Sequence record: PZ154896.1
DNA length: 64,000 nt
Origin: a phage
Direction: 5' to 3' (one strand)
In this document: positions 1 to 64,000 of the stretch, one piece after another
Layout: each line of letters starts with the position of its first letter
How positions within the stretch are numbered: position 1 is the stretch's first letter
Made by a program: the position numbers and the translations under genes
Notes under the pieces: model-generated
Seen by the model: only the letters and a program-made list of their open reading frames with translations
Database searches by the model: none
What the model was told of the DNA's origin: nothing

Positions 1-177
1 CTTGAATGTTTCATGGTCATACGCAGGCAGAATACATTCATCAATGGAAGAAGGACGATATTTCTGTTCTAGAATGTGTTCTTTAGGATTGATAGTAATC
101 ATGTAATTTTCCTCATTATCATTAAACTGGAGGATTTCTCCTCCATAATCGTATCACAATAAACGTAAAGCTTTGAC

Positions 178-864
178 TTAGAAGTCGTGAGTAGAATCGG
201 CTTCCATCGCAATAACATAACTTACTTGAGAGCTTTCAAACTTGGCTGCAACTTTATCACCAGCTCCCCACAACATTACTTTATAATTACCTGGCTGGAT
301 TTTCATATTAGCCATATTGATTACGAAGTTAAAGTTGTTAGAACCATCATAATCGGTAAGAGTCAAAGAATACTTAGGACGAGTTAGTCCAGAATCTTCA
401 ACTTTATTGTAACCATTGATAACAATTTTACCATCTTTATTTGTAATAGCAATTGTATCAATCTGAAGACCACGTGAAACTCGAAGCAATTGTTGAAGGT
501 CTTCGGCTTTAATTTCAGTAATCACAGAAGCCACTGGGAATTGAATTGGCTTATTAGGAAAAACAATGGTGCTCTTGTCAGCGGCAGGCCAATAAACTGT
601 GGAACGTGTATCTGCAATTTTAATATTGCCATCGGTGTGCATTGAAATTTCGGCATCATCAGACACTAGACTCAAAATGCTTAAGAAGCTATTCAAATCA
701 TAAAGTGCTACGTCAAAATCAATTTCATCAGAGATATTTGCTTCCGCATAAGTGGTGCCATTAACTGCACGAGTCATAATAAATTTACCTTGACTCAGCA
801 GAATGCCGGAGTTAATAGAGGCAAAGTTTTTCAGAATAGCGATAGTATCTTTAGACAGTTTCAT
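178..864 (-). CDS. 45: DNA polymerase sliding clamp (T4 gp45-like)
   Basis: 228 aa with start at MKLSKDT; near-colinear by recall with T4 gp45, including C-terminal ALEADSTHDF-type tail. Confidence 0.9.
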   Translation of the reverse strand: MKLSKDTIAILKNFASINSGILLSQGKFIMTRAVNGTTYAEANISDEIDFDVALYDLNSFLSILSLVSDDAEISMHTDGNIKIADTRSTVYWPAADKSTIVFPNKPIQFPVASVITEIKAEDLQQLLRVSRGLQIDTIAITNKDGKIVINGYNKVEDSGLTRPKYSLTLTDYDGSNNFNFVINMANMKIQPGNYKVMLWGAGDKVAAKFESSQVSYVIAMEADSTHDF

Positions 865-906
865 TTTATTTCCTTTCAAGACAATTCAAAGTTTATAACA
901 AATTTA

Positions 907-1323
907 TTATGCAGCAACCATTTGCTTTTTAATAGCTTCAGGCAGTGATTCAATATATTCTGGAATTTTAGAAGCAACAATTTCGCCAGCTGCAATTAGC
1001 TGTTCGTCGGCATCAACACAGTAGAAATCTTCCAGACGCTCAGAACCATCTTTATCAAGAACGATTTTTCCGCCGGCTTCAATAGAATCTTTATAGTGCT
1101 TACGCATCAGATGAATCCACATATCAGATACATCGTTATCAATAAAACCATAAATCATAAAACGAGTTTCTTGTGGCAAAGATTGGAGTTTTTTAGCACT
1201 TGCGTCATCACAATGCAGGACCCATGCTTTACGAACACGATTATGGTTATGCGGGTTAGCGTCAGTACGGATAGAAGTAACTTTCAGATCAGCAGCAGTG
1301 AAACCTTTAGCAGTAGTAAACAT
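907..1323 (-). CDS. hypothetical protein at the rpbA (45.1) position
   Basis: 138-aa ORF between genes 45 and 46; synteny only. Confidence 0.4.
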   Translation of the reverse strand: MFTTAKGFTAADLKVTSIRTDANPHNHNRVRKAWVLHCDDASAKKLQSLPQETRFMIYGFIDNDVSDMWIHLMRKHYKDSIEAGGKIVLDKDGSERLEDFYCVDADEQLIAAGEIVASKIPEYIESLPEAIKKQMVAA

Positions 1324-1335
1324 ATTATTTCTCTC

Positions 1336-1536
1336 TTATTCGTAGAAGTCGGTAACTGTCCATGCGGAATTGCGATTAGACATTATTTTATTATACTCAT
1401 CTTTAAAAGCAGATTTGAGCATTTGTTCAGTAACAATATGTTCTTCACCTGAAAACGTATTGGTCAAAACATATTTTTTAATTTCAGGGACAACGAGAAG
1501 ATGTTGGCCGGTTGAATACTCCATGTTGTTCTCCAT
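1336..1536 (-). CDS. hypothetical small protein (45.2 position)
   Basis: 66-aa ORF, same strand as and directly upstream of the rpbA-position ORF (gap 12 nt); synteny only. Confidence 0.35.
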   Translation of the reverse strand: MENNMEYSTGQHLLVVPEIKKYVLTNTFSGEEHIVTEQMLKSAFKDEYNKIMSNRNSAWTVTDFYE

Positions 1537-1578
1537 TTAATTTGATGTGGTCATTATAACCACATCGTGTTAAAGCGT

Positions 1579-3267
1579 TTATGAAACAGTCATTACAGTA
1601 AATCGTCCAACTTTGCTCATTTGAAGATGTTGTCCATAAGCTTGTGGGTCATGGTCTCTGTGACTAATTATAAACACGTTTGCATCGGTTAGAGAGTTAA
1701 GAATTGTTGAAATAGCTTTAATACCTTCAGAATCAGTCGCGGAATCCATGACTTCGTCCATAATTAATGTATTGATTCTAACACCAGAGACCTTTTCAGC
1801 AATATCTCGCCATGTAAACAACAATGCGATATCGATACGCGCTTTTTCGCCTTGACTAAATGAAGCATAACTGAACTCTTCACGGCCACGTGATTTTATA
1901 GATTCATTGAATTCTTCATCAATAGAAAACACGTAATCAGCTTCCATGATTTTAAGATAATGGTTAATCTGCTTGTTGAACAGAGGCACATATTTTTTAA
2001 TGATAGCACCTTTAATACCGGAATCTTTTAACATATCTGTGATAATACCACGATGGTATTTTTCAAGAACGATATCTGATTTTGTTTTAATGATTTTATC
2101 AAGTTCTTTTTGAAGCAAAGCTATCTCATCAGCGTGGTCGATAAATTCCGCCGAGGCTTGTTCTATTGCAGCTTTAACTTTCTTAGCTTTATCAATAGTG
2201 GCAATCATTGCTTGTTTCTTGGTACGAATATCAGATGCAAGGTCCTGTTTAGTCTTAACATTAGCTCTATATTCGTCCACTAGGACACTCAGATTATCTC
2301 TGTGGCATGTAAGTTGCTCGAATGAGTGATTACATTCATGAAGCTTATCGGTAATCTTAGTGACAATAGGATCACCCTGGTGCAACTGTGATGCACAAGT
2401 AGGACATGTACCACCATCATGATACATCTTAATAACTTTGTTATACGAGTCAATTTTAGATTTAATCAAGAATGCTTCTTGTCCTATCTTGTTGAATGCC
2501 TCAGTAGGGTCTTCGTCAAGAACGATATTAAGTAGACGCTCATTAGCTTCTTCGATTTCTGCTTTTAATGAACGAGCTTCTTTGGCTAGGTCGTCATACA
2601 TGTTCTGTAGACGCGCTACGTTATCACCAGATAATTTCTTTTGACGTTCGATATTCTCGTTATAAATCTTAATTTGTTGGATAATACCATCTTTCTTGGC
2701 ATCGAGAACTTGACCCTGGGAATTAAGTTCTCGAACTTGAGACTTATTGATTTTATCCATTTCGGCGAGTGTGCCGACTTCTAAAAGGTCTTCGACAAGT
2801 TTTCTACGAGCAGGGGTGCTAAGAGCCATGAAAGGGGTATACCCTGCCGTCCCAAGCACAACGATTTGTTTAAAAGACGCGTATGACATTCCGATGCTAC
2901 GTTCAAATTCTTCTTGGAAGTCACGACTGCTGGCAGATTCATCAAGACGAACACCGTCAACGGAGATTTCGAAAATATTGGGCTTTTGGCCACGTTTAAT
3001 GAAGTATTTTTTACCATCGAATTCCATCCAAAGCTCAACTAAGAGCTCTTTCTTGTTCGTGCTATTAATGATTTGCCCTTTCTTAACATCACGAAATGGT
3101 TTACCGAAAAGTCCGAAAGTAATGGCTTCTAACATCGTAGATTTACCACCACCATTTTTACCTGTGATTAAGGTCTTTTGGACTTTATCTAATTGGATAT
3201 CGATAAAATTTTGCCCAACAGACATTATATTTTTATAACGAACACGATTTAATTTAAATGATTTCAT
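1579..3267 (-). CDS. 46: recombination endonuclease ATPase subunit, SbcC/Rad50-like (gp46)
   Basis: 562 aa; N-terminal Walker A GKNGGGKST, long coiled-coil with CPTC hook, C-terminal LIMDEV Walker B. Confidence 0.9.
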   Translation of the reverse strand: MKSFKLNRVRYKNIMSVGQNFIDIQLDKVQKTLITGKNGGGKSTMLEAITFGLFGKPFRDVKKGQIINSTNKKELLVELWMEFDGKKYFIKRGQKPNIFEISVDGVRLDESASSRDFQEEFERSIGMSYASFKQIVVLGTAGYTPFMALSTPARRKLVEDLLEVGTLAEMDKINKSQVRELNSQGQVLDAKKDGIIQQIKIYNENIERQKKLSGDNVARLQNMYDDLAKEARSLKAEIEEANERLLNIVLDEDPTEAFNKIGQEAFLIKSKIDSYNKVIKMYHDGGTCPTCASQLHQGDPIVTKITDKLHECNHSFEQLTCHRDNLSVLVDEYRANVKTKQDLASDIRTKKQAMIATIDKAKKVKAAIEQASAEFIDHADEIALLQKELDKIIKTKSDIVLEKYHRGIITDMLKDSGIKGAIIKKYVPLFNKQINHYLKIMEADYVFSIDEEFNESIKSRGREEFSYASFSQGEKARIDIALLFTWRDIAEKVSGVRINTLIMDEVMDSATDSEGIKAISTILNSLTDANVFIISHRDHDPQAYGQHLQMSKVGRFTVMTVS

Positions 3268-3518
3268 ATGTATTCTCTTCGAATGAAGTCCTCTACATAT
3301 TTTAACATGTCATCTCTATCAGCAAAATATTCATCTAGTTCTGCGTACATAACAACACCCGGTGCGTACTCACAGGTAACATACATTGTTCCAAAGAAAC
3401 GAGGAGTTGATTCCTCGTAATTCTCAGTCCATTCAACGATACCAATATAACCGTCACCAATACTAAATTCATGACGATGGATTTCGTAATCAGTCTTCGT
3501 CATTATACGCGTCCTCAA
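3264..3518 (-). CDS. hypothetical protein (46.1 position)
   Basis: 84-aa acidic ORF between 46 and 47, overlapping stop/start. Confidence 0.45.
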   Translation of the reverse strand: MRTRIMTKTDYEIHRHEFSIGDGYIGIVEWTENYEESTPRFFGTMYVTCEYAPGVVMYAELDEYFADRDDMLKYVEDFIRREYI

Positions 3519-3747
3519 TACACGCTTCAGCCATTTTAAGAATAGAGCCAGGAGTATCGTCGTCCATTATATTAAAGCTAAATTCAATAGCCCAGTCGGT
3601 GCAGACATGAACTGCTTTAACTTCATTGCCTTCAACGCGTAATGGCTCAATCCAATACTTGATAGTGTTCTCAAATCCATCATCGTCTTTAACGTCCATT
3701 TCAACTTCAAGCCTGAGTCCAGCATTGTTAAATTCATCTAAAGTCAT
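3490..3747 (-). CDS. hypothetical protein (46.2 position)
   Basis: 85-aa acidic ORF between 46 and 47. Confidence 0.45.
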   Translation of the reverse strand: MTLDEFNNAGLRLEVEMDVKDDDGFENTIKYWIEPLRVEGNEVKAVHVCTDWAIEFSFNIMDDDTPGSILKMAEACIEDAYNDED

Positions 3748-4763
3748 TGTGTTGCCTCAATATAAAGTTCGTTGGAATATTTGACCAGCGCTTCTCTGTC
3801 TTCGTCTGAGATATCTGGAATCGCGTCAATATATTCTTTAATGATATCTTGAAGTGATTTAATCTCGATTTCCTGGTCATCATCAGATTCAACACTGTTA
3901 TCAACTTTAGAAACCATACGAAGAGAGTGAACTACTTTTTCAAGTTCAGATTCAAACTTAGTCAACTCTGAATCAATTTCTGATACTATAACACGTAAGG
4001 CTAGATTAGTATAATCAGAATAATTGATTTTGCCTTTAAACGGATAAGTGATTCGTCGATGCCATGTTGTTTCATTAGGAATAAATTCCATACGTTCAAC
4101 ATCAGTGTCAAATACCCAGAATCCGCGCGGGTCGTTCTCATCACCTGCAGTAAGTGTCCATGGTGTCCCAATATATTTAACGTTAGCAGCTTCAGAGATT
4201 GTGTGGAAGTGGCCGGACCAGACTTGTTTATAGGTCTTTAAGAAATCAGGTTCAAGCCCATGAGACTTCATTCCTTTATAGAAATAAAAGCCGTTCAGTT
4301 CCCAGTGACCAACACAATACGCGGCAGAAGAAGTCTTGATGTGCTCTAAGATTTCACCTGTATTTTCTTCACACATCCATGGAACGATATCAATTAGACA
4401 TCCGTCAAAATCTACAGTAGTTGGATGCTCATAAATAGTAAAGTTTTCAAATTGAGTTAACAATTCAGAAACAGTGTTAGGTGTTATTGTATTCTTGAAC
4501 GCCATGTCATGGTTTCCTATCGTGACATGAACGTGAATGCCTGCTTTAGAAATCATATCAACGATTTCACGATTGAATTCCATTGTACGATGTGTTATTG
4601 CTTTACGGACGTCAAACCAATCACCGTACTGAATCCAAGTTTTAATCCCGTGTTTCTTAGAGTATTCAATTGCTTGACGAATACCATCACGTTGAATATC
4701 TTGAACCCATGGGTCGTCTTGTTTGACTCCGATATGGAAGTCGCCTAAGTGCAAAATTTTCAT
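3744..4763 (-). CDS. 47: recombination nuclease subunit, SbcD/Mre11-like phosphoesterase (gp47)
   Basis: 339 aa; N-terminal MKILHLGDFH metallophosphatase motif, GNHD motif; size matches T4 gp47. Confidence 0.9.
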   Translation of the reverse strand: MKILHLGDFHIGVKQDDPWVQDIQRDGIRQAIEYSKKHGIKTWIQYGDWFDVRKAITHRTMEFNREIVDMISKAGIHVHVTIGNHDMAFKNTITPNTVSELLTQFENFTIYEHPTTVDFDGCLIDIVPWMCEENTGEILEHIKTSSAAYCVGHWELNGFYFYKGMKSHGLEPDFLKTYKQVWSGHFHTISEAANVKYIGTPWTLTAGDENDPRGFWVFDTDVERMEFIPNETTWHRRITYPFKGKINYSDYTNLALRVIVSEIDSELTKFESELEKVVHSLRMVSKVDNSVESDDDQEIEIKSLQDIIKEYIDAIPDISDEDREALVKYSNELYIEATQ

Positions 4764-4807
4764 ATTATTTCCTCATTAGTTAATTCATTCTATCATCCGT
4801 TTATAAA

Positions 4808-4835
4808 GCAAAAAAAAGGAACTCCGAAGAGTTCC
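4808..4835 (-). terminator. rho-independent terminator
   Basis: minus-strand hairpin GGAACTC-ttcg-GAGTTCC followed by U9 tract; overlaps stop of the small ORF upstream of gene 47. Confidence 0.6.
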
Positions 4836-4837
4836 TA

Positions 4838-5008
4838 TCCACATAGTACACCGTACAAAGGCTCATTTGAACTTTTAAATCGAATGGGCTTGTATGTAAT
4901 AGTTCCTTCGGCTTTAGCTTTATCATAAGACTCTTTAAAACGTCTCATTCTTTCTGCTTTGCCTTTACGGATTTTATCGAAATTTTCAGAGGTCAGGTCG
5001 TTCGTCAT
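4838..5008 (-). CDS. small hypothetical protein (56 aa), below ORF-track cutoff
   Basis: hand-translated ORF MTNDLTSENFDKIRKG... with SD GAGGTGA 8 nt upstream, ending at the terminator. Confidence 0.3.
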
Positions 5009-5047
5009 GCACAATCACCTCTCAGAAAATACCTAAATCGATTTCTC

Positions 5048-5269
5048 TCATCGTTTCCACCATTTCTTAACTTGAAATGAATCAACCCACACGAGTTGTT
5101 TTGGGTCTGCCTTTACAATAGGTGGACAAATTTCTGTAATAGAACTGTCGTGATATTCCTTTTCAGAGATTTTAACACAAAGAGGACCTCCCAATTTAAG
5201 GGTGAACCCTGCGTTCAGCTTCAGACGTTTAAACTTTGTTTGAACTAGCGCCATTAATGATGTCCTCAA
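5048..5269 (-). CDS. hypothetical protein
   Basis: 73-aa ORF between 47 and 55. Confidence 0.35.
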   Translation of the reverse strand: MRTSLMALVQTKFKRLKLNAGFTLKLGGPLCVKISEKEYHDSSITEICPPIVKADPKQLVWVDSFQVKKWWKR

Positions 5270-5552
5270 TAGCCTGACGAGTAGTAACCCACTGGATTTT
5301 AATTAACTTGTCATTATATGGTTGTCGTAGAATATCCCGAGATTTCTTAATAGCATATTCGTAAGCTTCGAAGTTGTTTTGAATTGCTGCTTCTTGAGCA
5401 TGAGCATAAAGACGGTTTAGTTCAAAACGATTCTTTTTAAGAATCTTTTCGGATTTTTTACGTGCTTCAGCTTCATTTTTCTTTTGGATTTCTTGTAGCA
5501 TTTTAGCTACTGCATCTTCTGCTTCTTTATTTTCAATAATCTCGGTAGTCAT
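5229..5552 (-). CDS. hypothetical coiled-coil protein
   Basis: 107-aa ORF, Lys/Glu-rich helical. Confidence 0.45.
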   Translation of the reverse strand: MTTEIIENKEAEDAVAKMLQEIQKKNEAEARKKSEKILKKNRFELNRLYAHAQEAAIQNNFEAYEYAIKKSRDILRQPYNDKLIKIQWVTTRQAIEDIINGASSNKV

Positions 5553-5553
5553 A

Positions 5554-5763
5554 TTATCTCATTAAATTAAAATAAAAACGTCCATCCTCTTCAATACAGA
5601 ACTCATACTCAACTGGAGTCCCATTTATCGAAAATGACACGTCATGTGGGTTCAAAGGGTCGATGTCAAAATTAATTTTAAATTCACGACCCAACAGTTT
5701 TACCAAATAAGGGATTGCTTCGTCAAAAGGTTCTTCTAAGTAGTTAGAGATGTCAATTGTCAT
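5554..5763 (-). CDS. hypothetical protein
   Basis: ORF shortened to an internal Met to avoid overlap with gene 55 3' end. Confidence 0.3.
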
Positions 5764-6310
5764 CCTCATATAAAAAATCCAAACTAGGCGAATCGCTAAC
5801 AACTTCCTTCTTTTCAGCCCCAGGAGCTTTATAAGCGGATTCTTCATAATGCGTCATTTTATCGTAGATGTCTTGAATAAACGTTTCATCTACCAACGCT
5901 ACCATATCATCGTCATGACTGTCGTAGACATTATGAACGAAGTAACTATATTTCTTTGCAACTTCCTTACGTTCTTTTTTGATACGTTGGACAAAAGCAT
6001 TAAAACAAGCTCGAGTTATGTATGCATGTGGGTTATTGTACTTAGTTTCGTCGAAATTATGAAGTCCCTTAATAGAGGCTTCAATCCCATCTGCAATCAT
6101 CTCCTGCTTCCAAGACTGGGTATATCCTGAAAAGTTGAAACGTTTGGACAGGCCTTCGGCGATAAGCATAATTGCTAAACCGATGGTATCATTCTGACGA
6201 ATAATTTTGTTTGGGTCTTTATTATTTAAGAGCTCCTTTTTCCACTCGATTATAGCGGCGAGAAGCTCTTTATTATTCACATAATTATTTTTAGGTTTTT
6301 GTTCAGTCAT
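5753..6310 (-). CDS. 55: late-transcription sigma factor gp55
   Basis: 185 aa, size and recalled sequence match T4 gp55. Confidence 0.88.
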
Positions 6311-6465
6311 AAGTACCTCTTAGCTCAATTCATAGGTCTATTATATCATAATATTTAGAGACCTATCTTAAAGCACGAGATACTATCAAAGATACGTAAC
6401 TTTCATAAAGTTGTCGACTTAAAATTCACCAAACTTTTCTTCGGTTATAGCGATTCAAGATAGTT

Positions 6466-6693
6466 TCATTCTATTTCCTTTGCTGCAAATAAGGCAGCAT
6501 CCAACGAATCAAATTGGTCAACGAAATCAATATTCAACGCATCGTCAACCGTAGCATATAACCACCATTGTTTGAATTCATATTCTAGGATAAATCCAGG
6601 CCCTTCAATCTGAGGAAGACCTAGGCTATTTGTACCAACTTCGTAACCAGCTAGACGCAGGTCATTAATCAAAGTTTCTGTTAATACGCTCAT
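6466..6693 (-). CDS. hypothetical protein
   Basis: 75-aa ORF, 55.x accessory block. Confidence 0.4.
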   Translation of the reverse strand: MSVLTETLINDLRLAGYEVGTNSLGLPQIEGPGFILEYEFKQWWLYATVDDALNIDFVDQFDSLDAALFAAKEIE

Positions 6694-7022
6694 TTTACCG
6701 CCTTAACAATTTTCAGGTCAACGAATTTTTTCTTACGTTGATTTTTCATACGACGGATAGTTTTTTCAGAGATTTCATGTTTCTGATAAGCTTTAGATTC
6801 AACACCAAATGCAGCAACGTCAAATTCAGAAAGAATATATTGTACTAGAATTTCGCGAATAGAATTACGTCCAATTTTCTGGTCGTGTTTTTGCATGATT
6901 TCATAAAGACGGAATTCCCACGCGTCAAGAACTTGAGGAGTAACAATATTGCCGGATTCAAGAAGAGCAACAACTTTATCGAAAGCGAAAGAATTAACTA
7001 CATTTTTGATTTTAGTAGACAT
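6690..7022 (-). CDS. hypothetical protein
   Basis: start at MSTKIKN preceded by GAGGAAAATAAT; promoter cassette upstream. Confidence 0.45.
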   Translation of the reverse strand: MSTKIKNVVNSFAFDKVVALLESGNIVTPQVLDAWEFRLYEIMQKHDQKIGRNSIREILVQYILSEFDVAAFGVESKAYQKHEISEKTIRRMKNQRKKKFVDLKIVKAVK

Positions 7023-7048
7023 ATTATTTTCCTCGGTTGTTTTATTAT

Positions 7049-7093
7049 CCAATGAGAGCATTATACTCTGCTCTCAAGAGTTTGTGCATTATT
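7049..7093 (-). promoter_or_regulatory. early-promoter cassette with inverted repeat around -10 (PeSL-like)
   Basis: rc reads TGCACA-N17-TATAAT with TGAGAGCA/TGCTCTCA inverted repeat flanking -10; near-identical copy at 37682-37722. Confidence 0.5.
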
Positions 7094-7328
7094 TCGTGAT
7101 AAGATAATGTAAATAGTTTGCTTGACGAACACTGATATCAACACCCATATCAAAGATACCTTTATAGAACGGGTATTTGTTTTCAGTAGAATCTAGACTA
7201 AAAGCCTTTCCACCACAACTAACGGTAATAGCATCAGTTAAAGTGTCATATACAAACTTAATAGTTGAACCATTCACTACGACTTCAAGACGTTTTTTCG
7301 ATGTAGTAATGTCTAATTCTTGTTCCAT
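7089..7328 (-). CDS. hypothetical protein
   Basis: 79-aa ORF. Confidence 0.4.
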   Translation of the reverse strand: MEQELDITTSKKRLEVVVNGSTIKFVYDTLTDAITVSCGGKAFSLDSTENKYPFYKGIFDMGVDISVRQANYLHYLITK

Positions 7329-7350
7329 GATATTTTCCTCATTTTAAGAT

Positions 7351-7390
7351 GATAGGAAGATAATAACATGTCTTCCTATCGTTGTACATT
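7351..7390 (-). promoter_or_regulatory. PeSL-like early promoter plus stem-loop cassette
   Basis: rc: TGTACA -35-like, perfect 10-bp inverted repeat GATAGGAAGA/TCTTCCTATC around a TTATTAT -10-like element. Confidence 0.5.
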
Positions 7391-7391
7391 A

Positions 7392-7604
7392 TTAACCGAA
7401 CTTTTTAGCGCCTTTCCAGCCTTCGTACATAACTGCACAAGTCAGTAGTACAGCGTGCTGGCATTCTTTGTATTTGTAAATCCAGAACCAACGTAAAAAG
7501 TCTTCATCATCAACACCGTTGAGTTTCATATTGGCAAAGAATTCGGCACGTTCTTCACGAAGTTGCCATGACACAATATTTTCAGGATTCATTTTGTGTT
7601 CCAC
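7392..7604 (-). CDS. hypothetical protein
   Basis: 70-aa ORF. Confidence 0.4.
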   Translation of the reverse strand: MEHKMNPENIVSWQLREERAEFFANMKLNGVDDEDFLRWFWIYKYKECQHAVLLTCAVMYEGWKGAKKFG

Positions 7605-7723
7605 GCCCCATTTTCATCGATGAACTTAATCCAGTCATTTACAGACCATTTAGTTGTATCACCCTTTGGATTAGCATTTAAAGTATATAATCCCTGCTTA
7701 AAAAGCATTCGTTTGATATTCAT
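7589..7723 (-). CDS. hypothetical small protein
   Basis: ORF trimmed to an internal Met; low confidence. Confidence 0.25.
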   Translation of the reverse strand: MNIKRMLFKQGLYTLNANPKGDTTKWSVNDWIKFIDENGAWNTK

Positions 7724-7730
7724 AATTTCC

Positions 7731-8051
7731 TCAACTGTAACGATAACATTCGTTAGCTTTACGTTTGGCTTCAGTATGAGAAGTATTATAATCATAATCT
7801 TCTTTACTGTAAACATCTTTTTTCAACTTACGAACTTCTTTGCGAAGTTGTCGATTCATTTCATTCTTGACTTCAGAATCAACGCCTTTCATACGTTTCC
7901 ATTTATCTGAGCGGAAAATGTTTTCAACCATGTCTTTGTGGCTAACACCGTCAGGAGCTTTACGTTTACCAAAATAGTCGTAATCACGAACTTTCAAATC
8001 TTTACGACGATACGTTTTACCCATAAGTACCTCAGAGGTTGATTGATACAA
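7731..8051 (-). CDS. hypothetical basic protein
   Basis: 106-aa Lys/Arg-rich ORF. Confidence 0.45.
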   Translation of the reverse strand: MYQSTSEVLMGKTYRRKDLKVRDYDYFGKRKAPDGVSHKDMVENIFRSDKWKRMKGVDSEVKNEMNRQLRKEVRKLKKDVYSKEDYDYNTSHTEAKRKANECYRYS

Positions 8052-8280
8052 TGCGTTTGATAAAATTCACTTCACTTACTGAAAGGTCTTTAAGACCGAT
8101 TGATTCTAAACGCTGAGTAAGCGTCAACATTGGGATATAGTCCCAGTGTGTTTTAGACGTTTGATAAGTATGGACGCCATTAGCAATTTCAACATGCAAA
8201 TCGGAAATGGTAACGAATACTGGACGCTCATCATTAACTTTAAGGGTTAGAACAACTTTCTTTGAATCTAAACTAATCAT
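8032..8280 (-). CDS. hypothetical protein
   Basis: 82-aa ORF. Confidence 0.4.
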   Translation of the reverse strand: MISLDSKKVVLTLKVNDERPVFVTISDLHVEIANGVHTYQTSKTHWDYIPMLTLTQRLESIGLKDLSVSEVNFIKRIVSINL

Positions 8281-8459
8281 GGCTTAATTTCCTTCGCAAT
8301 TGAACAGAAGATACCGCGGTCACAAAGCGTTTCACCAATTTCTGGATATTTGATTGAACGGTACCAAACATCCAGGCTTGAAACTCTGGTTATCTGTACT
8401 GCATTACCATTGACAGAATAGTACTGGTCGACCTTAATTTCTTTATCTTCAATTGTCAT
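8277..8459 (-). CDS. hypothetical protein
   Basis: ORF trimmed to the Met downstream of the promoter cassette at 8469-8518. Confidence 0.35.
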   Translation of the reverse strand: MTIEDKEIKVDQYYSVNGNAVQITRVSSLDVWYRSIKYPEIGETLCDRGIFCSIAKEIKP

Positions 8460-8468
8460 TTTATTTTC

Positions 8469-8518
8469 CTCTATAGTAGATGGTTTAATCTTAACACATC
8501 TATTGAGGATGTAAACTG
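8469..8518 (-). promoter_or_regulatory. PeSL-like early promoter cassette
   Basis: rc: GTTTAC, inverted repeat, TATAGA -10-like, then GGAAAATAAA-ATG. Confidence 0.5.
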
Positions 8519-8597
8519 TTTTATGAAAATATTTTCGATTTGAGAGGGGCACAAGGAGATAGTGAAGTGAAGATTCCAATGGATTATATTAGAAATG

Positions 8598-8626
8598 AGA
8601 TAAAGAAGACCAGGCGGCACCTGGTC
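8598..8626 (-). terminator. terminator-like hairpin at the nrdH 3' end
   Basis: 7-bp stem GACCAGG/CCTGGTC with U-rich 3' flank on the minus strand. Confidence 0.4.
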
Positions 8627-8948
8627 AATCTTCTATGATATCAGAGTCATATCCTAATGAAATCAAGGACTTTTTAAACTCTGCAATATTCTTTTGTTTC
8701 TTATCATTTAAAAATATGACAGGATAACGAATATTAAGTGAAGTGAATCCTGCACGTTTAGCAAGAGATACGATTAAAGGACGGTCATATTCAATCTTAC
8801 CATTATTAGTGAGGACTTTATAAAATGTATAAGGAGCATTGAGCTCCTTTAAAAGTTTTGTAACAGTATAACATCCCGGACAACGTCCTACTTCTTCAGG
8901 GATGCCATAAATTTCAATCTTGTTCTTTAAGTTCGAGTTTTGTTCCAC
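8625..8948 (-). CDS. nrdH: glutaredoxin-like protein (NrdH-like)
   Basis: CPGC redox motif; no in-frame ATG, so start assigned to GTG with AAGGA upstream; position just downstream of nrdG as in T4. Confidence 0.55.
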   Translation of the reverse strand: MEQNSNLKNKIEIYGIPEEVGRCPGCYTVTKLLKELNAPYTFYKVLTNNGKIEYDRPLIVSLAKRAGFTSLNIRYPVIFLNDKKQKNIAEFKKSLISLGYDSDIIED

Positions 8949-9231
8949 GAGAAATAATTCCTTGGTAAGCCCAATAAGGAGGATTAACAGAATCCTCACC
9001 AGAGTTTTCTTCAGGAAAATAAACCTGGATAACAAATCCGGATGCATCAAAGGTAAAATAAACCGTAGGTAATTCACCTAACAATTCGGCATGAGCATTA
9101 ATTTCTTCGAGATCTCGTTCACGCCCAGCCCAAAAACTAGGATTTAGACTACATTCATAGAAATAATAGTCATTACCGAACATATCAAAACCTTTCCAAC
9201 TCTCTACCACATACTGCTCAAAACTAATCAT
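8914..9231 (-). CDS. hypothetical acidic protein
   Basis: 105-aa ORF overlapping the nrdH-like start by about 35 nt. Confidence 0.45.
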   Translation of the reverse strand: MISFEQYVVESWKGFDMFGNDYYFYECSLNPSFWAGRERDLEEINAHAELLGELPTVYFTFDASGFVIQVYFPEENSGEDSVNPPYWAYQGIISRGTKLELKEQD

Positions 9232-9233
9232 AA

Positions 9234-9449
9234 TTAAGCCTTTTTATCAAGAACAGAATTCAGTTTATTAGTAATTTTGTCCAAACGTTCATTGAATTCG
9301 CTGGAGGATAAACCCTTTTCCGGAGAAATTAAACTAATCAAGAAAAATACAACAGTAAAAGGAATAAGAAAAATAGCTCCAACTGCCATAAACAGAAAGA
9401 ATGTTACAGTTGTAAGAAAATCAGCTAAACCTTTACGAAATTTATACAT
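9234..9449 (-). CDS. small membrane protein
   Basis: 71 aa with hydrophobic N-terminal segment. Confidence 0.45.
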   Translation of the reverse strand: MYKFRKGLADFLTTVTFFLFMAVGAIFLIPFTVVFFLISLISPEKGLSSSEFNERLDKITNKLNSVLDKKA

Positions 9450-9559
9450 ATTTACCCTTAATTAACTAAGCATTGATAAGCACTAAACTATATTGCGAAT
9501 AAAATTCTGGACCAAAACGAAAAATCATGTCATTTATAGTATCCATAATGTAATTCAAT

Positions 9560-10030
9560 TTAATCATGTTTCCACACCCCATCGGTATTTGACCAAAGTC
9601 GCTGATTATCTGATCCTCGCCACAGCTTTTTAGTCGGAAGATTTTTCTCGTACTTCCCATCAATAATAACATCAACATATTTAAGCATTTCTAGTTGTTT
9701 AATATCTTCAAACTTATATCCTGTCCACAACCAAATGCTTTTATTGGGATAAAGATTTTTTACTGTTTGAACGATGCAATGAACAACATCTCTGTTGTCA
9801 GGATAGAGAGGGTCACCTCCGGTTATAGTCAATCCTTCTATATAATCATTATTCAAACATTCAATTAATTGTTCTAGTGTCTCTCCAGTGAATGGAATGC
9901 CATTTCTAGCATTCCATGTTGATTTATTATAACACCCTTCGCATTTATGCAAACAACCTGTAACGAAAAGAACGACCCTGCATCCAGAGCCATTCACAAA
10001 ATCGCAGGGATAAAATCTATCGTAATTCAT
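9560..10030 (-). CDS. nrdG: anaerobic ribonucleotide reductase activating protein (radical SAM)
   Basis: 156 aa; CxxxCxxC cluster (CLHKCEGC); overlaps nrdD stop. Confidence 0.88.
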   Translation of the reverse strand: MNYDRFYPCDFVNGSGCRVVLFVTGCLHKCEGCYNKSTWNARNGIPFTGETLEQLIECLNNDYIEGLTITGGDPLYPDNRDVVHCIVQTVKNLYPNKSIWLWTGYKFEDIKQLEMLKYVDVIIDGKYEKNLPTKKLWRGSDNQRLWSNTDGVWKHD

Positions 10031-11844
10031 TGGTGTTTAACCCTATGCATGATTTCTTTATTTTTACCGAGATTAAATCCGCGTTCGTTCGGATTTCCCA
10101 AATAACCGCATGTTCTTCTTATAGTATTCATCTTTTTAGGATCAGTTTCTCCACAAACTGAACAAACAAATCCGTTTTCAGTAGGAGTCATTTCATGAGT
10201 ACTTCCGCATGTAAAACATTTATCTACTGGCATATTAACACCAAAATAATCTAAATGTTGCGCAGCATAATCCCATACAGCCTCAAGACCTTTTAGGTTA
10301 TTTTTCATATCAGGAAGTTCAACATAAGAAATGTGACCGCCTGTTGCAATGAAATGATATGGGGCTTCGCGAGAAATCTTTTCAAATGGAGTAATATTTT
10401 CTTCTACTGAAACGTGGAAACTGTTAGTGTACCAGCCTTTATCGGTGACATCTTTTACACTTCCATATTTTTCTGTATCAAGTTTACAGAAGCGATAACA
10501 AAGGTTTTCAGCAGGAGTAGAATATAAACTAAAAGCAAATCCAGTTCTTTCAGACCACTGTTTAAGATGAGCATTCATTTTAGTTAAAATTTCTTGTCCA
10601 ATATCACGACCGACAAGAATATTCAATTCGTGAATACCAATGTATCCCAAAGACACTGAACTTCTACCATTTTTAAATAACTCAATTATATCGTCATCAG
10701 GTTTAAGACGAACCCCGAATGCACCTTCTTGGTAAAGAATAGGAGCTACAGTTGCTTTAACACCCTTTAAAGAACTAATTCTACACATCAAAGCTTCAAA
10801 ACACAGATCCATTCGTTCATTAAATAGCTCAACAAATTTCTGTTCATTGAATTGTGTTCCAATATAAGAATCTAATGCAATACGAGGAAGATTCAGTGTT
10901 ACAACACCAAGATTATTACGTCCATCAAGAATTTCATTACCAGTCGAATCTTTCCATACACTCAAGAAACTACGACAACCCATTGGAGAAACAGGAATAG
11001 ATGAACCGGTGATAGCTTTATTATTCTTAACTGAAATAATATCAGGATACATTCTTTTGCTTGCACACTCTAGAGCAAGCTGCTTAATATCATAGTTCGG
11101 ATCATCTTTATAAAGATTAACACCTTCTTCAACAAACATAACAAGTTTAGGAAAAATAGGAGTTATCCCATCGCGTCCAAGGCCTTTAATACGATTTTTC
11201 AGAATTGCTTTCTGAATCATTCGTTCAGCCCAGTCAGTTCCCATACCAAACGTAATTGTTACAAAAGGCGTTTGTCCGTTTGAACTAAAGAGAGTATTTA
11301 CTTCATATTCATAAGCTTGGAATGCATCGTATACGTCTTTTTCTGTTTTAGATTGGGCATAATTCAACGCATCAGCGATTTGCCATTTTTCTGCATCTTC
11401 AACATGTTTAGCGTATGTGCGTTTAACATAAGGAGAAAGAACTTTATCGACATTCGCAAATGTAGTTCCGCCGTACTGGTGTGAAGCAACCTGTGCGGTA
11501 ATTTGTGCCATAATTGCAGTAGCAACGCCAATAGATTTAGGCGTTTCAATTTGAGCATTACCTAGCTTAAATCCATTCTCAAGCATCCCCTTTAAATCGA
11601 CTAAACAGCAATTAGTAAATGGAAGAGCAGGAGAATAATCAATATCATGCATGTGAATGATTCCGCTTTCATGCGCATTCATAATAAAAGACGGGACCAT
11701 ATTTTTGGCAATGTGCTTAGACACAATACCAGCCATAAGGTCCCGTTGAGTTGGAAAAACACGAGAATCTTTATTAGCATTCTCGTTCAAAAGATCTTTA
11801 TTAGTTTTATGAATTAATCCTTCAATTTCTTTTTCAATTTTCAT
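10027..11844 (-). CDS. nrdD: anaerobic ribonucleoside-triphosphate reductase
   Basis: 605 aa uninterrupted; C-terminal zinc ribbon CxxC...CxxC and glycyl-radical region (TCGYLG). Confidence 0.9.
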   Translation of the reverse strand: MKIEKEIEGLIHKTNKDLLNENANKDSRVFPTQRDLMAGIVSKHIAKNMVPSFIMNAHESGIIHMHDIDYSPALPFTNCCLVDLKGMLENGFKLGNAQIETPKSIGVATAIMAQITAQVASHQYGGTTFANVDKVLSPYVKRTYAKHVEDAEKWQIADALNYAQSKTEKDVYDAFQAYEYEVNTLFSSNGQTPFVTITFGMGTDWAERMIQKAILKNRIKGLGRDGITPIFPKLVMFVEEGVNLYKDDPNYDIKQLALECASKRMYPDIISVKNNKAITGSSIPVSPMGCRSFLSVWKDSTGNEILDGRNNLGVVTLNLPRIALDSYIGTQFNEQKFVELFNERMDLCFEALMCRISSLKGVKATVAPILYQEGAFGVRLKPDDDIIELFKNGRSSVSLGYIGIHELNILVGRDIGQEILTKMNAHLKQWSERTGFAFSLYSTPAENLCYRFCKLDTEKYGSVKDVTDKGWYTNSFHVSVEENITPFEKISREAPYHFIATGGHISYVELPDMKNNLKGLEAVWDYAAQHLDYFGVNMPVDKCFTCGSTHEMTPTENGFVCSVCGETDPKKMNTIRRTCGYLGNPNERGFNLGKNKEIMHRVKHQ

Positions 11845-12314
11845 TTTAAACTCTTTCTAAGCTGCTTTTTGAATGAAGCTATTAATTGTGTTTTGGTATC
11901 AGATTCATTATATTCAAATCCTCTTTGAAGCATCTCAGCCATCATTTCCTCTTTACCTAGTCTTGAGAACTCTTTAGTTTTGTCTGGAACAAAATTAGGA
12001 TGGATATTATTATCAGAATAATCTTGTTTCAAATAAGCAAGAAGAGCTTCAAGCCATTCGAGGTAGTCGACATCACGTCCTTTAAGACCGGAACGGTTGA
12101 ACTTATGCTTCATTTGGCCTTCTGCTGCGTTGCACAGATTACAGAGTAATCCACGAACTCTACCGGCTTTTGGCCCGTTTAATTCATGGTCGTGGTCAAG
12201 ATGGTTACCTTGAACATCAGGGTCTAATTCACGGTGGCAAATAGGACACTTACCATTCTGTGCATCATAAAATTTTTGTTTTTCTTCTTTATATTTTGCG
12301 CCTGATAATAACAT
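11841..12314 (-). CDS. 49: recombination endonuclease VII (gp49)
   Basis: 157 aa; N-terminal CPIC...HLDHDHE motif; size identical to T4 gp49. Confidence 0.88.
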   Translation of the reverse strand: MLLSGAKYKEEKQKFYDAQNGKCPICHRELDPDVQGNHLDHDHELNGPKAGRVRGLLCNLCNAAEGQMKHKFNRSGLKGRDVDYLEWLEALLAYLKQDYSDNNIHPNFVPDKTKEFSRLGKEEMMAEMLQRGFEYNESDTKTQLIASFKKQLRKSLK

Positions 12315-12319
12315 GATAA

Positions 12320-12362
12320 ACCCTTACCTTAAATAGATAAGGGTATTTATAATTTAGTAAAC
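12320..12362 (-). promoter_or_regulatory. gene 49 promoter region: GTTTAC early-type element plus TATAAATA late promoter and inverted repeat
   Basis: rc: GTTTAC...TATAAATACCC; inverted repeat ACCCTTA/TAAGGGT; T4 gene 49 is known to have early and late promoters. Confidence 0.55.
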
Positions 12363-12533
12363 GTTATAAAAGTCTCGATGAAAACGTTTATATTGTCGAA
12401 TCATTTTCTTAGTAGGACGTGTTACTGAAATAATTGAAGTAGTCATAGTCGGATTGTTTGGAGCACCAGTCATAACAAATTTCCAGGATTTTTGTCCATT
12501 TTTTCTTTCACCATAAAATAATTCAGTTTTCAT
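12354..12533 (-). CDS. small hypothetical protein (59 aa), below ORF-track cutoff
   Basis: hand-translated MKTELFYGERKNG... with AAAGG SD. Confidence 0.3.
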   Translation of the reverse strand: MKTELFYGERKNGQKSWKFVMTGAPNNPTMTTSIISVTRPTKKMIRQYKRFHRDFYNVY

Positions 12534-12542
12534 AATAAACCT

Positions 12543-12971
12543 TTAACTTAAACGTCTTTCTAAATATTCAATGTATTCCGCTGCTGCTTGCATCAGATTA
12601 CCTTCATAGCCGTCATTATTTTCTTGTGCGGCTAATTTAGCTAAAGCATAAGAAATACGTTCCCCTTCGAATTCACCAAGTTCACTGTCACAAACTACTT
12701 GGTCAATTTCTTCGAGTTCATCTATTGAATTGGATTCCCAGAAACACCAAAAACTGATATCACGGTCGTGGATGCAAAGTTTCTCGCCTGTAGACAACAT
12801 TACTTCAACGATGCCACCCGACAGGTCAGCCGTTGTTGAAATACCAATTACCTTGATGATTGTTCCTTTCTTTAATTCAGGAAACTTGACTTGTAGTTCT
12901 TCATCTTCTTTAACAATCTTGAACCATTTACCGCGAGTTTCAGAAATATTCATAACCATACTCCATATCAA
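12543..12971 (-). CDS. hypothetical protein (pin/49.x region)
   Basis: 142-aa ORF. Confidence 0.45.
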   Translation of the reverse strand: MIWSMVMNISETRGKWFKIVKEDEELQVKFPELKKGTIIKVIGISTTADLSGGIVEVMLSTGEKLCIHDRDISFWCFWESNSIDELEEIDQVVCDSELGEFEGERISYALAKLAAQENNDGYEGNLMQAAAEYIEYLERRLS

Positions 12972-13072
12972 TTAATTCATTTATTGAAGGTTCATCATAA
13001 CACGTTTCTTCGTCATTGTAAACTGTTTCGACGTCTGGCTCGACTGTCTCCCATCGAGCCGAATACCACGGT

Positions 13073-13408
13073 TTAACCGCGGAGCTTATTGAGCTCTTCA
13101 TAATCAATCCAGGATTCTAGCCCAGATGGCAAATCAGATTCAACGTTCCACAGAAGCTCTTCGATGGCTTGTAGGCGATTATATTCTTCAACAGTAATAG
13201 TAACCATTGTTTCAGGCTTTTTAACCATCATGTCATTCATCAGAATGTACAGGTCTTCACAAACAGCCGGGTCGTCCCATGTCCATATTTCAGCATCTCG
13301 AACCAATGAAGTCGGAATCGAATTTAAAACTTCAAGCTTAGTAGGAGCGTCAGGGCCGAGAAGAGTTGCTACAAATTTATACGCTTTGGCGAAATCAATA
13401 TCGTTCAT
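13073..13408 (-). CDS. hypothetical acidic protein
   Basis: 111-aa ORF. Confidence 0.45.
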   Translation of the reverse strand: MNDIDFAKAYKFVATLLGPDAPTKLEVLNSIPTSLVRDAEIWTWDDPAVCEDLYILMNDMMVKKPETMVTITVEEYNRLQAIEELLWNVESDLPSGLESWIDYEELNKLRG

Positions 13409-13668
13409 TTAAAATATTCTCGCAGTTGGTCAAATCCACCAATGTGACTTCCGTCAGGAGCAAACACTTGAGGCATAGTCAATCCGACTTGTGATTCACG
13501 TCCAAGCTTAACCAGAAGCTCAGCAATTTTCTCATCATCGAACACACCTTTTTCTGGCATAACATTAATGAATTCGAATGGCTGTTTCTTAACAGTCAGC
13601 AATCGTTTCGCATTATCACAATAAATGCATTTATGAATAGTAGAGTCATACCCGTACACTTTAAACAT
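13405..13668 (-). CDS. nrdC: thioredoxin/glutaredoxin NrdC
   Basis: start at MFKVYGY; CIYC redox motif; 87 aa as in T4. Confidence 0.8.
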   Translation of the reverse strand: MFKVYGYDSTIHKCIYCDNAKRLLTVKKQPFEFINVMPEKGVFDDEKIAELLVKLGRESQVGLTMPQVFAPDGSHIGGFDQLREYFK

Positions 13669-14074
13669 TATTTTTCCTTTCATCAATTAAATATGCAACG
13701 CCAAATACAATACATGTAATAAAACCTGTGATACAGATAGAAACCAACAACACTGTACCAAAGAACCAAATCAAGTTATCTTTAGTAGTTTGTTTGATAT
13801 CCATCTCACGAATTTCTATAGCTATCGTATCACCTTTATTAAGAAGCGTATAAAACGATGGTGATACATGCCTGTCAAAAACTCGACCTTGTTCATCTTT
13901 ATAAACTGCAATAAATTCCAATTTAGAATATTTTCCTGTAGATTGACCTGAAATTAATTCCACTACCTCCACAGGAATTACTTTAGTTTCCATGTAAGTA
14001 TTCTGGCTGTTCCAAATGAATGGAATGACGGCAAAAACTAAAGCTGCAATAAAACAACGAAGGCTATATCTCAT
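13661..14074 (-). CDS. membrane protein
   Basis: 137 aa with N- and C-terminal hydrophobic segments. Confidence 0.45.
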   Translation of the reverse strand: MRYSLRCFIAALVFAVIPFIWNSQNTYMETKVIPVEVVELISGQSTGKYSKLEFIAVYKDEQGRVFDRHVSPSFYTLLNKGDTIAIEIREMDIKQTTKDNLIWFFGTVLLVSICITGFITCIVFGVAYLIDERKNNV

Positions 14075-14379
14075 TATAATGTTCTCTCAAATTTGTGGAA
14101 GCATTTACGGCATTTCAATTTCAAGTTATCAGTGGTCCAGTTAACCAGTTGGACTTGGATAGTTCCACATTCCGGACATGGATGTTTTGCTGCCGATTTG
14201 GCAGCATTTTCACGTCGTTCAACCATTTTCATGATTTCGTTCCATGCCGGAGTAACGAACTCTTCTTCACCGTGGATTTTATCTCGCTGAACAAATTCAA
14301 TCTTTGAACTATCGTCAATAAACTTAACCAAGCTGTGATTAGTGCTCATGTCAATATCCTCTAAAAGACGTAGTTTCAT
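14074..14379 (-). CDS. zinc-ribbon protein
   Basis: 101 aa; CPECG...CRKC four-cysteine motif. Confidence 0.5.
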   Translation of the reverse strand: MKLRLLEDIDMSTNHSLVKFIDDSSKIEFVQRDKIHGEEEFVTPAWNEIMKMVERRENAAKSAAKHPCPECGTIQVQLVNWTTDNLKLKCRKCFHKFERTL

Positions 14380-15329
14380 TATAAAACCTCAATGGCATTT
14401 CGTAAACCATCAGCTTTTGCATTCAGAGCTTTTAATGATTTAGTTTGTTCTGCAATCTGGACTTCGACTTCTTTCAGACGAGATTTGAGATATTCGCGTT
14501 CTTCTCTTAAGTTATCAACTTTTTCTACTTTAGGTTCTTTAATAGGCTTAGGCTTATACGTATTAGGGTTCTTCAGCTTAATTTGAATACGAGAACTGTA
14601 TAACATTGAACCGTTATCTTCGGATTCGTCGAACGTTTCAACAACATCCATAGTCTCTAACAATGTAATAAGTTTATAAGACAACGAACGAACGGTTTTG
14701 TTATGCTTATTAATTTCTTCAGCTTTCATGGTACCGAGATTACGTGAGTAGTAATAAGGAACCTGGATATCAATTGACAATGATGCGTTACCATTACCAG
14801 TTGGTTTGAATACTGCAGTAACCCAATCTTTAACATGAACTTTATTTGTACGACCATCACCGCCTGTGAATAATTTACGTGAATGTTTAAAAAGCATATT
14901 CACTTGATTATTAAATTCACAAGCAAATTTATCAGCAAATTTAGTTTCAGGAATGGTAGATAACCAATCAGCTAAATGAGTCTTTTTAACATCGTTAATA
15001 ATAGTAAATTCAACCAAATCAGTTTTAGATGTCACAGATTTAATAAAGCTCGGCTTCATAAAGTTTTTAATGTTATCGCGAGCTACAGTAGAAGATAATA
15101 AACGAGAACGTTTGAACCATTGAAGCAGTGTCCCTAATGAATGAGAATACGCATTCTGAGTATCTTTACAGATATGATTTTCTTGACCTGTGTATGTACC
15201 AAAATCTCGAAGAATACCACTTACTACAACTCGGTGTGGAACATCAAATCCTAATGAACCAGAAGCACGTTGGGCATGAACGTTAGCGATAAGACCTGCA
15301 AAATAATCAATGTAATGTGAACGTGTCAT
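14379..15329 (-). CDS. hypothetical protein with C-terminal coiled-coil
   Basis: 316 aa; heptad-rich C-terminus. Confidence 0.5.
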   Translation of the reverse strand: MTRSHYIDYFAGLIANVHAQRASGSLGFDVPHRVVVSGILRDFGTYTGQENHICKDTQNAYSHSLGTLLQWFKRSRLLSSTVARDNIKNFMKPSFIKSVTSKTDLVEFTIINDVKKTHLADWLSTIPETKFADKFACEFNNQVNMLFKHSRKLFTGGDGRTNKVHVKDWVTAVFKPTGNGNASLSIDIQVPYYYSRNLGTMKAEEINKHNKTVRSLSYKLITLLETMDVVETFDESEDNGSMLYSSRIQIKLKNPNTYKPKPIKEPKVEKVDNLREEREYLKSRLKEVEVQIAEQTKSLKALNAKADGLRNAIEVL

Positions 15330-15357
15330 AATATTTTCCTCTCGTTAAGATAAAAAG

Positions 15358-15387
15358 ATTATACTCCAACCATCCTTGGTTGTAAAC
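15358..15387 (-). promoter_or_regulatory. PeSL-like early promoter cassette
   Basis: rc: GTTTAC-N18-TATAAT with AACCA/TGGTT inverted repeat in spacer. Confidence 0.55.
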
Positions 15388-15391
15388 TGAT

Positions 15392-16324
15392 TTATGATTT
15401 TAATGCATTCATTGCGTTAAAAAGTTTAGAGTACTGCAACTGGAGCTTAGTAACTACTTGTTGAGCATCACGAAGCTTAGCTTGTGCTTTGTCAAGTTCA
15501 ACAGACAGTTGGTCCACAGTGGCTTTGATTTGATTATAATAGTAATCTTCGGCAGGAAGAAGTCCGTTAGAGATTTCCAGTTTAGTCGACGGTGTGCCGT
15601 TAAACATAACAGGTTGTGCTGAAGCTGAATTAATCTTACCGATAGTCGGGGCGACAATAATTGACGCTTCGAACGTTGCATTTTCCTTTTTAAGATTTTT
15701 ATAATATTCAGAGTCTTTGTGCCACCATGGCGCAGGAACCTTTTTACCAATAGATACACGAGCCTGGATAGCGATATGGCCCTTATTCTTGATAATGTCT
15801 ATAATATTAAGCTCACGAGAATAAATTGCTTTAATCTGGTGAATATTATCACCTAACACTTCCAACGCTTGGTGGAATACACGAGCAACGTTATCATTCT
15901 TAGGTTTATACGTAAGAGTGAACTCGTTCTCACTGATAACCATGATTTCTAACTTATCGTAAGTATATTTCAAATGTTTCATGTTAATTGCTTGAGGACG
16001 AATACGAGAAGCAATGGCCATCAGATTGTTAAGGTTATTTCTGAACTGTTTAGCAAAATATTGTCCATAACCGCCGATACAAAAATTACGAAGTTTCTGT
16101 TTGGCTAATAAACGGCTGAACTCACCATTTTTAATGAACTCTTTAACGGGTGTGTTAGTAACGCATTCAAATTGAGTAAACTTACGAGAATTAATCCCAT
16201 AATATGAACAGATTTCCTCAATCTCTTCAGGAGTCTTTACAGGCATACGGATAGGATTAGGACCTGGGGTATATGCGTTCGAGGTAAATTCTTTGATAAG
16301 TTCTCTACGTGTAATAGAAGCCAT
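15392..16324 (-). CDS. hypothetical protein with C-terminal coiled-coil
   Basis: 310 aa. Confidence 0.5.
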   Translation of the reverse strand: MASITRRELIKEFTSNAYTPGPNPIRMPVKTPEEIEEICSYYGINSRKFTQFECVTNTPVKEFIKNGEFSRLLAKQKLRNFCIGGYGQYFAKQFRNNLNNLMAIASRIRPQAINMKHLKYTYDKLEIMVISENEFTLTYKPKNDNVARVFHQALEVLGDNIHQIKAIYSRELNIIDIIKNKGHIAIQARVSIGKKVPAPWWHKDSEYYKNLKKENATFEASIIVAPTIGKINSASAQPVMFNGTPSTKLEISNGLLPAEDYYYNQIKATVDQLSVELDKAQAKLRDAQQVVTKLQLQYSKLFNAMNALKS

Positions 16325-16350
16325 TTTATATTCCTCATGTTGAAAAATTT

Positions 16351-16379
16351 ATTATACTCCAACCATCCTTGGTTGTACA
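16351..16379 (-). promoter_or_regulatory. PeSL-like promoter cassette (degenerate -35)
   Basis: rc: GTACAA...TATAAT; spacer almost identical to the 15358-15387 copy. Confidence 0.45.
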
Positions 16380-17375
16380 TCATTCCTTAAGAAGTTTTAC
16401 TACTTGAATAAGATTAGCTCGTTCTGTTTTATTTTTACTGTTTAAGCCTGCTAATCGTGAGATTTCATCATCAGTCTGTTGAATAGTTACATTAAGTTCG
16501 TTAATCAAAGCTTCAAAGTATTTGATTTGCTCAGCATGTTTTGATTCAAATTTCTGAACCGGAATAACGTCTTGGTTTAGTTCATCAATAAGGTCTTTAA
16601 GAGCATCTTCTTGGTTGATATCATATTCAACTTCTTTTATTTCTTCAACGAGCTCGTCTTTATATCTAACGTCTTTTAGTCCTGGTGCTGGTCCTGAAAT
16701 CTCTTCTTTAAGAGTACAAACATATCCAATACGGTATCCAATGCCGTCTCGCTTGATATCAACTTCGTCAATAAATCCACAATGTTTAAGACCAGAGCCG
16801 ATTAGGTCAAAATATCCTTGACGTCGTCCTTCAAACGTTACACGAACTACTAAGACAGTTTTACCTGCAACCTTTTGAAGCTCACATTTATAAAAGTCTG
16901 TTGAACCTGAATAACGTGGATGAGTTTTAAAGTTCATCTGACGATCTAGGCCCATTTGTAAACGTGCTGATACAGCCAGAAAACGTGTTTGGTTCTCGTT
17001 AAGATGAGCAACAATCCATTTCAAAGGCATTTTACACTGTTCACGACCGAACAAATCAGTACGTCCTAGATTACGCAGGATGTTGTTAGAGTTAATCATC
17101 GACAGAACGTTAAGTTTATTCAGCGCGCTGAAGATTCCATCGGCCATTGATTTTCCGTAACCTTTACACGCTTTAATAAGCGCTCGCGGTAGATTAGTAT
17201 AGATTTCAGACGGCATATGAAAATCAAATTTACTAGTCAGTAATTGATGAACTTGGATAGCAATTTGCTCATAATTAAGTGCTCTGCGATCATTATGGTC
17301 TTTAAACCACACTTTAATCTGTGAAGCACATAAACCGTTAATTTCATGTTTTACCGCATCAGATGTAATGCTCAT
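16380..17375 (-). CDS. hypothetical protein with C-terminal coiled-coil
   Basis: 331 aa. Confidence 0.5.
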   Translation of the reverse strand: MSITSDAVKHEINGLCASQIKVWFKDHNDRRALNYEQIAIQVHQLLTSKFDFHMPSEIYTNLPRALIKACKGYGKSMADGIFSALNKLNVLSMINSNNILRNLGRTDLFGREQCKMPLKWIVAHLNENQTRFLAVSARLQMGLDRQMNFKTHPRYSGSTDFYKCELQKVAGKTVLVVRVTFEGRRQGYFDLIGSGLKHCGFIDEVDIKRDGIGYRIGYVCTLKEEISGPAPGLKDVRYKDELVEEIKEVEYDINQEDALKDLIDELNQDVIPVQKFESKHAEQIKYFEALINELNVTIQQTDDEISRLAGLNSKNKTERANLIQVVKLLKE

Positions 17376-17410
17376 AACTATTTCCTCAGATTGAATTGGA
17401 ACTCAAAACC

Positions 17411-17436
17411 ATTATAACCCGTCCTTGGGTAAAGCG
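17411..17436 (-). promoter_or_regulatory. candidate MotA-dependent middle promoter
   Basis: rc: CGCTTTA (MotA-box-like) about 13 nt upstream of TATAAT. Confidence 0.35.
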
Positions 17437-17437
17437 T

Positions 17438-17965
17438 TTATGCGTGAACCGTCTTTAAACGTTCTTCAAATTTACGAAGAGTACTAATACGTTCTGATTT
17501 CTGTTTTGTATAGTTTGCAATACGTTCTGAAGTGAGAGCGTATCGTTCGTTTACTGTTTCTTTCATGAAGTCAGGGATTTCACGAGAAGCTTTAATTTCA
17601 TCAAACTTATCGAGTACTGCCTGGTCTTCAGCGATTAAATTTTCGTACATCTCGATATCTTTCTTGATAAACTCGATATCTTCCTGGGTTACTTTGGATA
17701 AACGAGATGCTTTATCCTTTTTGTACTGCTCGTTAGTTTCACGAGACCAGAATAATGTACGTTTTTTGTTAGTGTTTTTGTAGACTTCCACAATTCCAAC
17801 TGAATCGATGATAGCAATCCAATTCCAGCGAGATTTGAAAATCTGACCTCCGTCCACGGTAATCTCGTTACCATAAGCAACGTCATTAAAGAACTTGCTT
17901 TGTGCTTCAGATTTAAATTTACCGTCGTTATAATTTACCAGGTTGAAAATATCTTTAGCGTTCAT
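17438..17965 (-). CDS. hypothetical protein
   Basis: 175-aa ORF. Confidence 0.5.
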   Translation of the reverse strand: MNAKDIFNLVNYNDGKFKSEAQSKFFNDVAYGNEITVDGGQIFKSRWNWIAIIDSVGIVEVYKNTNKKRTLFWSRETNEQYKKDKASRLSKVTQEDIEFIKKDIEMYENLIAEDQAVLDKFDEIKASREIPDFMKETVNERYALTSERIANYTKQKSERISTLRKFEERLKTVHA

Positions 17966-17984
17966 GTTTTACCTCCAGTAGTTG

Positions 17985-18021
17985 ATAGGTCTATAATAAC
18001 ACAACCATAGACCTTGTAAAC
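17985..18021 (-). promoter_or_regulatory. PeSL-like early promoter cassette
   Basis: rc: GTTTAC, inverted repeat GGTCTAT/ATAGACC around TTATTAT. Confidence 0.55.
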
Positions 18022-18023
18022 AA

Positions 18024-18311
18024 CTAAAAGAAACTTTTTTCGGTATTTTTTCCACTGAACCAAACCGATTTCGGAATTTTCTGTAATTTTTCAGATTTAA
18101 GTTTCTCTTCCTGTTCTTTCTTATATGCATCCTTGTCGTACTGGAACAACTCTAGGGCATTCTTTTGTAGACGGTCTAAGGTAATTAAGGCTTTAGTTTT
18201 TCCTTTCAAGGAAGAGTCCTGGCGAACCTCCTCGCTATATTGCATCGTAGAACTAACCATACGATGAGCATACAGTTCTACTGCTGCTTTAATTTTTTGC
18301 ATAAAATCCAT
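18024..18311 (-). CDS. hypothetical protein
   Basis: 95-aa ORF. Confidence 0.45.
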   Translation of the reverse strand: MDFMQKIKAAVELYAHRMVSSTMQYSEEVRQDSSLKGKTKALITLDRLQKNALELFQYDKDAYKKEQEEKLKSEKLQKIPKSVWFSGKNTEKSFF

Positions 18312-18449
18312 AACATATCCTCTTTGATTTGTACAACATTATTTTTAAATAGTTCTATGCCCTCAGTAGGTTCCTGGTGTCCTTCTTTGAGGTAAGCCAT
18401 ATGATTATTCATCTTTATGGCTTTTGTTACCTCAGAACTTCCTATAAGC

Positions 18450-19451
18450 TTATTTCAGTAAAGTTACTTCAGAGATTTCCTCCCAACCATCTTTATCAGT
18501 TGAAATAAAATCTGCTACATAAAGAGCCGTACGTAATGATACATTGCGAAGACGAGATACGTTAGCCTTCATCCAGGACAATGCTTTATACGTTTCTGCA
18601 TCTGTCAGACCACGTTTCTGCATCATGTCAGTAGATAATATTACGTCTTCAACTCGAACCATAATCTCTTCATTAGAGTGTACTCCAAGGTCGAGATACA
18701 CTGAACGAGATACTAAAGCTTGAAGGTGTGGGGCAAGTTTCGAACCGCGTTCTAACTCTTTATCGATATCAACGTTTGTAATGAAAACGATAGTACCTTC
18801 AAACTCAAATTCTTTATCAATACCCTTATCATCGAGATAAGATGACGCAGTGCTCCAGCAAACTTTGCGTTTATCTCCAGTATCTAATGCTGCTTTAAGA
18901 AGGTTCAAGATGTCCATATCTGAGAATACGTCAACGTCGTCGATTAAGAGAACGCTGTCTGCATCACGGTTGAGCCAAAGTTGTTCGTAAAGGCCGATAC
19001 CAGAGATTTTACCATTAATGCTTTTATATTTGATGAAACCGTTATCATTAGCATTATTAAGTGCTTTATCCAGAGAATACGTCTTACCAATACCAGCTGC
19101 ACCTGAAATAATGAGTGAACGAATTTTACCATCGATAATGCCATTCGTCATCATGTTCATTACTTTAAAGCGTTTGTTGATACGAGTTTTCATATCTTCA
19201 GTGCTTTCAACGACTGCAACCGGTGACGTCTCAACTCCTTCCATTACGATGTCTGATTTGAAGACCCATACTCCACGTTCAGAACCATCAATCATAACGA
19301 AAATTTTACCATCACCTAAGTGGGAACATTCAGGATTAAGCTTTGCTGGGAACCATGTCTTTGTGGCAACATAAGAACCAGAGATTTCGTTATTACGATA
19401 GATACCTTTTTTGATTTGAACGTTGAACATTTTATTCTCCAATTTACTCAT
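18450..19451 (-). CDS. P-loop ATPase
   Basis: 333 aa; Walker A GAAGIGKT and Walker B LLIDDVD. Confidence 0.6.
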   Translation of the reverse strand: MSKLENKMFNVQIKKGIYRNNEISGSYVATKTWFPAKLNPECSHLGDGKIFVMIDGSERGVWVFKSDIVMEGVETSPVAVVESTEDMKTRINKRFKVMNMMTNGIIDGKIRSLIISGAAGIGKTYSLDKALNNANDNGFIKYKSINGKISGIGLYEQLWLNRDADSVLLIDDVDVFSDMDILNLLKAALDTGDKRKVCWSTASSYLDDKGIDKEFEFEGTIVFITNVDIDKELERGSKLAPHLQALVSRSVYLDLGVHSNEEIMVRVEDVILSTDMMQKRGLTDAETYKALSWMKANVSRLRNVSLRTALYVADFISTDKDGWEEISEVTLLK

Positions 19452-19460
19452 TTCGTTTCG

Positions 19461-19497
19461 ATAGGTCTATAATAACATGTTTAAAGCAAAAGTAAAC
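19461..19497 (-). promoter_or_regulatory. PeSL-like early promoter cassette
   Basis: rc: GTTTAC-N17-TTATTATAGACCTATC. Confidence 0.55.
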
Positions 19498-19499
19498 AA

Positions 19500-19718
19500 T
19501 TATTTGAGACGAGATTTTTTGGTAAGAGGTTGAAAGAACACTGCTTTACCGGCTGGGGTTAAGGTGACTCGTAATGCATTACCGATTCCTAAGGATGCTT
19601 TAACTAAACCTTTAGCTTTCAGTTCACCGAATGCTTGACGTTGGTCTGCATCACGAGTGTTAACCATAAGACCTTTATCACCTGCTTCACGAATCATTTC
19701 TAACATTTTGGTTTTCAT
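19500..19718 (-). CDS. hypothetical small protein
   Basis: start set at MKTKMLEMIRE downstream of promoter cassette. Confidence 0.4.
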   Translation of the reverse strand: MKTKMLEMIREAGDKGLMVNTRDADQRQAFGELKAKGLVKASLGIGNALRVTLTPAGKAVFFQPLTKKSRLK

Positions 19719-19738
19719 TTTGTTCTCCTCTTGTTTTG

Positions 19739-19775
19739 ATAGGTCTATAATAACATATCCTAAAAGCATGTACAC
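19739..19775 (-). promoter_or_regulatory. promoter cassette (early or MotA-type)
   Basis: rc: TGCTTTTA/GTACAT followed by TTATTATAGACCTATC. Confidence 0.45.
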
Positions 19776-19805
19776 TACTTTTTAAAAATATTTTAACCCC
19801 CTAAA

Positions 19806-19821
19806 GGGACCCGAAGGTCCC
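19806..19821 (-). other. UUCG-tetraloop hairpin just 3' of a stop codon
   Basis: GGGACC-UUCG-GGUCCC on minus strand, 5 nt after stop of 19827-20108; no U tract. Confidence 0.45.
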
Positions 19822-19826
19822 CACAT

Positions 19827-20108
19827 TTACTTATCGCACTTAGCAACATAATTAGGCATATCACAGAATACGGAGCGAGTAACTACTCGGCCCTTTGACC
19901 ATGCTTCAGTTGCTTGTCCGGCTGTGCTATTAATATAGCTTGATCTAATGTTCTCAATACCCTGAGAATGTGATGCGTTTACCGAACCATTAGAAGACCC
20001 AGAAGTCTGGTTACCACCAGCTCCTGTACTACCGCTGGCTGCACCCGTGGTAGCACCAACAGAGAATGCCATCATTACTGCGAATAAACCAATTACTAAT
20101 TTTTTCAT
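19827..20108 (-). CDS. small secreted Gly/Ser-rich protein
   Basis: 93 aa; N-terminal signal-peptide-like segment; two C-terminal Cys. Confidence 0.5.
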   Translation of the reverse strand: MKKLVIGLFAVMMAFSVGATTGAASGSTGAGGNQTSGSSNGSVNASHSQGIENIRSSYINSTAGQATEAWSKGRVVTRSVFCDMPNYVAKCDK

Positions 20109-20139
20109 ATTTACCTCAAGTTAATGGTTATTTATCTAC

Positions 20140-21129
20140 TTATTTATAGTAAGAATTATGATTTTCGAGATAGACTTGTTCAAGGAAGTCATCCCAGAAA
20201 CTCATATCTACTTTTTGTTGCATACCGTTCTTGGCAGCTTGTTCTGACGCATGTTCAACTTGGTCAACGATATCTTCTAGGAATTCTTGTACAGTTTTAA
20301 ACGTATGTTTACCAAGCTTAACATCGAGAATAAATGGAGCATCCTGAAGTGGGTAAACCAGGTCGCCTGTTTTGTAAATTTCCAATAATTGAAGTCCACC
20401 ACGACATGCATGACTCAATGCTTTCCAGTCAATACCTTCGTTAGCTTCTGCCTTACGAGCACGTTCACCATAGTTCTCTTCTAGTTTAACCAGGATGGCA
20501 TTGAACTCTTTATTGGTTAATGTGTCTTGGAATTTACGGTCCAACAGATTATAGAATGTTTGCTTACCTGTTTTCTCGTTTTCGGTTTCAACCCATGAAG
20601 CAAATTCACCTACAGGCAGAACATTCTTCATATGGGATAAACGAATTACTGCACCATTATCAAAGTATTGTCCCCATTCATTAGAACGTTTAAGGGCTTG
20701 ACGAAGAACAGCCAGTCGAGAACCCTTGACACCGTATTTAGAAGCTTGCTTACGGACATACCCTAAATAAGATTTCATGTTAGTGGTATAGAAACGAGAC
20801 CTGTTATCTTGAATATACTTCCATACATCAGGCAAATCAGATTTAACTACTAAACTTGGTGGAGTGTGAAGCATATCTAATGCGACGGTTTCACCATCCG
20901 CAGCTAGTTTAAAGAAATATTTGAGACTATACAACTCATGGTCCACGTCGTCTTTTGTGTTCTTAGAAGATGTGTTATTCGTGTTTTTGCTCATATGTTC
21001 TTTAACGTTACCGGTCAAAATATCACGAGCATGAGGGACATAAATTTCTTTAAAATCAACGTCAGATTCAGGAGTAGACGTTCCATAAAGGTGGCTACCA
21101 AAGTAAGCCTTAACAATCGTTTTCATCAT
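20140..21129 (-). CDS. Pol-beta-superfamily nucleotidyltransferase-fold protein
   Basis: 329 aa; N-terminal GSHLYGTSTPESDVDF matches GS-x(9-13)-DxD NTase motif. Confidence 0.5.
   Translation of the reverse strand: MMKTIVKAYFGSHLYGTSTPESDVDFKEIYVPHARDILTGNVKEHMSKNTNNTSSKNTKDDVDHELYSLKYFFKLAADGETVALDMLHTPPSLVVKSDLPDVWKYIQDNRSRFYTTNMKSYLGYVRKQASKYGVKGSRLAVLRQALKRSNEWGQYFDNGAVIRLSHMKNVLPVGEFASWVETENEKTGKQTFYNLLDRKFQDTLTNKEFNAILVKLEENYGERARKAEANEGIDWKALSHACRGGLQLLEIYKTGDLVYPLQDAPFILDVKLGKHTFKTVQEFLEDIVDQVEHASEQAAKNGMQQKVDMSFWDDFLEQVYLENHNSYYK
20141..20148 (-). promoter_or_regulatory. late promoter (TATAAATA)
   Basis: exact T4 late promoter octamer on minus strand, about 35 nt upstream of the 19827-20108 start. 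Confidence 0.5.
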
Positions 21130-21141
21130 TTAGCCTTATAT

Positions 21142-21600
21142 TCAAGAGTAGGACAGATTTTTTTCTTTACGAGCTTTAAGGTATTCACCTATTAATGATT
21201 TCTTACGTTCAATAGGCTCAAGTCCATTTTTAATTCGTTCTTGGTTTTGCGCAATGAGCTCAATTTCTTTATAATATTTTCTGTCGTTATATTTGTCTAA
21301 CAACCAAGACGGACCAATTACCAACCCGGTAGCAATAAAAGCCATGACTGCTACCATTAAAATGCCTACACCAATTGAGGCCGGAACTAATGTCCATAGA
21401 CTGCTAAAAACAAAGAATCTAGTTAAAATTTCCTGGCCAATGATTACGACTGCTGCTAAAATCGCAAATCCAATAATTGAAACAGACAATACTGGGATTA
21501 ACGTTTTCCAAAAATAAGCACACAACGTTTTCGGGCGATTCCATGTACTATTGAACGCGGCATAAATTTTAAAGTGCCAAGAGTTTTCATTGATAATCAT
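21142..21600 (-). CDS. membrane protein
   Basis: 152 aa with several hydrophobic segments. Confidence 0.45.
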   Translation of the reverse strand: MIINENSWHFKIYAAFNSTWNRPKTLCAYFWKTLIPVLSVSIIGFAILAAVVIIGQEILTRFFVFSSLWTLVPASIGVGILMVAVMAFIATGLVIGPSWLLDKYNDRKYYKEIELIAQNQERIKNGLEPIERKKSLIGEYLKARKEKNLSYS

Positions 21601-21609
21601 AATAATTCC

Positions 21610-22152
21610 TTATTTCAAAGTCGGGATAATAGAATCAAGATAAGCTTTAAGAGCAACTGCTTCATCTTTGTCTAATGTAACGATATGTTGACGAAGGTCA
21701 TCAATTTGACGAATAACTACGACATCACCATCTTCATAAGAAGGATTAACGCCTAGGACTGTTGTATAGTCAGGGCGGTCCTGACTTGTAATAAAAGCAT
21801 TACGGCATTTAGCCCATTGAAGTTTGGCCTTTTTGGCTGTTTCAGATTCCATGAATTCTTTCACTTTAGCGACGAATGTTTTCCAATTATTAATAGAAAA
21901 ACATTCGTCTTCAGTTTCGATATTAACCCCACTATAAAGTCCATGATAAAAACGAACTTGAAGGTCTTCACCAATGTTAATTACAGATGCATGTCCTGGT
22001 GGATTGAGTTTCAAAATCTTGTCCAGTTCCATAGGAAGAATAGTAGCAGCATCATCTTCTTGTGTCAGAACATACACATAACCACGTTTTTCGATACATA
22101 AATCACCAAACAACTCGGTTGTTTCAATTACAGTTTTCATATTATTCACCAA
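21610..22152 (-). CDS. hypothetical protein
   Basis: 180-aa ORF. Confidence 0.5.
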   Translation of the reverse strand: MVNNMKTVIETTELFGDLCIEKRGYVYVLTQEDDAATILPMELDKILKLNPPGHASVINIGEDLQVRFYHGLYSGVNIETEDECFSINNWKTFVAKVKEFMESETAKKAKLQWAKCRNAFITSQDRPDYTTVLGVNPSYEDGDVVVIRQIDDLRQHIVTLDKDEAVALKAYLDSIIPTLK

Positions 22153-22317
22153 TTAAAGTTTCAACAAAATTCACCAAAGCATTCTGGCAAGCATCAACCT
22201 GATTTTCATAAAAGTCTTCGTTATCATTTACCGCATGATAAGCTACATCATTCAAATCTGAATCGGCTTCACGTAAGTCACGGATAAGGTCCATCAATTT
22301 ATTAGCTTGTTCACGGG
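22142..22317 (-). CDS. small acidic protein (58 aa), below ORF-track cutoff
   Basis: hand-translated MTREQANKLMDLIRDLREAD...; start overlaps stop of an upstream 40-aa ORF (ATGA). Confidence 0.25.
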
Positions 22318-22448
22318 TCATTTTACCATACTCGTTTCAATAAGATTCACTATGCCGTTTACCATGTTATAAGTAAACATCGGATAATTGTATTGTACTA
22401 CAACATAAGCGATAAGCAAAAGTTTCATTTTGTTCTCCATTTGTTTTG

Positions 22449-22486
22449 GTAGGATTACTATATCATAGTCCTACCAAGACGTAAAC
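22449..22486 (-). promoter_or_regulatory. PeSL-like early promoter cassette
   Basis: rc: GTTTAC, inverted repeat GGTAGGACTA/TAATCCTACC around TGATATAG. Confidence 0.55.
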
Positions 22487-22719
22487 TACCGATTGTGTTT
22501 TAAATGTTGATAAAGTTCTTCAACTTGTTTAGGGTCCAAAACAATTAAGTCATTTTCTTGGCGAAGATAAATCAATCCCTTATCCCCAGGGCCATTTTTA
22601 CAAAACATCGCCACCATATCATCGTCTTCAGCGCTTTCAGGTAAAAGTTCAAGTACACCGTCTTCAGATTTTCCAGTATAATCGTAAAGCATAATGTCCT
22701 CACATAATCTCGTTAACAT
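22486..22719 (-). CDS. hypothetical acidic protein
   Basis: 77-aa ORF. Confidence 0.45.
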   Translation of the reverse strand: MLTRLCEDIMLYDYTGKSEDGVLELLPESAEDDDMVAMFCKNGPGDKGLIYLRQENDLIVLDPKQVEELYQHLKHNR

Positions 22720-22879
22720 ACATTTGCAATTCGGTGTGGGCGTCGGCCATCTTTTTCATAGCTCTGTTAATGTCGATGTCTCCATCTTCGCAACCATGAG
22801 CATTTTCCCAATCAGATACCGCATTAGCGTACTCTTCAATCAAAAACATCAACTTAGAAATCTTTTCTTTACGTGTCAT
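22700..22879 (-). CDS. hypothetical protein (rI.-1 position)
   Basis: start set at MTRKEK with GGAGAA SD; the track's TTG-initiated extension lies inside promoter/terminator. Confidence 0.4.
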   Translation of the reverse strand: MTRKEKISKLMFLIEEYANAVSDWENAHGCEDGDIDINRAMKKMADAHTELQMYVNEIM

Positions 22880-22884
22880 AACGT

Positions 22885-22935
22885 TCTCCTCTAGTAAGTA
22901 AGGACTACTATAACACAACCTGAGGAGAAGTAAAC
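22885..22935 (-). promoter_or_regulatory. PeSL-like early promoter cassette
   Basis: rc: GTTTAC, CTCCTC/GAGGAG inverted repeat whose 3' arm is the SD of the next gene. Confidence 0.5.
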
Positions 22936-22945
22936 TGATAGATGC

Positions 22946-22975
22946 CAAAAAGCCCCAACCGTAAGGAAGGGGCTA
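22946..22975 (-). terminator. rho-independent terminator after rI
   Basis: AGCCCCUUCC-loop-GGUUGGGGCU followed by U5; stem identical to the terminator at 39505-39535. Confidence 0.65.
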
Positions 22976-22980
22976 GTAAA

Positions 22981-23283
22981 TTAGATAGATGTAGGCTCTA
23001 ATTTTATTTTCATGAACTCGGCAAATTGTCTGGCAGTTTTTATGCCTTGTTCATGACATTCAAATGCATCATCACAGGGGCTATTTTTGTAATGCTTTAC
23101 CATATACTTATAGAATTTTTCAGAATTCTCGACATTTTGAATTTCAAACAAAGTATATACGTTTTTAATCCCTGATTCCATAAAGTTATCAAAATATGGG
23201 TCGGTGTACGCAGTACCAACGATAGGAGTTGTTGCTGCAAAAAACCCCAGCATCGCCATGACAGCTATCGCTCTTAAGGCCAT
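22981..23283 (-). CDS. rI: lysis-inhibition regulator rI (antiholin-binding periplasmic protein)
   Basis: 100 aa; signal-anchor N-terminus; recalled T4 rI motifs DPxFDxFMESGI and KNxPC. Confidence 0.85.
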   Translation of the reverse strand: MALRAIAVMAMLGFFAATTPIVGTAYTDPYFDNFMESGIKNVYTLFEIQNVENSEKFYKYMVKHYKNSPCDDAFECHEQGIKTARQFAEFMKIKLEPTSI

Positions 23284-23295
23284 ATAGGCCTCCTG

Positions 23296-23508
23296 TTAAT
23301 TTTGGCCAGTATTTATTTTTCGCCTTTGGACGGCCTTAACATCTGTGAGGTATTTTTCCAGCTTGCGCTTGCGTGTATAATCAGCTTTAGAACCAGTTTG
23401 ACGGATATCCTCGTTTAAATGAGAAATAGAATGTCCTAATTCTCTTCGGATTTCATCCAATTGGGTTACAGTAAGATTACGAAGTTGTCTTTCGTTTAAT
23501 TGCTGCAT
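23296..23508 (-). CDS. hypothetical protein (rI.1 position)
   Basis: 70-aa ORF. Confidence 0.45.
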
Positions 23509-23533
23509 ATATACCTCTTGGTTAGATATTAGT

Positions 23534-23541
23534 ATTTATAA
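23534..23541 (-). promoter_or_regulatory. late promoter (TATAAATA)
   Basis: exact octamer on minus strand inside tk 3' end, upstream of rI.1/rI. Confidence 0.45.
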
Positions 23542-24117
23542 CAACCCTGTCAAATCGTTCCAATGCTTCCGGCATAATGACACATATCTATCGGTGTCAC
23601 CAATTTCAATTTGACTGCCATCTGTAATTGGAAGTCCGTCTTCCGTGACTCTAGCTACCATTGTGGCTTTTTTACCACAATGACAGACACCTTTAAGTTC
23701 AACAAGCTTATCGGCAATAGCCATTAATGCTTGAGAACCTTCAAATAGATTACCTTTAAAATCTGTTCGTAGTCCATATGCCATTACCGGCACATTGTAT
23801 ACGTCAACAATACGACTAAGTTGATACACCTTTTCAGTAGTTAAGAACTGAGCTTCGTCAACAAATACACAATGAATATCCTTTTGTGCTGCAGCCCATT
23901 TATAGAATTCAAAGATATCCATGTCTTTTGTAATTATATTGGCGTCCTGACGAATACCAATACGAGAGACTATTTCACCTTTTGAATCGCGAGTATCAAT
24001 AGCCGGTTTAAGAACTAATACACCCATGCCACGTTCTTTATAGTTATGGGCGGCAGTCAAAAGAGAAGCAGATTTTCCAGCATTCATTGCTGCATAAGTA
24101 AAAATTAAACTCGCCAT
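23536..24117 (-). CDS. tk: thymidine kinase
   Basis: 193 aa; P-loop AAMNAGKS; C-terminal zinc-binding Cys pairs; size identical to T4 Tk. Confidence 0.9.
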   Translation of the reverse strand: MASLIFTYAAMNAGKSASLLTAAHNYKERGMGVLVLKPAIDTRDSKGEIVSRIGIRQDANIITKDMDIFEFYKWAAAQKDIHCVFVDEAQFLTTEKVYQLSRIVDVYNVPVMAYGLRTDFKGNLFEGSQALMAIADKLVELKGVCHCGKKATMVARVTEDGLPITDGSQIEIGDTDRYVSLCRKHWNDLTGLL

Positions 24118-24118
24118 C

Positions 24119-24307
24119 TTAGTCCTTAGTTAAATTTTCTAAATATGTTTCTAAATCATTTTCAGCTTTATCGATAGATTTTACTAATTCGTAGTATGTT
24201 TCAGCATCTCCATAATCCGAAGCCAATTCAAAAGATAAATCTCGTTCTAAACTAATAATTTCGCTGATTAAAAATCGTATTTCATTCTTTTGTTCGCGAG
24301 TAATCAT
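24119..24307 (-). CDS. hypothetical small acidic protein (tk.x)
   Basis: 62-aa ORF. Confidence 0.4.
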   Translation of the reverse strand: MITREQKNEIRFLISEIISLERDLSFELASDYGDAETYYELVKSIDKAENDLETYLENLTKD

Positions 24308-24510
24308 AAGGAATTTATATAATCAATAAGTTCTTGTTCTTTATCGTCGAAATCTTTACACAGTTCTTCGTATTCGTCGGTATTAAAAGGACCGCATTCA
24401 TCGCAAACTTTTTCCAATTCACTATTTTTATCCATAACTTCGTGAATAAGAGAAAACAGTCTGTCTTTTTGTTCTTTACTTAAACTCATAACCATGTCAC
24501 CTTTAAGCAA
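24304..24510 (-). CDS. hypothetical small acidic protein (tk.x)
   Basis: 68-aa ORF. Confidence 0.4.
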   Translation of the reverse strand: MLKGDMVMSLSKEQKDRLFSLIHEVMDKNSELEKVCDECGPFNTDEYEELCKDFDDKEQELIDYINSL

Positions 24511-24698
24511 TATTCTTCTACATGTTGTTTACGGCCTTTCTTATCGATAAAAGTATATTCAACGAATGTTCCGATGTAGTCTTTATCTACATCATGTGGA
24601 CTATTAATTGGGCATTTGGTACGACAAATGCGTTCCCATTGACGAATAATTACTGCCTTATTCTTTGGGTCATATGGATGTGGATAATGTATATTCAT
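24486..24698 (-). CDS. hypothetical small protein (tk.x)
   Basis: ORF trimmed to MNIHYPHP. Confidence 0.35.
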   Translation of the reverse strand: MNIHYPHPYDPKNKAVIIRQWERICRTKCPINSPHDVDKDYIGTFVEYTFIDKKGRKQHVEEYCLKVTWL

Positions 24699-25192
24699 AA
24701 TAATGGTTCCCAATCAACAATCACAATTTCTAGTTTAGTGGAATACGTATCTAAAATCTCTTCGATGATATCCCAGTTTCCGCCACCGATACCTGCACCA
24801 ATTCTTGGCATATAAATTACAGGCTTTGTTATCTTATTCTTTCCGAATTCATTTAATTCTATTATACAATTCATTAAAGCATAGTACTCAAAATTAGGTC
24901 CCGGCTCAAACTGCGTATAAAGATTAAAGCAATAAGCTTTATGGGTCTTAAAATATTTTTCATAAACCGAATAAGTCCCGAGTTTAGACTCGTCTCCGAA
25001 TTCGGTTTGAAGTTTATCGGCTTCTAAAATTTTTGGATAAGCCTTTGCTAATTGTCCTGCCACACCGGCGCCCATTGTATGAAAACAATTACACCCGTGA
25101 GCAATATTATTACCTTTAGAAAACAGGGCGACAATATCGCCCTTGATATAGTTTTTAATCACTTGCTGCAAGTCCTCTAGTATAAGAGTCAA
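24695..25192 (-). CDS. macro-domain (ADP-ribose binding/processing) protein
   Basis: 165 aa; glycine-rich macro-like motifs HGCNCFHTMGAGVAGQL and PRIGAGIGGG. Confidence 0.55.
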   Translation of the reverse strand: MTLILEDLQQVIKNYIKGDIVALFSKGNNIAHGCNCFHTMGAGVAGQLAKAYPKILEADKLQTEFGDESKLGTYSVYEKYFKTHKAYCFNLYTQFEPGPNFEYYALMNCIIELNEFGKNKITKPVIYMPRIGAGIGGGNWDIIEEILDTYSTKLEIVIVDWEPLL

Positions 25193-25502
25193 CTAGACGG
25201 TCCACCATAGAATTGCATGCTGCCTTATCTTTAGGTTCCGCCACCGAGCATTCTAATATTTGCCATTTTTTATAGTATCTTTTAATTAAGGTAGACGCCT
25301 TGAACCTACTAGACGCCCCATCTTTTTCTCCGTCTTTATACGCATATAACAATTTTTGTGAAAAATCTACTTTACACTCTTGACTTTTACCACAATAATC
25401 AGACGCCGTTCTGTTTGTATACTCCGTTACATCAGTATATGTAGTATTAGCAAGAGCGCTAAATGAAACCAAGCCAACTATTAAAGCCAACATTTTGGTC
25501 AT
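25155..25502 (-). CDS. small periplasmic Cys-containing protein (vs position)
   Basis: 115 aa; signal peptide ending ...SALA; four Cys. Confidence 0.45.
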   Translation of the reverse strand: MTKMLALIVGLVSFSALANTTYTDVTEYTNRTASDYCGKSQECKVDFSQKLLYAYKDGEKDGASSRFKASTLIKRYYKKWQILECSVAEPKDKAACNSMVDRLVDSYTRGLAASD

Positions 25503-26041
25503 TCTTTTATTTCCAGTAGTTTATTTGATTTAAGGTAATTAGCCTTTTCTAGGACTTCAGAAGCATATTTACTTCCAGCACTTGTCTTCCATCCCGCATT
25601 ATATGAGGATATAGCTTTTCTTATATCCCCGTTATGTATATTTAACCAATAAGAAAATTCGATATAAGCCCATCTGGCTGAATTAGACCGCTTAGATAGC
25701 ATTTTCTTAATTTGGGCATCAGTCATATTATAACCAAGCTGGTTAATTCTTGCCCTCATTGTTGGTAGATAATTTTGGAACATTCCATACGCATGGTGAC
25801 CTTTCTTATTTTTAAGATTAATACCGGCAGATGATTCCTGCCATAGTATTGCGGCCATTATGTATCCAAGTCCTTTCTTATGCATATTTTCATGCGTTTT
25901 AAATTTTCCATCCTTAGAAAACTGTTCCCCAAACTGATAAGCATAATTCAAGTTATCGAGTTGGACATTACTAAAAGTATGCTCGGAGCTATGTGCTGAT
26001 AACGAAAGAGCAAATAGACCAGCGAGTAGTGCTTTTCTCAT
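25499..26041 (-). CDS. periplasmic lytic-transglycosylase-like protein (vs.1-like)
   Basis: 180 aa; signal peptide; ES...GMFQ and YNAG motifs typical of the SLT/lysozyme-like fold. Confidence 0.55.
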   Translation of the reverse strand: MRKALLAGLFALSLSAHSSEHTFSNVQLDNLNYAYQFGEQFSKDGKFKTHENMHKKGLGYIMAAILWQESSAGINLKNKKGHHAYGMFQNYLPTMRARINQLGYNMTDAQIKKMLSKRSNSARWAYIEFSYWLNIHNGDIRKAISSYNAGWKTSAGSKYASEVLEKANYLKSNKLLEIKE

Positions 26042-26049
26042 GTTTACCT

Positions 26050-26508
26050 CTAGATTTTAATCACTGCTTTAGAAGCTTTTCCTGGTAGTCGTTTACTGTT
26101 AATAATAGCCATTCTGCATTGAAGAGTCTTCATTTTGAATGCTGGATTTTCGCGACAAACTGTAAGTCCTAACCAAAGATTTCCATCAGTTATTTCTAAA
26201 CGGCCTGGGCGATATTCGACACCTTCGACAAAATCTTCATCAACATCCGGACGTGCCGGCATTGATAAAAATTCTGCAACTTCTTTAACATGATTTTTTA
26301 CTTTACGAAATAATTCAAAAACGTAGTTCTCATCTATTTCTCTCTGGATGGCACGATCTAAGAGATGTTGAGAATACTTGATATGAAAGCCTGGTAGCCC
26401 AAGAGACTTTGCAGCATCTTTTACACCGGCATTTATTTTGCGGAACTCCGTTTCAAAGATTCGACGGAGTTTATTACGGCGGATAAAAACGTCAGAATTG
26501 ATAGTCAT
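26050..26508 (-). CDS. regB: endoribonuclease RegB
   Basis: 152 aa; near-colinear by recall with T4 RegB (MTIN...FIRRNKLRR...EYRPGRLEITDGNLWLG...). Confidence 0.9.
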   Translation of the reverse strand: MTINSDVFIRRNKLRRIFETEFRKINAGVKDAAKSLGLPGFHIKYSQHLLDRAIQREIDENYVFELFRKVKNHVKEVAEFLSMPARPDVDEDFVEGVEYRPGRLEITDGNLWLGLTVCRENPAFKMKTLQCRMAIINSKRLPGKASKAVIKI

Positions 26509-26520
26509 TTTTGATTTCTC

Positions 26521-26566
26521 CTCTAGTTGACAGGTCTATAGTAACACATCTAGAGGAGAAGTAAAC
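26521..26566 (-). promoter_or_regulatory. PeSL-like early promoter cassette upstream of regB
   Basis: rc: GTTGTTTAC, CTCTAG/CTAGAG inverted repeat around TACTATAG. Confidence 0.55.
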
Positions 26567-26570
26567 AACT

Positions 26571-26786
26571 TTATTGATAAAATGGAGTTAAAGCCCAAGA
26601 TTCTTTAGATACCATATCGGCGAAATGCCTCATCTCTTCGATTTGGCGACGACGTTGGTCAGCATAGTCTTCTTCGCCTTCTTCCTTACAATCTTCAAGG
26701 TCTTCTTCAAGATACTTTAAGTATTCACTACAAATTTTGTTGACCTTTTCTTGAAAGTCCAATAACCCAGTAATAGTAGAAGCCAT
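26571..26786 (-). CDS. hypothetical acidic protein (vs.3 position)
   Basis: 71-aa ORF. Confidence 0.45.
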   Translation of the reverse strand: MASTITGLLDFQEKVNKICSEYLKYLEEDLEDCKEEGEEDYADQRRRQIEEMRHFADMVSKESWALTPFYQ

Positions 26787-27052
26787 TAGTATTTTTCCTC
26801 AGGTCGAAATACTGCACGACATGCCCACATGCTGGCTTCTTTTAGATGTTGCTTAGCATACTTAAGAGCCTGCACTGCATCCATATCTTCTTTGGTTTGT
26901 TGCTCTGATTCATTTTCTTTCAAGATATATGCTTCTTCAATCAGAGCATCAAACATCAATCCAAGACGGACTTCTGCATCTTTAATAGCGTTCACTTTAC
27001 TGATTTTATCATCGGTATGCGGCTTGTAGCCTTTGATGTCTTCAATCGACAT
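26786..27052 (-). CDS. small protein at vs.4 position (candidate Acb2-like cyclic-nucleotide sponge)
   Basis: 88 aa from MSIEDIKGYK; assignment by synteny (regB, vs.3, vs.4) only. Confidence 0.35.
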   Translation of the reverse strand: MSIEDIKGYKPHTDDKISKVNAIKDAEVRLGLMFDALIEEAYILKENESEQQTKEDMDAVQALKYAKQHLKEASMWACRAVFRPEEKY

Positions 27053-27266
27053 AAGGAATTTCCTCATCGGTGGCAAGGTCATATTCGACCAATTGGATAG
27101 GCTCATTAATATCATATCCGCGTACAGTGATATCGGTTGACGGATATTTTCCAGTAATATCACCCGTTCTAAATGCTTCAATGAATGATTGCTCGCCTGA
27201 GCAACCAAACCAGGCGGCAAAACATTTTAAAACATCTTCAGACCCTTCTATAATCAATTTAGCCAT
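27042..27266 (-). CDS. hypothetical acidic protein (vs.5 position)
   Basis: 74-aa ORF. Confidence 0.45.
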   Translation of the reverse strand: MAKLIIEGSEDVLKCFAAWFGCSGEQSFIEAFRTGDITGKYPSTDITVRGYDINEPIQLVEYDLATDEEIPYVD

Positions 27267-27628
27267 TATAGACTCTCAGTAAAGGTACGAGCTATAACGT
27301 CGCGCTGTTGTTCTGGAGTCAGAGAGTTAAAGCGAACTGCATAACCAGATACACGGATGGTCAGCTGCGGATATTTTTCAGGATGCTTAACTGCATCTTC
27401 CAGAGTTTCACGACGCAGAACGTTAACGTTCAGGTGTTGACCACCTTCAATTTTAACTTTAGGTTGATGTTCAATTTCAATTTCACGGGCATTCAAACCG
27501 TAGAAAATTTCCGGGTCTACAATAGCGTCTTCTTTAAAAGTCTTAGAGACGATAATCCGGGCTTGAGTACCATCTTCAAAATAAATAGTGCCTTTATGTG
27601 CACCTTCAAGAATTTGATATGCTTTCAT
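27266..27628 (-). CDS. autonomous glycyl-radical cofactor (GrcA/YfiD-like)
   Basis: 120 aa; C-terminus carries glycyl-radical motif RVSGYAVRF and matches recalled E. coli GrcA/PFL C-terminus. Confidence 0.8.
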
Positions 27629-27634
27629 ATAACC

Positions 27635-27943
27635 TCAATTAGAAAATAAATTTATCCAAGTTTTTTCTTTAATCAAAAATGGGTCGGAATTAAACGCCAT
27701 TAAACTTTGGGTGATTAATCCCTTAAATGGCCCATCAATAAATTCCATTTTGAAATGCGGAATACTAGTCATCAACCGTGCATTAGGAGCAGTACAAAGA
27801 ACCTGTTGACCTGCGAACGGACCTTTAGTCAAACGATATCGTTTAGGTTTAAAATGGTAAATCTCGTAATTTTCTACAAGAGCCCTTTTATTGCATACTG
27901 GGCTGTTATAACAATACTCAAAAACTTCAATAGTGGTCATCAT
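27635..27943 (-). CDS. hypothetical protein (vs.7 position)
   Basis: ORF trimmed to MMTTIEVF. Confidence 0.4.
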   Translation of the reverse strand: MMTTIEVFEYCYNSPVCNKRALVENYEIYHFKPKRYRLTKGPFAGQQVLCTAPNARLMTSIPHFKMEFIDGPFKGLITQSLMAFNSDPFLIKEKTWINLFSN

Positions 27944-28479
27944 TGCATTCCAATCACAAAAAATTGAGGACGAGCAATACCGCCGATGCAATATTTGCTT
28001 TTGCAGCAGTGCTGTACTGATTTAATATGGACATTGTAAATCTTATCCATATCAGGAGCTTTAATAGGCTCGTCAATTATATACAGAATACGAGAAAGCG
28101 TTAATCCACGGAATTTAGAACCTTCATTACCAATAAAACTACGGACAGAATCAGTAAATAAACGGAATCGAATATCATCGCTAGAATAACGAGAAAATTC
28201 TTTTTTAATGTTGCCAGCAGAAATTTTAGCATAAGCTGAAGTATTAGAAAGAACAATAACTGTTCCACCATCGAGCAGCCAATTAGCGGCAAAATTAGTT
28301 ACTGCAGTTGATTTACCAGATTGTCTGCCACCATCTAAACGAAGTGTACAGTACTGCTTGAGTACGTCTTCAAATGGTGGGGCATAACCGTTCTTACAAA
28401 TTTCTTCTACTCTAGCATCAGAATGGTGTGTAAAAGCATTCATCAGGGATAGATAAGGTCCAGTTAAAAATGTTCTCAT
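27940..28479 (-). CDS. small P-loop NTPase
   Basis: 179 aa; Walker A GGRQSGKST and Walker B ILYIIDEP. Confidence 0.5.
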   Translation of the reverse strand: MRTFLTGPYLSLMNAFTHHSDARVEEICKNGYAPPFEDVLKQYCTLRLDGGRQSGKSTAVTNFAANWLLDGGTVIVLSNTSAYAKISAGNIKKEFSRYSSDDIRFRLFTDSVRSFIGNEGSKFRGLTLSRILYIIDEPIKAPDMDKIYNVHIKSVQHCCKSKYCIGGIARPQFFVIGMQ

Positions 28480-28652
28480 TTAGTTTCTCTTAAGGTTGGG
28501 GCCATTCCGTGGCACATGTTAGGTCCTTCGACTCGCTATGTAAACCCATTACCGCACTTGGGCTCGACCTTATTACAGGTTGGAAAAGGTACATCACTTA
28601 GAAGACTCGAGGTTCATAAGGAGAGGTTGCGTTTCCCTTTATTAGGCAAGAA

Positions 28653-28982
28653 TTATACTCTAGGCTTTTGAGCTTGTTTGGTATTGGATTCCCATGCGGC
28701 TTTGGTAATTTTGTTAGCGGCATAACCAAAGGCATTAGATAGAACACCTTTAGAGTTGAATACATCCAATCCAATAAGTACACCTGCTGTGTTAAATTTA
28801 GGAGCAAAGTACGCATTAGTTTTAGAAAGAGCTTTTTTCAATTCAGGGTCTTGAACCAAGCCATCAAAAACGCCTTTACCATTTACTTTATATGTTACTT
28901 TGGGATTTTTAGCTTCTTCGATAGCAGCTTTCTGTTCCGCAGATAGTGTAACTTCAGTAATAAATTCTTGATAGGTTTTCAT
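28653..28982 (-). CDS. internal-protein-like capsid-targeted protein (IP family)
   Basis: starts MKTYQEFITE (capsid targeting sequence, IxE cleavage motif); 109 aa. Confidence 0.65.
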   Translation of the reverse strand: MKTYQEFITEVTLSAEQKAAIEEAKNPKVTYKVNGKGVFDGLVQDPELKKALSKTNAYFAPKFNTAGVLIGLDVFNSKGVLSNAFGYAANKITKAAWESNTKQAQKPRV

Positions 28983-29043
28983 TTTGTTCTCTCTAGGTTT
29001 AGACCATTCCATGGCCCATGAATTGTCCATTTTCCGTATTTAC

Positions 29044-29093
29044 CACTCCAAGTAATTATGAATATACTATCACAATTCTAGGAGAAAGTAAAC
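29044..29093 (-). promoter_or_regulatory. PeSL-like early promoter cassette
   Basis: rc: GTTTAC, CTCC/GGAG inverted repeat around TAGTAT. Confidence 0.5.
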
Positions 29094-29095
29094 TG

Positions 29096-29398
29096 TTATT
29101 TACCTTTAATTACTTTAGCTGCTTCGATAGCCGCTTGCTGAAGGTCGTCCATAGACATACCGAATTTAGAAGCAAAGTTATCAATTTTCTTTTCGACCGC
29201 ATTCAAAGGCTTGGCCTGTTTACCTTCATTAGCGCCTGGAAGAGCGAGAATACGCTCTTTGTCAATATAAAGGCTTACAAGTTTCTTACGGTCTTTATCG
29301 GACAAATCATGAAATGAATGGGCCTTTTTATTTATAGCGGCTTCTAATTTACCTGCGCTCACTCGCGCTTCAGTAATAAATTCTTGATATGTTTTCAT
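29096..29398 (-). CDS. ipII: internal protein II-like
   Basis: 100 aa; starts MKTYQEFITEA; size matches T4 IPII. Confidence 0.6.
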   Translation of the reverse strand: MKTYQEFITEARVSAGKLEAAINKKAHSFHDLSDKDRKKLVSLYIDKERILALPGANEGKQAKPLNAVEKKIDNFASKFGMSMDDLQQAAIEAAKVIKGK

Positions 29399-29439
29399 AT
29401 GTTTCCTTTAAATGTAAATAGGCCTAAATATAGGCCTTA

Positions 29440-30018
29440 TTAATTACCACGGGCTGCATTAGCAACGGCATAAGCGTACTGAACATTAGCGTCTTTAAAC
29501 GTACCTTTAGAGGTATCTATTTCTGCCTTAAAGCCGCCTTTAGCCATAACATCGGCAAATTCTTTACGGAAAGCCATTGCATCAAGACCTTTCCATGATG
29601 ATTTGTGCTTGGCGAATTCAAGACCAGCGTAGTTGACAGCCTTAGCTAATTTATTATCAATAACCCATTTACCGGCTTTAGGCACAAACTTCGGTCCTTT
29701 TTGTTTAGAGAACAGTTTTAAATTCCAGCGACGAAGATCACTGTCGGCTTTAACAAAAGCTGCATCTAAGTTACTAGCAACAACATCTTCAATATGAGCA
29801 AATTTAAGTCCGTCAACTTCAATATTTAGATCGTTACGCCAGCGAAGTCCTTCCCAAGCGAAGGCTTTAAAATCAGAAGCTTTTGTGGCTAGATATCGTT
29901 CAAGTGGAGCAGTTTTAGGGTCAAAGCCGTTTCCGCCACGATAAGTCCACTCGTCCTTATTAATGCCTTGAGCTTTTCCTGCAAAGGCCTCGGCGATAAA
30001 TTCTTTATATGTTTTCAT
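29440..30018 (-). CDS. ipIII: internal protein III-like
   Basis: 192 aa; starts MKTYKEFIAEA; size matches T4 IPIII. Confidence 0.6.
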   Translation of the reverse strand: MKTYKEFIAEAFAGKAQGINKDEWTYRGGNGFDPKTAPLERYLATKASDFKAFAWEGLRWRNDLNIEVDGLKFAHIEDVVASNLDAAFVKADSDLRRWNLKLFSKQKGPKFVPKAGKWVIDNKLAKAVNYAGLEFAKHKSSWKGLDAMAFRKEFADVMAKGGFKAEIDTSKGTFKDANVQYAYAVANAARGN

Positions 30019-30036
30019 TTTTGTTTCCTTGTTTGT

Positions 30037-30078
30037 TTTGATAGAGTAATTATACCATATTAATACTTAAGCGTAAAC
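30037..30078 (-). promoter_or_regulatory. early promoter cassette
   Basis: rc: GTTTAC-N18-TATAAT. Confidence 0.55.
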
Positions 30079-30081
30079 TGT

Positions 30082-30342
30082 TTAAGCTTTACCGCCGGAA
30101 ATAATTCCGAAGTTGTTAAAATCGTATCCAATATCGTCAACATCTACTTTAGGGCTTGCTACAACATAAGCAATTTCACTACGTTTTGCATAGGTGTTGA
30201 TTTCTTTACCATCGCCACCTAAGAAAAAATACCCATTACGTTTTAATGAGCCAAAGTCTTCCGCATCACCAATGAAAGCTTTAACTTTAAATTTAGGACC
30301 TTTGGCATCTGCTTCAGCGATAAATTCTTGATACATTTTCAT
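30082..30342 (-). CDS. internal-protein-like capsid-targeted protein
   Basis: 86 aa; starts MKMYQEFIAEA. Confidence 0.6.
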   Translation of the reverse strand: MKMYQEFIAEADAKGPKFKVKAFIGDAEDFGSLKRNGYFFLGGDGKEINTYAKRSEIAYVVASPKVDVDDIGYDFNNFGIISGGKA

Positions 30343-30348
30343 TTTTCC

Positions 30349-30762
30349 TTAGTAAATTGATTTACCATAGTATTTGTACCAAGTAGGGCGCTGAGCAATT
30401 TTTTCATCTAAGCGTGCTTGACTTATCGCAATGGACGCTTCGGACGGGACATAATTATTACGAAATTCGGCAGGGATGTCGGAAATATCTTGGACAGTTG
30501 TGTCCTTGATTTTGAAACCACGTTTCAAGCATTCAGCGATTAACTCGATTTGACGTAAACGTAAAAATTCGAGTTTGTCGTAAAAGAATGTTACATGACC
30601 TGTGCCTAAGATAAATGTTGGAGAGATTTTAAAATCCTTTACACGTTTACCGTTTTGAACATGTTTACGGACTGCACCAAATACGCGTGGTAATTCACGA
30701 TACTCTGCCATAAGATGTTGGTCGGTCAGTTCAGAAACAAGTGTTAAATTGATACGAGTCAT
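30349..30762 (-). CDS. denV: endonuclease V (pyrimidine-dimer DNA glycosylase)
   Basis: start [12 protein letters not shown]; near-colinear by recall with T4 DenV; 137 aa. Confidence 0.9.
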
Positions 30763-30766
30763 AATT

Positions 30767-30819
30767 TCCTCCAAGTAGTTGATGAATGTATAGTATCAAA
30801 GTCCTTGGAGGAAGTAAAC
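30767..30819 (-). promoter_or_regulatory. PeSL-like cassette upstream of denV
   Basis: rc: GTTTAC; inverted repeat CCTCCAAGG/CTTGGAGG, 3' arm contains the denV SD. Confidence 0.55.
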
Positions 30820-30820
30820 A

Positions 30821-31102
30821 CTATTTTTCTGAAGCGCCTGAAATATATTTTTCAAGACGTTGTTTCATCAGCGAGCCGTTCTTAGCGATTTCTTCCGGTT
30901 TATCGCACATACGTAACAAGGCTTCAAGCTTAACGATATCACTGGTGCGCTCAAATTTGCGAGTATCTATCTTACTAGCAAGTTCAGAAATACGTGCTAA
31001 TAGACTTTCAGCTTCAACCAAAGCTGCACCTAGCTTAGTTGCAAATGTGTCAGTAGCTTCGTTAAGAATAGATTCTGATAAAAATTCACTATATGTTTTC
31101 AT
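30821..31102 (-). CDS. internal-protein-like capsid-targeted protein
   Basis: starts [10 protein letters not shown]; ATG overlaps gene e stop (ATGA). Confidence 0.6.
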
Positions 31103-31587
31103 ATATACGCTTTCCAAGTTCCTGTTTTAAATGTTGAGATTACGCGTTTCGCGCGATTAGGTGTCTGACGATACCATTTAGATTGGGCTAGATTTACTGC
31201 CGCTTCGTCCCAACGTTTCTGTTGAAGCATACGAAGAGAATTAGTAAAACCAGCGACGCCTGCTACACCCATTTGGAAGACCATATTGACCAATGCACAT
31301 CGACGAACTGCATCTAAAGAATCATATACCGGTTTAAGTTTAGCATTACCCAAGATTCCGCGTACGGCTTTATCAACGTCTTCATTAAATAACTTTTCGG
31401 CCTCATCAAGGGTAATTGTACCGTTGCATTTACGTCCGATCATTCTGTCAAGTTCAGCTTTAGCTACGGCTAAAGACGGGTTCTTTGTTACTAAATGGCC
31501 TATGCCAATCGTCCAAAAGCCTTCAGTGTCTTTGTATAAAGTCAGTCTAAGACCTTCGTCATTACGAAGCATTTCAAATATATTCAT
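31099..31587 (-). CDS. e: endolysin (T4 lysozyme)
   Basis: start MNIFEMLR; catalytic region ...DEGLRL.IYKDTEG...TIGIGHL; 162 aa. Confidence 0.92.
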
Positions 31588-31589
31588 AA

Positions 31590-31613
31590 TACCTCCCACA
31601 TTTATAGGAGGTA
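31590..31613 (-). promoter_or_regulatory. gene e late promoter inside an SD-sequestering hairpin
   Basis: minus strand reads ACCTCC-TATAAATG-tg-GGAGGT-att-ATG. Confidence 0.6.
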
Positions 31614-31621
31614 TTTATTAC

Positions 31622-32080
31622 TTATAGAAGGGTAGTGAGCACCTTATATAATGATTTGCCCATTACATATTCCCATTGAGAAGGTTTAATTAAAGCGAAT
31701 GCATCAAATTCAGGAATCTGTCGTCCGTCTGGGAACGTATGATAGGAATTACAAACACTGTTTCTGAATTGCTCGTGCTCTACAGGGATGGTATATAGGA
31801 ACAGATGAATATTCTTATTGTCTGAGTAATGATGTTCACCTAGGTCTTTCAGGAAGGCAGGGTCATATTGTGTAAACCCAGTTTCTTCTTCGCATTCACG
31901 AATAGCTGCTTCAATAGGAGATTCACCGGGCTCGACACGACCTTTAGGAATATCCCACCGATGAGCTAAAGAACCTTTAGGACGAGAACCAGTTACACGG
32001 CCCATGAATAACTCTTTATCTTTTGTCATGAAGATAATACCAGCTGATAGCTCTTTCACTTTATTTTTCTTACTCATCAT
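31622..32080 (-). CDS. nudE: Nudix hydrolase
   Basis: Nudix box GRVEPGESPIEAAIRECEEETGF; start taken at MMSKKNK. Confidence 0.75.
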   Translation of the reverse strand: MMSKKNKVKELSAGIIFMTKDKELFMGRVTGSRPKGSLAHRWDIPKGRVEPGESPIEAAIRECEEETGFTQYDPAFLKDLGEHHYSDNKNIHLFLYTIPVEHEQFRNSVCNSYHTFPDGRQIPEFDAFALIKPSQWEYVMGKSLYKVLTTLL

Positions 32081-32568
32081 CTCAAATTCCTGCATTCGGT
32101 AATAAAACGTTCAACTTCATTATTCTTGGCTTTTATCTTGTCTTTATGTTCTTGTAAACTACTTTTAATAAGATTAATAATGATGGCGGCGGTACCGCCG
32201 CCAATGATGCCACCAACAACACTTATGATACTAGATGCTAATAAGATAGCAATAATATCAACAAAACCGAAAGAACTCACCTTAGTACTGAAAAACCATA
32301 TAGACGGTACAAATATAATCCATCCTGTTATCCATTGGCACTTATTGAAAAACCTTTCAAGCTCAGCTTGAGTTGTTCGTATTACTTCATCGATAGGTTG
32401 ATATCCATTAATGTATCTGTTCACGATAATACCTGCTGGCTGGTCGATTTTAAATTCTTGGCAAATATTTTTCACTAAGTAGGATGGACATCCTGTCCAA
32501 TCTACTGAATAGTATGAAATACCTTCATTGCCATCGTCTATATTAGACCAATATGTTTTGTTAATCAT
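32077..32568 (-). CDS. membrane protein with C-terminal ERFITECR tail (FIKECR family)
   Basis: 163 aa; hydrophobic segments; conserved C-terminal tail. Confidence 0.5.
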   Translation of the reverse strand: MINKTYWSNIDDGNEGISYYSVDWTGCPSYLVKNICQEFKIDQPAGIIVNRYINGYQPIDEVIRTTQAELERFFNKCQWITGWIIFVPSIWFFSTKVSSFGFVDIIAILLASSIISVVGGIIGGGTAAIIINLIKSSLQEHKDKIKAKNNEVERFITECRNLR

Positions 32569-33254
32569 TACCAGCCTTCCATAGGAAATTCCAGATAAAC
32601 TTGAGCATTGACACGAATTTCATTGGTAATCTTTTTAACTCGGTCTGTATTACGAGATACACGTCCGAACCAACGCCATCCATTACTAATTGCACGAGAA
32701 CCAGTGTGCCATGTTTGCCAATCAAACTGAAGAAGAGTACGATCTGGAGCTTCCCATTTCTCTAGTTCACCTTTTTCAATTTTTTCGAGGACTTCTTTGT
32801 GCCACTGGCGATAGATAAGTTCGCCATCAGGAATCTGACTGAACTCTGCAGTTCCTGTTGCAAAATGAGTAGGACACACATCAGCGTTAACAAGACCAAG
32901 AATATGTTCAGAATAGTAACGAGGGTTGTCATAATCAGGTTGTCCTGCAGTAATAAAGTGTTGACCAACTGGAATATCAGGGCGTGGTACGTCATCATGG
33001 TGATATCCAGGAATAGCAGGATACCAACCAGGCATCAGCATGTGAACTCGTGAATCAAATACTACATCCGAGTCTTTCCAATCGTCAGGAAGATTTTGGA
33101 TAAAGCTACGAGTAATTGGGCCGCCATTATCAAAAGCAAAATTCAAATCGCAGTTAAAAAACATAGGCTCGTTTTTAATCTGGTCGTTTTTAATCGCATG
33201 AGCAAAACCACCTACTGCACGAGCTTGACTATTAAACACTTTAGAACTATTCAT
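32568..33254 (-). CDS. hypothetical protein
   Basis: 228 aa; Trp/His-rich. Confidence 0.5.
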   Translation of the reverse strand: MNSSKVFNSQARAVGGFAHAIKNDQIKNEPMFFNCDLNFAFDNGGPITRSFIQNLPDDWKDSDVVFDSRVHMLMPGWYPAIPGYHHDDVPRPDIPVGQHFITAGQPDYDNPRYYSEHILGLVNADVCPTHFATGTAEFSQIPDGELIYRQWHKEVLEKIEKGELEKWEAPDRTLLQFDWQTWHTGSRAISNGWRWFGRVSRNTDRVKKITNEIRVNAQVYLEFPMEGW

Positions 33255-33255
33255 A

Positions 33256-33561
33256 TTATTTTCCTCGACATTCTTTAATGAAATTTTCTAGATTGGTAGA
33301 TTCAATAGCTTTTTTACGAGCTTCCGCGTGTTCTTCTTCAGACAATTTACATTTATAATTGACCCAGACATTATGGTCAAAACTAGTCGTGGCATATAAT
33401 AACAATGCTCCAACGAATAGCAAAAACGGTGATAAGAATACAAAACCAGGAACACCATCCATATCGTAAGCCTTTTGTAATACTGCAACAGAAAGGGCTG
33501 CGTAAAAAGGTGATGCAAATATTGTTAAAAGACCAATTCGGTTGGTTTCGCCTAATTTCAT
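33256..33561 (-). CDS. membrane protein with C-terminal ENFIKECR tail
   Basis: 101 aa; two hydrophobic segments; tail ...LENFIKECRGK. Confidence 0.5.
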   Translation of the reverse strand: MKLGETNRIGLLTIFASPFYAALSVAVLQKAYDMDGVPGFVFLSPFLLFVGALLLYATTSFDHNVWVNYKCKLSEEEHAEARKKAIESTNLENFIKECRGK

Positions 33562-33580
33562 ACTATTCTCCTCATGTTTT

Positions 33581-33620
33581 AATAGGACTACTATAACATA
33601 GTCCCTATAATTATGTAAAC
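33581..33620 (-). promoter_or_regulatory. PeSL-like early promoter cassette
   Basis: rc: GTTTAC, near-perfect inverted repeat ATAGGGACTA/TAGTCCTAT around TGTTATAG. Confidence 0.55.
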
Positions 33621-33632
33621 AGTTTTGCGAAA

Positions 33633-34589
33633 TTATTTGAAAGGTTTTACCATATGGAAATTTTGTTTGAAACGTTTGACGTAATCATCATGTCCTAAGC
33701 TTTGGTACATACTTACTACTTTGCTGTAGTTTTCCCAGGCATACTCACGGAACCAACCAGAGGTGATGCTTGTACAGACTTTTTCTAATGCCATCATAAA
33801 ACTGGCTTCAGGGTTAATTTTAAAGTCATTAGGAATCTGAGAACGTTCTAATGCTAGTACACATGATTCTTCGTATACACCGGCCAATTTGACCATTTCT
33901 GGTAATGATTCGAACTTCTCACGTGAGGTCATGACTTCAGAACCGTCTTTCATATAAAATGTATACGCTGGACGGTCTGTTAGTGCAATGGCTTCATGAA
34001 TAGTATCATGGTCATATGTATAGATATCATCTTTAAAGAACGCACTTTTAGAAGTGTCAAGAACCGGGTGAGCATAGTTCAAGGTTTCTTTCTGGCGTTT
34101 CAGCATAATTTCAGTAAGTTCATCGTTCAGTGTAACACCTTTACCACGAAGATACTGAATATGGTTCATAGTCTTTAAAAAGAACGGATTATTTTTCTTG
34201 AAACGATGAGACATCTTAATTGCAAGACATATCTCAGGAGTTGCCCAGTAAAACCCATTCAAACGGTCTTTAGACAAATGTTTCTTGGCGTATTTTAAAA
34301 GGTCATAAGAAGACGTGAAATCTTCAGGAGTGAGTTCACCGACTAATTCACGGACATTAGTGATTGCCGGAACAATATACGCTTCAAAATGAGTTTCGCG
34401 TCCATTATGGAAGCATTTGAAAACTTGGACATCAGGGTTATCTTGATGAACATATACACCCATCATTTGATTTTTGAATGTATTCCAAGAACCTTGGTCT
34501 GCAATAAAGTCCCAGTCACTATTTTTGATAGCGTTAGAATCAATAAGACCATGATAGTGAAGTGCACGAGAACCAATAACTAACATCAT
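33633..34589 (-). CDS. nucleotidyltransferase-fold protein (putative)
   Basis: 318 aa; N-terminal IGSRALHYHGLIDSNAIKNSDWDF fits GS...DxD motif. Confidence 0.4.
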   Translation of the reverse strand: MMLVIGSRALHYHGLIDSNAIKNSDWDFIADQGSWNTFKNQMMGVYVHQDNPDVQVFKCFHNGRETHFEAYIVPAITNVRELVGELTPEDFTSSYDLLKYAKKHLSKDRLNGFYWATPEICLAIKMSHRFKKNNPFFLKTMNHIQYLRGKGVTLNDELTEIMLKRQKETLNYAHPVLDTSKSAFFKDDIYTYDHDTIHEAIALTDRPAYTFYMKDGSEVMTSREKFESLPEMVKLAGVYEESCVLALERSQIPNDFKINPEASFMMALEKVCTSITSGWFREYAWENYSKVVSMYQSLGHDDYVKRFKQNFHMVKPFK

Positions 34590-34617
34590 AATATTTTCCT
34601 CGGATTAATTCATTAAC

Positions 34618-34857
34618 TTAAATTTCACGACATGCGATATCATATTCATCCCAGAGGTCATCGTGTGAAGCCTCTACCAATGGAACGATTGTACCATTTA
34701 TGTCTTCATTATAAGGGCAAATTGTACAGTGCGCATCTTCGAATCGAATGCCTTTGTGTTCAGATTTTTTATAACGCATATCGAATATCTTTGCAAACTT
34801 TTCACGAGTAATGGTTTTAGCAACCACTTCGGTTCCAACACTTTCGTAATAAATCAT
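34618..34857 (-). CDS. hypothetical Cys-containing protein
   Basis: 79-aa ORF. Confidence 0.45.
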   Translation of the reverse strand: MIYYESVGTEVVAKTITREKFAKIFDMRYKKSEHKGIRFEDAHCTICPYNEDINGTIVPLVEASHDDLWDEYDIACREI

Positions 34858-34875
34858 TGTGGACTCCGTTTAATT

Positions 34876-34915
34876 TGATAGGACTACTATAACATAGCCC
34901 TATCTTGTTGTAAAC
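34876..34915 (-). promoter_or_regulatory. PeSL-like early promoter cassette
   Basis: rc: GTTTAC, inverted repeat GATAGGGCTA/TAGTCCTATC. Confidence 0.55.
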
Positions 34916-34919
34916 TGTT

Positions 34920-35117
34920 TTAGCAAGAATAACTAGATGATACCCAGCCTTGAACAGTAATACTATTATTTGATACCGAGATCGCGTTCTGGAGATTCAG
35001 ACCTGCGTTATCTTCAATCCATAATGTAACTTCTTCGCGTTCTTCTGTTGCAATTTGGAACAGGTTTTCCAGGGCAGCTACTGCCGTACGTACAGCACAA
35101 TCTAATTCACGAGACAT
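34920..35117 (-). CDS. small protein, WxSSxxC-tail family member 1
   Basis: 65 aa; ends ...GWVSSSYSC. Confidence 0.5.
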   Translation of the reverse strand: MSRELDCAVRTAVAALENLFQIATEEREEVTLWIEDNAGLNLQNAISVSNNSITVQGWVSSSYSC

Positions 35118-35126
35118 ATGATTTCC

Positions 35127-35399
35127 TTAGCAAGTGTGAGAAGATGCAATCCAACCACCAGTTTCGAGGCTCAGATTGTAGTCGTATTGGTAAACGTCAG
35201 CCCATTCAGCATAGCCGTTTTTTGTACAACGTTCAAGATCGGCTTTAAGATGTCCGGGTGAATGATAGGTTCCACCCATACCATAAGCTGGACACAAGTC
35301 GAATGTTGTGTTTTGTTTATCAGCAATTTCTTTGGCAGCCTCAATAGCTGCATAGATTTTTGCTACAGCTTCAGCCAGTTCGGTTTGTTCTTTAGACAT
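35127..35399 (-). CDS. small protein, WxSSxxC-tail family member 2
   Basis: 90 aa; ends ...GGWIASSHTC. Confidence 0.5.
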   Translation of the reverse strand: MSKEQTELAEAVAKIYAAIEAAKEIADKQNTTFDLCPAYGMGGTYHSPGHLKADLERCTKNGYAEWADVYQYDYNLSLETGGWIASSHTC

Positions 35400-35408
35400 A
35401 GTGATTCC

Positions 35409-35714
35409 TTAGCACAACGCAGAAGACGAAACCCAAGCACCTTCAGTAATAACGTAACCATTACCTTCACGCTTAACATCGCCACCATTATTTTCAATTT
35501 CATTTTTCATCCACTGGGATACGATTTCACCCTTAGGATAATAAGTACGACCGCTACCATAATCACCTACAGAAAATGATACGGCGTATTGGTCTGCGAT
35601 CTTTGTTGCTTCTTCTTCGATACGTTCAGCTTGATTCAGAAGTTTATAAATTGCATCTGAAGCGGATTTGGCATCATTAAACTCTGGTACTTTAATTTCA
35701 ATAATCTTACTCAT
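35409..35714 (-). CDS. small protein, WxSSxxC-tail family member 3
   Basis: 101 aa; ends ...GAWVSSSALC. Confidence 0.5.
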   Translation of the reverse strand: MSKIIEIKVPEFNDAKSASDAIYKLLNQAERIEEEATKIADQYAVSFSVGDYGSGRTYYPKGEIVSQWMKNEIENNGGDVKREGNGYVITEGAWVSSSALC

Positions 35715-36070
35715 TTTCTACATTCCTTAATAAAGTTTTCTATTGTTTCATTTTCACGTCTAGCTAGGAGTTCATTATAACTAATCATTTGAGAAGCGTA
35801 AACCTTTTTATTTTTCTTGTTATGGTTTATAAAATCGTAGTAAAAATAGACTACAGTACAAAATGATGCGATGGATGCAAAGGCTTGGGTATACCGTAAG
35901 TCCTGCCATTGGTCTGTGAATCCACCAGTGTTCCCTATAAATCCTAACACAACGCCGTCAATAAGAAATCCAACTAATCCAAAGGCAAATCCCATGCCAA
36001 TACTCATAATAAAAATTAGAATGTTCTCACCAAGAGAAGGCCATACGGTTAAGAGTTGAGGCTTTTGCAT
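35711..36070 (-). CDS. membrane protein with C-terminal ENFIKECRK tail
   Basis: 119 aa; hydrophobic segments; stop overlaps next start (ATGA). Confidence 0.5.
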   Translation of the reverse strand: MQKPQLLTVWPSLGENILIFIMSIGMGFAFGLVGFLIDGVVLGFIGNTGGFTDQWQDLRYTQAFASIASFCTVVYFYYDFINHNKKNKKVYASQMISYNELLARRENETIENFIKECRK

Positions 36071-36444
36071 CTTATTTCCTTAACGAATTCCATAGCTTCT
36101 TCATATTCATACTTTTTAACAGCTTCATCATACTGAGCTTGGGCTTTTGCGCACTGAACTTTCCATTCTCTTAATCGGGCTCTGTGATGACGTCCTTGGT
36201 ACCAATATCCCACCCAGTTAATAGGCATTAATAAAAATGGTACAATAAACGACCCGGCTATAATAAGTAAAAACACTGCATCAGACGATATAACTTCACT
36301 AGAATCTAAAACAGCTCCTATAATCATAAAGATTAAAAATGCTAAAGCTAAAATAGGGCCAAATAGTACTTCATTTGGGATTAATTTACGCTTGTATTCG
36401 TATGCCCAGGGCTTAATTGGCATGTACAGGGTTGGCTTTGACAT
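36049..36444 (-). CDS. membrane protein with EFVKEIRCK tail variant
   Basis: start set at MSKPTLY; two TM-like segments. Confidence 0.45.
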   Translation of the reverse strand: MSKPTLYMPIKPWAYEYKRKLIPNEVLFGPILALAFLIFMIIGAVLDSSEVISSDAVFLLIIAGSFIVPFLLMPINWVGYWYQGRHHRARLREWKVQCAKAQAQYDEAVKKYEYEEAMEFVKEIRCKSLNS

Positions 36445-37009
36445 ATTCTCTACATTCCATAATAAATTGCTCAAGGATTAAATTGTTAGTGAAATTAGGA
36501 CTAACAACCATGGTTTCATAAAGCGCATCAATAGCACTTAAAGCATCAACTCTTTTAAGCAAAGGCTTGCCTTCATACATAGTTTCAGAATCGACGATTA
36601 ACGTAAAGTAATATTTTTTATTATCGACTAGAACTTCAGTATCGATATAAAACATGTTAGACCTTAAGAGCTTATCTCTAAAACCATAATAATCTTCAGA
36701 GCGTTCGCTGATATATTCCCATTCAGTGTTTAAACAACAAACAGACCATGTAGGAGCAACGAAATCAGTGAATCTAATATCATGGTCTGCAACTAGTTTA
36801 GCAATAGCTCCGATATCATGAATCATAATACCTGGGGCTAATAAAGATTTTCGGTTATTTGCATATTCAGTTGTCTCATAAGAAGACGACCAGTACCATT
36901 TACGTCCAGTTGCAACATATCGTAATGAATCAACTAAAGACGTAGGTGGATTTACCTTATTTCGGAACTCTTCGAACATTGAGTCAATATCATTATTTTG
37001 GTTTCGCAT
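36413..37009 (-). CDS. hypothetical protein with FIMECR motif near C-terminus
   Basis: about 198 aa from MRNQNND. Confidence 0.45.
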   Translation of the reverse strand: MRNQNNDIDSMFEEFRNKVNPPTSLVDSLRYVATGRKWYWSSSYETTEYANNRKSLLAPGIMIHDIGAIAKLVADHDIRFTDFVAPTWSVCCLNTEWEYISERSEDYYGFRDKLLRSNMFYIDTEVLVDNKKYYFTLIVDSETMYEGKPLLKRVDALSAIDALYETMVVSPNFTNNLILEQFIMECREYVKANPVHAN

Positions 37010-37058
37010 GTTAACTCCTTTATTATCCAAAAGGAGGACCTGAGTCCTCCGTATTATT

Positions 37059-37652
37059 TTATTTCAAAGAGTTAATATATTCTTGTACATCGGCAGAAGT
37101 GGTTTCGACACCAGCTGGAGTGCCATTGAACGTTTCAACACGAGTCAGAGTGTCTTCGATATCAACCTTAGTCAGTGCAGCGATTTCAATTACATCATCA
37201 GCCGTAGAGATACCAAGGGCATTAGCTGCTCGAGTTTCACGAATGTATTCGAGTTTGATTGCCAGATTCTGACGAGCATCGTCAAGTTCAACCACCTTAC
37301 GAGCAATTTCAATTCGCATAGCGGCATACCCGTCAGCTTTTGTATTAAGTTGTTCGGCAGTTCGACGATACAGAAGACCAAGCTTGGCATGCATGGTAAC
37401 ATCTTGACCTTCAGCCAGGAGCTTACGAATTTCACGTTCCTTAGAAGCGGCTTGCTTATTCTTTTCATTAACAAGTTCGCGAATACGTTTTTCTTCATTA
37501 ATAGATTTAACAGAAGCCGTTTTTAGTTCTTTGATTTGGGTAATCAACTTATCTGCAGCTGCGTTATACTGTTCTTCGACAGTCAGATTTTTAGCCATAG
37601 CAGTACCCAGTTTAGTGCGGATGAATTCAACAAGTTTCTTCAGTGTGTTCAT
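37059..37652 (-). CDS. coiled-coil protein, possibly PspA/IM30-like
   Basis: 197 aa from MNTLKKL; continuous heptad pattern; weak recalled resemblance to PspA N-terminal region. Confidence 0.35.
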
Positions 37653-37681
37653 ATTATTACCTTTCAATTGGTGGTTTATTA

Positions 37682-37722
37682 TCCAACGAGAGCATTATAC
37701 TCTGCTCTCAAGAGTTTGTACA
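37682..37722 (-). promoter_or_regulatory. early-promoter cassette, near-identical copy of 7049-7093
   Basis: about 45 bp with 2 mismatches versus the 7049-7093 element. Confidence 0.5.
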
Positions 37723-37950
37723 TTATTTTTTAATCAAGTTGACATAAAATTCTGCATCTTCAGGGTGCATGCCTTCGCAGTATTCTTCAACCATGAACTT
37801 CTTAACAGCTTCATAAGGGCCGCTCAGATTAAGTTCAGTTGTCCAGAACTTGGAATCTTGGACTGAATCGATACGAACTTCAGGGTGACGGTTGCGAATA
37901 ACTTCTTCAGTGTATTCATAATCAACGACATCAATACTAACTTTAGCCAT
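37723..37950 (-). CDS. hypothetical acidic protein
   Basis: 75-aa ORF. Confidence 0.45.
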   Translation of the reverse strand: MAKVSIDVVDYEYTEEVIRNRHPEVRIDSVQDSKFWTTELNLSGPYEAVKKFMVEEYCEGMHPEDAEFYVNLIKK

Positions 37951-37967
37951 TTTGTGTTCCTCTTGTT

Positions 37968-38007
37968 TTGATAGGACTACTATACCATAAACTTACTTAG
38001 ATGTAAA
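37968..38007 (-). promoter_or_regulatory. early promoter cassette
   Basis: rc: TTTACA-N17-TATAGT followed by AGTCCTATC. Confidence 0.5.
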
Positions 38008-38161
38008 TTATTTCAACGTCACCTTTAGCTGCTTTATAACCTTCAGCCCAAGATACAACAGAGTTTTTATCCGAGGATTCAAATTCAGGCATTGGGCTTT
38101 CACCAATATTCACACAGTATGTTTCTTCATTTTCATCGAACCAAATAATTAAAGTAGTCAT
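37997..38161 (-). CDS. hypothetical small protein
   Basis: start at MTTLIIWF downstream of promoter cassette. Confidence 0.35.
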   Translation of the reverse strand: MTTLIIWFDENEETYCVNIGESPMPEFESSDKNSVVSWAEGYKAAKGDVEIIYI

Positions 38162-38182
38162 TTTGTTTACTCCTCTGTAGTT

Positions 38183-38220
38183 GATAAGTCTATAGTAACA
38201 CCGTCCTTGGTGCTTGTACA
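38183..38220 (-). promoter_or_regulatory. promoter cassette (degenerate -35)
   Basis: rc: GTACAA...TACTATAGACTTATC. Confidence 0.45.
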
Positions 38221-38724
38221 TCATTTATTTTTAATTTTGCAAATTTTTTCTGCTTCAGCAATTGCAGCGTCAATGATGCTTTGTGCAATTTTATTACTAG
38301 TTGACCTGGCAATCACACTAAGAACAATTTCTTTTTCTTCACCACCCCAACCCCAAGTCCTTTGTTCGTGGGTACCTTTAACTACAGCTGAAACTTCAAC
38401 AGAACGTCCACCATCAGAAGTTTTAACATCTACAACCCAATCACCGTCTTTCTCTTCTACCCTTGATTTATCCCAAGAAATACTAATATATGATTCACTG
38501 TCAATAGAAGTCGCCGGGTTTTTCTCTACCGTAAGACCTTCACTTTCCAGCCATTCAATTGTATTTGCGCATAAATCCGAAGAACACCTAATCGGAAACC
38601 GGCAAGATTTTTCACCTTTAGCTGCAGCGTTATACATCTTTTCTAAAATACGCTTTTGCACGTTTTTAAAAATAGTTTCAGCAGATTCTTCAGATTTTTT
38701 ATTCAGTTCAGTGTAAAGACTCAT
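38221..38724 (-). CDS. hypothetical protein
   Basis: 167-aa ORF with GGGGAG SD. Confidence 0.5.
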   Translation of the reverse strand: MSLYTELNKKSEESAETIFKNVQKRILEKMYNAAAKGEKSCRFPIRCSSDLCANTIEWLESEGLTVEKNPATSIDSESYISISWDKSRVEEKDGDWVVDVKTSDGGRSVEVSAVVKGTHEQRTWGWGGEEKEIVLSVIARSTSNKIAQSIIDAAIAEAEKICKIKNK

Positions 38725-38744
38725 AATATTCTCCCCATGTTTTG

Positions 38745-38781
38745 ATAGGTCTATAGTAACACATCTAGGGAAGAAGTAAAC
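38745..38781 (-). promoter_or_regulatory. PeSL-like early promoter cassette
   Basis: rc: GTTGTTTAC-N-TACTATAGACCTATC; same core as the regB cassette. Confidence 0.55.
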
Positions 38782-38812
38782 AACTTTTTCAGTAAGTTAT
38801 AGACCCCCTAAT

Positions 38813-38828
38813 GGGGACCGAAGTCCCC
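38813..38828 (-). other. UUCG-tetraloop hairpin just 3' of a stop codon
   Basis: GGGGAC-UUCG-GUCCCC, 6 nt after the 38834-39460 stop; same flanking motif as 19806-19821. Confidence 0.45.
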
Positions 38829-38833
38829 ATTCT

Positions 38834-39460
38834 TTACTTACGAGTTTTTGCATACTGAGCAGCGTCAGCAGCCAAACGACCTGCCTGACGAAGTTTTTCT
38901 TTAATCGCATCGTGAAGTGGTTGAGTATACTTCAAACCTTCGATAGTCAAATAAAGACGATAAAGGTCTGGGGTATCAAGGTTGTTGATATGTTGGCCAT
39001 TACGAAGACTGTTGAATTCACGAACGAGTGAAGATGTATCGGATTCAATATCGCGAACAAGCGAAGATAGTTGTTTATATTTTTTTTCCAGGCTAGAAGT
39101 ATCAAACTTAAGAGCAGGAGCTTTAGGAGTTGCTTTTACTTCCGGCTTAGGCTCAGGTTTTGCTATTGCTTTAGGGGTCGCAGGTTTAGGAACGGTAGGA
39201 GCAGGTTTTACTTTAGGCGAACCCGATTTAGCAGAAACACCGCCACTAACAATATCTTTGAACGCTTTAGAAGCTCTGTAATATTCTTTTTGGCTGGAAG
39301 TGTCGATACCATACATGGCTTGAACGTTTTTGAAAAACTCTGTACTAGTTTTTGTACCAGAAATAGCATCGTAAGCAGCTTGCCATTTCTCTTTTGTCAT
39401 ACGTACACCGGCTTCGGTGATTACTTCCGTTTCGGCTAAAAATTCATTAAAAGTATACAT
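38834..39460 (-). CDS. capsid-targeting-sequence protein with Pro/Lys-rich linker
   Basis: 208 aa; N-terminus MYTFNEFLAE resembles IP capsid targeting sequence; central PKPxxP low-complexity region. Confidence 0.5.
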   Translation of the reverse strand: MYTFNEFLAETEVITEAGVRMTKEKWQAAYDAISGTKTSTEFFKNVQAMYGIDTSSQKEYYRASKAFKDIVSGGVSAKSGSPKVKPAPTVPKPATPKAIAKPEPKPEVKATPKAPALKFDTSSLEKKYKQLSSLVRDIESDTSSLVREFNSLRNGQHINNLDTPDLYRLYLTIEGLKYTQPLHDAIKEKLRQAGRLAADAAQYAKTRK

Positions 39461-39504
39461 TGATGGTCCTTAGAAAGTAGGTTTATTGTTTACTATATTT
39501 ATAC

Positions 39505-39535
39505 AAAAAAGCCCCAACCTTTCGGAAGGGGCTAT
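39505..39535 (-). terminator. rho-independent terminator
   Basis: stem as at 22946-22975 with GAAA loop, followed by U6. Confidence 0.65.
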
Positions 39536-39574
39536 ATACCTTGTCGGGGTTTCCACCTACTAAGGCAAGTGTTT

Positions 39575-39670
39575 GTACGAAACGCCGGGATTCGAACCCG
39601 GTTATTAAGCAGTTGACGCTACTCAATATTTTTAAAAGGCCATATCTCGACCATATCCGAACGTTCCGTC
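39575..39670 (-). ncRNA. candidate tRNA-like stable RNA (possibly an RNA C/D analog)
   Basis: tRNA-like T-arm CCGGG-UUCGAAU-CCCGG and acceptor-like pairing CGGAACG/CGUUUCG about 90 nt apart, but no canonical D or anticodon arms. Confidence 0.25.
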
Positions 39671-39836
39671 AAAAACGCTACTCGGCTTACGGCAAAGATA
39701 TTTCCTCGAATCGATAATTCTTTGCGCCGTTTCTGCTGTGATGTAAGGGGATATTAACAAATCATAAAGATTTATTAAGACCAGTCCTTACTCAGGGAAC
39801 ATCAGTCCGACGACTTGCCGGTAGCGACCCGGCTTC

Positions 39837-40181
39837 TTATTTTGACATATCATCAATTTGTTCTCTACGTCTACGCCATAGATTAATTACTTCATCAACA
39901 CATTCAGCATTTGGTATATGACGACAATAGTATAGTGATTCGCGTTTCTGGAACCGATGTTGTAATGGAATTTCGTTTAAAAGGTCTTTACGGTCAAAGT
40001 ATTCAAAACTAGTTAACCCGGAACGGTTTTTAAGAAACTTCCAATGTCCGAATTCATTTTGAAAATAAACATAATCAGCGTGTTGATATAACGAATTAAT
40101 CAACCGGTCGGAAATAACTGTATCCTGTTCATTAAAATAAAACGTTAAATCATGAACTACCAGATAAATATTACCTTTCAT
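39837..40181 (-). CDS. hypothetical protein embedded in the tRNA region
   Basis: 114 aa from MKGNIYLVV with GAGGAA SD; occupies the position of segB in T4. Confidence 0.45.
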   Translation of the reverse strand: MKGNIYLVVHDLTFYFNEQDTVISDRLINSLYQHADYVYFQNEFGHWKFLKNRSGLTSFEYFDRKDLLNEIPLQHRFQKRESLYYCRHIPNAECVDEVINLWRRRREQIDDMSK

Positions 40182-40199
40182 ATTTTCCTCACTTAAAGT

Positions 40200-40276
<77 letters not shown>

Positions 40277-40279
40277 GAT

Positions 40280-40354
40280 TGGTGACCCTGGCTGGTTTCG
40301 ATCCAGCTACCTATCAGTTATGAGCTGACAGCTCTCCCATTGAGCTACAGGGCC
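40280..40354 (-). tRNA. tRNA-Met/Ile (anticodon CAT)
   Basis: hand-folded cloverleaf: acceptor GGCCCTG/CAGGGTC, D-arm GCTCAATGGGAGAGC, anticodon loop CTCATAA, encoded CCA; 3 nt from tRNA-Arg. Confidence 0.7.
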
Positions 40355-40433
40355 TTAATAACTTTCTATTATGAAAGGCACTTTAGAGCACCTTTGGTAA
40401 TAGAGGGTATGAATTAATAATAACACATAATTC

Positions 40434-40949
40434 TTAAAGCAAATCAATCATTTTAACAGTCGGCAAAACGATTTCTTCTTCAATATAAGCAAATTCAACA
40501 CATTCAACTACACGCAAGAAATCATAATCATAATATTCAGAAGCATGGCCAAGAATATCAATGAGACCTTCTGATACTAAATATCCATTCTCATGGAACA
40601 GGTCAAATACACGCGATTCGTCTTCTTCAGATTTATTACCAAGGTCGACTTCAATATCAAAGACCTTTTTAATGAATTCTGGATAAAGCTGGTCTGAGAA
40701 CAATCCTTCAACCAAGTATTCATAGATTAAAAGCGAACAATCACTGAATAGTGTATTACCACAGTAACGTTCAGCTTTAGTGCTGGAATGACGGCTCTTA
40801 AATTTCTTCAAAAGATATTTAAACTGTTGGAGCTCATGCTCTTCTACACCAAATAATGTTTTGGTTTTATAGTTGTCGCCGTCATTTTCCCAAGTAGTGA
40901 CATCAATTACGTAACCTTTAGGAATTGTACTGCCTAAACAAATATTCAT
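40434..40949 (-). CDS. hypothetical protein
   Basis: 171-aa ORF. Confidence 0.5.
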   Translation of the reverse strand: MNICLGSTIPKGYVIDVTTWENDGDNYKTKTLFGVEEHELQQFKYLLKKFKSRHSSTKAERYCGNTLFSDCSLLIYEYLVEGLFSDQLYPEFIKKVFDIEVDLGNKSEEDESRVFDLFHENGYLVSEGLIDILGHASEYYDYDFLRVVECVEFAYIEEEIVLPTVKMIDLL

Positions 40950-40953
40950 TTAC

Positions 40954-41244
40954 TCACCGTACCATATTAATGTAATTATATTCAATGCAACATAATTTCA
41001 AAGGATTCTTGAAAATATCATATTCAAGAGGACCTTTTTCTGTTTCAATAAAGAAATCAAAGTTCACACTATTAAATTTGCGGTCTTCCCAAAGTAATTT
41101 AACCTGTGAAGATGAACGGTCGACGTAAACCTTTTCAACTTCAAAGTGGGTCAAAATACCATAGTAATCGACTAGTGCTTTAGCTGCAGCTCGGTCGCTT
41201 TCATATCCATTCTCAACGGATTTTACCTTAGCATAAAGAATCAT
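40954..41244 (-). CDS. hypothetical protein
   Basis: 96-aa ORF. Confidence 0.45.
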   Translation of the reverse strand: MILYAKVKSVENGYESDRAAAKALVDYYGILTHFEVEKVYVDRSSSQVKLLWEDRKFNSVNFDFFIETEKGPLEYDIFKNPLKLCCIEYNYINMVR

Positions 41245-41246
41245 TA

Positions 41247-41630
41247 TTAACCTTTATCAACAATAGTATGTGTATGGGCATTTACGATTTGCCACCAGTC
41301 AAAACTATCGCCAAATCGTTTTGATTTATTGTCTTCAATAATTTGGCGTAATTCATCTTCAGTAGCGGCTTTCGCGATTAAATCAGCATATCCACCACGA
41401 GGATAATAATTATCACCTGCAAAAAGTAAAAAGTTTGGTTTAATATTATTAAACTCTTCAAGAGTAATAACTGTTCCACCAGGTTGAACAATATCTACAT
41501 AACTATATCCTAATTTTTGAGCAGCATCTACTGCTTCAAGCAGGGTATCATGAGCCCATCCAATTTGGCAATCTGGCTTTTCAGATGGATTAGCCTGATA
41601 ATCCGCGTACACTTTATACATTCTATTCAC
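41247..41630 (-). CDS. hypothetical protein
   Basis: 127-aa ORF. Confidence 0.45.
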   Translation of the reverse strand: MNRMYKVYADYQANPSEKPDCQIGWAHDTLLEAVDAAQKLGYSYVDIVQPGGTVITLEEFNNIKPNFLLFAGDNYYPRGGYADLIAKAATEDELRQIIEDNKSKRFGDSFDWWQIVNAHTHTIVDKG

Positions 41631-41808
41631 CTTTAGAAATTTTATCCATAACGATAGCGATTAAACCGATTAGAAATGCTACTACCAATGAGATAGAATT
41701 TTCTGTTGTTGTCAGTAGTCCACAAATGAATCCTACAAACATCGAAAAACTAAAAGCCATTGAAGCAATTACTACAGCAACATTACGAATCAGTTCAGCG
41801 CGTTTCAT
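41623..41808 (-). CDS. small membrane protein
   Basis: 61 aa, largely hydrophobic. Confidence 0.4.
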   Translation of the reverse strand: MKRAELIRNVAVVIASMAFSFSMFVGFICGLLTTTENSISLVVAFLIGLIAIVMDKISKGE

Positions 41809-41828
41809 TTTATTCTCCTCAGTAGTTG

Positions 41829-41866
41829 ATAGGGTAATAGTATCACTACCCTATCTAAAAGTAAAC
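41829..41866 (-). promoter_or_regulatory. PeSL-like early promoter cassette
   Basis: rc: GTTTAC, perfect inverted repeat ATAGGGTA/TACCCTAT around GTGATACTAT. Confidence 0.55.
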
Positions 41867-41877
41867 GGTTTTATAAA

Positions 41878-42186
41878 CTATTTTATTCCACGTGATGCAA
41901 TCGTATTCTGCCGTTTAACGCCAGTTTGTTTAAAGTCATGACTGTCGATTTGATCGGTACGAGCAACTCCGAACGATGATTTAATCTTAGCTTTAGATCC
42001 TTTAGTTATAGAAATAAACATCTCAGAGGACCCTTTCTTAAAGTCTGATGCAGATACTTCAACGCCGTTCTTAGCAAGTGACCTCAGAATTGCATCTGCG
42101 TACTCATCATCAAGACTCGCTTGAGTATTAATAACGAATGTCTTTGGCGCAGCTGCTTCACAGATAAATTCTTTAAATGTTTTCAT
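41878..42186 (-). CDS. internal protein at the ipI locus (IPI-like, divergent)
   Basis: 102 aa; starts MKTFKEFICEA; immediately upstream of 57B as ipI is in T4. Confidence 0.6.
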   Translation of the reverse strand: MKTFKEFICEAAAPKTFVINTQASLDDEYADAILRSLAKNGVEVSASDFKKGSSEMFISITKGSKAKIKSSFGVARTDQIDSHDFKQTGVKRQNTIASRGIK

Positions 42187-42206
42187 TTTATTTTCCTAAT
42201 TAATTT

Positions 42207-42246
42207 TGATAGGACTACTATAACATAGTCCTATCAGCATGTAAAC
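42207..42246 (-). promoter_or_regulatory. PeSL-like early promoter cassette upstream of the ipI-locus gene
   Basis: rc: GTTTAC, perfect 10-bp inverted repeat GATAGGACTA/TAGTCCTATC around TGTTATAG. Confidence 0.55.
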
Positions 42247-42259
42247 TGTTTTGTGAAAA

Positions 42260-42945
<686 letters not shown>

Positions 42946-42949
42946 TTTA

Positions 42950-43684
42950 TTACCTTAAGATTGTTTCAATTTTAGAATAAAGCTCTTCTAAAGAGCCGTC
43001 GTTTGTAATAACTAAATCGCCTTCTTCAATAGGCAACCCAGCTTCTGTAATATGTTTATCAGTGGATTCCGTACCAGAGCGAACCACATGAATAACTGTA
43101 GCACCCATCGCTCTAGCGGTTTCCATTTCATGGACTTGGCGTGTATCGGTTACAACATAGTAATCGAAATCACTTCCAATATAATCCATATAGTTTAATG
43201 CAAAAAGTTTAACCCAATACATACGGTCAAATAAATTAACGACAACATCCGTACCGAGGGCTTGCATAAGACGGCGGATTGACCATGTGTCGTTGATATT
43301 ATTTATAGCTTCACGCAGGGCTTCATATGGTTTAATATCTAGATATGAATACCCACCTTCTAATGATGATAATACTTTAACATTATTAATTGGTAAATAT
43401 TGACTTTGTAAATAAATTAGCGCTTCTTCCAATAATTCAATAACATCCAACTTATTGAGATTTAATGGTGTTTCACGGTCGTATCCAACACCTTCGAAGT
43501 ATTCATATTTCAACTCAGTGAATACATCAGGATTTTCAGCATGCCTACGTCCCCAGGCTATTGCTAGAGCGTCTTTAATCGGATATGCCAATTGGTATTT
43601 TACGGATTTAAAGTTTGAATTGATGTAATCGGCAGTAGTGTCTTTACCACTACGTTTGATGCCGCTTAAAAAGATTAGCTCCAT
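42950..43684 (-). CDS. 1: deoxynucleoside monophosphate kinase (gp1)
   Basis: 244 aa; P-loop GIKRSGKDT; size and position as T4 gene 1. Confidence 0.85.
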   Translation of the reverse strand: MELIFLSGIKRSGKDTTADYINSNFKSVKYQLAYPIKDALAIAWGRRHAENPDVFTELKYEYFEGVGYDRETPLNLNKLDVIELLEEALIYLQSQYLPINNVKVLSSLEGGYSYLDIKPYEALREAINNINDTWSIRRLMQALGTDVVVNLFDRMYWVKLFALNYMDYIGSDFDYYVVTDTRQVHEMETARAMGATVIHVVRSGTESTDKHITEAGLPIEEGDLVITNDGSLEELYSKIETILR

Positions 43685-43737
43685 AGGTTTTCCTCATATA
43701 ATTTATGAATGATTATAACATACGGAGCTAGAAGCGA

Positions 43738-44328
43738 TTAACGCAAGGAAGGGTGTCTAGAAATGGATTTAGATTCGACCGCTTGACGTGGCTGTTGAGA
43801 TACAATGACTTCGCCATCCTTTTCTATCGTCATATACGCGTAGTGAATAGTTGCTACGCACGTAACGGCAGGGTCAGAGTCTTCGGTGTAACTAAATTCA
43901 ATTTCACTCAAATCAGAAATCCATGGTTTATAGAAATTTGCCGTCAAAACTACTTCGGTCTTATTGTTGTTTAAAATGTGCAAAGTAACAAACTCAGGAC
44001 CATCTGAGTGGGCCGTATTATGTCCGGTTATATAGTTATTAGTGCTGAGCATCCATTTATACATGTTCATCCAGGACGTCATGTCTTCATCAACTATAAA
44101 TCGTACAACAAAAGGGTCATATTCAAATGTGGTGCCTGCACGCATTGCACGTCCTAACCCCATTGTGCCTGTCACAGTTTCAACAACAGGAATTCTCACA
44201 CCTGGCAATGGTGCCGTTTGGGCATTGAGCACAAAACCTGAAGTTCGTGTACTATCTGGGATATCCACAACAAAGTTTGTTATATTTGTTTGGTTAAAAA
44301 TCTGTCTCGTTGGACGAGTCATAAGCAC
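43738..44328 (-). CDS. 3: tail completion/sheath stabiliser protein (gp3)
   Basis: position between genes 1 and 2; start uncertain. Confidence 0.6.
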   Translation of the reverse strand: MLMTRPTRQIFNQTNITNFVVDIPDSTRTSGFVLNAQTAPLPGVRIPVVETVTGTMGLGRAMRAGTTFEYDPFVVRFIVDEDMTSWMNMYKWMLSTNNYITGHNTAHSDGPEFVTLHILNNNKTEVVLTANFYKPWISDLSEIEFSYTEDSDPAVTCVATIHYAYMTIEKDGEVIVSQQPRQAVESKSISRHPSLR

Positions 44329-44424
44329 CTCAAAAACGCTTTAATAAAAATGCAGTATAATGGTTTTAGGTCTCTTCCATTAATCTGGTTCAACAGAATA
44401 TCAGAAGAACGGAAGAGAATAGAA

Positions 44425-45246
44425 TTAAGATTTCCAAACAGTATTCGCAGAGAAACGTTTTCCTTTTGACATAAACTGCTGAGTAGGTAACATGATTATG
44501 TTAGCCCAGTCTTTAGGAGCGATTTCTGTTATTGTTCCTCTAATGTGGCCTGGCAGGTATGCTTTAATCATTTTGTCAGCACCTTGAAATCCTTTCACCT
44601 TGCTCCAGTCTATCTTCAACTTTGTGTTATTAGTAATAGTAGTTGTGCTAGCATATTGCTTCAGCAATTCTTCAAGAAACTGTTGTCGTGCTTTAGGTGG
44701 GATATAGTGCAAGTTTAACCCATACATCAAATTATGTTTACCTAATCCTAAATAAATAATCAAAGGATATCGGTCCCAGTATGGCAGAGTATCTTTATGT
44801 TTAGCATCATACACGTAGGTATAAATTTTGCCTGGCGTAGGCTTGACTACTTTATGACCTTTTACACTTTTCTTAATTGTTTCAACAAACCACTTAGATG
44901 ATTTGTTGTTTACTGCTGCACCTTCATTTCTAATCTTTTCTCGTATTGAACTGCGAAACGAGTTTATCATCAGAAGTTGACGTTCTTGCTTATTGAGTTT
45001 ATTTTTAGGTTTAGATTCAAGTGTTTCAATTTTCTGTGCAGTCTTAATAGATGATGCATATCTAGACATTGCAGATGTAAACGACGAGTATTTTATTCCT
45101 TTTGATTCTGCAAATGCTTTTGCAGTGATTCCTTTCTCTTTAGCTTTCTTGTATTCTAATCCTATCTCAATCCATTTTCTTTCATTCATAGACTGAGCAA
45201 TCTTAGGGGCTTGTACGCCTTCAGATATAATTTGGAATATGCTCAT
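44425..45246 (-). CDS. 2: DNA end protector protein (gp2)
   Basis: 273 aa; size and position as T4 gp2. Confidence 0.7.
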
Positions 45247-45248
45247 AA

Positions 45249-45701
45249 TTACCCCTTGTATCCGAGTTTTCTAAGACCATCCTCGGTTAGAACTCGGAAT
45301 TTTATATTTCTCTTTTCAGCAACAGCTGAGGCAGCTTTCCATTTATCACAGTTCACAGACCAGGTATATATTTCATTCATATAACGTTTCTTTGCTGCAG
45401 TCGTAAGATTTGCAGGCTTAATAGGCGGTTGAGTTTCTTTCTTTGGTTTTATTTCTACAAAGAACTCTTGACCTGATGCATCCTTCATCCATATATCCAT
45501 AAAGTATCGACGTTTTTTACCTTCTGCGTTACAGAAATATGGAATTACTGCTGTTTCACTACCCCATGCAATAATTTCTGGATTTTTATCCAACCATTCG
45601 AAAAAGAATTTTTCCCAGTTTGAACGATACGTTATTTTGGTATGGTCTCCACGGTATTTTTTTAAATTTTTTGGGACCCATTTACCAGAGTAGGCCATGT
45701 T
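45249..45701 (-). CDS. 4: head completion protein (gp4)
   Basis: 150 aa from MAYSGKW; size identical to T4 gp4. Confidence 0.7.
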
Positions 45702-45710
45702 GTCCTCCTT

Positions 45711-45718
45711 ATAAATAG
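45711..45718 (+). promoter_or_regulatory. late promoter (TATAAATA) for gene 53
   Basis: exact octamer on plus strand about 40 nt upstream of gene 53 start. Confidence 0.6.
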
Positions 45719-45724
45719 TATTAT

Positions 45725-45732
45725 TATTTATA
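45725..45732 (-). promoter_or_regulatory. late promoter (TATAAATA) for gene 4
   Basis: exact octamer on minus strand about 25 nt upstream of gene 4 start. Confidence 0.55.
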
Positions 45733-45759
45733 CCAATTTCATATTGGAAGGAGACTATC

Positions 45760-46335
45760 TTGTTATTTACATTCTTCGACCCAATAGGATATAGTGCTAA
45801 AACAGTTAATAAGAATGCACCTACTATTCCTATGACAGACATATTTCGTAACTATAAAGAGTACTTTAAGCGTGTTGCTGCCAATTATAGATTACGTTCT
45901 TATTATATTAAAGGCTCTCCGCGTCCTGAAGAACTAGCAAACATAATTTATGGCAACCCTCAATTATACTGGGTCCTTTTGATGTGTAATGACAACTATG
46001 ATCCGTATTATGGTTGGATTACATCTCAGGAAGCAGCGTATCAAGCTTCTATTCAGAAATATGCTAATGCTGGCGGCGACCAAGTTCTTTATCATATTAA
46101 TGAAAATCGTGAGAAATTTTACAATTTGGTTTCATATCCGGACGAGCCTTTAGTGTGGTACGATAAAGGTGATGAAGCTCGTAAGTATCCGCAATATAAA
46201 GGACCTTTAGCTGCAGTAGATACTTATGAAGCGGCAGTATTAGATAATGAAAAACTTCGTAAAATAAAAATTGTTGCAAAAGAAGATATAAACTCGTTTA
46301 TCACAGATTTGATTCGTGAGATGGAGATTGCATAA
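45760..46335 (+). CDS. 53: baseplate wedge protein gp53
   Basis: 191 aa, TTG start with AAGGAG SD; near-colinear by recall with T4 gp53. Confidence 0.85.
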   Translation: MLFTFFDPIGYSAKTVNKNAPTIPMTDIFRNYKEYFKRVAANYRLRSYYIKGSPRPEELANIIYGNPQLYWVLLMCNDNYDPYYGWITSQEAAYQASIQKYANAGGDQVLYHINENREKFYNLVSYPDEPLVWYDKGDEARKYPQYKGPLAAVDTYEAAVLDNEKLRKIKIVAKEDINSFITDLIREMEIA

Positions 46336-48068
46336 TGGAAATGATTAGCAGTAGCCTTAATTGGTTCGTGGGTGTTGTCGAGGATAGAATGGACCCATTA
46401 AAACAAGGGCGAGTTCGAGTTCGAGTCGTTGGTCTTCATCCGGCGCAGAGAACACAAGGTGATGTACAAGGTATTCCTACAGAAAAACTTCCATGGATGA
46501 CTGTTATTCAACCTATTACGTCTGCATCAATGTCAGGTATTGGTGGTTCTGTTACAGGTCCTGTTGAAGGAACTCGAGTATATGGTCATTTCTTAGACAA
46601 ATGGAAAACAAACGGGATTGTACTTGGTACATACGGTGGAATAGTACGTGAAAAGCCTAATAGACTTGAAGGTTTTTCAGACCCGACAGGTCAGTATCCG
46701 CGACGTTTAGGTAATGATACGAACGTACTAAACCAAGGTGGTGAAGCTGGTTATTATTCAAACTCTAACGTAATTCAAGATAACAACTTGGATTATGGTA
46801 TAAACCCAGATGATACAGATTTAGCAAATATTCCAGAAGATGATGACCCTAATTTTACAATAACAGAAATGTTACGTCGTGACGAAGGTCTTCGTGATAA
46901 AGTGTATTGGGACCATCTCGGATATCCTACAGTAGGTATTGGACACCTTATAGTAATGGAAAAAACCCGAGATATGTCTCGAATTAATAAATTGTTATCT
47001 GATCAAGTAGGGCGTGAAGTAACAGGAAATCCGGGAACTATTACATTAGAAGAAGCAACAGCGTTATTTGAGAAGGACCTTGCTAAGATGCAGAAAGCCA
47101 TTCGTTCTAATTCTAAAGTAGGTCCTGTTTATGCTAAAATGAACAGATCTCGCCAAATGGCATTAGAAAACATGTGCTTCCAGATGGGTGTTGGTGGTGT
47201 AGCAAAATTCAATACTATGCTTAAAGCAATGGCCACAGGTGATTGGAAAACCGCATACAAATCTGGACGCGATTCATTATGGTTCCAACAGACTAAAGGG
47301 CGTGCTTCACGTGTAACAACAATTATTTTAACTGGTAACATGGAATCATATGGCGTTCCTGTTAAAACACCACCTTCACCAGGAGTTGGTGCTGATTTAG
47401 TTACTAGAAATACCGATCCAGAAGACCCGGCTGGTCCTCCTGTTCCTTTAGATTCACGCATCCTTTTTAAAGAACCGGAATCAAGTTATCGTGGTGAGTA
47501 TCCATACGTTCATGCTATGGAAACAGAAAGTGGTCATATCCAAGAATTTGACGATACTCCAGGTAATGAACGTTATCGCTTAGTTCATCCAACAGGGTCA
47601 TATGAGGAAGTTTCTCCGTCTGGGCGTCGTACTCGTAAAACTGTAGAAGACCTTTTTGACATCACTAATGGCGATGGGAACTTCTTGATTTCTGGTGATA
47701 AGCTTGTTAACGTTGGTGCTAACGAAATATATTATAACATGGCAGACCGCCTCCATCAAATAGATGGCAATGACACAATCTTTATTCGCGGTAACCAATC
47801 TAAAACTGTTGAAGGCGATGGAACTCTTTATGTTAAGGGTAATATCAAAATAGTTGTTGACGGAAATGCAGATATTCTTGTTAAAGGTGATGCTAAAACT
47901 CAGGTCGAAGGGAATCATGATTACACCGTCAACGGAAACGTTAAATGGACTGTTAATGGTAATGTTGATATGACTGTTGCCGGGGATTGGGCAGAAACAA
48001 TGTCTACAATGAGCTCAGTAGCTTCAGGACAATACACTGTTGACGGATCTCGTATTGATATTGGGTAA
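46335..48068 (+). CDS. 5: baseplate hub plus tail lysozyme (gp5)
   Basis: 577 aa; OB-fold N-terminus, lysozyme domain (DEGLRDKVYWDHLGYPTVGIGHL), C-terminal VxGxxxxx beta-helix repeats. Confidence 0.92.
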   Translation: MEMISSSLNWFVGVVEDRMDPLKQGRVRVRVVGLHPAQRTQGDVQGIPTEKLPWMTVIQPITSASMSGIGGSVTGPVEGTRVYGHFLDKWKTNGIVLGTYGGIVREKPNRLEGFSDPTGQYPRRLGNDTNVLNQGGEAGYYSNSNVIQDNNLDYGINPDDTDLANIPEDDDPNFTITEMLRRDEGLRDKVYWDHLGYPTVGIGHLIVMEKTRDMSRINKLLSDQVGREVTGNPGTITLEEATALFEKDLAKMQKAIRSNSKVGPVYAKMNRSRQMALENMCFQMGVGGVAKFNTMLKAMATGDWKTAYKSGRDSLWFQQTKGRASRVTTIILTGNMESYGVPVKTPPSPGVGADLVTRNTDPEDPAGPPVPLDSRILFKEPESSYRGEYPYVHAMETESGHIQEFDDTPGNERYRLVHPTGSYEEVSPSGRRTRKTVEDLFDITNGDGNFLISGDKLVNVGANEIYYNMADRLHQIDGNDTIFIRGNQSKTVEGDGTLYVKGNIKIVVDGNADILVKGDAKTQVEGNHDYTVNGNVKWTVNGNVDMTVAGDWAETMSTMSSVASGQYTVDGSRIDIG

Positions 48069-48071
48069 TAT

Positions 48072-48587
48072 ATGGCACAAATACTTCCTTTAAATACCGA
48101 CTTAGGAGAAGACATGGAAGGGGCGTCTATTGACGTCCTTTTTACTCCACAGTTAGAAACAACCGAAACTTTAGTGTCAATAAATATAACAGATTATGAA
48201 CCGACACAAGGCATTACGGTAGACGGTAATCGTTTATATGGAACATATGAAAGTGTGTTTAGCTTTTCTTCGGATGCATTGAAATACCGATTAAATGATA
48301 ATTTTGAAACCGCATCTTCATGGGATGATTTACCGAAAGATGAATCCACACAGTTATATTTGTGGAGAGCTCCTCAGAATCTTCGTAAAGTGTTTAGTTA
48401 TACGGTTGAAATGATTTATAACTACCAAGAAGAAAGTTCATCAGGCGGTTCTAGAAGTGACTCTGGTACAGAACCTCCACCGGCTCCAGTACAAAAAACT
48501 CTTACTAAGGTTTATACAAAAACTATAGTAGGAAATTGGAGCAAATGGGCTCAACAATTACGAAACTATGTTTATGTGAGGCCGTGA
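48072..48587 (+). CDS. 5.1: gp5.1-like protein
   Basis: 171 aa directly after gene 5. Confidence 0.6.
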
Positions 48588-48589
48588 AA

Positions 48590-48883
48590 ATGTCTGGTTT
48601 AAGTTACGACAAGTGCGTTACAACAGGTCATGAAGCATGGCCTCCTACTGTAATAAATGCTTCCCAATCTAAAGTATTCACCGGCGGTATTCCTGTTCTT
48701 GTGGCAGGAGACCAAATAACACCTCATACAGAAATTAAAAAACCATACGAGACTCATGGAGGTGTTACTGAACCTCGTACATCTAAAGTATACGTCACCG
48801 GTAAAAAGGCTGTTCAAATGGCTGACCCAATTTCATGCGGGGATACTGTTTCTCAGGCCTCGTCAAAAGTCTTTATAAAATAG
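48590..48883 (+). CDS. 5.4: PAAR-repeat spike tip protein (gp5.4)
   Basis: 97 aa from MSGLSYD; size and position as T4 gp5.4. Confidence 0.7.
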
Positions 48884-48891
48884 GAATTAAA

Positions 48892-50865
48892 ATGGCAAAC
48901 ACTCCTGTAAATTATCAATTAACCCGAACAGCGAATGCTATTCCCGAGATTTTTATCGGGGGCACATTTGCCGAAATCAAACAGAATATTATCGAATGGC
49001 TCAATGGACAGAATGAATTTCTTGATTATGATTTTGAAGGTTCGCGTTTAAACGTATTGTGTGACCTTTTAGCATATAACACTCTTTACATCCAACAGTT
49101 CAGTAATAGTGCAGTGTACGAAAGTTTTATGCGTACTGCAAACTTGCGTAGTTCTGTTGTACAAGCGGCTCAAGATAACGGATATCTGCCTTCATCTAAA
49201 TCAGCAGCACAAACAGAAATTATGCTCACATGTACTGATGCATTAAATAGAAACTATATCACCATTCCACGTGGCACTCGTTTCTTAGCATACGCTAAAG
49301 ATACTTCTGTTAACCCGTATAACTTTGTTTCTACTGAAGATGTCATTGTAGTTAAAGACAAAAATAACCAATATTTTCCACGTCTTCGATTAGCTCAAGG
49401 ACGTATTGTTCGCACTGAATTAACATTTGATAGATTAAAACCTATCATTATTCGCGATAAGAATATTGACCGTAATTTGGTTAAGTTGTATGTTGACGGA
49501 GCAGAATGGATTAACTGGACTCGTAAGTCGATGGTTCACGCTGGTTCTACGTCAACAATCTATTATATGCGTGAAACAGTTGATGGGAACACCGAATTTT
49601 ATTTTGGTGAAGGCGAAATCTCTATTAACACATCAGAAGGTGCGTTAACATCTAACTATATTGGTGGCCTTAAACCTGTTCAGGGTTCTAAAATCGTAAT
49701 TGAGTATATTTCTACTAATGGCGCAGATGCTAACGGTGCTGTAGGATTTTCTTATGCTGATACATTAGCTAATATCACGGTAATCGGTATTAACGAGAAC
49801 CCTAGCAATAACCCAGACTTTGTTGGGGCCGATGGCGGCGGTGACCCTGAAGATATTGAACGTATCCGCGAATTAGGCACAATTAAACGCGAAACTCAAC
49901 AACGTTGTGTAACCGCTTCCGACTATGACACATTCGTCTCTGAGAGGTTTGGTTCTATTATTCAAGCGGTTCAAACATTCACGGATTCATCTAAACCAGG
50001 GTACGCATTTATTGCTGCTAAACCTAAGTCTGGGTTATATTTGACTTCAGTCCAACGTGATGATATCAAAAACTATTTGAATGATTATAACTTAGGGACT
50101 ATTACACCTGTTGTTATTTCGCCTGATTATTTGTTTATCAAAATGAATATCAAAGTTACGTACGCGTTGAATAAACTCCAGGAATCAGAACAATATCTTG
50201 AAGGGCAGATTATTAATAAAATAGACCGTTATTATATTGAAGATGTAGAAATTTTTAACTCATCATTTGCAAAATCTAAAATGCTAACTTATGTCGATGA
50301 TGCAGATATTTCTATTATTGGTTCTTCAGCTACTATTCAAATGGTTCGCGAAGTACAAAACTTCTATAAAACGCCTGAGGCCGGTATTAAATACAATAAT
50401 CAGATTAAAGATAGATCGATGGAATCTAATATATTCTCGTTTGATTCGCACAGACCTAATCCAGAAAATGCAAACGAAACTATTAAATACGGTGTTCGCA
50501 TAGTATCTTCTGACCGTAATGACCGTGGCATAGGTCAAGTTATTATTGGTCCATTTGCAGACGGTGATGTTGTTGAAAACGAAAATATACAACCTTATAC
50601 AGGTAATGATTTTAATAAACTTACTGTTACTGACGGACGAAACAAATACTATTCAATTGGTGAAGTGAATTATCCTGCCGATTCGATTTATTGGAACATT
50701 GCTAAAATTGACCTCACTTCAGACCGTTTTGAAGTTCAAACAATTGAACTTTATTCCGACCCTGCAGATGATATTATTTTTACAAAGGATGGTTCTTTAA
50801 TCGTATTCGAAAATGACTTACGTCCTCAGTACTTAACTATAGATTTGGAGCCTATTTCACAATGA
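48892..50865 (+). CDS. 6: baseplate wedge protein gp6
   Basis: 657 aa from MANTPVNYQ; size and position match T4 gp6. Confidence 0.85.
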   Translation: MANTPVNYQLTRTANAIPEIFIGGTFAEIKQNIIEWLNGQNEFLDYDFEGSRLNVLCDLLAYNTLYIQQFSNSAVYESFMRTANLRSSVVQAAQDNGYLPSSKSAAQTEIMLTCTDALNRNYITIPRGTRFLAYAKDTSVNPYNFVSTEDVIVVKDKNNQYFPRLRLAQGRIVRTELTFDRLKPIIIRDKNIDRNLVKLYVDGAEWINWTRKSMVHAGSTSTIYYMRETVDGNTEFYFGEGEISINTSEGALTSNYIGGLKPVQGSKIVIEYISTNGADANGAVGFSYADTLANITVIGINENPSNNPDFVGADGGGDPEDIERIRELGTIKRETQQRCVTASDYDTFVSERFGSIIQAVQTFTDSSKPGYAFIAAKPKSGLYLTSVQRDDIKNYLNDYNLGTITPVVISPDYLFIKMNIKVTYALNKLQESEQYLEGQIINKIDRYYIEDVEIFNSSFAKSKMLTYVDDADISIIGSSATIQMVREVQNFYKTPEAGIKYNNQIKDRSMESNIFSFDSHRPNPENANETIKYGVRIVSSDRNDRGIGQVIIGPFADGDVVENENIQPYTGNDFNKLTVTDGRNKYYSIGEVNYPADSIYWNIAKIDLTSDRFEVQTIELYSDPADDIIFTKDGSLIVFENDLRPQYLTIDLEPISQ

Positions 50866-53800
50866 CAGTAAAAGCGCCAGCAGTCACAAGTCTCAGAATA
50901 TCCAAGTTGTCCGCTAACCAAGTTCAAATACGCTGGGATGACGTTGGTGCTAATTTCTACTATTTTGTAGAAATCGCTGAGACTAAAACGGCAGACGGGG
51001 AAATAATTCCCCCTGCCAGCTACAGATGGACAAATTTAGGATATACTCCTAATAGCAACTGGTTCGAAAGTAGCTTAGACCCATTAACTTCTTATATTAT
51101 TCGTGTATCAACTGCCGCTGAAGGCTTCGAGAGATCTGATTGGGTATATACCGAAATATTTGAATCATTTCAGACTAACGCGTATACATTTCAACATATG
51201 ATTGAAATGCAATTGGCTAATACTTTTATTAGAGAAAAATTTACAAATAACAACACGGCTTATGTCGATTTTAATAACGACACTATAATGGCAGCTCTAA
51301 TGAATGAATCGTTCCAATTTAGCCCTGCTTATGCGGATATTTCATCTATTAAAAATTTCATTATTGGTGAAAATGAGTATCATGAAATTCAAGGTTCGAT
51401 TCAACAGGTGTGTCATGATATAAACCGTGTTTATTTGATGGAATCCGAAGGAATTCTTTATTTGTTTGAACGGTATCAGCCTGTGGTTAAAGTCTCTAAT
51501 GATAAGGGACAAACCTGGAAATCGGTTAAATTGTTTAATGACCGTGTAGGGTACCCTGTATCAAGAACAGTGTATTACCAGACAGATTACACCACGTATG
51601 TTCTTGGGTATGATAAATTATTTTACGGCCGTAAATCAACTGACGTTCGTTGGTCTGCTGATGATGTGAGATTTAGTTCTCAAGATATAACATTTGCTAA
51701 AATTGGTGACCAGTTAAATTTAGGATTTGATGTAGAAATATTTGGTAACTACGCATCATTACCTGCTAACGTATCACGTATTGCAGAAGCTATCGTTTGC
51801 AATGACGATTATGTATATGTTGCTGCTCGAGATAAAGTCCGTTTTATTAAAACTAGTAATGCCCCTATTGATTCAGACCCATTATCTCCGACATATTCCG
51901 AACGTTTGTTTGAACAAGAAACATTTAACATCACAGGTAACCCTAAGGCAGTTTGCTATAAAATGGATTCTGTCGGTGGTAAAATATTTGCACTGATTAT
52001 CGGTGAAGTTGTTAATCTTAATGACGACCCGAGGACCACTCCTATTGTTGATTCTGCTGATAAAGGTGTTTACGTTCTAGACCATGATGCTGGCACATTT
52101 AAACGTGTGTTTGGTAATACTGAAGAAGAACGCCGTCGTATTGAACCTGGGTACACCAGTATGTCTACTGATGGTGTTGAGTTATCTATTTCATCTAGTA
52201 ATTTTAAATTTTTAGAATCAGATATTGTTGATGACCAAAAAACACAAACCAAGTACGGTTTAATCGGTGCTGTTAAATACGAGTATCCTCGCGAATGGTT
52301 GGCTGATAAACATTATCATATGATGTCATTTATTTCAACTGAAGACTCTCAATGGGAATCGTTCACTCCTCAACCGATGGAATACTATGCTGAGCCATTC
52401 TTTAGTTATTCTAGAAAGTCTGGTACTCGTTGTTGGATTAATAACTCAGACAAGGCCGTTGTAATTTATTCTGATTTACTTTACACTAAGGTTATTGAGA
52501 GTCATCCACTTAGTTCTCCAGACCGTGAAGTTCATGAATATTGGAAGGACGGTGACTGTACAATAGTGATGCCTAACGTAGATTTCACCGGATTTAAAAA
52601 ATATGCATCCGGCATGATTTTCTATAAAGCATCAGGTGAGATTATTTCTTATTATGATTTTAGTTACCGTGTTAGAGATAATGTTTCTATAATTTGGAAG
52701 CCTACTAATGTATTCTTAACAGCATCGTTACAAAACCAAGAAAAAGATACCACATGGGCTCCTGTGGAAGAGAATGGTATTGCGGACCCAGATTTACGAC
52801 CATTGCTCACTACAATGATGCCGGAGTCTTATCTTTTAGATAATACAAACTTCGAAGCATTCTGCGAGGCTTATATTCAGTATCTTTCTGACGGTTATGG
52901 GACCCATTATAACAACCTTTTAAATCTTATTAAAAATCAATATCCACGAGAAGAACATGCGTGGGAATATTTATGGTCTGAGATTTATAAACGAAACATT
53001 TACTTAAACGCCGAAAAACGCGATTTAGTGTCTCGTTTCTTTGAATCAAGAAGTTATGACTTCTATTCAACTAAAGGAACTGAAGCATCATATAAATTCT
53101 TGTTTAAAGTGCTTTATAATGAAGATGTTGAAATTGAAATTGAATCTAGTTCCGGGACCGAATATGATATCATCATTGAATCTGATTCGTTGACAGAAGA
53201 TTTGGTCGGACAAACCATATACACCGCTACAGGACGTTGTAATGTGACGTATATCGAGAGAAGTTACTCTAAAGGTAAATTACAATGGGCTGTAACAATT
53301 CACAACCTCTTAGGTCGTTTAATCCAAGGACAGGAAGTTAAAGCTGAAAGACTCCCTGGTTTTGAAGGTGAAATTGTTCGTGGTATTAAAGGTAAAGAGC
53401 TTTCTCAGAACAACATCGATTACATAAATCGTGGTAGAGCATACTACGTAATGAAGATTAAATCTAAACTTCCATCATCTCGTTGGAAATCAGACGTATT
53501 ACGTTTTGTTCATCCGGTTGGATTTGGATTTATCGCAATTACCCTTCTCACAATGTTTATTAACACTGGATTAACACTTAAACATGTTGAAACCATTATT
53601 AATAAATACAAAAACTATAAGTGGGATTCTGGATTACCGACTAAATATGCAGACCGAGTGGCTAAATTAGACCCACAAGGAAATGTTGAGTTTGACCCTA
53701 TTACAGGTAAAGCGATATATGAAATAGGCCCTATGGCTGGTCAAGATTATCCATTGCCTGAAGATTATAACGCTGAAAACAATAACTCCATATTTCAAGG

Positions 53801-53960
53801 TCAACTTCCATCGGAACGACGTAAACTGATGAGCCCATTATTTGATGCGTCTGGAACAACATTCTCTAGATTTAGAGATTTGGTTGAACAGCGGTTAATC
53901 GATAATGTAGGAAATCCAAGAGACCCCGTGAATCCACCACAGGTTAAATTAGATGAATGA
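50862..53960 (+). CDS. 7: baseplate wedge initiator gp7
   Basis: 1032 aa, identical length to T4 gp7. Confidence 0.88.
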   Translation: MTVKAPAVTSLRISKLSANQVQIRWDDVGANFYYFVEIAETKTADGEIIPPASYRWTNLGYTPNSNWFESSLDPLTSYIIRVSTAAEGFERSDWVYTEIFESFQTNAYTFQHMIEMQLANTFIREKFTNNNTAYVDFNNDTIMAALMNESFQFSPAYADISSIKNFIIGENEYHEIQGSIQQVCHDINRVYLMESEGILYLFERYQPVVKVSNDKGQTWKSVKLFNDRVGYPVSRTVYYQTDYTTYVLGYDKLFYGRKSTDVRWSADDVRFSSQDITFAKIGDQLNLGFDVEIFGNYASLPANVSRIAEAIVCNDDYVYVAARDKVRFIKTSNAPIDSDPLSPTYSERLFEQETFNITGNPKAVCYKMDSVGGKIFALIIGEVVNLNDDPRTTPIVDSADKGVYVLDHDAGTFKRVFGNTEEERRRIEPGYTSMSTDGVELSISSSNFKFLESDIVDDQKTQTKYGLIGAVKYEYPREWLADKHYHMMSFISTEDSQWESFTPQPMEYYAEPFFSYSRKSGTRCWINNSDKAVVIYSDLLYTKVIESHPLSSPDREVHEYWKDGDCTIVMPNVDFTGFKKYASGMIFYKASGEIISYYDFSYRVRDNVSIIWKPTNVFLTASLQNQEKDTTWAPVEENGIADPDLRPLLTTMMPESYLLDNTNFEAFCEAYIQYLSDGYGTHYNNLLNLIKNQYPREEHAWEYLWSEIYKRNIYLNAEKRDLVSRFFESRSYDFYSTKGTEASYKFLFKVLYNEDVEIEIESSSGTEYDIIIESDSLTEDLVGQTIYTATGRCNVTYIERSYSKGKLQWAVTIHNLLGRLIQGQEVKAERLPGFEGEIVRGIKGKELSQNNIDYINRGRAYYVMKIKSKLPSSRWKSDVLRFVHPVGFGFIAITLLTMFINTGLTLKHVETIINKYKNYKWDSGLPTKYADRVAKLDPQGNVEFDPITGKAIYEIGPMAGQDYPLPEDYNAENNNSIFQGQLPSERRKLMSPLFDASGTTFSRFRDLVEQRLIDNVGNPRDPVNPPQVKLDE

Positions 53961-54957
53961 TTCAAGTGTTATCTATCGTGCAATAGTTACATCAAAATTT
54001 AGAACAGAGAAAATGCTGAATTTTTATAATTCAGTTGGGGATGGAGATGATAAGAACTCCATTTATATTACGTTTGGACGTTCAGAGCCTTGGGCGTCAA
54101 ATGAAAATGAGGTGGGCTTCGCCCCACCTTATCCTACAGATTCTGTTCTTGGTGTTACTGATATGTGGTCCCATATGATGGGTACCGTTAAAGTTTTACC
54201 TTCAATGTTAGATTCTGTTATTCCTAGACGTGATTGGGGAGATGTGCGATATCCAGACCCTTACACGTTTAGAATTAACGATATAGTCGCATGTAATACT
54301 GCTCCGTACAACGCGACAGAAGTTGGAGCTGGTTGGTTAATTTACCGTTGTTTAGATGTCCCTGACGTAGGGCTCTGTTCAATAGAATCTTTAGATAATA
54401 AAGATGAATGTCTTAAATTAGGTGGTAAATGGACTCCGTCTGTTCGTTCTATGTCTCCTCCTGAAGGCAGAGGCGATGCTAATGGGGTTATCGAAACCGG
54501 TGATGGATATATTTGGGAATACCTTTATGAGATTCCTGCCGATGTGTCAATTAACCGTTGCACTAATGAATATCTTGTAGTTCCATGGCCAGAAGAAATT
54601 AAAGAAGACCCCGCCCGTTGGGGATATGAAAATAACTTAACTTGGCAACAAGATGACTACGGCTTGATTTACCGTGTTAAAGCCAATACGATGCGGTTTA
54701 AAGCATATTTTGATTCTGTTTATTTCCCTGAGGCAGCTTTGCCTGGTAACAAGGGTTTTAGACAGATATCAATTATCACAAACCCGTTAGAAGCTAAGAA
54801 AAATCCAAATGACCCTAATGTTAAAGCAGAAAAGGATTATTACGACCCTAGAGACCTGCAGCGTCATTCCGGTGAAATGATTTATATGGAAAACCGACCA
54901 CCTGTTATTATGGCAATGGACCAAACAGAAGAAATTAACATTTTGTTTATGTTTTAA
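53953..54957 (+). CDS. 8: baseplate wedge protein gp8
   Basis: 334 aa, identical length to T4 gp8. Confidence 0.88.
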   Translation: MNDSSVIYRAIVTSKFRTEKMLNFYNSVGDGDDKNSIYITFGRSEPWASNENEVGFAPPYPTDSVLGVTDMWSHMMGTVKVLPSMLDSVIPRRDWGDVRYPDPYTFRINDIVACNTAPYNATEVGAGWLIYRCLDVPDVGLCSIESLDNKDECLKLGGKWTPSVRSMSPPEGRGDANGVIETGDGYIWEYLYEIPADVSINRCTNEYLVVPWPEEIKEDPARWGYENNLTWQQDDYGLIYRVKANTMRFKAYFDSVYFPEAALPGNKGFRQISIITNPLEAKKNPNDPNVKAEKDYYDPRDLQRHSGEMIYMENRPPVIMAMDQTEEINILFMF

Positions 54958-54958
54958 T

Positions 54959-54986
54959 TAGGGAGCCTTCGGGCTCCCATTTTTGT
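54959..54986 (+). terminator. rho-independent terminator after gene 8
   Basis: GGGAGCC-ttcg-GGCTCCC followed by ATTTTTGT. Confidence 0.65.
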
Positions 54987-54989
54987 ATC

Positions 54990-54997
54990 TATAAATA
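54990..54997 (+). promoter_or_regulatory. late promoter (TATAAATA) for gene 9
   Basis: exact octamer immediately after the terminator, about 35 nt upstream of gene 9 ATG. Confidence 0.6.
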
Positions 54998-55029
54998 GAA
55001 TATAATATCGGACAACAAAAGGCAGAATT

Positions 55030-55902
55030 ATGGCATTTTTTAAGCAAACTCCTAAACAATTAATCGATACCGGCGAAATTGGTAATGCCTCAACAGGTGA
55101 TATCTTATTCGACGGTGGTAATAAAATAAATGACGATATCAACGCTATTTACAATGCATTTGGCGATCAACGTAAAATGGCCATAGCAGATGGAACCGGA
55201 CCAACAGGTCAAACTATTCATGCCACAGGCTATTATCAAAAAGGAAAGGCTGTCGATTATCAAACTCCTATTAAACCTGGCACCATGCATGATATTGATG
55301 CTTCTGATGGCGGTGTGATTGTTATTATTGACCGTCCTGAATTAGGTGACTCTGTAGAATTCATAAACTCTAATGGGTCTATTTCTGTTAACAATCCTTT
55401 AAGTATCCAAGTAACTGATGGTTCAATTAAAGGCGTTCTTAATAATCTTGTTATTTCCACCCCTTATACCCATGTTGTTCTTCGTTGTATTGAAATTAAT
55501 GGGCCAACTTCAGTATGGAATTATTCTACTGATAGCATGTTTGGGCAGAAAGAATCTCCTGTCGATGGGACTTGGAGTCTTACAGGAAACACAGTTTCTA
55601 TTCCTCTGTTTTATCGCACAGATTATAACATGGCTAAATTGCTTGTTACATGCCAATCCGCAGACGGTAGAAAAATAAAAACATGCGAAATAAATATTCT
55701 AATAGATACAATTAACTCAGAAGTTCTTTCTACCGAATTTGCAGTAATGCGAGTTGGTAATGTAGATGAAACCGACGAGATTGCTAATATTAGCTTTAGT
55801 ATTATTAACAACTTTGTTACTATGACGATTACATCTGATATTATTGGATTACGTTCGGCAGTTAAAATTATCTCAACTCAGAAAATTGGGGTCGCTCAAT
55901 AA
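55030..55902 (+). CDS. 9: baseplate wedge / long-tail-fibre socket protein gp9
   Basis: 290 aa; size and order as T4 gp9. Confidence 0.85.
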   Translation: MAFFKQTPKQLIDTGEIGNASTGDILFDGGNKINDDINAIYNAFGDQRKMAIADGTGPTGQTIHATGYYQKGKAVDYQTPIKPGTMHDIDASDGGVIVIIDRPELGDSVEFINSNGSISVNNPLSIQVTDGSIKGVLNNLVISTPYTHVVLRCIEINGPTSVWNYSTDSMFGQKESPVDGTWSLTGNTVSIPLFYRTDYNMAKLLVTCQSADGRKIKTCEINILIDTINSEVLSTEFAVMRVGNVDETDEIANISFSIINNFVTMTITSDIIGLRSAVKIISTQKIGVAQ

Positions 55903-57707
55903 TGAAACAAAATATTAAAATTGGTAACGTCGTTGATGACGGACAAGGCGATTACCTTCGTCGAGGTGGTGAAAAAATAAATGAGAACTTTGACGAAATC
56001 TATTATGAATTAGGTGATGGTGAAGTTCCTTATTCCGCTGGCGCATGGAAGACTTATGATGCGGCTGATGGTCTTAATCTTAAGGCGGCTTGGGGTAAAT
56101 CTTATGCAATTAATACTACTTCTGGCCGGGTTTCGGTAAATCTTCCTAAAGGGACAATTGCAGACTATAATAAAGTTATTCGTGCTCGTGACGTATTTGC
56201 AACTTGGAACATTAACCCTGTTACTTTAATTCCAGCAAACGGAGACACGATTAAAGGTTCTTCATCTCCGGTAGAAATTAACGTTCAGTTCTCTGATTTA
56301 GAATTAGTTTATTGTGCTCCTGGACGTTGGGAATACATCAAGAACAAACAAATTGATAAAATAGTTAGCTCTGACATTAGTAATGTTGCTCGTAGAGAAT
56401 ATCTGGTTGAAACCCAAGGTCAGACCGATTTCATGGATGTTTTTAACGGGACCTCTTATAACGTTAACAACATTCGTGTAAAACATCGTGGCAACGAATT
56501 GTATTATGGTGATGTATTCAGTGATAATAGCGATTTTGGTTCGCCAGGCGCTAATCCTGGTGAACTGGTTGCACTTGATGGATTTAATATTAGATTACGC
56601 CAACCATGTAATGTTGGTGACACCGTACAAATTGAGACATTCCTAGATGGTGTTTCTCAGTGGCGTAGTTCATATACTCGTCGCCAAGTTCGCATTTTAG
56701 ATAGTAAATTGACTGCTAAAAAGTCTATTGATGGAAGTATTTACGTCACTGATTTGAGTACGTTCCGGTCTATTCCATTTACAGCATTTGGTATTAATCC
56801 TACGGAACCACCTAACCCGAATTCGTTAGAAGTTCGCTTCAATGGTATTCTCCAAGAATTAGCTGGTACTGTTGGAACTCCTATTTTCCGCTGTGAAGGT
56901 GTGGATGCTGACTCTGAAGAGTCATGCGCTAATCTCGGTGGGACATGGACTCAATCGTATACAGATTATGCGATTGAATATACTGATAATATCCCTAGCG
57001 CAATTCTGTTTGACCGTCAATTTGAAGACCAAGACATTATTACCATCACATGGTTTAATAACGATTTAGGAACTCTTCTTGAAATGGACGAAATCCTTGA
57101 TGTCGCTGATGAGAAATATGTTTCTCAAGGGTCTAACATTGAAATTACTGGTGACGTTGCATTAACCGATTTCGATAAAATTGGATGGCCTAATGTAGAA
57201 CCTGTTCCTAAGTATGAACGTGAATTCTCGACTATCTCAGCAATATTTGATACAATTTATCCTGTCGGGACTATTTACGAAAATGCGGTTAACCCTAATA
57301 ATCCGGCCACTTATTTAGGTTTTGGTTCGTGGAAAATTTGGGGACAAGGCAAAGTATTAGCAGGTTGGAATGACGACGCGTCGGATCCTAATTTTGCATT
57401 AAATAATAATGACCTTGACGTCAATGGTAACCCTACTCATACCGCAGGTGGTACCGTTGGTGTAACAACCATCACATTAGAAAATGCTGATTTACCAGCT
57501 ACGCAAACCGATGAAAAGGTTCTTATTTCTGATGATAATGGTACAGTAATTATAGGCGGTTGCCAATATGACCCAGATGAAGAAGGTCCTATTTACACTA
57601 AATATCGTGAAGACCATGCAAAGACTAACGGATCTCATGTTCCAGCGCGTTCTATAACTAATATTCAGCCATCTATAACTGTATACCGTTGGGTAAGGAT
57701 TGCATAA
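55902..57707 (+). CDS. 10: baseplate wedge protein gp10
   Basis: 601 aa; size and order as T4 gp10. Confidence 0.88.
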
Positions 57708-58366
57708 TGACTGTACTTAATACAAAGGCGGGAGTTATTTCCCGTCATGCTGATTTTTTGAATTACAGAAAAAATCCAGCTCAAATTGATGTTTTAAACA
57801 ACCAAGCTGTAGGTTCAGTGACTATTTCTCAGTTAGCTCGCGGTTTTTATGATGCTAACGTAGAATCTGCAATAAATGATGTCCATAATATGGCACGAGC
57901 TGATATTGGTACTGTTGTCACAAACACTTCAGGCGTATCGCCTGAAGGTACAGCACAAGTTGATTATTGGACTTTTTCTGGTGATGTTCTCGACGATACT
58001 TTGACCCCTGGAACGCCGGTCGTTATTAACGTATTTGGACTTGCTGTTAAAGCAACAATCGGTATGACTGATAACGAATTAACGGCACAAGTTCGTATAG
58101 CTTTACAAGAAGCCATTGCTAATCAAATCGCTATTTCTTCTTATAAAGACCATCCTACCGAAGGTAATAAACTTCAGGTGACATATTTAGATAACCAACG
58201 TCATGTGTTGCCAACATATGCTTCGTTTGGTGTAACAATTTCGCAAGAAATTTTGTCTGAAGCAAAATCCGGATACGGAACATGGAATTTATTGGGTGCC
58301 CAAACGGTTACTCTTGATAACCATAGCACTCCTACCGTTTTCTACCACTTTGTGAGAGCCTCATGA
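57707..58366 (+). CDS. 11: baseplate wedge / short-tail-fibre attachment protein gp11
   Basis: 219 aa from [12 protein letters not shown]; near-colinear by recall with T4 gp11. Confidence 0.88.
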
Positions 58367-59946
58367 GTAATAACAATACATACCAACACGTTTCAAACGA
58401 ATCCGTTTACGTTGAATTCGACCCTACGGGGTCGAATTTTCCAGATACAGTCACTAATGTCCAAGCCGCATTAGCTGCTATTTCTCCTTCAGGTGTTAAT
58501 GGCGTACCGGAAGCAACAACTACTACACCAGGAATTATTCAAATAGCTACTCCACAAGAAGTTATTGATGGATTAGATAATAGTAAAGCTGTTACTCCGG
58601 CAACACTGAATGCTCGTCTACAATATCCTAATGCAACCGAAACTCAATATGGCTTAACTCGTTATGCTACTGAAGACGAAGCAGTAACCGGAGCTATTGA
58701 CGATGCATCAATTACTCCGCTTAAATTGAATCAAAAAATAGACAATGTATTTCAGACAAAAGTGTCAACAGAAGCAACAAATGGTGTAATTAAAATTTCA
58801 ACTTCTGCCGCGGCATTAGCTGGTTCTGACGATACAACAGCAATGACTCCGTTAAAAACGCAACAATTAGCAATTAAACTTATTTCGCAAATTGCTCCAA
58901 ATAATAGTGACGCCACCGAATCTATTACAGGTGTTGTTCGTTTGGCTACAGTAGCTCAAGCACAACAAGGCACCCTGCGTGAAGGCTATGCAATTTCACC
59001 TTATACCTTTATGAATTCAGTAGCATCAGAAACTAATAAAGGTGTCGTTAAACTAGGGACACAGACTGAAGTAAATAGTAACAACTCTTCAGCTGTAGTG
59101 ACAGGCGCAACATTAAACGGGCGTGGGGCTACAACTTCTTTACGTGGAGTTGTTCGTTTAACTACACAAGCTGGTAGCCAATCAGGTGGTGATGGTTCTT
59201 CTGCCCTTGCTTGGAATGCTGATGTTATCCACCAACGAGGTGGACAAACTATTAACGGCACGCTTCGCATTAATAATACGTTGACGGTTGGTTCTGGTGG
59301 CGCTAATATAACGGGTAATGTCAATATGACCGGCGGTTATATTCAAGGCAATCGTATTGTGACTCAAAATGAATTAGACCGAATTCTTCCAGTTGGCGCT
59401 ATTACAATGTGGGCTGCAGATAGTTTACCGAGTTCTGACTGGCGCTTCTGTCATGGTGGGACTGTTTCTGCTTCAGAATGTCCGGTATATGCTTCCAGAA
59501 TTGGGACACGATATGGTGGTAGTTCTTCTAACCCAGGCTTGCCTGATATGCGTGGATTATTTGTTCGCGGCTCAGGTCGTGGTAATCATTTAACTAACCC
59601 TAATGTTAATGGTAATGACCAATTTGGTAAGCCTCGTCTGGCGGTAGGTTGTACCGGTGGGTATGTCGGTGAAGTGCAAAAACAACAGATGTCATATCAT
59701 AAGCATGCTGGCGGTTTTGGTGAACATGACGATTCCGGTGCATTTGGTAATACTCGTCGTTCAAACTTTGTTGGTACACGTAAAGGACTTGACTGGGATA
59801 ACCGTTCGTATTTTACTAACGAGGGATATGAAATTGATCCAGCGTCTCAGCGTAACTCTAAATATACCATGAATCGTCCAGAATTAATTGGAAATGAAAC
59901 TCGCCCATGGAATATTTCTTTAAACTATATCATTAAGGTAAAATAA
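58363..59946 (+). CDS. 12: short tail fibre protein gp12
   Basis: 527 aa, identical length to T4 gp12. Confidence 0.88.
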
Positions 59947-61394
59947 TGACTGATATAACTCTGGTAGATTTACCATATGTTGACGGCCCGCCAGACGCGG
60001 GTCAGAGTCGTATTGAATGGATTAAAAACGATGAAGAAATAACAGGTGCTGACACAAAATACGGTTCTGAAGGTGTAATGAACCGTCCTATTGTTGAAGT
60101 TCAACGTAACGTAGAAGCGTTAGATGTTAATATTAAAACTATAGCATCTTCTCTGAATACAGCCAATAAAGATATCAAAGTTATTCAAGGTATTTTAGAT
60201 GTTTCTGGGGATGTTGATGCTCTTGCGCAGATAGGCCAGAACACCCAAGATATCGATGTCATTAAAGTCACAGTTCAAACCCATGCTAGTGAATTGAATG
60301 ATTTGAATAAACATATTGATGCGAATACTGATGATATTGGCGTTTATAATCAGGAAACAGATTCAGTTTATAGAACGGTTCGTAACGACCTGCTTTGGAT
60401 TAAAAATGAATTAGGACAATATACCGGTCAAGATATTAATGGGGTTCCTACTCCAGGAAATGATAGCACTGGTATGAAACGCCGTATTATGACTAATAGC
60501 TCCGTGATTGTTGACCACGGTGTTCGATTAACTGATTTAGAAACTAAATTTGCTGATTCTGACGTCGGCTCTTTAACTAATGAAGTCGAACACTTACGCG
60601 AAGAAATGGGACCTCGCACTTCTTTCACTACTCCAGTATTTAGTCGTCTTTCCGGTATTGATTTAACTTTGTCGCGTCAAAATGCTGACTTAGATGGCAT
60701 TAAACGGTCTATTGGGTATCCTAATACGACTTCTATTATTACTACAACTAATGCGAATAGTTCAGCAATAAACGACATTAATCTTGAGCTCAATCAATCG
60801 GGTGGTATTAAACCTCGTTTGACCACAGTAGAAACTGCCATTGGCGCCGATGATTTGCCTACTACAATCCAAGGACGTATTAAACTCAATACTGATGCTA
60901 TCGGAGCATTGAACACTGTTGTCGGCTCTGATTCTTCGTCAGGATTGCGTTTTAATGTGTCATGGTTAAATAACGTAGTTGGTGTTGACGCTTCAGGTGG
61001 GAAACCGGAACCAGACGGCTCTTTGCTTTATCGTACTAGAGCGCTTGAAGGATCTATCGGTGAGATGAGTAACGACATTCAGAACATTCAAACTGATGTT
61101 GGGACTAATACCACAGGGGTTAAGGGTTCTGTAAACACATTAAATACTCTTATAAACGGCACCAACCCAAATGGTTCGACTGTTGAAGAACGTGGTATAT
61201 TGCCTACAGTTAAAAGTCATGATACGACAATTAATGGTTTAACTTCTAGAATTGCTACTCTTGAAACTGATTTGGCCGCTGCAGAAGCTGAAATCCAAAC
61301 TCTTAAGGACGCTGGATATATTGAAGATGCTCCTTCAGACGGTAAATTCTATGTTCGCAAAGACGGTGCATGGGTTGAACTTCCTACAGCTTAA
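59946..61394 (+). CDS. wac: fibritin (whisker/neck protein)
   Basis: 482 aa; coiled-coil repeats; C-terminal foldon GYIEDAPSDGKFYVRKDGAWVELP. Confidence 0.9.
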   Translation: MTDITLVDLPYVDGPPDAGQSRIEWIKNDEEITGADTKYGSEGVMNRPIVEVQRNVEALDVNIKTIASSLNTANKDIKVIQGILDVSGDVDALAQIGQNTQDIDVIKVTVQTHASELNDLNKHIDANTDDIGVYNQETDSVYRTVRNDLLWIKNELGQYTGQDINGVPTPGNDSTGMKRRIMTNSSVIVDHGVRLTDLETKFADSDVGSLTNEVEHLREEMGPRTSFTTPVFSRLSGIDLTLSRQNADLDGIKRSIGYPNTTSIITTTNANSSAINDINLELNQSGGIKPRLTTVETAIGADDLPTTIQGRIKLNTDAIGALNTVVGSDSSSGLRFNVSWLNNVVGVDASGGKPEPDGSLLYRTRALEGSIGEMSNDIQNIQTDVGTNTTGVKGSVNTLNTLINGTNPNGSTVEERGILPTVKSHDTTINGLTSRIATLETDLAAAEAEIQTLKDAGYIEDAPSDGKFYVRKDGAWVELPTA

Positions 61395-61401
61395 TGAAAA
61401 G

Positions 61402-61416
61402 GGCCTTCGGGCCCTA
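61402..61416 (+). other. UUCG-tetraloop hairpin between wac and gene 13
   Basis: GGGCC-ttcg-GGCCC just before AAGGA SD of gene 13; no U tract. Confidence 0.4.
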
Positions 61417-61426
61417 AAGGATTTAT

Positions 61427-62353
61427 ATGTCAGGTTATAATGCACAAAACCCTAAAGAATTAAAGGACGTAATATTACGTCGTTTAGGCGCTCCTATTGT
61501 AAATGTTGAATTAACTACAGATCAAATTTATGATTGTATTTCACGAGCGTTAGAACTTTACGGCGAATACCATTTTGACGGGTTGAATAAAGGTTTCCAT
61601 GTATTTTTTGTTGATGACGAAGAAAAATACCGTCACGGCGTATTTGATATGCGTGGTTCTAACGTATTTGCTGTAACAAGAATTATAAGAACAAACGTTG
61701 GCTCTATTACTTCAATGGATGGTAATGCAACTTATCCATGGTTCACTGATTTCCTTTTAGGAATGGCCGGTGTTTCAGGTGGTATGGGTAGTAATTGCGG
61801 TAAATTCTACGGCCCGAACGCTTTTGGCGCTGATCTCGGGTATTATTCTCAATTAGTATCTTATATGGGTATGCTTCAAGATATGATTGCTCCTCTTCCA
61901 GATTTTTGGTTTAACTCTGCAAACGAGCAATTAAAAGTAATGGGTAACTTTAGACAGAAAGATGTCATTATCGTTGAATCGTATGTTCGCTCTTATATCG
62001 AGACCCATAAGATGGTAGGAAATACAGTAGGGTACGGACAAGTAGGTCCTCGTGATTCATGGTCTATTTCTGAACGTTATGATAATCCAGACCATAATTT
62101 GGTCGGACGTCGAGTTGGTGAAGATCCTGCAACTAAACAAGGCGCATATAACAACCGCTGGGTTAAAGATTATGCAACTGCATTAGCTAAAGAGCTTAAC
62201 GGACAAATTCTTGCTAGACATCAAGGTATGATGTTACCTGGTGGCGTCACTGTTGATGGTGTTCGATTAATTGAAGAAGCTCGTTTAGAGAAAGAAGCTT
62301 TACGAGAAGAGTTATATTTACTGGACCCTCCTGCAGGTATTTTGGTAGGTTAA
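61427..62353 (+). CDS. 13: neck protein gp13
   Basis: 308 aa; size and order as T4 gp13. Confidence 0.85.
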
Positions 62354-62354
62354 T

Positions 62355-63119
62355 ATGGCAACTTATGATAAAAATCTTTTCGCCAAACTAGAAAATCGTG
62401 GTGGGTATTCTCAGACAAATGAAACCGAAATCCTCAACCCATTTGTCAATTTTAATAACTATGAGAATAGTCAGACATTAGCCGATGTTCTAGTGGCAGA
62501 AAGCATACAGATGCGCGGTATTGAATGTTTTTATGTTCCACGTGAATATGTTGCCGCGGACCTTATCTTTGGTGAGGACCTTAAAAATAAATTTACTAAA
62601 GCATGGAAATTTGCTGCATATCTGAACTCTTTTGAAGGTTATGAAGGAGCGAAATCGTTCTTCAGCAACTTCGGAATGCAAGTTCAAGACGAAGTTACAT
62701 TATCTATTAACCCGGGTCTTTTCAAACACCAGGTCAACAATCAGGAGCCCAAGGAAGGTGATTTAATATACTTCCCAATGGATAACAGTTTGTTTGAGAT
62801 TAACTGGGTTGAACCATATGACCCATTCTATCAAGTAGGTAAAAATGCGATTCGTAAAATTACTGCAGGCAAGTTTATTTACTCTGGCGAAGAAATCAAT
62901 CCGGTGCTTCAGAAAAATGAAGGTATCAATATACCTGAATTTAGTGACTTGGAACTTAACCCTGTTAGAAATCTTGACGGTATCCATGACATTAATATCG
63001 ATGAATATTCTGAAGTTGAGCAAATCAATTCAGAGGCAAGTGAATACGTTGAGCCGTATGTAGTAGTTAACAACCGTGGTAGACAAAATTCACCATTTGA
63101 CGATGGGTTTATGAATTAA
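62355..63119 (+). CDS. 14: neck protein gp14
   Basis: 254 aa; size and order as T4 gp14. Confidence 0.85.
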
Positions 63120-63171
63120 TAAATAGATAAGATAAAGCAAACACCGGTCGAAAGGCCGGTTAGGAGAAATG

Positions 63172-63993
63172 ATGTTTGGTTATTTTTACAACTCGTCGTT
63201 CAGGCGATATATCACAATGATGGGCGATTTGTTTTCAAATATCCAAGTTAACCGTCAATTGTCTACAGGCAATAAATTAATTAGAGTTCCTATTACGTAT
63301 GCATCTAAAGAGCACTTTATGATGAAACTTAATAAATGGACCTCTATAAACTCACAAGAAGATGTGGCTAAAGTCGAAACTATTCTACCGCGTATAAATC
63401 TTCAAATGGTAGATTTCGTTTATAACCCAACGTTTAAAACGAATATATTGAATAACTCTCTTTTGAGTAAATCGACTAAGGATATTGTAGACCAATACAA
63501 CCCATCACCAATTAAAATGATTTTTGAACTGAGCATCTTTACTCGTTATGAAGATGATATGTTCCAAATCGTTGAGCAAATTATTCCATATTTTCAGCCG
63601 CATTTTAATACGACTATGATTGAGCAATATGGGCAGGATATTCCATTTGAAAGGGATATTAAAGTCGTATGGATGTCAGCAGCAATGGATGAACAAATAG
63701 ACGGTGATAATTTATCCCGTCGACGTTTAGAGTGGTCATTAACATTTGAAGTAAATGGATGGATGTATCCTCCGGTAGGCGCAGCAGAAGGCCTTATTAA
63801 AACGACTTATCTTGATTTTCATGCTAATGAACGAGACCTTCAAACGGCCGCCAGTGTTTTTGAATCAGTTGATACAGAAATTAAACCGAGAGACGTTGAA
63901 GCACAAGATTGGAATGGCGAAGTTGAACAAACTTATACTCATGATATTCCAATCCCGACTCCACCAACCCCTCCTGGTCCTAGAAAACAATAA
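63172..63993 (+). CDS. 15: tail sheath stabiliser / tail terminator gp15
   Basis: 273 aa from MFGYFYNSSF; size and order as T4 gp15. Confidence 0.85.
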   Translation: MFGYFYNSSFRRYITMMGDLFSNIQVNRQLSTGNKLIRVPITYASKEHFMMKLNKWTSINSQEDVAKVETILPRINLQMVDFVYNPTFKTNILNNSLLSKSTKDIVDQYNPSPIKMIFELSIFTRYEDDMFQIVEQIIPYFQPHFNTTMIEQYGQDIPFERDIKVVWMSAAMDEQIDGDNLSRRRLEWSLTFEVNGWMYPPVGAAEGLIKTTYLDFHANERDLQTAASVFESVDTEIKPRDVEAQDWNGEVEQTYTHDIPIPTPPTPPGPRKQ

Positions 63994-64000
63994 GAGGTAA

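What the first reader, a model, noticed from the sequence alone, without database searches (positions are those of the whole stretch)
33633..34589. Second putative nucleotidyltransferase-fold protein in the e-tRNA block
The 318-aa ORF starts MMLVIGSRALHYHGLIDSNAIKNSDWDFIAD, again fitting GS...DxD spacing, but with a different downstream sequence from the 20140-21129 protein. Two unrelated NTase-like genes in the accessory regions is unusual and worth resolving.
Basis: inference. Interest (0 to 1): 0.5.

Follow-up and report, generated by a model that had tools for sequence, protein, structure and literature searches.

The report
Phage nucleotidyltransferase with cysteine-tailed partner proteins
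The ORF is a real, probably active nucleotidyltransferase-fold enzyme of a large phage-only family, and almost everywhere it is encoded just after one to six small acidic proteins that all end in Trp-x-x-Ser-Ser-(x-x)-Cys, an undescribed gene module that can be tested in the lab.

Summary

No known NTase profile detects the protein by sequence; it matches only Pfam DUF7277+DUF7275 and PHROG 2141. Residues ~170-318 form a helical region with no solved-structure match and many invariant charged residues. The family is essentially phage-only (about 1,600 clusters at 50% identity). The tRNA neighbourhood is local synteny, with tRNAs within 10 kb in only 2 of 55 divergent loci.

The new result is a partner family. 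One to six small acidic proteins ending in W-x-[SAP]-S-S-(x-x)-C lie just upstream on the same strand in 26 of 33 lineages (odds ratio 205), and the link holds in reverse in 27 of 28 informative loci. The window has three such genes, at 34920-35714.

My best guess is that the enzyme nucleotidylylates these tails. A MenAT1-like enzyme/inhibitor pair is the main rival. The other NTase (20140-21129) is an ordinary RlaP/nrdC.11-type enzyme.

The parts
33633..34589 (-). 318-aa NTase-fold protein (Pfam DUF7277 + DUF7275; PHROG 2141), stop codon included
34254..34589 (-). N-terminal alpha/beta NTase core (aa 1-112). Carries G6-S7 (34569-34574), D25xD27 (34509-34517) and E69 (34383-34385)
   Evidence: Secondary structure; conservation of 98-100% in 150 representatives; coordinates verified
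33636..34253 (-). Helical C-terminal part (aa 113-318; Pfam DUF7275 covers aa 120-305). The first helices (K125, H128, K139) resemble the helical lobe of MenT-type NTases. The rest has no solved-structure match and carries the 100%-conserved residues H194 D195 H198, E240 E241, E248 R249, S277 G278 and R281
34920..35117 (-). Small acidic partner protein 3 (65 aa, PHROG 4882), ends ...GWVSSSYSC
35127..35399 (-). Small acidic partner protein 2 (90 aa, PHROG 899), has the YGMGG core, ends ...GGWIASSHTC
35409..35714 (-). Small acidic partner protein 1 (101 aa, PHROG 899), ends ...GAWVSSSALC
34618..34857 (-). 79-aa ORF (PHROG 3723, contains CTIC) inserted between the small genes and the NTase gene. 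It did not recur as a neighbour across lineages, so it is probably not a core part of the module
   Evidence: it is not among the recurrent neighbour families
34886..34914 (-). Promoter-like site (TTTACA-17-TATAGT with an upstream TG) between small gene 3 and the 79-aa ORF
   Evidence: Consensus scan only; not evidence of function
35774..35802 (-). Promoter-like site (TTTACG-17-TATAAT) about 60 nt upstream of the first small gene
   Evidence: Consensus scan only

Best explanation
The ORF encodes a catalytically competent minimal Pol-beta-fold nucleotidyltransferase. Its closest structural relatives are MenT1, ANT(2'') and LnuA. The core is fused to a family-specific, highly conserved helical domain. 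The enzyme works as a module with the small acidic proteins encoded directly upstream, three of them in this window. Those proteins share an N-terminal helix and an invariant end, W-x-[S/A/P]-S-S-(x-x)-Cys-COOH. Proposed mechanism, which is inference: the helical domain docks the conserved tail, and the NTase site transfers an NMP from an NTP to a Ser hydroxyl of the tail. This would modify a set of diversified small phage effector or carrier proteins early in infection. What is shown: the fold, the conserved catalytic residues, phage-only distribution, and a tight two-way gene linkage. What is inferred: that the tails are the acceptor substrate, which nucleotide is used, and the biological role.
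Against: There is no direct evidence that the tails are modified. Seven of 33 lineages, including Gordonia phage ClubL, Vibrio phage PVA23 and DSS3_VP1, keep the enzyme with no detectable tail protein nearby. The closest structural relative, MenT1, acts on tRNA and is blocked by a small protein encoded upstream, which fits the rival explanation. The window's protein has His at position 143, where 90% of the family has Asp; this may correspond to the fourth catalytic Asp of MenT toxins. The enrichment statistic counts related loci, so its p-value overstates independence; the count of lineages is the safer number.
Confidence: 0.4

Rival explanations
1. A MenAT1-like enzyme/inhibitor (toxin-antitoxin-like) pair. 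The NTase adds nucleotides to RNA 3' ends, for example tRNA acceptor stems, for host shut-off or RNA-end repair. The small upstream proteins bind it through helix and tail and block or time its activity, with the C-terminal Cys thiol and carboxylate perhaps chelating the active-site metals.
Against: There is no match to the DUF1814/AbiEii profile or to any PADLOC model. One inhibitor would be enough, yet loci carry up to 6 divergent paralogues. Invariant Ser-Ser and a terminal Cys look more like a site of chemistry than a mere binding epitope. Seven lineages have the NTase with no small protein nearby. The enzyme is not basic. tRNA genes are not a conserved neighbour.
Confidence: 0.25
2. A small-molecule nucleotidyltransferase of the ANT(2'')/LnuA type. 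It would inactivate a host- or competitor-made compound or make a nucleotide derivative. The small proteins would be neighbours for regulatory or historical reasons only.
Against: It does not explain the two-way, cross-lineage linkage to the tail proteins or the fusion protein. There is no sequence match to PF10706 or other small-molecule NTase profiles.
Confidence: 0.1
3. The GS...DxD match is fortuitous and the protein is not an NTase.
For: No known NTase sequence profile matches.
Against: A high-confidence model with the NTase fold, and 98-100% conservation of the five motif residues across 150 diverse members.
Confidence: 0.02

Closest known systems
MenT1 / MenAT1 of Mycobacterium tuberculosis (DUF1814/AbiEii-type NTase toxin with the small antitoxin MenA1)
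   Different: No sequence-profile match to DUF1814. This protein has an extra ~150-residue conserved helical region with no PDB match. The upstream proteins are an unrelated family, occur in 1-6 copies and carry an invariant W-x-x-S-S-(x-x)-C end. The module is in lytic phages, not in bacterial toxin-antitoxin loci: only 5 loci were found among 185,579 species genomes, all of them contigs from metagenome-assembled genomes.
ANT(2'')-Ia (AadB) and LnuA antibiotic nucleotidyltransferases; TM1012, JHP933 and 5uvd minimal NTases
   Different: Those proteins are 156-225 aa and lack the large conserved C-terminal domain. No sequence match. They have no linked small-protein family.
MntA-HepT and CitX/MdcG (NTase-fold enzymes that modify a protein hydroxyl). 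This comparison comes from background knowledge and was not tested here.
   Same: They are precedents for the proposed chemistry. MntA poly-adenylylates a Tyr of HepT. CitX and MdcG attach a nucleotide-derived prosthetic group to a Ser of a small acidic carrier protein (~100 aa).
   Different: No detectable sequence relationship: the MntA NCBIfam model gave only a weak match (E 0.058), and that was to the other NTase of the window. The acceptor here would be a C-terminal tail, not a folded site, and there are several acceptors per enzyme.
RlaP (PF10127; T4 nrdC.11-type RNA-ligase-associated NTase), which is the 'first' NTase of the window at 20140-21129
   Same: The same fold superfamily. Both are common accessory genes of large phages.
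   Different: Unrelated in sequence. RlaP is recognised by Pfam and PHROG 388 and has a published predicted role in RNA-end repair. The target matches neither.

Membership tests
Pol-beta-like nucleotidyltransferase fold superfamily | Alpha/beta core with a mixed sheet; structural similarity to solved NTases | tested here: met
Pol-beta-like nucleotidyltransferase fold superfamily | hG[GS] motif, [DE]h[DE]h motif and a third carboxylate on a later strand | tested here: met
   G6-S7, D25-x-D27 and E69 are 98-100% conserved in 150 members at most 50% identical to each other. Their positions in the model fit.
Pol-beta-like nucleotidyltransferase fold superfamily | NMP transfer activity | not testable with these tools
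   Needs an enzyme assay.
MenT / AbiEii (DUF1814, PF08843) | Match to the family profile, including the DUF1814-specific motif IV | tested here: not met
   No PF08843 match for the target or for any of 42 members, even at E up to 5. No PADLOC match.
MenT / AbiEii (DUF1814, PF08843) | Catalytic Lys and a downstream Asp in the helical lobe (MenT1 K137/D152) | tested here: inconclusive
   K125 is 100% conserved. Position 143 is Asp in 90% of the family but His in this protein. The equivalence rests on spacing only, because no residue-level superposition was available.
MenT / AbiEii (DUF1814, PF08843) | Cognate antitoxin and growth-inhibiting tRNA 3'-end extension | not testable with these tools
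   Small genes do lie upstream, but their role is unknown.
ANT(2'')/LnuA-type antibiotic NTases (PF10706) | Match to the family profile | tested here: not met
   No match in Pfam or NCBIfam. The similarity is structural only.
RlaP (PF10127) | Match to the family profile | tested here: not met
   The target has no match. The other NTase (20140-21129) matches at 7e-13, 49 bits against a cut-off of 23.
HD / PDE-type phosphohydrolase (considered for the C-terminal domain because of the motif H128...H194-D195-x-x-H198) | HD-domain helical fold | tested here: not met
Pfam DUF7277 + DUF7275 / PHROG 2141 (uncharacterised phage family) | Profile matches above the curated cut-offs | tested here: met
   DUF7277 at 3e-27 and DUF7275 at 5e-79. 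PHROG 2141 at 4e-150. The same two domains occur in Gordonia, Vibrio and roseophage members.

The most novel reading that the evidence does not exclude
The module is a phage-encoded system for post-translational tailoring, comparable to RiPP biosynthesis (ribosomally made, post-translationally modified peptides). The NTase would activate a tail Ser as an O-nucleotidyl ester. The conserved helical domain (invariant H194-D195-x-x-H198, E240 E241, E248 R249) would then catalyse a second step, such as elimination to dehydroalanine and capture by the terminal Cys thiol to form a thioether ring, or transfer of a nucleotide-linked group. The result would be a family of chemically armed small proteins, a protein modification not known from phages. 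Three observations hint at real chemistry on the W-x-x-S-S-C unit rather than mere binding: some members repeat the unit internally, one contig has a P-loop kinase-like gene in place of the NTase, and a lambda-phosphatase-like gene is nearby in 6 of 33 lineages.
Probability: 0.12. Interest if true: 0.9.

Novelty: new variant of a known kind. Interest (0 to 1): 0.6.

Why it matters
If the link is functional, it assigns a first testable role to a large phage-only family. That family has about 1,600 clusters at 50% identity and occurs in 734 sequenced phages, including T4-like, rV5-like and jumbo phages, yet it is still filed as two DUFs. It would do the same for a second family of unannotated small acidic proteins that has no Pfam entry. 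It would also add either a new protein-directed use of the minimal NTase fold or a phage version of the MenT/MenA logic. Either outcome bears on how large lytic phages take over or evade their hosts. The experiments are simple: co-expression plus mass spectrometry, and a toxicity assay.

Tried and rejected
- tRNA link suggested by the position in the e-tRNA block: rejected. T4 lacks the gene in that block, and only 2 of 55 divergent loci have a tRNA within 10 kb.
- Sequence routes to a known family all failed. Tried: Pfam, NCBIfam and PADLOC on the protein and on 42 members, and PDB sequence and profile searches. Only chance-level matches came back, such as RNase L at E 0.096 and HisJ at 0.002, far below its cut-off.
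- Relatedness of the two NTases of the window: none.
- A second conserved enzyme partner: none is general. A lambda-phosphatase-like metallophosphatase appears in only 6 of 33 lineages. RNR, NAMPT, HNH and DprA-like genes are lineage-level neighbours.
- The 228-aa downstream ORF as a partner: rejected. It is absent from the nearest relative, phi25-307, and unrelated to the similarly placed AV125 gene.
- Bacterial homologues or defence-island context: only 5 loci, all contigs from metagenome-assembled genomes.
- Literature: no paper mentions DUF7275, DUF7277, the PHROG identifiers or the small-protein motifs. The jumbo-phage NTase survey does not list the family.
- A fixed S-x-x-C spacing of the AviCys type: not general, because short tails (W-x-S-S-x-C) coexist with long ones in the same loci.

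Full report
**1. Observation**

The window is a stretch of a T4-like phage genome. Its nearest record is Shigella phage phi25-307 (genus Mosigvirus), where the target protein is 99.7% identical. Nearby genes on the minus strand include lysozyme e, a NudE-type Nudix hydrolase, denV, and two tRNA genes at 40200-40354.

The ORF named in the finding exists. It lies at 33633-34589 on the minus strand, is 318 aa long, starts with ATG preceded by GAGGA, and begins MMLVIGSRALHYHGLIDSNAIKNSDWDFIAD. tblastn finds relatives in 734 of 50,697 phage records.

**2. The protein is an NTase**

No known NTase profile sees the protein by sequence.
- Pfam gives only DUF7277 (aa 2-101, 3e-27) and DUF7275 (aa 120-305, 5e-79).
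- PHROGs gives family 2141, function unknown.
- NCBIfam, PADLOC and the PDB sequence searches give nothing meaningful.
- Scanning 42 members one by one showed no recurring weak match to an NTase family.

Structure prediction settles the question. An AlphaFold2 model built on a 42-sequence alignment has mean pLDDT 92.4 and pTM 0.85. It has an N-terminal alpha/beta unit (strands 2-5, 26-31, 45-47, 54-61 and 64-73; helices 6-12 and 32-41), and the rest is helical.

Foldseek agrees, with 5uvd at E 8e-4 and MenT1 at 2e-3, followed by Cid1, Pol mu, Pol X and OAS1.

A search of 1.84 billion cluster representatives found 1,597 family members at E<=1e-3, nearly all about 300 aa long. In an alignment of 150 of them, each at most 50% identical to the others, conservation is as follows:
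- G6 100%, S7 98%, D25 99%, D27 100%
- position 69 acidic in 99%
- K125 100%, H128 99%

**3. The C-terminal region**

The most conserved residues lie outside the NTase core. H194, D195, H198, E240, E241, E248, R249, S277, G278 and R281 are all 100% conserved.

The reading I keep is this. Roughly residues 113-170 are the usual helical lobe of a minimal NTase. Roughly residues 170-318 are a family-specific domain with no solved relative.

**4. Distribution and context**

The family is essentially confined to phages.
- A scan of one genome for each of 185,579 bacterial and archaeal species found five loci, all on contigs from metagenome-assembled genomes.
- IMG/VR gave 174 relatives, mostly on phage genomes of 100-370 kb.
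- Distant members in Gordonia phage ClubL, Vibrio phage PVA23 and roseophage DSS3_VP1 keep both Pfam domains and the invariant residues.

The tRNA neighbourhood is not a family trait. T4 has no such gene between e and the tRNA cluster, and only 2 of 55 divergent loci have a tRNA within 10 kb.

**5. The partner family**

I clustered all ORFs within 10 kb of 93 homologous loci. One neighbour family recurred across lineages. Its members are small proteins with these features:
- median length 86 aa, median net charge -9, median pI 4.4
- same strand, just upstream of the NTase gene, often in tandem
- an N-terminal amphipathic helix
- often a YGMGGxY core
- an acidic linker
- an end of W-x-[S/A/P]-S-S-x-x-C, or the shorter W-x-[S/P]-S-S-C, with Cys as the last residue

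The numbers behind the link:
- With a strict end motif, 165 of 1,817 ORFs in the 4 kb upstream on the same strand carry it, against 8 of 16,399 elsewhere. The odds ratio is 205 and Fisher p is 5e-156. The loci are related to each other, so the count of lineages is the more honest measure.
- With a relaxed motif, 26 of 33 lineages (target protein under 65% identical) have such genes, with 1-6 copies per locus.
- The nearest copy ends within 150 nt of the NTase start in 14 of 24 lineages.
- In the whole 64-kb window only three ORFs carry the motif, and they are the three tandem genes at 35409-35714, 35127-35399 and 34920-35117. They are joined by TGC-TAA-GGA...ATG junctions.

The link also holds in reverse. 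Thirty-one IMG/VR loci were retrieved from small-protein patterns alone. Of these, 27 carry the NTase gene on the same strand (26 within 1.6 kb downstream), 3 are truncated, and 1 has a P-loop kinase-like gene in its place. Four further places reached from three small proteins all show a DUF7275 gene 0.4-1.5 kb downstream. One database protein, P0358, is a fusion of a small-protein-like N-terminus to the NTase.

The small proteins have no Pfam family. Their PHROGs (899 and 4882) are unannotated, and none of the 120 best of their 346 database homologues has a Pfam domain or an informative name. I found no paper on either family.

**6. Mechanism**

Two things are shown: this is an NTase with an intact active site, and it is tightly and reciprocally linked to a family of cysteine-tailed small acidic proteins.

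The most likely reading, which is inferred, is that the tails are the acceptor. The family-specific domain would bind the invariant W-x-x-S-S...C end, and the NTase site would put an NMP on a Ser hydroxyl. The arguments for this are:
- several divergent paralogues per locus share only the helix and the tail, as substrates of one enzyme do
- the Ser-Ser pair and the terminal Cys are invariant, and S at -3 is 97% conserved though the search pattern did not require it
- the recognition domain is more conserved than the catalytic core
- the enzyme is not basic

I put this at about 0.4.

The main rival, at about 0.25, copies the nearest structural relative. MenT1 extends tRNA 3' ends and is blocked by MenA1, a 68-aa protein encoded just upstream. 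Here the small proteins would be inhibitors or timers of an RNA-directed NTase.

A small-molecule NTase of the ANT/Lnu type is possible (about 0.1) but leaves the linkage unexplained.

A more novel reading is a two-step tailoring reaction on the tail, with activation by nucleotidylylation followed by chemistry in the C-terminal domain. It is not excluded, and I put it at about 0.12.

**7. The other NTase**

The protein at 20140-21129 (minus strand) matches Pfam RlaP (7e-13) and PHROG 388, 'nucleotidyltransferase'. It corresponds to the T4 nrdC.11 type. RlaP is a published RNA-ligase-associated NTase family predicted to restore RNA ends before ligation. It shares no sequence similarity with the target. 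Two NTase-fold genes in a large phage genome is normal.

**8. Verdict**

The value of the finding lies in the gene's context: an undescribed, widespread phage module of a MenT/ANT-like NTase with a novel conserved domain plus cysteine-tailed small acidic proteins. I rate it a new variant of a known kind, with interest 0.6.

Noticed in passing
window 32077-32568, 33256-33561, 35711-36070, 36049-36474, 36413-37030 (all minus strand): Five neighbouring genes end within 1-11 residues of a shared C-terminal motif, (N/E/Q)-F-(I/V)-x-E-(C/I)-R, for example ...ENFIKECRK and ...ENFIKECRGK. Several look like small membrane proteins; one matches PHROG 2203, annotated 'membrane protein'. This could be a paralogous family, or a shared DNA cassette at gene ends that promotes shuffling.
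   Followed up: partly
window 32568-33254 (-) and 32077-32568 (-): A 228-aa ORF (PHROG 1843, no Pfam match, His/Asp-rich) and a 163-aa membrane protein sit where the 99.7%-identical relative phi25-307 has a single 132-aa gene. This is an indel or replacement hotspot just downstream of the NTase gene.
   Followed up: partly
window 34158-34163 (aa 143 of the target): The target and other T4-like members have His (sometimes Thr or Gly) at position 143, where 90% of the family has Asp. By its spacing from K125 this may correspond to the fourth catalytic Asp of MenT toxins.
   Followed up: partly
L107 5974-6779 (IMGVR_UViG_3300033498_000048, 305-kb contig): This is the one informative locus with a tail protein but no NTase nearby. 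The small protein carries three W-x-S-S/D-x-C units. It is followed at once by an AAA_33 P-loop kinase-like ORF (Pfam 1.7e-9), which may be an analogous enzyme in the NTase's place.
   Followed up: partly
L005, L038, L050, L040, L047, L011, L080, L090 (small genes upstream of the NTase homologue): 31 of 228 small proteins, in 7 lineages, repeat the unit internally, for example ...DW(L/Q)SSSCYGE...VW(H/M)SSSC. So the Cys-ended unit can occur twice or three times in one protein.
   Followed up: partly
P0358 (377 aa, metagenomic): A single polypeptide joins a small-protein-like N-terminus (...WDNSGC...QWNSSGGPAC) directly to the NTase. It is either a natural fusion or a lost stop codon.
   Followed up: no
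L005 2540-3283, L052 11198-11977, L053 12543-13286, L094 6367-7146: A lambda-phosphatase-like metallophosphoesterase (GDxHG...GDxxDRG...GNHE) lies within a few kb of the module in 6 of 33 lineages. SIR2, NAMPT/NMNAT-Nudix and RNR genes recur in other lineages.
   Followed up: partly
window 29440-30018, 30082-30342, 30821-31117 (-): Three ORFs start MK(T/M)Y(K/Q/S)EF(I/L)(A/S)E. From memory, this resembles the capsid-targeting sequence of T4 internal proteins (ipII/ipIII region next to e and denV).
   Followed up: no
window 34618-34857 (-): A 79-aa ORF (PHROG 3723) with a CTIC motif, preceded by its own promoter-like site, is inserted between the small genes and the NTase gene. It did not recur as a neighbour across lineages.
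   Followed up: partly
window 40200-40354 (-): Only two tRNA genes are present, Arg-TCT and Met-CAT, where T4 has eight tRNAs plus segB and two small stable RNAs.
   Followed up: no

What the first reader, a model, noticed from the sequence alone, without database searches (positions are those of the whole stretch)
34920..35714. Tandem trio of small soluble paralogs ending in G-W-(I/V)-(A/S)-S-S-x-x-C
Three consecutive ORFs of 65, 90 and 101 aa end with ...GWVSSSYSC, ...GGWIASSHTC and ...GAWVSSSALC, each with a helical, Ala/Glu-rich N-terminal half. Two have stop codons embedded in TGCTAAGGAA, which supplies the SD for the next gene. A conserved C-terminal Cys tail in tandem paralogs suggests a shared partner or modification.
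Basis: seen in the sequence. Interest (0 to 1): 0.6.

Follow-up and report, generated by a model that had tools for sequence, protein, structure and literature searches.

The report
Tailed small proteins with partner enzyme
The three small genes are real members of a large, unstudied phage protein family ending in Trp-x-Ser-Ser-Ser-x-x-Cys, and this family nearly always sits just upstream of one conserved enzyme-like gene, so together they look like an undescribed two-part phage module.

Summary
Three minus-strand ORFs (34920-35117, 35127-35399, 35409-35714) of an RB69-like T-even phage end in GWVSSSYSC, GGWIASSHTC and GAWVSSSALC, and two junctions read TGCTAAGGAA. ORF2 and ORF3 are true paralogs. 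ORF1 shares only the N-terminal helix and the tail.

The trio belongs to an uncharacterised, phage-restricted family: at least 277 clusters at 50% identity. Its members are small and acidic. The tail W-x-(S/A/P)-S-S-x-x-Cys is near-invariant, and Cys is the last residue in 136 of 147 members.

The tail is selected at the protein level, because its Ser positions use both TCN and AGY codons. Some members repeat the W-x-S-S-x-C unit internally.

The main new result is synteny. The family occurs as 1-6 tandem copies directly upstream of, and on the same strand as, a ~300-aa gene (window 33633-34589, RB69 ORF134c, Pfam DUF7277+DUF7275).
- Anchored on the small proteins, 34 of 34 loci with room have this gene.
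- Anchored on the enzyme, 73 of 79 loci have upstream tail ORFs.

The enzyme-like protein has a G-S...D-x-D nucleotidyltransferase-like N-terminus and an invariant His/Asp/Glu cluster.

Best reading (inferred): the tail is the common handle through which the small proteins meet this enzyme, probably as modification clients. No function is published for either part. Interest is moderately high.

The parts
35409..35714 (-). ORF3, 101 aa (split into RB69 ORF139c and ORF138c in the reference record). 'GDYGSGRTYYP' subtype of the tail family. Ends GAWVSSSALC.
   Evidence: phrog_899, E 1.8e-22; family HMM E 7.9e-22.
35127..35399 (-). ORF2, 90 aa (RB69 ORF137c). 'AYGMGGTY' subtype. Ends GGWIASSHTC.
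   Evidence: phrog_899, E 4e-18; AF2 pLDDT 94.3: H3-29, E32-35, E43-46, H48-60, H66-73, E81-85, H86-89.
34920..35117 (-). ORF1, 65 aa (RB69 ORF136c). Reduced member with the N-terminal helix and the tail but no YGxGG hairpin. Ends QGWVSSSYSC.
   Evidence: phrog_4882; shares only the 14-residue tail with the family profile; 252 phage records.
35412..35435 (-). ORF3 tail codons, W-V-S-S-S-A-L-C.
35130..35153 (-). ORF2 tail codons, W-I-A-S-S-H-T-C.
34923..34946 (-). ORF1 tail codons, W-V-S-S-S-Y-S-C.
35405..35414 (-). TGCTAAGGAA junction: Cys codon, stop codon and SD for ORF2.
35123..35132 (-). TGCTAAGGAA junction: Cys codon, stop codon and SD for ORF1.
33633..34589 (-). Candidate partner gene, 318 aa (RB69 ORF134c). 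N-terminal DUF7277 carries G6-S7...D25-x-D27 (nucleotidyltransferase-like). C-terminal DUF7275 carries invariant K125, S127, H128, H194, D195, H198, E240, E241, E248 and R249.
   Evidence: (Pfam E 4.9e-79 and 3.2e-27).
34618..34857 (-). Intervening 79-aa ORF (RB69 ORF135c, phrog_3723). Conserved only in T-even relatives. Not shown to be part of the module.
35774..35802 (-). Promoter-like site inside e.3, upstream of the trio (TTTACG-17-TATAAT). A middle-promoter-like site is annotated at the equivalent place in phage SA79RD.
   Evidence: Consensus match only.
34886..34914 (-). Promoter-like site between ORF1 and ORF135c (TTTACA-17-TATAGT with an upstream TG).
   Evidence: Consensus match only.

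Best explanation
The trio is the small-protein array of a conserved, phage-restricted two-part module.

Part 1 is a family of small acidic proteins (pI about 4-5). Each has an N-terminal amphipathic helix, a beta-hairpin whose turn reads YG(M/S)G(G/R)TYY, an acidic linker of variable length, and a near-invariant C-terminus W-x-(S/A/P)-S-S-x-x-Cys-COOH. Part 2 is a protein of about 300 aa encoded immediately downstream (window 33633-34589). It has a G-S...D-x-D nucleotidyltransferase-like N-terminal domain (DUF7277) and a C-terminal domain with an invariant His/Asp/Glu cluster (DUF7275).

Shown here: the family, the tail, its selection at the protein level, the tandem arrays of 1-6 copies, and the synteny.

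Inferred: the tail is the common handle by which several different small proteins engage the same co-encoded enzyme, most likely as acceptor clients. Transfer of a nucleotidyl group to the invariant Ser hydroxyls next to the terminal Cys is the chemistry most natural for a Pol-beta-type transferase. The conserved Tyr residues of the hairpin turn are an alternative acceptor.

The distinct bodies of ORF3, ORF2 and ORF1 would then carry the modified tail to different targets during early or middle infection. The biological end point (host takeover or counter-defence) is not known.
For: Family and tail:
- The exhaustive profile search finds 277 clusters at E <= 1e-3, nearly all 70-120 aa, with the profile ending at the protein's end.
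- W(-7), S(-4), S(-3) and C(0) are present in 134-136 of the 136 sequences that end in Cys. Cys is the last residue in 136 of 147 members. The median member has one Cys and a net charge of -8.
- The W-x-S-S-x-C unit is repeated inside some members (P0129, P0091, P0114, P0104, P0105; JS98 orf126; Moon gp140).
- The tail survives in members that have lost the hairpin (ORF1).
- Codon usage shows selection on the amino acids rather than the DNA.

Synteny:
- The enzyme gene lies downstream on the same strand, 18-1372 nt away, in 34 of 34 small-protein-anchored loci with room.
- 73 of 79 enzyme-anchored IMG/VR loci have 1-5 upstream tail ORFs, against 2 loci with any downstream.
- The same holds for 6 of 6 metagenomic contigs, 3 of 3 full-length hits in unrelated phage families (Otagovirus, Phapecoctavirus, Acajnonavirus), and 6 of 6 MAG contigs.
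- In many lineages the last tail ORF ends 1-10 nt before the enzyme start.

Direction of dependence: the small proteins were never seen without the enzyme, whereas the enzyme sometimes occurs without them. That fits clients that depend on an enzyme.

Subtype conservation: the YGSGxTY, YGMGG and double-motif subtypes co-occur in both Straboviridae and Phapecoctavirus arrays, which argues for non-redundant roles.

Enzyme motifs: G6, S7, D25 and D27 are invariant, and there is a later h-h-E-x-E-h-A strand. A few depositors label homologues 'nucleotidyltransferase'.
Against: - No direct evidence of binding or modification exists.
- The nucleotidyltransferase assignment rests on motifs only. Pfam finds just the two DUFs, apart from one weak DUF6036 hit at E 0.25. 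The PDB profile search returns nothing. hhalign against E. coli Cca and GlnD is not significant.
- AlphaFold2 places the tail inside the fold with high confidence, so its conservation could be structural.
- About 6% of enzyme loci, and the distant short homologues, lack tail proteins, so the enzyme does not strictly need them.
- In this window a 79-aa ORF and a promoter-like site separate the trio from the enzyme gene.
Confidence: 0.45

Rival explanations
1. The tail is an intrinsic part of a compact alpha/beta fold and, together with the Gly-rich YGMGG turn, forms a site for a small ligand or metal. The small proteins would then act as sponges or carriers. The downstream enzyme would be linked only functionally, for example by making or destroying the ligand.
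For: - AF2 models residues 81-85 as a strand and 86-89 as a helix, with pLDDT of about 88-94.
- In short members only about 6 residues separate the hairpin from the Trp (for example AYGMGGTYDGETGEWRPSSQNC). Strand 3 must therefore pair with strand 2, which brings the S-S-x-x-C next to the YGMGG turn (inference).
- The invariant Gly, Ser, Tyr and Cys residues are typical of phosphate or metal sites (general knowledge).
Against: - ORF1-type members keep the tail but have no YGMGG turn.
- The W-x-S-S-x-C unit is repeated in the acidic, presumably flexible linker of several members, which is the behaviour of a linear motif rather than a fold element.
Confidence: 0.22
2. Toxin-antitoxin-like regulation. 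The DUF7277-DUF7275 protein is a host-directed transferase of the MenT/AbiEii kind, and the small acidic proteins upstream hold it in check or time its action by inserting their Cys tail into its metal site.
For: - The gene order is small acidic protein or proteins followed by the enzyme, often translationally coupled.
- The enzyme has an invariant His/Asp/Glu cluster that a terminal thiol and carboxylate could ligate (inference).
Against: - The enzyme occurs without any tail protein in some phages, and up to 6 different 'antitoxins' per enzyme would be unusual.
- There are no PADLOC or Pfam toxin-antitoxin hits.
- The enzyme is not basic (pI 6.5).
Confidence: 0.15
3. RiPP-like maturation. The Ser-Ser-x-x-Cys C-terminus is chemically cross-linked, by Ser activation and elimination followed by Cys addition (lanthionine-like) or by C-terminal Cys decarboxylation (AviCys-like). 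The folded body would serve as the leader.
For: - Ser(-3)-x-x-Cys-COOH has the same spacing as the AviCys-forming end of epidermin-type peptides (from memory, not tested).
- Ser, Ser and Cys are invariant.
- The Ser-Ser-x-Cys units are repeated.
- An adjacent two-domain enzyme could activate Ser and then eliminate (inference).
Against: - No LanB/LanM/LanKC, LanD/HFCD, YcaO or radical-SAM gene is found among the conserved neighbours. The DUF7275 gene is the only gene shared across lineages.
- Here the 'core' is the most conserved part and the 'leader' is variable, which is the reverse of typical RiPPs.
- The proteins are 65-140 aa and predicted to fold.
Confidence: 0.08
4. The shared ending is a by-product of DNA-level signals (the stop/SD overlap TGCTAAGGAA) or of chance.
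For: Two of the three junctions are identical at 10 nt.
Against: - The tail is conserved across at least 277 divergent clusters with synonymous variation: both Ser codon families, TGC and TGT, and all three stop codons. Only half of the 90 distinct tails are followed by an SD-like sequence.
- The chance expectation is 3e-4 per window.
Confidence: 0.01

Closest known systems
PHROG families phrog_899, phrog_4882 (small proteins) and phrog_2141 (enzyme); Pfam DUF7277 and DUF7275
   Same: The window proteins are members by HMM: E 4e-18 to 1.6e-36 for the small proteins and 3.8e-150 for the enzyme, and Pfam E 4.9e-79 and 3.2e-27.
   Different: These are purely bioinformatic groupings with no assigned function. 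Neither the tail motif nor the gene pairing turned up in the paper library searched.
Pol-beta-type protein nucleotidyltransferases with protein clients (GlnD-PII, GlnE-glutamine synthetase, MNT-HEPN type VII toxin-antitoxin)
   Same: An enzyme with a G-[GS]...D-x-D signature is paired with small protein partners. GlnD and Cca also carry a metal-dependent hydrolase domain after the transferase domain (general knowledge).
   Different: There is no detectable sequence relationship. The known acceptors are Tyr residues in loops, not a Ser-rich C-terminus ending in Cys. The known systems have one client, not arrays of 1-6 paralogs.
Phd/YefM/RelB-type antitoxins
   Same: They are the best structural neighbours of the ORF2 model. 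They are small acidic proteins encoded upstream of their partner and act through a C-terminal tail.
Lanthipeptide and AviCys-containing RiPP precursors (epidermin type)
   Same: A helical N-terminal part and a C-terminal Ser-x-x-Cys-COOH.
   Different: No known maturation enzyme is nearby. The tail rather than the leader is the conserved element, and the proteins are long and folded.

Membership tests
W-x-S-S-S-x-x-Cys-tailed small phage proteins (phrog_899 / phrog_4882; defined here) | C-terminal W-x-(S/A/P)-S-S-x-x-Cys with Cys as the last residue. | tested here: met
   All three ORFs.
W-x-S-S-S-x-x-Cys-tailed small phage proteins (phrog_899 / phrog_4882; defined here) | N-terminal helix followed by a beta-hairpin with a YG(M/S)G(G/R)TYY turn. 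| tested here: met
   Met for ORF2 and ORF3. Not met for ORF1, which has only the helix and the tail.
W-x-S-S-S-x-x-Cys-tailed small phage proteins (phrog_899 / phrog_4882; defined here) | Encoded upstream of, and on the same strand as, a DUF7277-DUF7275 gene. | tested here: met
   In the window the gap is 538 nt from ORF2 and 330 nt from ORF1. This holds in 34 of 34 loci with room.
Pol-beta-type nucleotidyltransferase superfamily (for the partner, window 33633-34589) | An h-G-[GS] ... D-h-[DE]-h signature plus a third carboxylate on a later strand. | tested here: inconclusive
   The motif is present and invariant (G6, S7, D25, D27; a later ExE strand), but the spacing is 17 residues. There is no HMM or profile support: Pfam finds only the DUFs and one DUF6036 hit at E 0.25, the PDB search finds none, and hhalign against E. 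coli Cca aligns exactly this motif at only 0.7% probability.
HD-domain metal-dependent phosphohydrolases (for the C-terminal domain of the partner) | H...HD...D metal-binding motif with HMM-level similarity. | tested here: inconclusive
   H128, H194-D195, H198, E240, E241 and E248 are invariant. No Pfam HD hit is found, and hhalign against the HD-containing Cca and GlnD is negative.
Lanthipeptide / AviCys RiPP precursors | A neighbouring dehydratase, cyclase or LanD-type (HFCD) decarboxylase. | tested here: not met
   Neighbour clustering across 38 locus groups finds only the DUF7275 gene shared between lineages. Pfam scans of other neighbours are negative.
Phd/YefM antitoxins | Significant fold or sequence similarity to the Phd/YefM N-terminal domain. 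| tested here: not met
Known anti-phage defence or counter-defence proteins (PADLOC-DB) | An HMM match. | tested here: not met
   Nothing below E 0.01 for the trio, ORF135c, ORF134c or ORF132c.

The most novel reading that the evidence does not exclude
The DUF7277-DUF7275 protein is a new kind of protein-modifying enzyme that covalently alters the Ser-Ser-x-x-Cys C-terminus of its upstream client proteins. One route would be nucleotidylation of Ser, possibly followed by elimination and Cys addition to give a thioether ring. If so, thousands of virulent phages would encode a previously unseen class of post-translationally 'tailed' effector proteins, with the paralog array supplying different cargo bodies for one shared chemistry.
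Probability: 0.12. Interest if true: 0.9.

Novelty: categorically new. Interest (0 to 1): 0.68.

Why it matters
Both parts are abundant in large virulent phages. The enzyme occurs in 734 GenBank phage records and 2,881 clusters at 90% identity, and the small proteins form at least 277 clusters at 50% identity. The hosts include Enterobacteria, Aeromonas, Acinetobacter, Pseudomonas and Xanthomonas, along with many uncultured phages. Neither part has any assigned function.

A near-invariant eight-residue C-terminal motif ending in the protein's only Cys, kept in up to six differently built paralogs next to one enzyme, is a clear and testable hypothesis. One co-expression and mass-spectrometry experiment would show whether this is a new protein modification. 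Phage knock-outs would show whether it serves host takeover or counter-defence.

The finding also gives a functional handle on two Pfam DUFs. It further shows that the RB69 reference annotation splits one of the genes.

Tried and rejected
- Sequence libraries gave nothing informative for the trio. Pfam returned only sub-threshold noise (Peptidase_S78_2 and E217_Gp32 for ORF3). NCBIfam returned nothing, PADLOC nothing below E 0.01, and the PDB profile search only E > 0.3.
- The profile-based locus search with the 134-sequence alignment failed. It was replaced by a degenerate DNA pattern for YGMGGTY.
- A third conserved gene was looked for. The proteins downstream of the enzyme (ORF132c/Moon gp137, Acj9 p073, and the L086, L088 and L091 neighbours) are lineage-specific and unrelated to each other. 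ORF135c is restricted to T-even relatives.
- The enzyme could not be assigned. The PDB sequence and profile searches were empty. hhalign against E. coli Cca and GlnD was not significant.
- Literature searches for the ORF names, the DUF numbers, the motif strings and thematic terms found nothing relevant.
- The DNA-level (SD overlap) explanation and chance were rejected.
- Bacterial homologues of the enzyme were sought. Only 6 loci turned up in 185,579 species genomes, all on MAG contigs that also carry tail ORFs, so these are probably phage DNA.

Full report
**1. What is there**

The window is an RB69-like Mosigvirus, a T-even phage. The region 34600-36100 is 98% identical to RB69 68925-70426 and to more than 130 other records. 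On the minus strand lie three consecutive ORFs:
- ORF3, 35409-35714, 101 aa
- ORF2, 35127-35399, 90 aa
- ORF1, 34920-35117, 65 aa

They end in GAWVSSSALC, GGWIASSHTC and QGWVSSSYSC. They correspond to RB69 ORF139c+138c, ORF137c and ORF136c, all annotated as hypothetical.

ORF3 starts in an ATGA overlap with the stop of e.3. The ORF3/ORF2 and ORF2/ORF1 junctions are TGC-TAA-GGAA followed by a short spacer and ATG.

The tail pattern W-x-[SA]-S-S-x-x-C at a C-terminus is expected about 3e-4 times among the window's 955 segments of at least 30 aa. It occurs three times, all here. Against the JS98 orthologues (51-65% amino-acid identity), differences concentrate at codon position 3, so these are protein-coding genes under purifying selection.

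**2. Are they paralogs?**

ORF2 and ORF3 align over 73 residues (29% identity, E 4e-6), and both match phrog_899. ORF1 (phrog_4882) matches the family profile only in its last 14 residues (hhalign E 1.6e-5). It is a reduced relative that keeps the N-terminal helix and the tail but lacks the central hairpin.

**3. The family**

No Pfam, NCBIfam, PADLOC or PDB sequence match exists. An exhaustive profile search of 1.84 billion cluster representatives found 277 proteins at E <= 1e-3. Almost all are 70-120 aa, and the profile's last position coincides with the protein's last residue.

The common architecture is:
- an N-terminal helix ending in E-A-E-x-I-A-D-E
- a strand (V/L)-x-F-x-F
- a turn reading A-Y-G-M-G-G-T-Y-Y-P, or G-D-Y-G-S-G-R-T-Y-Y-P in the ORF3 type
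- an acidic D/E/W/S-rich linker of very variable length
- the ending G-x-W-x-(S/A/P)-S-S-x-x-C

Among 147 members, 136 end exactly in Cys and 7 more have a single extra residue. W(-7), S(-4), S(-3) and C(0) are present in 134-136 of the 136 sequences ending in Cys. The median protein has one Cys and a net charge of -8. The window proteins have pI 4.1-4.8.

In several members the unit W/F-x-S-S-(x)-C recurs inside the linker:
- P0129: RWESSSEGWESSSEGWVSSSSQC
- P0091: NWDSSSSC...GWQSSSSNC
- P0114: DFDSSGCSDDFDSSGCS...HWLSSSESC
- JS98 orf126 and Moon gp140: DWL(N/S)SSC ... W(Y/Q)(P/S)SSC

Across 90 distinct tail DNAs, Ser(-4) and Ser(-3) use both TCN and AGY codons. Cys uses TGC (67) and TGT (23), all three stop codons occur, and only half are followed by an SD-like sequence. 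The tail is therefore selected as protein, not as regulatory DNA.

**4. Structure**

With a 134-sequence alignment, AlphaFold2 gives ORF2 a pLDDT of 94.3 and pTM of 0.81. The model has helix 3-29, strands 32-35 and 43-46, two inserted helices, strand 81-85 containing the Trp, and a short helix 86-89 (S-S-H-T).

In short members only about six residues separate the hairpin from the Trp. Strand 3 must therefore pair with strand 2, which would place the S-S-x-x-C next to the YGMGG turn. This is an inference.

**5. The decisive context**

I scanned IMG/VR for a degenerate YGMGGTY pattern and searched the loci with a family HMM. Members turned up in 48 loci, usually as tandem arrays: 2-3 by HMM and up to 5-6 with a tail-aware search. 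Examples are L040 with six copies, JS98 with five consecutive tail genes (one of them unannotated), and a pair in Xanthomonas jumbo phage XbC2.

Clustering all neighbouring ORFs showed one gene shared across lineages: the homologue of window 33633-34589 (RB69 ORF134c, Pfam DUF7277+DUF7275), found in 30 of 38 locus groups. In all 34 loci with about 1.2 kb or more of downstream sequence, this gene lies on the same strand 18-1372 nt downstream. The loci lacking it are truncated on that side.

The reverse test gives the same picture:
- Of 79 IMG/VR loci retrieved with the enzyme profile, 73 have 1-5 same-strand tail ORFs within 3.5 kb upstream, against 2 loci with any such ORF in the roughly 4 kb downstream.
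- The same holds for 6 of 6 metagenomic contigs.
- It holds for Pseudomonas phiPsa347, Escherichia Phapecoctavirus anhysbys and Acinetobacter Acj9.
- It holds for 6 of 6 MAG contigs.

There are exceptions. Two lineages in IMG/VR lack tail ORFs (L123, and L139/140/145/163). So do the distant, shorter homologues in KVP40, Streptomyces phage Wakanda and Gordonia phage Toniann.

No third gene is conserved across lineages. The enzyme is essentially phage-restricted, with 6 loci in 185,579 species genomes, all on MAG contigs. It is also abundant: 734 phage records and 2,881 clusters at 90% identity.

**6. The partner protein**

An alignment of 24 diverse homologues, extended to the distant ones, shows an invariant N-terminal h-h-h-I-G-S-x-A ... 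D-x-D-h-h followed by a strand h-h-E-x-E-h-A. This is the signature pattern of Pol-beta-type nucleotidyltransferases (established knowledge). A few depositors annotate homologues as 'nucleotidyltransferase'.

The C-terminal domain has four conserved blocks:
- K125, S127, H128, R129 (LKMSHRYLKNSPHFxKT)
- Y190, D193, H194, D195, H198 (YDHDSIHEA)
- E240, E241, E248, R249 (EExxVLALERS)
- KVCTSITSGWFREYAWEN

The His/Asp/Glu cluster looks like a metal site. No HMM or profile method links either domain to a characterised family, so the enzyme class is an inference from motifs. Cys272 of the last block is V or I in the three distant homologues that lack tail proteins. That is only a weak hint, because a few tail-associated enzymes also lack it.

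**7. Most likely mechanism**

Shown: a conserved module made of tail-protein arrays plus one enzyme-like protein.

Inferred: the tail is the shared handle through which structurally different small proteins meet that enzyme. Four observations favour an enzyme-to-client direction.
- The small proteins are never seen without the enzyme, whereas the enzyme sometimes stands alone.
- The tail is retained even when the rest of the fold is lost.
- The tail unit can be multiplied within one protein.
- Distinct subtypes are co-inherited in unrelated phage families, which argues that the paralogs are not redundant.

If the enzyme is a Pol-beta-type transferase, its natural acceptors are hydroxyl groups. 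The invariant Ser-Ser next to the terminal Cys, or alternatively the invariant Tyr residues of the hairpin turn, are the obvious candidates.

I put 0.45 on 'the tail engages the co-encoded enzyme', and within that perhaps half on actual nucleotidylation.

The rivals are:
- a structural or ligand-binding tail (0.22)
- toxin-antitoxin-like inhibition of the enzyme by tail insertion (0.15)
- RiPP-like cross-linking (0.08)
- a DNA-level artefact (0.01, rejected)

**8. Comparison with known systems**

The module works most like enzyme-client pairs such as GlnD-PII or MNT-HEPN, but it is not a detectable member of any of them. It resembles antitoxin-toxin gene order and, faintly, the Phd/YefM fold, without passing either test. 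The Ser-x-x-Cys-COOH spacing recalls AviCys-forming lantibiotic precursors, but none of the defining enzymes is present. Both parts exist in databases only as PHROG or DUF groupings without function. I found no paper on the motif or the pairing in the library searched.

**9. Verdict**

- The module is real, widespread, phage-specific and functionally unassigned.
- I file it as lying outside every characterised family I could test. Its chemistry is unknown and may prove to be a variant of protein nucleotidylation.
- Interest is 0.68. It is a clean, cheap-to-test hypothesis about an abundant pair of phage genes, but so far it has no phenotype.

Noticed in passing
window 35409-35714; L001 4810-5116 (RB69 NC_004928 69734-70040): The RB69 reference record carries one extra T after CAGTGG, which splits the 101-aa ORF3 into ORF139c (71 aa) and ORF138c (33 aa). 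The ORF is intact in this window and in other Mosigvirus records. This is either a sequencing error or a lab-strain frameshift in the reference.
   Followed up: yes
window 32077-32568, 33256-33561, 35711-36070, 36413-37030 (all minus strand): Four neighbouring ORFs (the e.2, ORF133c, e.3 and e.5-like genes; RB69 annotates e.2 and e.3 as membrane proteins) share a second C-terminal motif, (N/R/Q)-F-I-(K/T/M)-E-C-R. That is 4 of 268 segments of at least 60 aa. JS98 orf130 and Moon gp143 and gp139 have similar endings (TFIKECKS, TFIENCKNEK, LFIMQCRMRKTECC).
   Followed up: partly
L004 2900-3109 (JS98 EF469154, reverse complement): An unannotated 69-aa ORF ending GFWFSSSMSC lies between orf127 and orf126. 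JS98 therefore has five consecutive tail genes (orf129, orf128, orf127, this ORF, and orf126 with two motif copies).
   Followed up: partly
L086 3113-3412: In one metagenomic phage contig a ClpS homologue (Pfam E 8.5e-27) sits between a tail protein and the DUF7275 gene. This could be coincidence or a hint of a link to protein turnover.
   Followed up: no
L082 4783-6936 (Acj9); L081 6200-6933; L085 5555-6295; L091 6828-7643: NAD-related genes lie within about 3 kb downstream of the DUF7275 gene in four unrelated phages: PRPP synthetase and nicotinamide phosphoribosyltransferase in Acj9, and Sir2-like genes in anhysbys, KVP40 and L091. In the window the Nudix hydrolase nudE (e.1) lies downstream of the enzyme gene, at 65723-66181 in RB69 coordinates against 67958-68914 for ORF134c.
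   Followed up: no
L083 3594-3893, L084 3600-3893, L085 2360-2656: The short, distant DUF7275 homologues of Streptomyces phage Wakanda, Gordonia phage Toniann and Vibrio phage KVP40 lack tail proteins. Each is instead flanked by a 97-99-aa protein. Their relatedness was judged by eye only and not tested.
   Followed up: no
L080 2250-2666, L089 3152-3553, L095 3702-3989: A variant subtype directly upstream of the enzyme keeps an internal W-E-(A/S)-S-G-x-C-E-W-E unit but ends in ...D-Y-G-W-N-(V/I) or ...D-S-D-W-N instead of Cys.
   Followed up: partly
window 34618-34857: The 79-aa ORF135c between the trio and the enzyme gene ends ...LWDEYDIACREI. This has Trp-to-Cys spacing similar to the tail but no Ser-Ser. 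It is conserved only in T-even relatives.
   Followed up: partly

Follow-up and report, generated by a model that had tools for sequence, protein, structure and literature searches.

The window, that is, the whole 64,000-nt stretch of phage DNA analysed here (sequence record PZ154896.1), is in the region of interest 99% identical to the Mosigvirus phages HX01, JS09, UGJNEcP1 and others, and its source is an RB69-like T-even phage of the genus Mosigvirus. In HX01, RB69 and T4, the gene order runs 5-53-4-2-3-1-57A-57B-ipI, later followed by tRNAs, rnaD and rnaC, and continues to the e.x genes; the distal part of the same order reads e.x genes, nudE, e, ip, denV and ip. The open reading frame (ORF) under study lies directly after the rnaC terminator, towards the e.x genes (Table 1). 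The first-pass annotation had correctly placed at 38834-39460 an ORF of 208 aa starting with MYTFNEFLAE, although it omitted that the gene is on the minus strand. The predicted protein, which begins MYTFNEFLAETEVITEAGVRM, is 100% identical to HX01 gp043 and JS09_035 and matches PHROG 2280 (phrog_2280; E = 1e-57), whose listed function is 'unknown'.

The upstream tRNA/rnaD/rnaC unit ends in an intrinsic terminator, the hairpin of which (AGCCCC..GAAA..GGGGCU, then U6; −17.1 kcal/mol by RNAfold) is homologous to that after T4 rnaC. Directly after its U-run stands an exact copy of the T4-type late promoter TATAAATA. Because this motif is not enriched window-wide (9 found versus 8.1 expected), its assignment as a promoter rests on position and conservation: the PG7 homologue is preceded by the same terminator and exact-motif arrangement, and in Marfa, Q7622, RB69 and RB14 the motif is found with one mismatch at the same distance upstream. 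Past the stop codon, the UUCG hairpin (38831-38810; −15.5 kcal/mol, with no U-tract) is probably a 3′ stabiliser or the end of the late transcript. The upstream terminator and downstream UUCG hairpin said to flank the ORF were thus both present. Taken together, terminator, late promoter, Shine-Dalgarno sequence, ORF and UUCG hairpin are, to judge from the sequence, a self-contained late cassette, and the exact promoter motif behind a terminator would provide the late transcription looked for in T-even internal proteins (Ips).

On the upstream side, a small annotated ORF (39483..39626; HX01 gp042) is probably spurious, as it overlies the rnaC homologue. On the downstream side, identification of the next gene as e.8 was rejected: e.8 and e.7 are absent from the window, and the neighbour is the RB69ORF146c homologue, which has an early-type promoter-like sequence of its own (GTTTAC...TACTAT) and is followed by an RB69ORF145c homologue, then frd.3 and e.6. 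An Rfam scan of the non-coding region flanking the gene matched no family.

Table 1. Features of the focal gene and its surroundings (window coordinates; residues refer to the focal protein)
Feature	Position	Strand	Remarks
tRNA-Met and tRNA-Arg	40354-40200
RB69ORF150c homologue	40181-39840		After the tRNAs
rnaD/rnaC homologue, 265 nt	about 39840-39576		89% identity to T4 stable RNAs (BLASTN)
Intrinsic terminator of upstream tRNA/rnaD/rnaC unit	39505..39533	minus	Hairpin 39533-39510 plus U6
T4-type late promoter, exact TATAAATA	39496..39503	minus	36 nt upstream of ATG
Shine-Dalgarno AAGGA	39467..39471	minus	6 nt before ATG
Focal CDS, candidate internal protein	38834..39460	minus	ATG start, 208 aa plus stop
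Residues 1-10, MYTFNEFLAE, CTS-like tag	39431..39460	minus	Ends in gp21-type site L-A-E
Residues 11-16, TEVITE, length-variable spacer	39413..39430	minus	Ends in second [LIV]xE, ITE/AG
Residues 17-73, conserved helical N-domain, AGxRMTKxKWQ...YGIxT...KxYYK...AFK	39242..39412	minus	AlphaFold2 and homologues
Residues 74-117, disordered basic Pro/Lys/Ala-rich linker	39110..39241	minus	Composition, pLDDT
Residues 118-208, highly conserved three-helix C-domain	38837..39109	minus	AlphaFold2 and homologues
C(UUCG)G tetraloop hairpin, 9-bp stem	38810..38831	minus	2 nt past stop codon
RB69ORF146c homologue	38724-38221		Next gene past focal ORF

N-terminal tag and predicted processing

The N-termini of all 1305 candidate starts in the window (ORFs of at least 40 aa) were scored with BLOSUM62 against the capsid targeting sequence (CTS) MKTYQEFIAE. 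The focal N-terminus, with a score of 33, ranks seventh of the 1305; the six canonical ip-like ORFs score from 39 to 47, and the best of the other 1298 starts reaches 21. A tag regular expression run over the window likewise returned seven ORFs (the six canonical ones and the focal ORF) plus one weak false positive. Five of the regex-positive ORFs fall in the e/denV cluster (starts at 28982, 29398, 30018, 30342 and 31102) and a sixth adjoins 57B (start at 42186), so that the focal ORF is indeed the seventh tag-bearing ORF of the window, as had been proposed. Its description as 'large' holds in a relative sense only: it is the longest of the seven, but the next longest measures 192 aa.

In the T4 CTS, residues 4 and 7 chiefly govern targeting, and residues 8 and 10 processing (PMC9026906, a review of Black's work). 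The focal tag has F4 and F7 at the targeting positions and L8 and E10 at the processing positions. The tag departs from the consensus at position 2, which is Y and not K, while position 3 is variable across the family. By its fit at positions 4, 7, 8 and 10 and its retention in homologues, MYTFNEFLAE can be read, as first suggested, as a divergent CTS ending in LAE.

Cleavage by gp21, the prohead protease, follows the Glu of I/LxE motifs (PMC12991175). Processing-type sites occur at L8-A9-E10 and I14-T15-E16 within the first 19 residues of the focal protein, a layout like that of T4 IPI, which has MKTFKEFTSTTTPVSTITE/A, with its ITE/A site after residue 19 (a slash marks the cleavage point here and below). 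Cleavage by gp21 is predicted after E10 and/or E16, and the final mature N-terminus is likely A17. The computed mature product is of about 21-22 kDa with a pI of about 9.7, and is basic like most ip-like products of the window. The only further [LIV]xE motifs in the protein are VRE148 and IKE188, both inside predicted helices. No similarity was found between the mature focal protein and the six other ip-like products of the window.

Domain architecture and family

AlphaFold2, given nine family sequences, models the focal protein as two folded domains with a disordered linker between them. The N-domain, which the first-pass annotation did not mention, is predicted to fold over residues of about 20-72 (pLDDT 81-88). 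The Pro/Lys-rich linker proposed there was confirmed by composition and low pLDDT (33-37): its sequence, GVSAKSGSPKVKPAPTVPKPATPKAIAKPEPKPEVKATPKAPAL, has 11 Pro and 9 Lys/Arg per 44 residues and a pI of 10.3, and both its length and its sequence vary among homologues. A DNA tandem repeat was considered as the basis of the linker and rejected, as neither repeat nor periodicity was detected. The composition fits basic A/P/K (histone H1-like) tails, with no family match; Ala/Pro/Lys-rich composition of this kind resembles that of basic DNA-binding tails.

The helical C-terminal domain is likewise borne out by structure prediction, which gives three helices (residues 122-153, 164-177 and 180-206; pLDDT of about 75-88). 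Its conserved pattern is FDTSS..KKY.QL...LVRE..LRNGQHINNL.TPDLY.LYL.IE.LKYTQP, within which the helix-loop-helix LRNGQH(I/M)NNL(D/E)TPDLY..LYL.IE.L(K/R)YTQP forms the most conserved surface. Structural search with the C-domain returned only generic helical-hairpin matches. When the focal protein, variants of it and the family profile were run against Pfam, PADLOC and PDB sequences, no match rose above noise, and no sequence or structural similarity to known anti-defence proteins was found, including IPI* and other characterised inhibitors.

Relatives of the protein are found in several genera of T4-like phages. A word-indexed search with the focal protein yielded 18 cluster representatives, and when 1.84 billion such representatives were searched exhaustively with HMMER, only 13 clusters appeared at E ≤ 1e-3; the traceable ones are T4-like phage proteins, and no cellular relative came to light. 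By tblastn against 50,697 phage records, homologues were found in 139 records. Full-length homologues cross genera with E down to 1e-83, and their indels are exclusively in-frame. The genera named include Mosigvirus (HX01, RB69), Karamvirus (PG7), Marfavirus (Marfa), Kanagawavirus (Q7622), Jiaodavirus (KP179, ValerieMcCarty01) and Tequatrovirus (RB14), with further tblastn matches in JS98, Dhakavirus CLBP2, Serratia phage CHI14 (Winklervirus chi14), Yersinia phage fHe-Yen9-01, Kosakonia phage 305 and Erwinia phage Vettismorki. Every named family member is annotated as 'hypothetical protein'.

The 20-odd family N-termini examined all read M-x-x-[FY]-x-[EDQ]-[FI]-[LIV]-x-E or a close variant of it (for example, MKTYNEFLNE, MLKFKEFISE, MLNFNEFITE, MKFKDFLIE, MLQYNEFLKE and MLKFKDILTE). 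Most members have a second [LIV]xE just before the N-domain (ITE/AG, LSE/AG, VTE/AG, IAE/SG or VLE/SG); in the short forms of EcS1 and Marfa both sites coincide, and in one homologue (P0027) E10 is lost while the second site is retained. The tag persists even where the remainder of the protein has diverged or the C-domain has been replaced. Moreover, tag and N-domain are joined to at least three C-domains that share no detectable similarity: (i) type A, found in the focal protein, PG7 and homologues P0022, P0025 and P0027, to which the RB14 allele is linked distantly via P0022; (ii) type B, found in KP179, Q7622, homologue P0023 and many Jiaodavirus and Kanagawavirus records; (iii) type C, found in Serratia phage 92A1 (P0026).

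The slot after the rnaC terminator

Two Ip loci are recognised in the literature (PMC12373910). The focal ORF is at neither the ipI/57B locus nor the ipII/ipIII locus at e/denV, in agreement with its initial description as lying outside the canonical loci: it is ~2.4 kb from the ipI-like ORF (41878..42186) and ~7.7 kb from the 28653-31102 cluster.

The window is homologous to RB69 and T4 up to the terminator (39497-39501), past which homology to RB69 resumes only at 38738. The slot is occupied in RB69 by ORF149c and ORF148c, which belong to a single gene that a frameshift interrupts in the reference sequence; this gene starts with the canonical tag MKTYAEFLTE. An intact 187-aa allele of this type (RB14ncORF136c) is present in 165 records, among them Tequatrovirus RB14, PhAPEC2, pSs-1 and fPS-65. 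Its layout of N-domain, linker and helical C-domain is as in the focal protein, but it is very divergent, its linker is shorter and the gene next to it is e.8. Against P0022 the RB69/RB14-type allele shows 30% identity (E = 4e-13); it escapes the family profile, and its E value in a direct BLASTP comparison with the focal protein is 0.055.

In T4 nothing lies between rnaC and e.8. The RB14 flanks abut there at positions 4828-4855 of the T4 sequence compared (L007), on similar 'GGGCTTTTT' terminator tails, and the T4 junction has the look expected after clean loss or gain of the cassette. In ValerieMcCarty01 (Jiaodavirus) only a 58-aa remnant is found. The gene thus has the marks of an accessory gene, being absent in T4, present as other alleles in RB69 and RB14, and bordered by breaks of homology, and by sequence comparison the slot is a polymorphic tag-gene locus common to many Tevenvirinae. 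Published work depicts the ipI locus, too, as home to hypervariable genes that bear the tag. In the literature and annotations searched, no recognition of this family or of the post-rnaC slot as an Ip locus was found. The 1994 study by Repoila et al. is reportedly on the ipI locus; together with that by Mullaney and Black of 1996, it is a reference for the T-even Ips.

A candidate internal protein and its alternatives

The focal protein resembles T4 IPI, IPII and IPIII (Ip1-3) and the polymorphic T-even Ips in its N-terminal CTS with a gp21-type [I/L]xE site, and its propeptide would comprise 10-16 residues, versus 10-19 in T4 head-core proteins. Like the T-even Ips, it is a small, basic product of a non-essential, polymorphic gene that is missing in some relatives; beyond the tag it is dissimilar to the other Ips, just as Ip1-3 are to each other. 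Unlike Ip1-3, it is encoded at a third locus, is predicted to consist of two folded domains and a long disordered Pro/Lys/Ala linker, and has an N-domain that many genera preserve and that occurs with at least three different C-domains. Upstream of the focal gene the sequence shows a late promoter alone, whereas early-promoter-like sequences are found at several of the ip genes of the window; and whereas the T-even Ips are established internal proteins, packaging of the focal protein is deduced here from its sequence. Of the features tested as marks of an Ip, tag, predicted cleavage site, putative late promoter, basic product and polymorphic locus were all found, and only the habitual location was not, which is rather a habit of the Ip family than a functional requirement.

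We put at roughly 0.7 the probability that the product is a T-even internal protein that had gone unrecognised. The gene would be transcribed late, as a monocistronic message, from its own promoter, and the MYTFNEFLAE tag would bring the protein into the prohead's scaffolding core during assembly. There gp21 would cut after the Glu of LAE10 and/or ITE16 to leave the basic, trimmed protein in the capsid. Embedded in the packaged DNA, this protein would be injected together with it and could act before phage gene expression. Packaging, cleavage and injection are, as a joint sequence-based proposal, likely.

Three other explanations were weighed against this reading. That the ORF is a chance open frame in a non-coding spacer beside stable RNAs might be suggested by the neighbouring annotated ORF, itself probably spurious, yet the conservation pattern, with its full-length cross-genus homologues and in-frame indels, effectively refutes this; the gene's own promoter, Shine-Dalgarno sequence and 3′ hairpin and the confidently predicted domains also speak against it. 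It is improbable, too, that the product is a late cytoplasmic protein which is not packaged and whose tag is a recombination relic of ip genes or serves another purpose. Position 2 of the tag is off consensus, and recombination among ip genes runs through the conserved ends that encode the tag (Repoila et al. 1994, as cited in PMC12373910), which could leave such a relic. However, the tag is conserved at the protein level in homologues of 30-35% identity that use different codons; since a neutral relic would have decayed, its retention in such distant homologues argues that it is not one. Furthermore, the second [LIV]xE tracks the start of the N-domain through indels, and the timing set by a late promoter matches that of prohead assembly.

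The remaining explanation, the main rival, accepts the tag as a prohead-targeting signal but places the function of the protein inside the head, as a prohead-core or DNA-condensation accessory and not an injected effector; it would aid core assembly, or neutralise and organise the DNA by way of the basic Pro/Lys linker. The model would agree with this, in that an elongated helical protein with a coiled-coil-like hairpin is predicted, as in scaffolding proteins, and so would a linker akin in A/P/K composition to basic DNA-binding tails; conservation of the N-domain and architecture over many genera is unusual for host-specific anti-defence Ips. The T4 prohead-core proteins gp22, gp67 and gp68 offer the likeness: they are targeted to the prohead core, helical and processed by gp21. 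Yet these three come from the head gene cluster, are extensively degraded and are required for the assembly or shape of the head, whereas the focal gene lies outside that cluster, between the tRNA/rnaC unit and the e.x genes, and is dispensable for head assembly, as T4 and the ValerieMcCarty phages manage without it. Scaffold proteins are degraded at many sites, compared with which the two internal [LIV]xE sites of the focal protein are few. C-domain swaps and allele polymorphism also fit an arms-race effector better, and an accessory role inside the head is considered unlikely.

For the preferred reading as a packaged and injected Ip, the literature was searched for virion proteomes, but none turned up for a phage that carries an intact copy of a family gene. 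In the portion of the ValerieMcCarty03/04 proteome that was accessible, no matching peptides are present, and their sequenced relative ValerieMcCarty01 is the phage with the short remnant. The paper on RB69 arabinosyl-hmC is confined to DNA analysis, those on p000v and fPS-65 contain no proteomics, the Morganella MP1 virion proteome is unrelated to the family, and neither Nolan 2006 nor Petrov 2010 discusses Ips.

As an injected protein, the focal product may serve to neutralise a first-response defence of the host, for example a type IV restriction enzyme, a role to which we give somewhat less than even odds and which is proposed by analogy with Ip1, Ip2, Ip3 and Bas37_0260. Ip1, Ip2 and Ip3 are inhibitors of GmrSD type IV restriction enzymes, each acting on a different one (PMC12373910), and IPIII acts in the cytoplasm (PMC9391042). 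Disruption of Bas37_0260 causes a fitness defect only on a host that retains its type IV restriction systems (bioRxiv 10.1101/2025.11.20.689424). This protein of a BASEL Tequatrovirus, likewise a newly recognised additional tag-bearing protein, sets an example of how function can be assigned to a new Ip, but it is encoded at the ipI locus and is likened to the focal protein by description, not by sequence. An effector in an arms race would be consistent with the allele polymorphism and the exchange of C-domains. On the other hand, the conserved N-domain and the spread over many genera, unlike those of Ip1-3, could point to a general rather than a host-specific function.

More tentatively, and with the balance against it, the post-rnaC slot may be a third pan-Tevenvirinae locus for injected proteins, one that encodes a modular delivery scaffold with swapped C-terminal 'warheads'. 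Tag, N-domain and flexible basic linker would then form a constant carrier, while the C-terminal 'warheads' (at least three unrelated types plus the divergent RB69/RB14 allele) would be exchanged by recombination against different host defences, possibly other than the GmrSD enzymes hit by Ip1-3.

Of all phage products, injected internal proteins are the first that host immunity meets. Here, a third tag-bearing locus, annotated as 'hypothetical' throughout, is found in T4-like genera used for phage therapy, its therapy-relevant carriers being Mosigvirus, Dhakavirus, Karamvirus, Jiaodavirus and many Tequatrovirus. A name such as 'putative internal head protein' would suit the focal gene better in annotation. 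Natural domain-swap variants of the family are usable for target mapping, and the longer, two-domain form of the protein suggests that such cargo loads naturally via the tag, which is relevant to the engineering of T4 capsid delivery. While it introduces no new principle, the gene is a useful, testable lead for phage anti-defence biology, and the third locus would enlarge the catalogue of candidate injected anti-defence factors.

Neighbourhood of the slot

The position filled by the focal gene (the slot) lies just after the rnaC terminator. T4 rnaD/rnaC and the window align over 352 nt, terminator included, at 89% identity, and the order in the window is tRNA-Arg, an RB69ORF150c-like ORF and then the rnaD/rnaC homologues, for which Rfam holds no family. 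At these homologues no RNA is annotated in HX01, which instead has a 47-aa CDS, gp042, placed over rnaC plus its terminator; this CDS is probably spurious.

The downstream neighbour of the focal gene, for which e.8 was considered and rejected, is a homologue of RB69ORF146c; both e.8 and e.7 are missing from the window. Because it exceeds its counterparts in RB69 (110 aa) and HX01 (101 aa) by ~57 aa at the C-terminus, a frameshift or fusion difference is suggested.

Features at the slot and elsewhere
Feature	Location	Strand	Remark
RB69ORF146c homologue	window 38221-38724	-	167 aa
rnaD and rnaC homologues (T4 small stable RNAs)	window 39576-39840	-	sequence identity to T4
HX01 gp042 equivalent	window ORF 39483..39626		overlaps rnaC and terminator
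Six canonical tag-bearing ip-like ORFs	window 28653-31102 and 41878-42186	-	
Further exact TATAAATA	window 29329-29336	-	within ip-like ORF 29096..29398
RB69ORF149c and ORF148c	RB69 locus L006 929-1491		NC_004928 73428-73990
gp137, family remnant	Klebsiella phage ValerieMcCarty01 locus L009 1501-1677		58 aa
Tag and N-domain fused to other C-domains	L004 2501-3112 and L010 1501-2085 (Kanagawavirus and Jiaodavirus); protein P0026		

Canonical ip-like ORFs

Whereas the focal gene is late-only, the ip-like ORFs starting at 28982, 30018 and 42186 have upstream sequences resembling T4 early promoters (GTTTAC-N17-TAnnnT). The further copy of the late promoter motif TATAAATA, with the next ip-like gene ~350 nt downstream, could have arisen by chance or could serve as a late promoter inside the ORF. 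A double cleavage motif (LSE|S, LNE|A), as in the focal family, was found in ip-like ORF 30821..31102.

Alleles, domain exchange and loss in relatives

RB69ORF149c and ORF148c are halves of one tag-bearing gene (MKTYAEFLTE...), which a frameshift interrupts in the reference sequence of RB69; its unbroken form is RB14ncORF136c (187 aa), and this allele is present in 165 phage records, many Tequatrovirus among them. Behind the same tag and N-domain, unrelated C-terminal domains were found, type B in Kanagawavirus and Jiaodavirus and type C in Serratia phage 92A1, with zero Pfam matches for these fusions. ValerieMcCarty01 gp137 consists of the tag and half the N-domain followed by out-of-frame sequence, and this truncated remnant shows that some Jiaodavirus lineages are losing the family gene.

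The slot gene is missing from T4 (L007 4826-4855, versus 1117-1773 in the RB14 locus L011), where the flanks of the RB14 slot overlap each other at similar GGGCTTTTT terminator tails. Judged from sequence, the T4 junction looks as if recombination between both terminators had cleanly removed, or else brought in, a cassette of promoter, gene and terminator.

Follow-up and report, generated by a model that had tools for sequence, protein, structure and literature searches.

The window analysed here is a 64,000-nucleotide stretch of phage DNA (sequence record PZ154896.1; one strand, 5' to 3'). Between gene 57B and a tRNA.4-like open reading frame (ORF), it holds an ORF of 102 codons that is assigned below, by homology, to the internal head protein Ip7. 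The features of the locus are as follows.

41878..42186, minus strand: ip7 coding sequence, 102 codons plus stop, ATG start; precursor of internal head protein Ip7
42157..42186, minus strand: capsid-targeting sequence (CTS) of Ip7, codons 1-10, MKTFKEFICE, closing with an I-x-E motif
41881..42156, minus strand: predicted mature Ip7*, residues 11-102, 92 aa, pI about 9.7
42187..42259, minus strand: upstream PeSL cassette, the 73-nt 57B-ip7 spacer; -35 element TTTACA at 42240-42245 and -10 element TATAGT at 42217-42222
41809..41877, minus strand: downstream PeSL cassette, the ip7-tRNA.4 spacer; GTTTAC, then a GATAGGGTA / TACCCTATC hairpin around TACTAT
42260-42715, minus strand: 57B (Acb1 family), conserved left anchor of the locus; Pfam PF23474 Acb1, E 1.8e-58
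41623..41808, minus strand: tRNA.4-like 61-aa ORF, conserved right anchor of the locus; PHROG 1692, E 8.8e-33
Coordinates above 57B, minus strand: 57A, gene 1, gp3 and gp2, same-strand neighbours
40200-40354, minus strand: tRNA-Met and tRNA-Arg, beyond the tRNA.4-, tRNA.3- and tRNA.2-like ORFs and one more ORF

Translation of ip7 opens MKTFKEFICEAAAPK (longer N-terminal stretch, MKTFKEFICEAAAPKTFVINT), and a Shine-Dalgarno AGGA lies at 42194-42197, 7 nt 5' of the ATG. Its CTS is of the MKTYQEFIAE type carried by T4-type head internal proteins (IPs), and the protein has a single [LI]xE site, I8-C9-E10; in other IPs, cleavage by the T4 prohead protease gp21 follows (L/I)-x-E. Six-frame translation of the window gave five occurrences of the strict CTS pattern MKT[FY].EF[ILV].E, against a mean of 0 in 200 shuffles. 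A 102-aa ORF with a CTS had been proposed at 41878-42186 in the first-pass annotation, and the ORF list, the sequence and this motif count bear it out.

The left anchor, 57B, was 100% identical (amino acids) to 57B of Shigella phage phi25-307 and matched Pfam Acb1, an anti-CBASS nuclease, over its full length, which places the IP slot directly downstream of another counter-defence gene. For the right anchor, a tRNA.4 annotation exists in phages ATK47 and RB69. The same first reading had put the ORF at the T4 ipI locus, upstream of 57B and next to the tRNA region. The slot between 57B and the tRNA region is correct, with two refinements: the whole set is encoded on the minus strand, so that transcription reaches 57B first and ip7 lies downstream of it, and four ORFs stand between ip7 and the tRNA genes.

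A looser CTS pattern returned seven CTS ORFs in the window, namely ip7, five ORFs at 28653-31102, and one at 38834-39460. The five form a second IP cluster (minus strand) with products of 109, 100 (Ip2-like, 29096-29398), 192 (Ip3-like, 29440-30018), 86, and 93 aa, whose mature parts are mutually unrelated. In T2 and Bas37, the first IP of the ipI locus shares 48% identity with the 93-aa ORF (30821-31102), so that one IP family is found in different loci of different phages. The ORF at 38834-39460 (208 aa, minus strand) has MYTFNEFLAE as a variant CTS, is rich in Pro and Lys in its middle part, and matches PHROG 2280 (function unassigned). Upstream of it, reaching 39540, are an exact late promoter (TATAAATA, 39496-39503) and a GC-rich hairpin. 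The product appears to be an unnamed CTS protein, expressed late and encoded beside the tRNA genes.

PeSL cassettes and promoters around ip7

By the published definition, a PeSL is a stem-loop overlapping the -10 element of an early, sigma-70-like promoter (TTTACW-N17-TAYWAT), and PeSLs repeat in hyperplastic regions, where they flank variable ORFs. Both ip7 spacers have this layout, their promoter and terminator elements being predicted from sequence. On the minus strand, the upstream cassette carries TTTACA-17 nt-TATAGT, a promoter of the sigma-70 type (TG upstream, 10/12 matches), whose -10 element sits in and beside the loop of an inverted repeat with arms at 42207-42217 and 42226-42236 (11 nt, 100% complementary, 8 nt apart). 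As RNA, this hairpin was predicted at -17.7 kcal/mol (z = -3.7). A PeSL with a perfect 10-bp inverted repeat had been claimed in front of the ORF; it is present, with a repeat of 11 bp.

The downstream cassette (hairpin, -16.4 kcal/mol; z -2.9) shares direct repeat D1 with the upstream one, is identical in ATK47, P922, and phi25-307, and is likely to act as an attenuator for ip7 transcripts and as a promoter for tRNA.4. The motif GTTTAC-N10-30-CCTATC was found six times in the window (0.12 expected), always on the minus strand; the other four copies lie at 17984-18021, 19460-19497, 34877-34915, and 38744-38781.

The 57B-ip7 spacer holds no exact late promoter (TATAAATA), so late expression of ip7 for prohead loading would need read-through. 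On the ip7 strand, the nearest such motif is at 43300-43307, inside gene 1 and 1.1 kb upstream; it is the only exact late-promoter motif upstream of 57A-57B-ip7 on the minus strand and a possible source of late read-through ip7 transcripts.

Family membership and predicted fold

The closest named relative is ATK47 YP_010088364 (98% amino acid identity), annotated 'Ip7; similar to RB15 Ip7: CAA84464; similar to RB15 and K3 Ip7', followed by P922 'internal head protein 7' (94%), a phage T2 internal head protein (92%), RB69ORF156c (66%), and the genes called ip7 in VR20 together with Klebsiella phage homologues (about 50%). The ORF matched PHROG 2667 'internal head protein' over its full length (E 3.6e-41, residues 1-102), and its best structural match in BFVD was 'Ip7 protein [phage MX01]' (E 1.2e-12). 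Judged by these alignments, it is the known protein Ip7, a full-length homologue of the named members and no new effector; the novelty implied at first pass falls away, since the ATK47, P922, T2, and PHROG 2667 matches all belong to the named family. RB15/K3 Ip7 (GenBank CAA84464) is said to come from a 1994 study of ip-locus polymorphism by Repoila and colleagues, and the name Ip7 presumably dates to that year, going by GenBank notes and later papers.

With tblastn, the Ip7 family was detected in 284 of 50,697 phage records. When 1.84 billion representative proteins were searched with a profile, only Ip7 relatives were returned, which argues that the family is confined to T4-like phages; the one further match, a tandem-repeat protein and candidate non-phage homologue, was dismissed as spurious. 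A sub-threshold Pfam match to AbiJ_NTD3 (E 0.025), which scored 14 bits where the cut-off is 32.5, was set aside as noise. Searches of NCBIfam and PADLOC with Ip7 gave no match, and a sequence search of the PDB gave no meaningful match. The 77-aa 'ip7 protein' of phage OLB35 lacks the CTS and joins Ip7 residues 29-72 to an unrelated C-terminus; this chimeric allele is probably a recombination or annotation remnant.

In an alignment of 26 Ip7 sequences (38-95% identity), invariant or nearly invariant positions were the CTS, P14-K15-x-F17, L25-D26, I33, and V44, and, in the C-terminal half, K62-G63-S64-x-x-K67, G73-V74, and R92-x-N94-T95 in the tail. AF2 modeling with this alignment gave a mean pLDDT of 74.4 and superseded a poor model from 12 close sequences (pLDDT 62.8). 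Strands 15-21, 43-49, 55-62, and 74-80 and helices 27-39 and 65-69 were modeled with confidence, and residues 14-80 are confidently predicted to form a ferredoxin-like beta-alpha-beta-beta-alpha-beta core. The tail (residues 81-102) is conserved and basic, holds the R-Q-N-T-I motif, and had low AF2 confidence.

The same alignment bears on whether Ip7 is packaged at all. It could be an early cytoplasmic protein only, with a CTS-like N-terminus left as a relic of recombination at a shared 5' end; the promoter evident directly upstream is of the early type only, the searchable literature yielded no virion proteomics of Ip7, and the chimeric OLB35 allele does without a CTS. A relic would not be expected to keep its residues, but M1, E6, F7, I8, and E10 are invariant throughout the family, even in members of 38-54% identity. 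In addition, GFP and other foreign proteins have been encapsidated by means of the IP CTS (T4 head review). We consider an unpackaged Ip7 very improbable.

Beyond the CTS, Ip7 stands apart from the other CTS proteins of the window, as had been noted at first pass: with the CTS removed, all pairwise BLASTP comparisons gave E > 0.1. The 86-aa CTS ORF (30082-30342) was considered as a relative, given a PHROG 2667 match and hhalign probabilities of 87-92%, and was rejected when the probability against CTS-less Ip7 dropped to 0.2%, a drop which indicates that the link was driven by the CTS.

Gene exchange at the 57B-tRNA.4 slot

Positions 41600-42300 of the window were 100% identical to Escherichia phage EP02SG and 96% identical to phi25-307 (Mosigvirus), and positions 1-725 were 98.5% identical to EP02SG 6277-7001 (coordinate offset, about 600 bp), so that the window comes from a close relative of EP02SG and not from EP02SG itself. 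The window phage is Mosigvirus-like (RB69-like), with ip7 as the sole IP gene at its 57B-tRNA.4 slot. T4-type phages have two polymorphic IP loci, one in the 57B-tRNA region and one in the e/denV-ipII/ipIII region; the interval that holds ip7 is the first of these. Its contents in the compared genomes, read from 57B to tRNA.4, are as follows.

Window and phi25-307: ip7 only
ATK47 and P922: ipI, then ip7
T2: an 84-aa IP, then ip7
RB69: an ip7-like gene, then ipI
Bas37: an 85-aa IP, then bas37_0260

The slot thus differs in gene content among these genomes, in agreement with the earlier statement that the ipI locus carries different effectors in different T-even phages. The position next to tRNA.4 is held by Ip7 in the window, T2, ATK47, and P922. 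In VR20 and the Klebsiella phages, the Ip7-like gene lies in the other IP locus, near e/denV; ip7 is exchanged from phage to phage and from one IP locus to the other. Beyond the CTS, no homologue of ipI was detected in the window (tblastn with mature IPI; nothing at E < 2.9), and ipI was not found in positions 1-105000 of EP02SG.

All spacers of the ip7 locus in four phages align as one PeSL family. Up to and including the -35 region, the 57B-ip7 spacer of the window matches the spacer between 57B and ipI in ATK47; thereafter it matches the ATK47 ipI-ip7 spacer. Such a two-part match is the trace expected from the published model, in which PeSL x PeSL recombination removes or adds ipI, and the spacer looks like a recombination joint of this kind, formed by gain or loss of ipI. 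Between the window and phi25-307, dS was 0.20 for ip7, against 0.02 for 57B, 0 for 57A, and 0.07 for tRNA.4, which points to a cassette swapped independently of its flanking genes. Across five orthologues, ip7 dN/dS was 0.10-0.52, indicating purifying selection on the reading frame.

These patterns also bear on whether Ip7 has a specific target. As a basic, DNA-associated head filler, it could serve charge neutralization, packing, or ejection and be kept only through CTS loading. Its mature part (pI about 9.7; 15 K+R, 10 D+E) resembles the window's Ip2-like and Ip3-like proteins in this respect, and none of the Ip7 homologues found in the Pfam, PDB, profile, NCBIfam, and PADLOC searches has a known activity. 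A filler, however, accords poorly with a folded, conserved domain whose motifs are nearly invariant over 38-95% identity and which is under purifying selection, and the patchy, cassette-like presence of ip7, with swaps for unrelated IPs, is typical of accessory counter-defence genes. Furthermore, the basic T4 proteins Ip2 and Ip3 proved to have specific targets. We hold the filler explanation to be quite unlikely.

Proposed function and comparison with known internal proteins

Our preferred reading, by analogy with characterized IPs and with a probability of roughly 0.5, is that Ip7 is a packaged and injected IP that blocks a host type IV restriction nuclease. Following T4 biology, the CTS would bring the precursor into the prohead scaffolding core, gp21 would remove residues 1-10, and the basic 92-residue Ip7* would remain with the packaged DNA and enter the host at the start of infection, while the early-type PeSL promoter would supply new Ip7 right after injection. 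Once in the cell, Ip7* would, on analogy only, bind and block a modification-dependent (type IV) nuclease that cuts sugar-modified hmC DNA.

Ip1, Ip2, and Ip3 inhibit one GmrSD enzyme each, a different one in every case, and do not cross-protect (Silas et al. 2025), and Bas37_0260 blocks McrBC (2025 preprint). All four T-even IPs with assigned targets therefore act on type IV restriction enzymes, which makes this the likeliest role for Ip7. The idea of an injected anti-restriction effector put forward in the first-pass annotation stands on this analogy as the best guess. Its GmrSD component, modeled on IPI*, is not directly supported: Ip7 has no similarity to IPI*, and the in-trans GmrSD assay suggested at the time has in part been carried out, ip4-10 having been screened against a panel of GmrSD variants with no reproducible interaction (signals such as ip7 x CLS_011 'could not be reproduced'; Silas et al. 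2025). T2 is restricted by GmrSD-ECOR17 and GmrSD-ECOR21 (Silas et al. 2025) yet carries a 92%-identical Ip7, which argues that neither enzyme is an Ip7 target at natural dose. The target is probably not among the GmrSD variants already screened.

DNA of the RB69 group carries arabinosyl-hmC, so the enzymes that matter for the window phage may not be the ones that were assayed with T-even phages; an enzyme able to attack both arabinosyl-hmC and glucosyl-hmC DNA could be the target. Tentatively, and with some doubt, we suggest that Ip7 might inhibit a type IV or other DNA-targeting defence outside known IP coverage by means of its body and a C-terminal tail inserted into a cleft. We would guess that the ferredoxin-like body docks on the enzyme and that the flexible basic tail (…K-R-Q-N-T-I…) fills the DNA-binding or catalytic cleft.

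The injected protein could also act against something other than a type IV enzyme, such as abortive-infection, retron, or CBASS-like immunity or a host process. This would fit the lack of a reproducible ip7 interaction in the GmrSD screen and the adjoining 57B/Acb1, which counters CBASS and not restriction. It would also fit the occurrence of Ip7-like genes in T2 (glucosyl-hmC), Mosigvirus (arabinosyl-hmC), Gaprivervirus, and Klebsiella phages, in which DNA modification differs or is uncertain; a spread of this kind is in keeping with a target independent of any one modification. Against it are the four-of-four record of type IV targets and the timing of delivery, injection ahead of expression being of greatest benefit where the incoming DNA is itself under enzymatic attack. 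We think such a target rather unlikely and retain a type IV nuclease as the preferred one.

IPs enter with the DNA and so act ahead of any phage gene expression. Ip7 is among the more widespread of those for which no target has been assigned, with 284 public genomes, among them those of T2, of RB69-like phages, and of therapeutic Klebsiella and Enterobacter phages; its target would close one gap in the matching of IPs to restriction enzymes and aid host-range prediction. If true, inhibition by body and tail would be a fifth, structurally unrelated IP solution, and an inhibitor of this sort could account for the ability of RB69-like phages to plate on wild strains despite lacking ipI. The ip7 locus offers a clean case of gene gain or loss through PeSL-PeSL recombination. 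Nothing here is new in kind, and the interest that is left lies in the target of Ip7 and its predicted body-plus-tail architecture.

Among known systems, T4 IPI/IPI* (PDB 2JUB; GmrSD inhibitor, E. coli CT596) resembles Ip7 in its locus, the logic of CTS-directed packaging, its near size, and its PeSL-type spacers. The comparison of profile and structure with IPI* proposed at first pass gave neither sequence nor fold similarity (hhalign of Ip7 against T4 IPI aligned residues 1-29 only, probability 55%), and Ip7 was rejected as an IPI*-type protein on both mature-part homology and the 2JUB fold. Bas37_0260 of phage KarlGJung (McrBC inhibitor) is likewise small (77 aa), bears a CTS, and occupies the slot adjoining tRNA.4, but its mature part is unrelated to that of Ip7 (hhalign, 0.2% without the CTS). 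It was ruled out as Ip7, being a distinct protein, and it is absent from the window. T4 Ip2 and Ip3, which inhibit GmrSD-ECOR21 and GmrSD-ECOR17, respectively, are basic CTS proteins like Ip7 and are coinjected with DNA, as is proposed for Ip7; they differ from it in locus and in mature parts that share no sequence similarity with Ip7. The likeness is closest to the RB15/K3 Ip7 family, with full-length homology, a length of 102 aa, a CTS, and the 57B-tRNA.4 locus in common, and the window differs from ATK47, P922, T2, and RB69 in that ip7 stands alone at the locus; its allele has Cys at CTS position 9.
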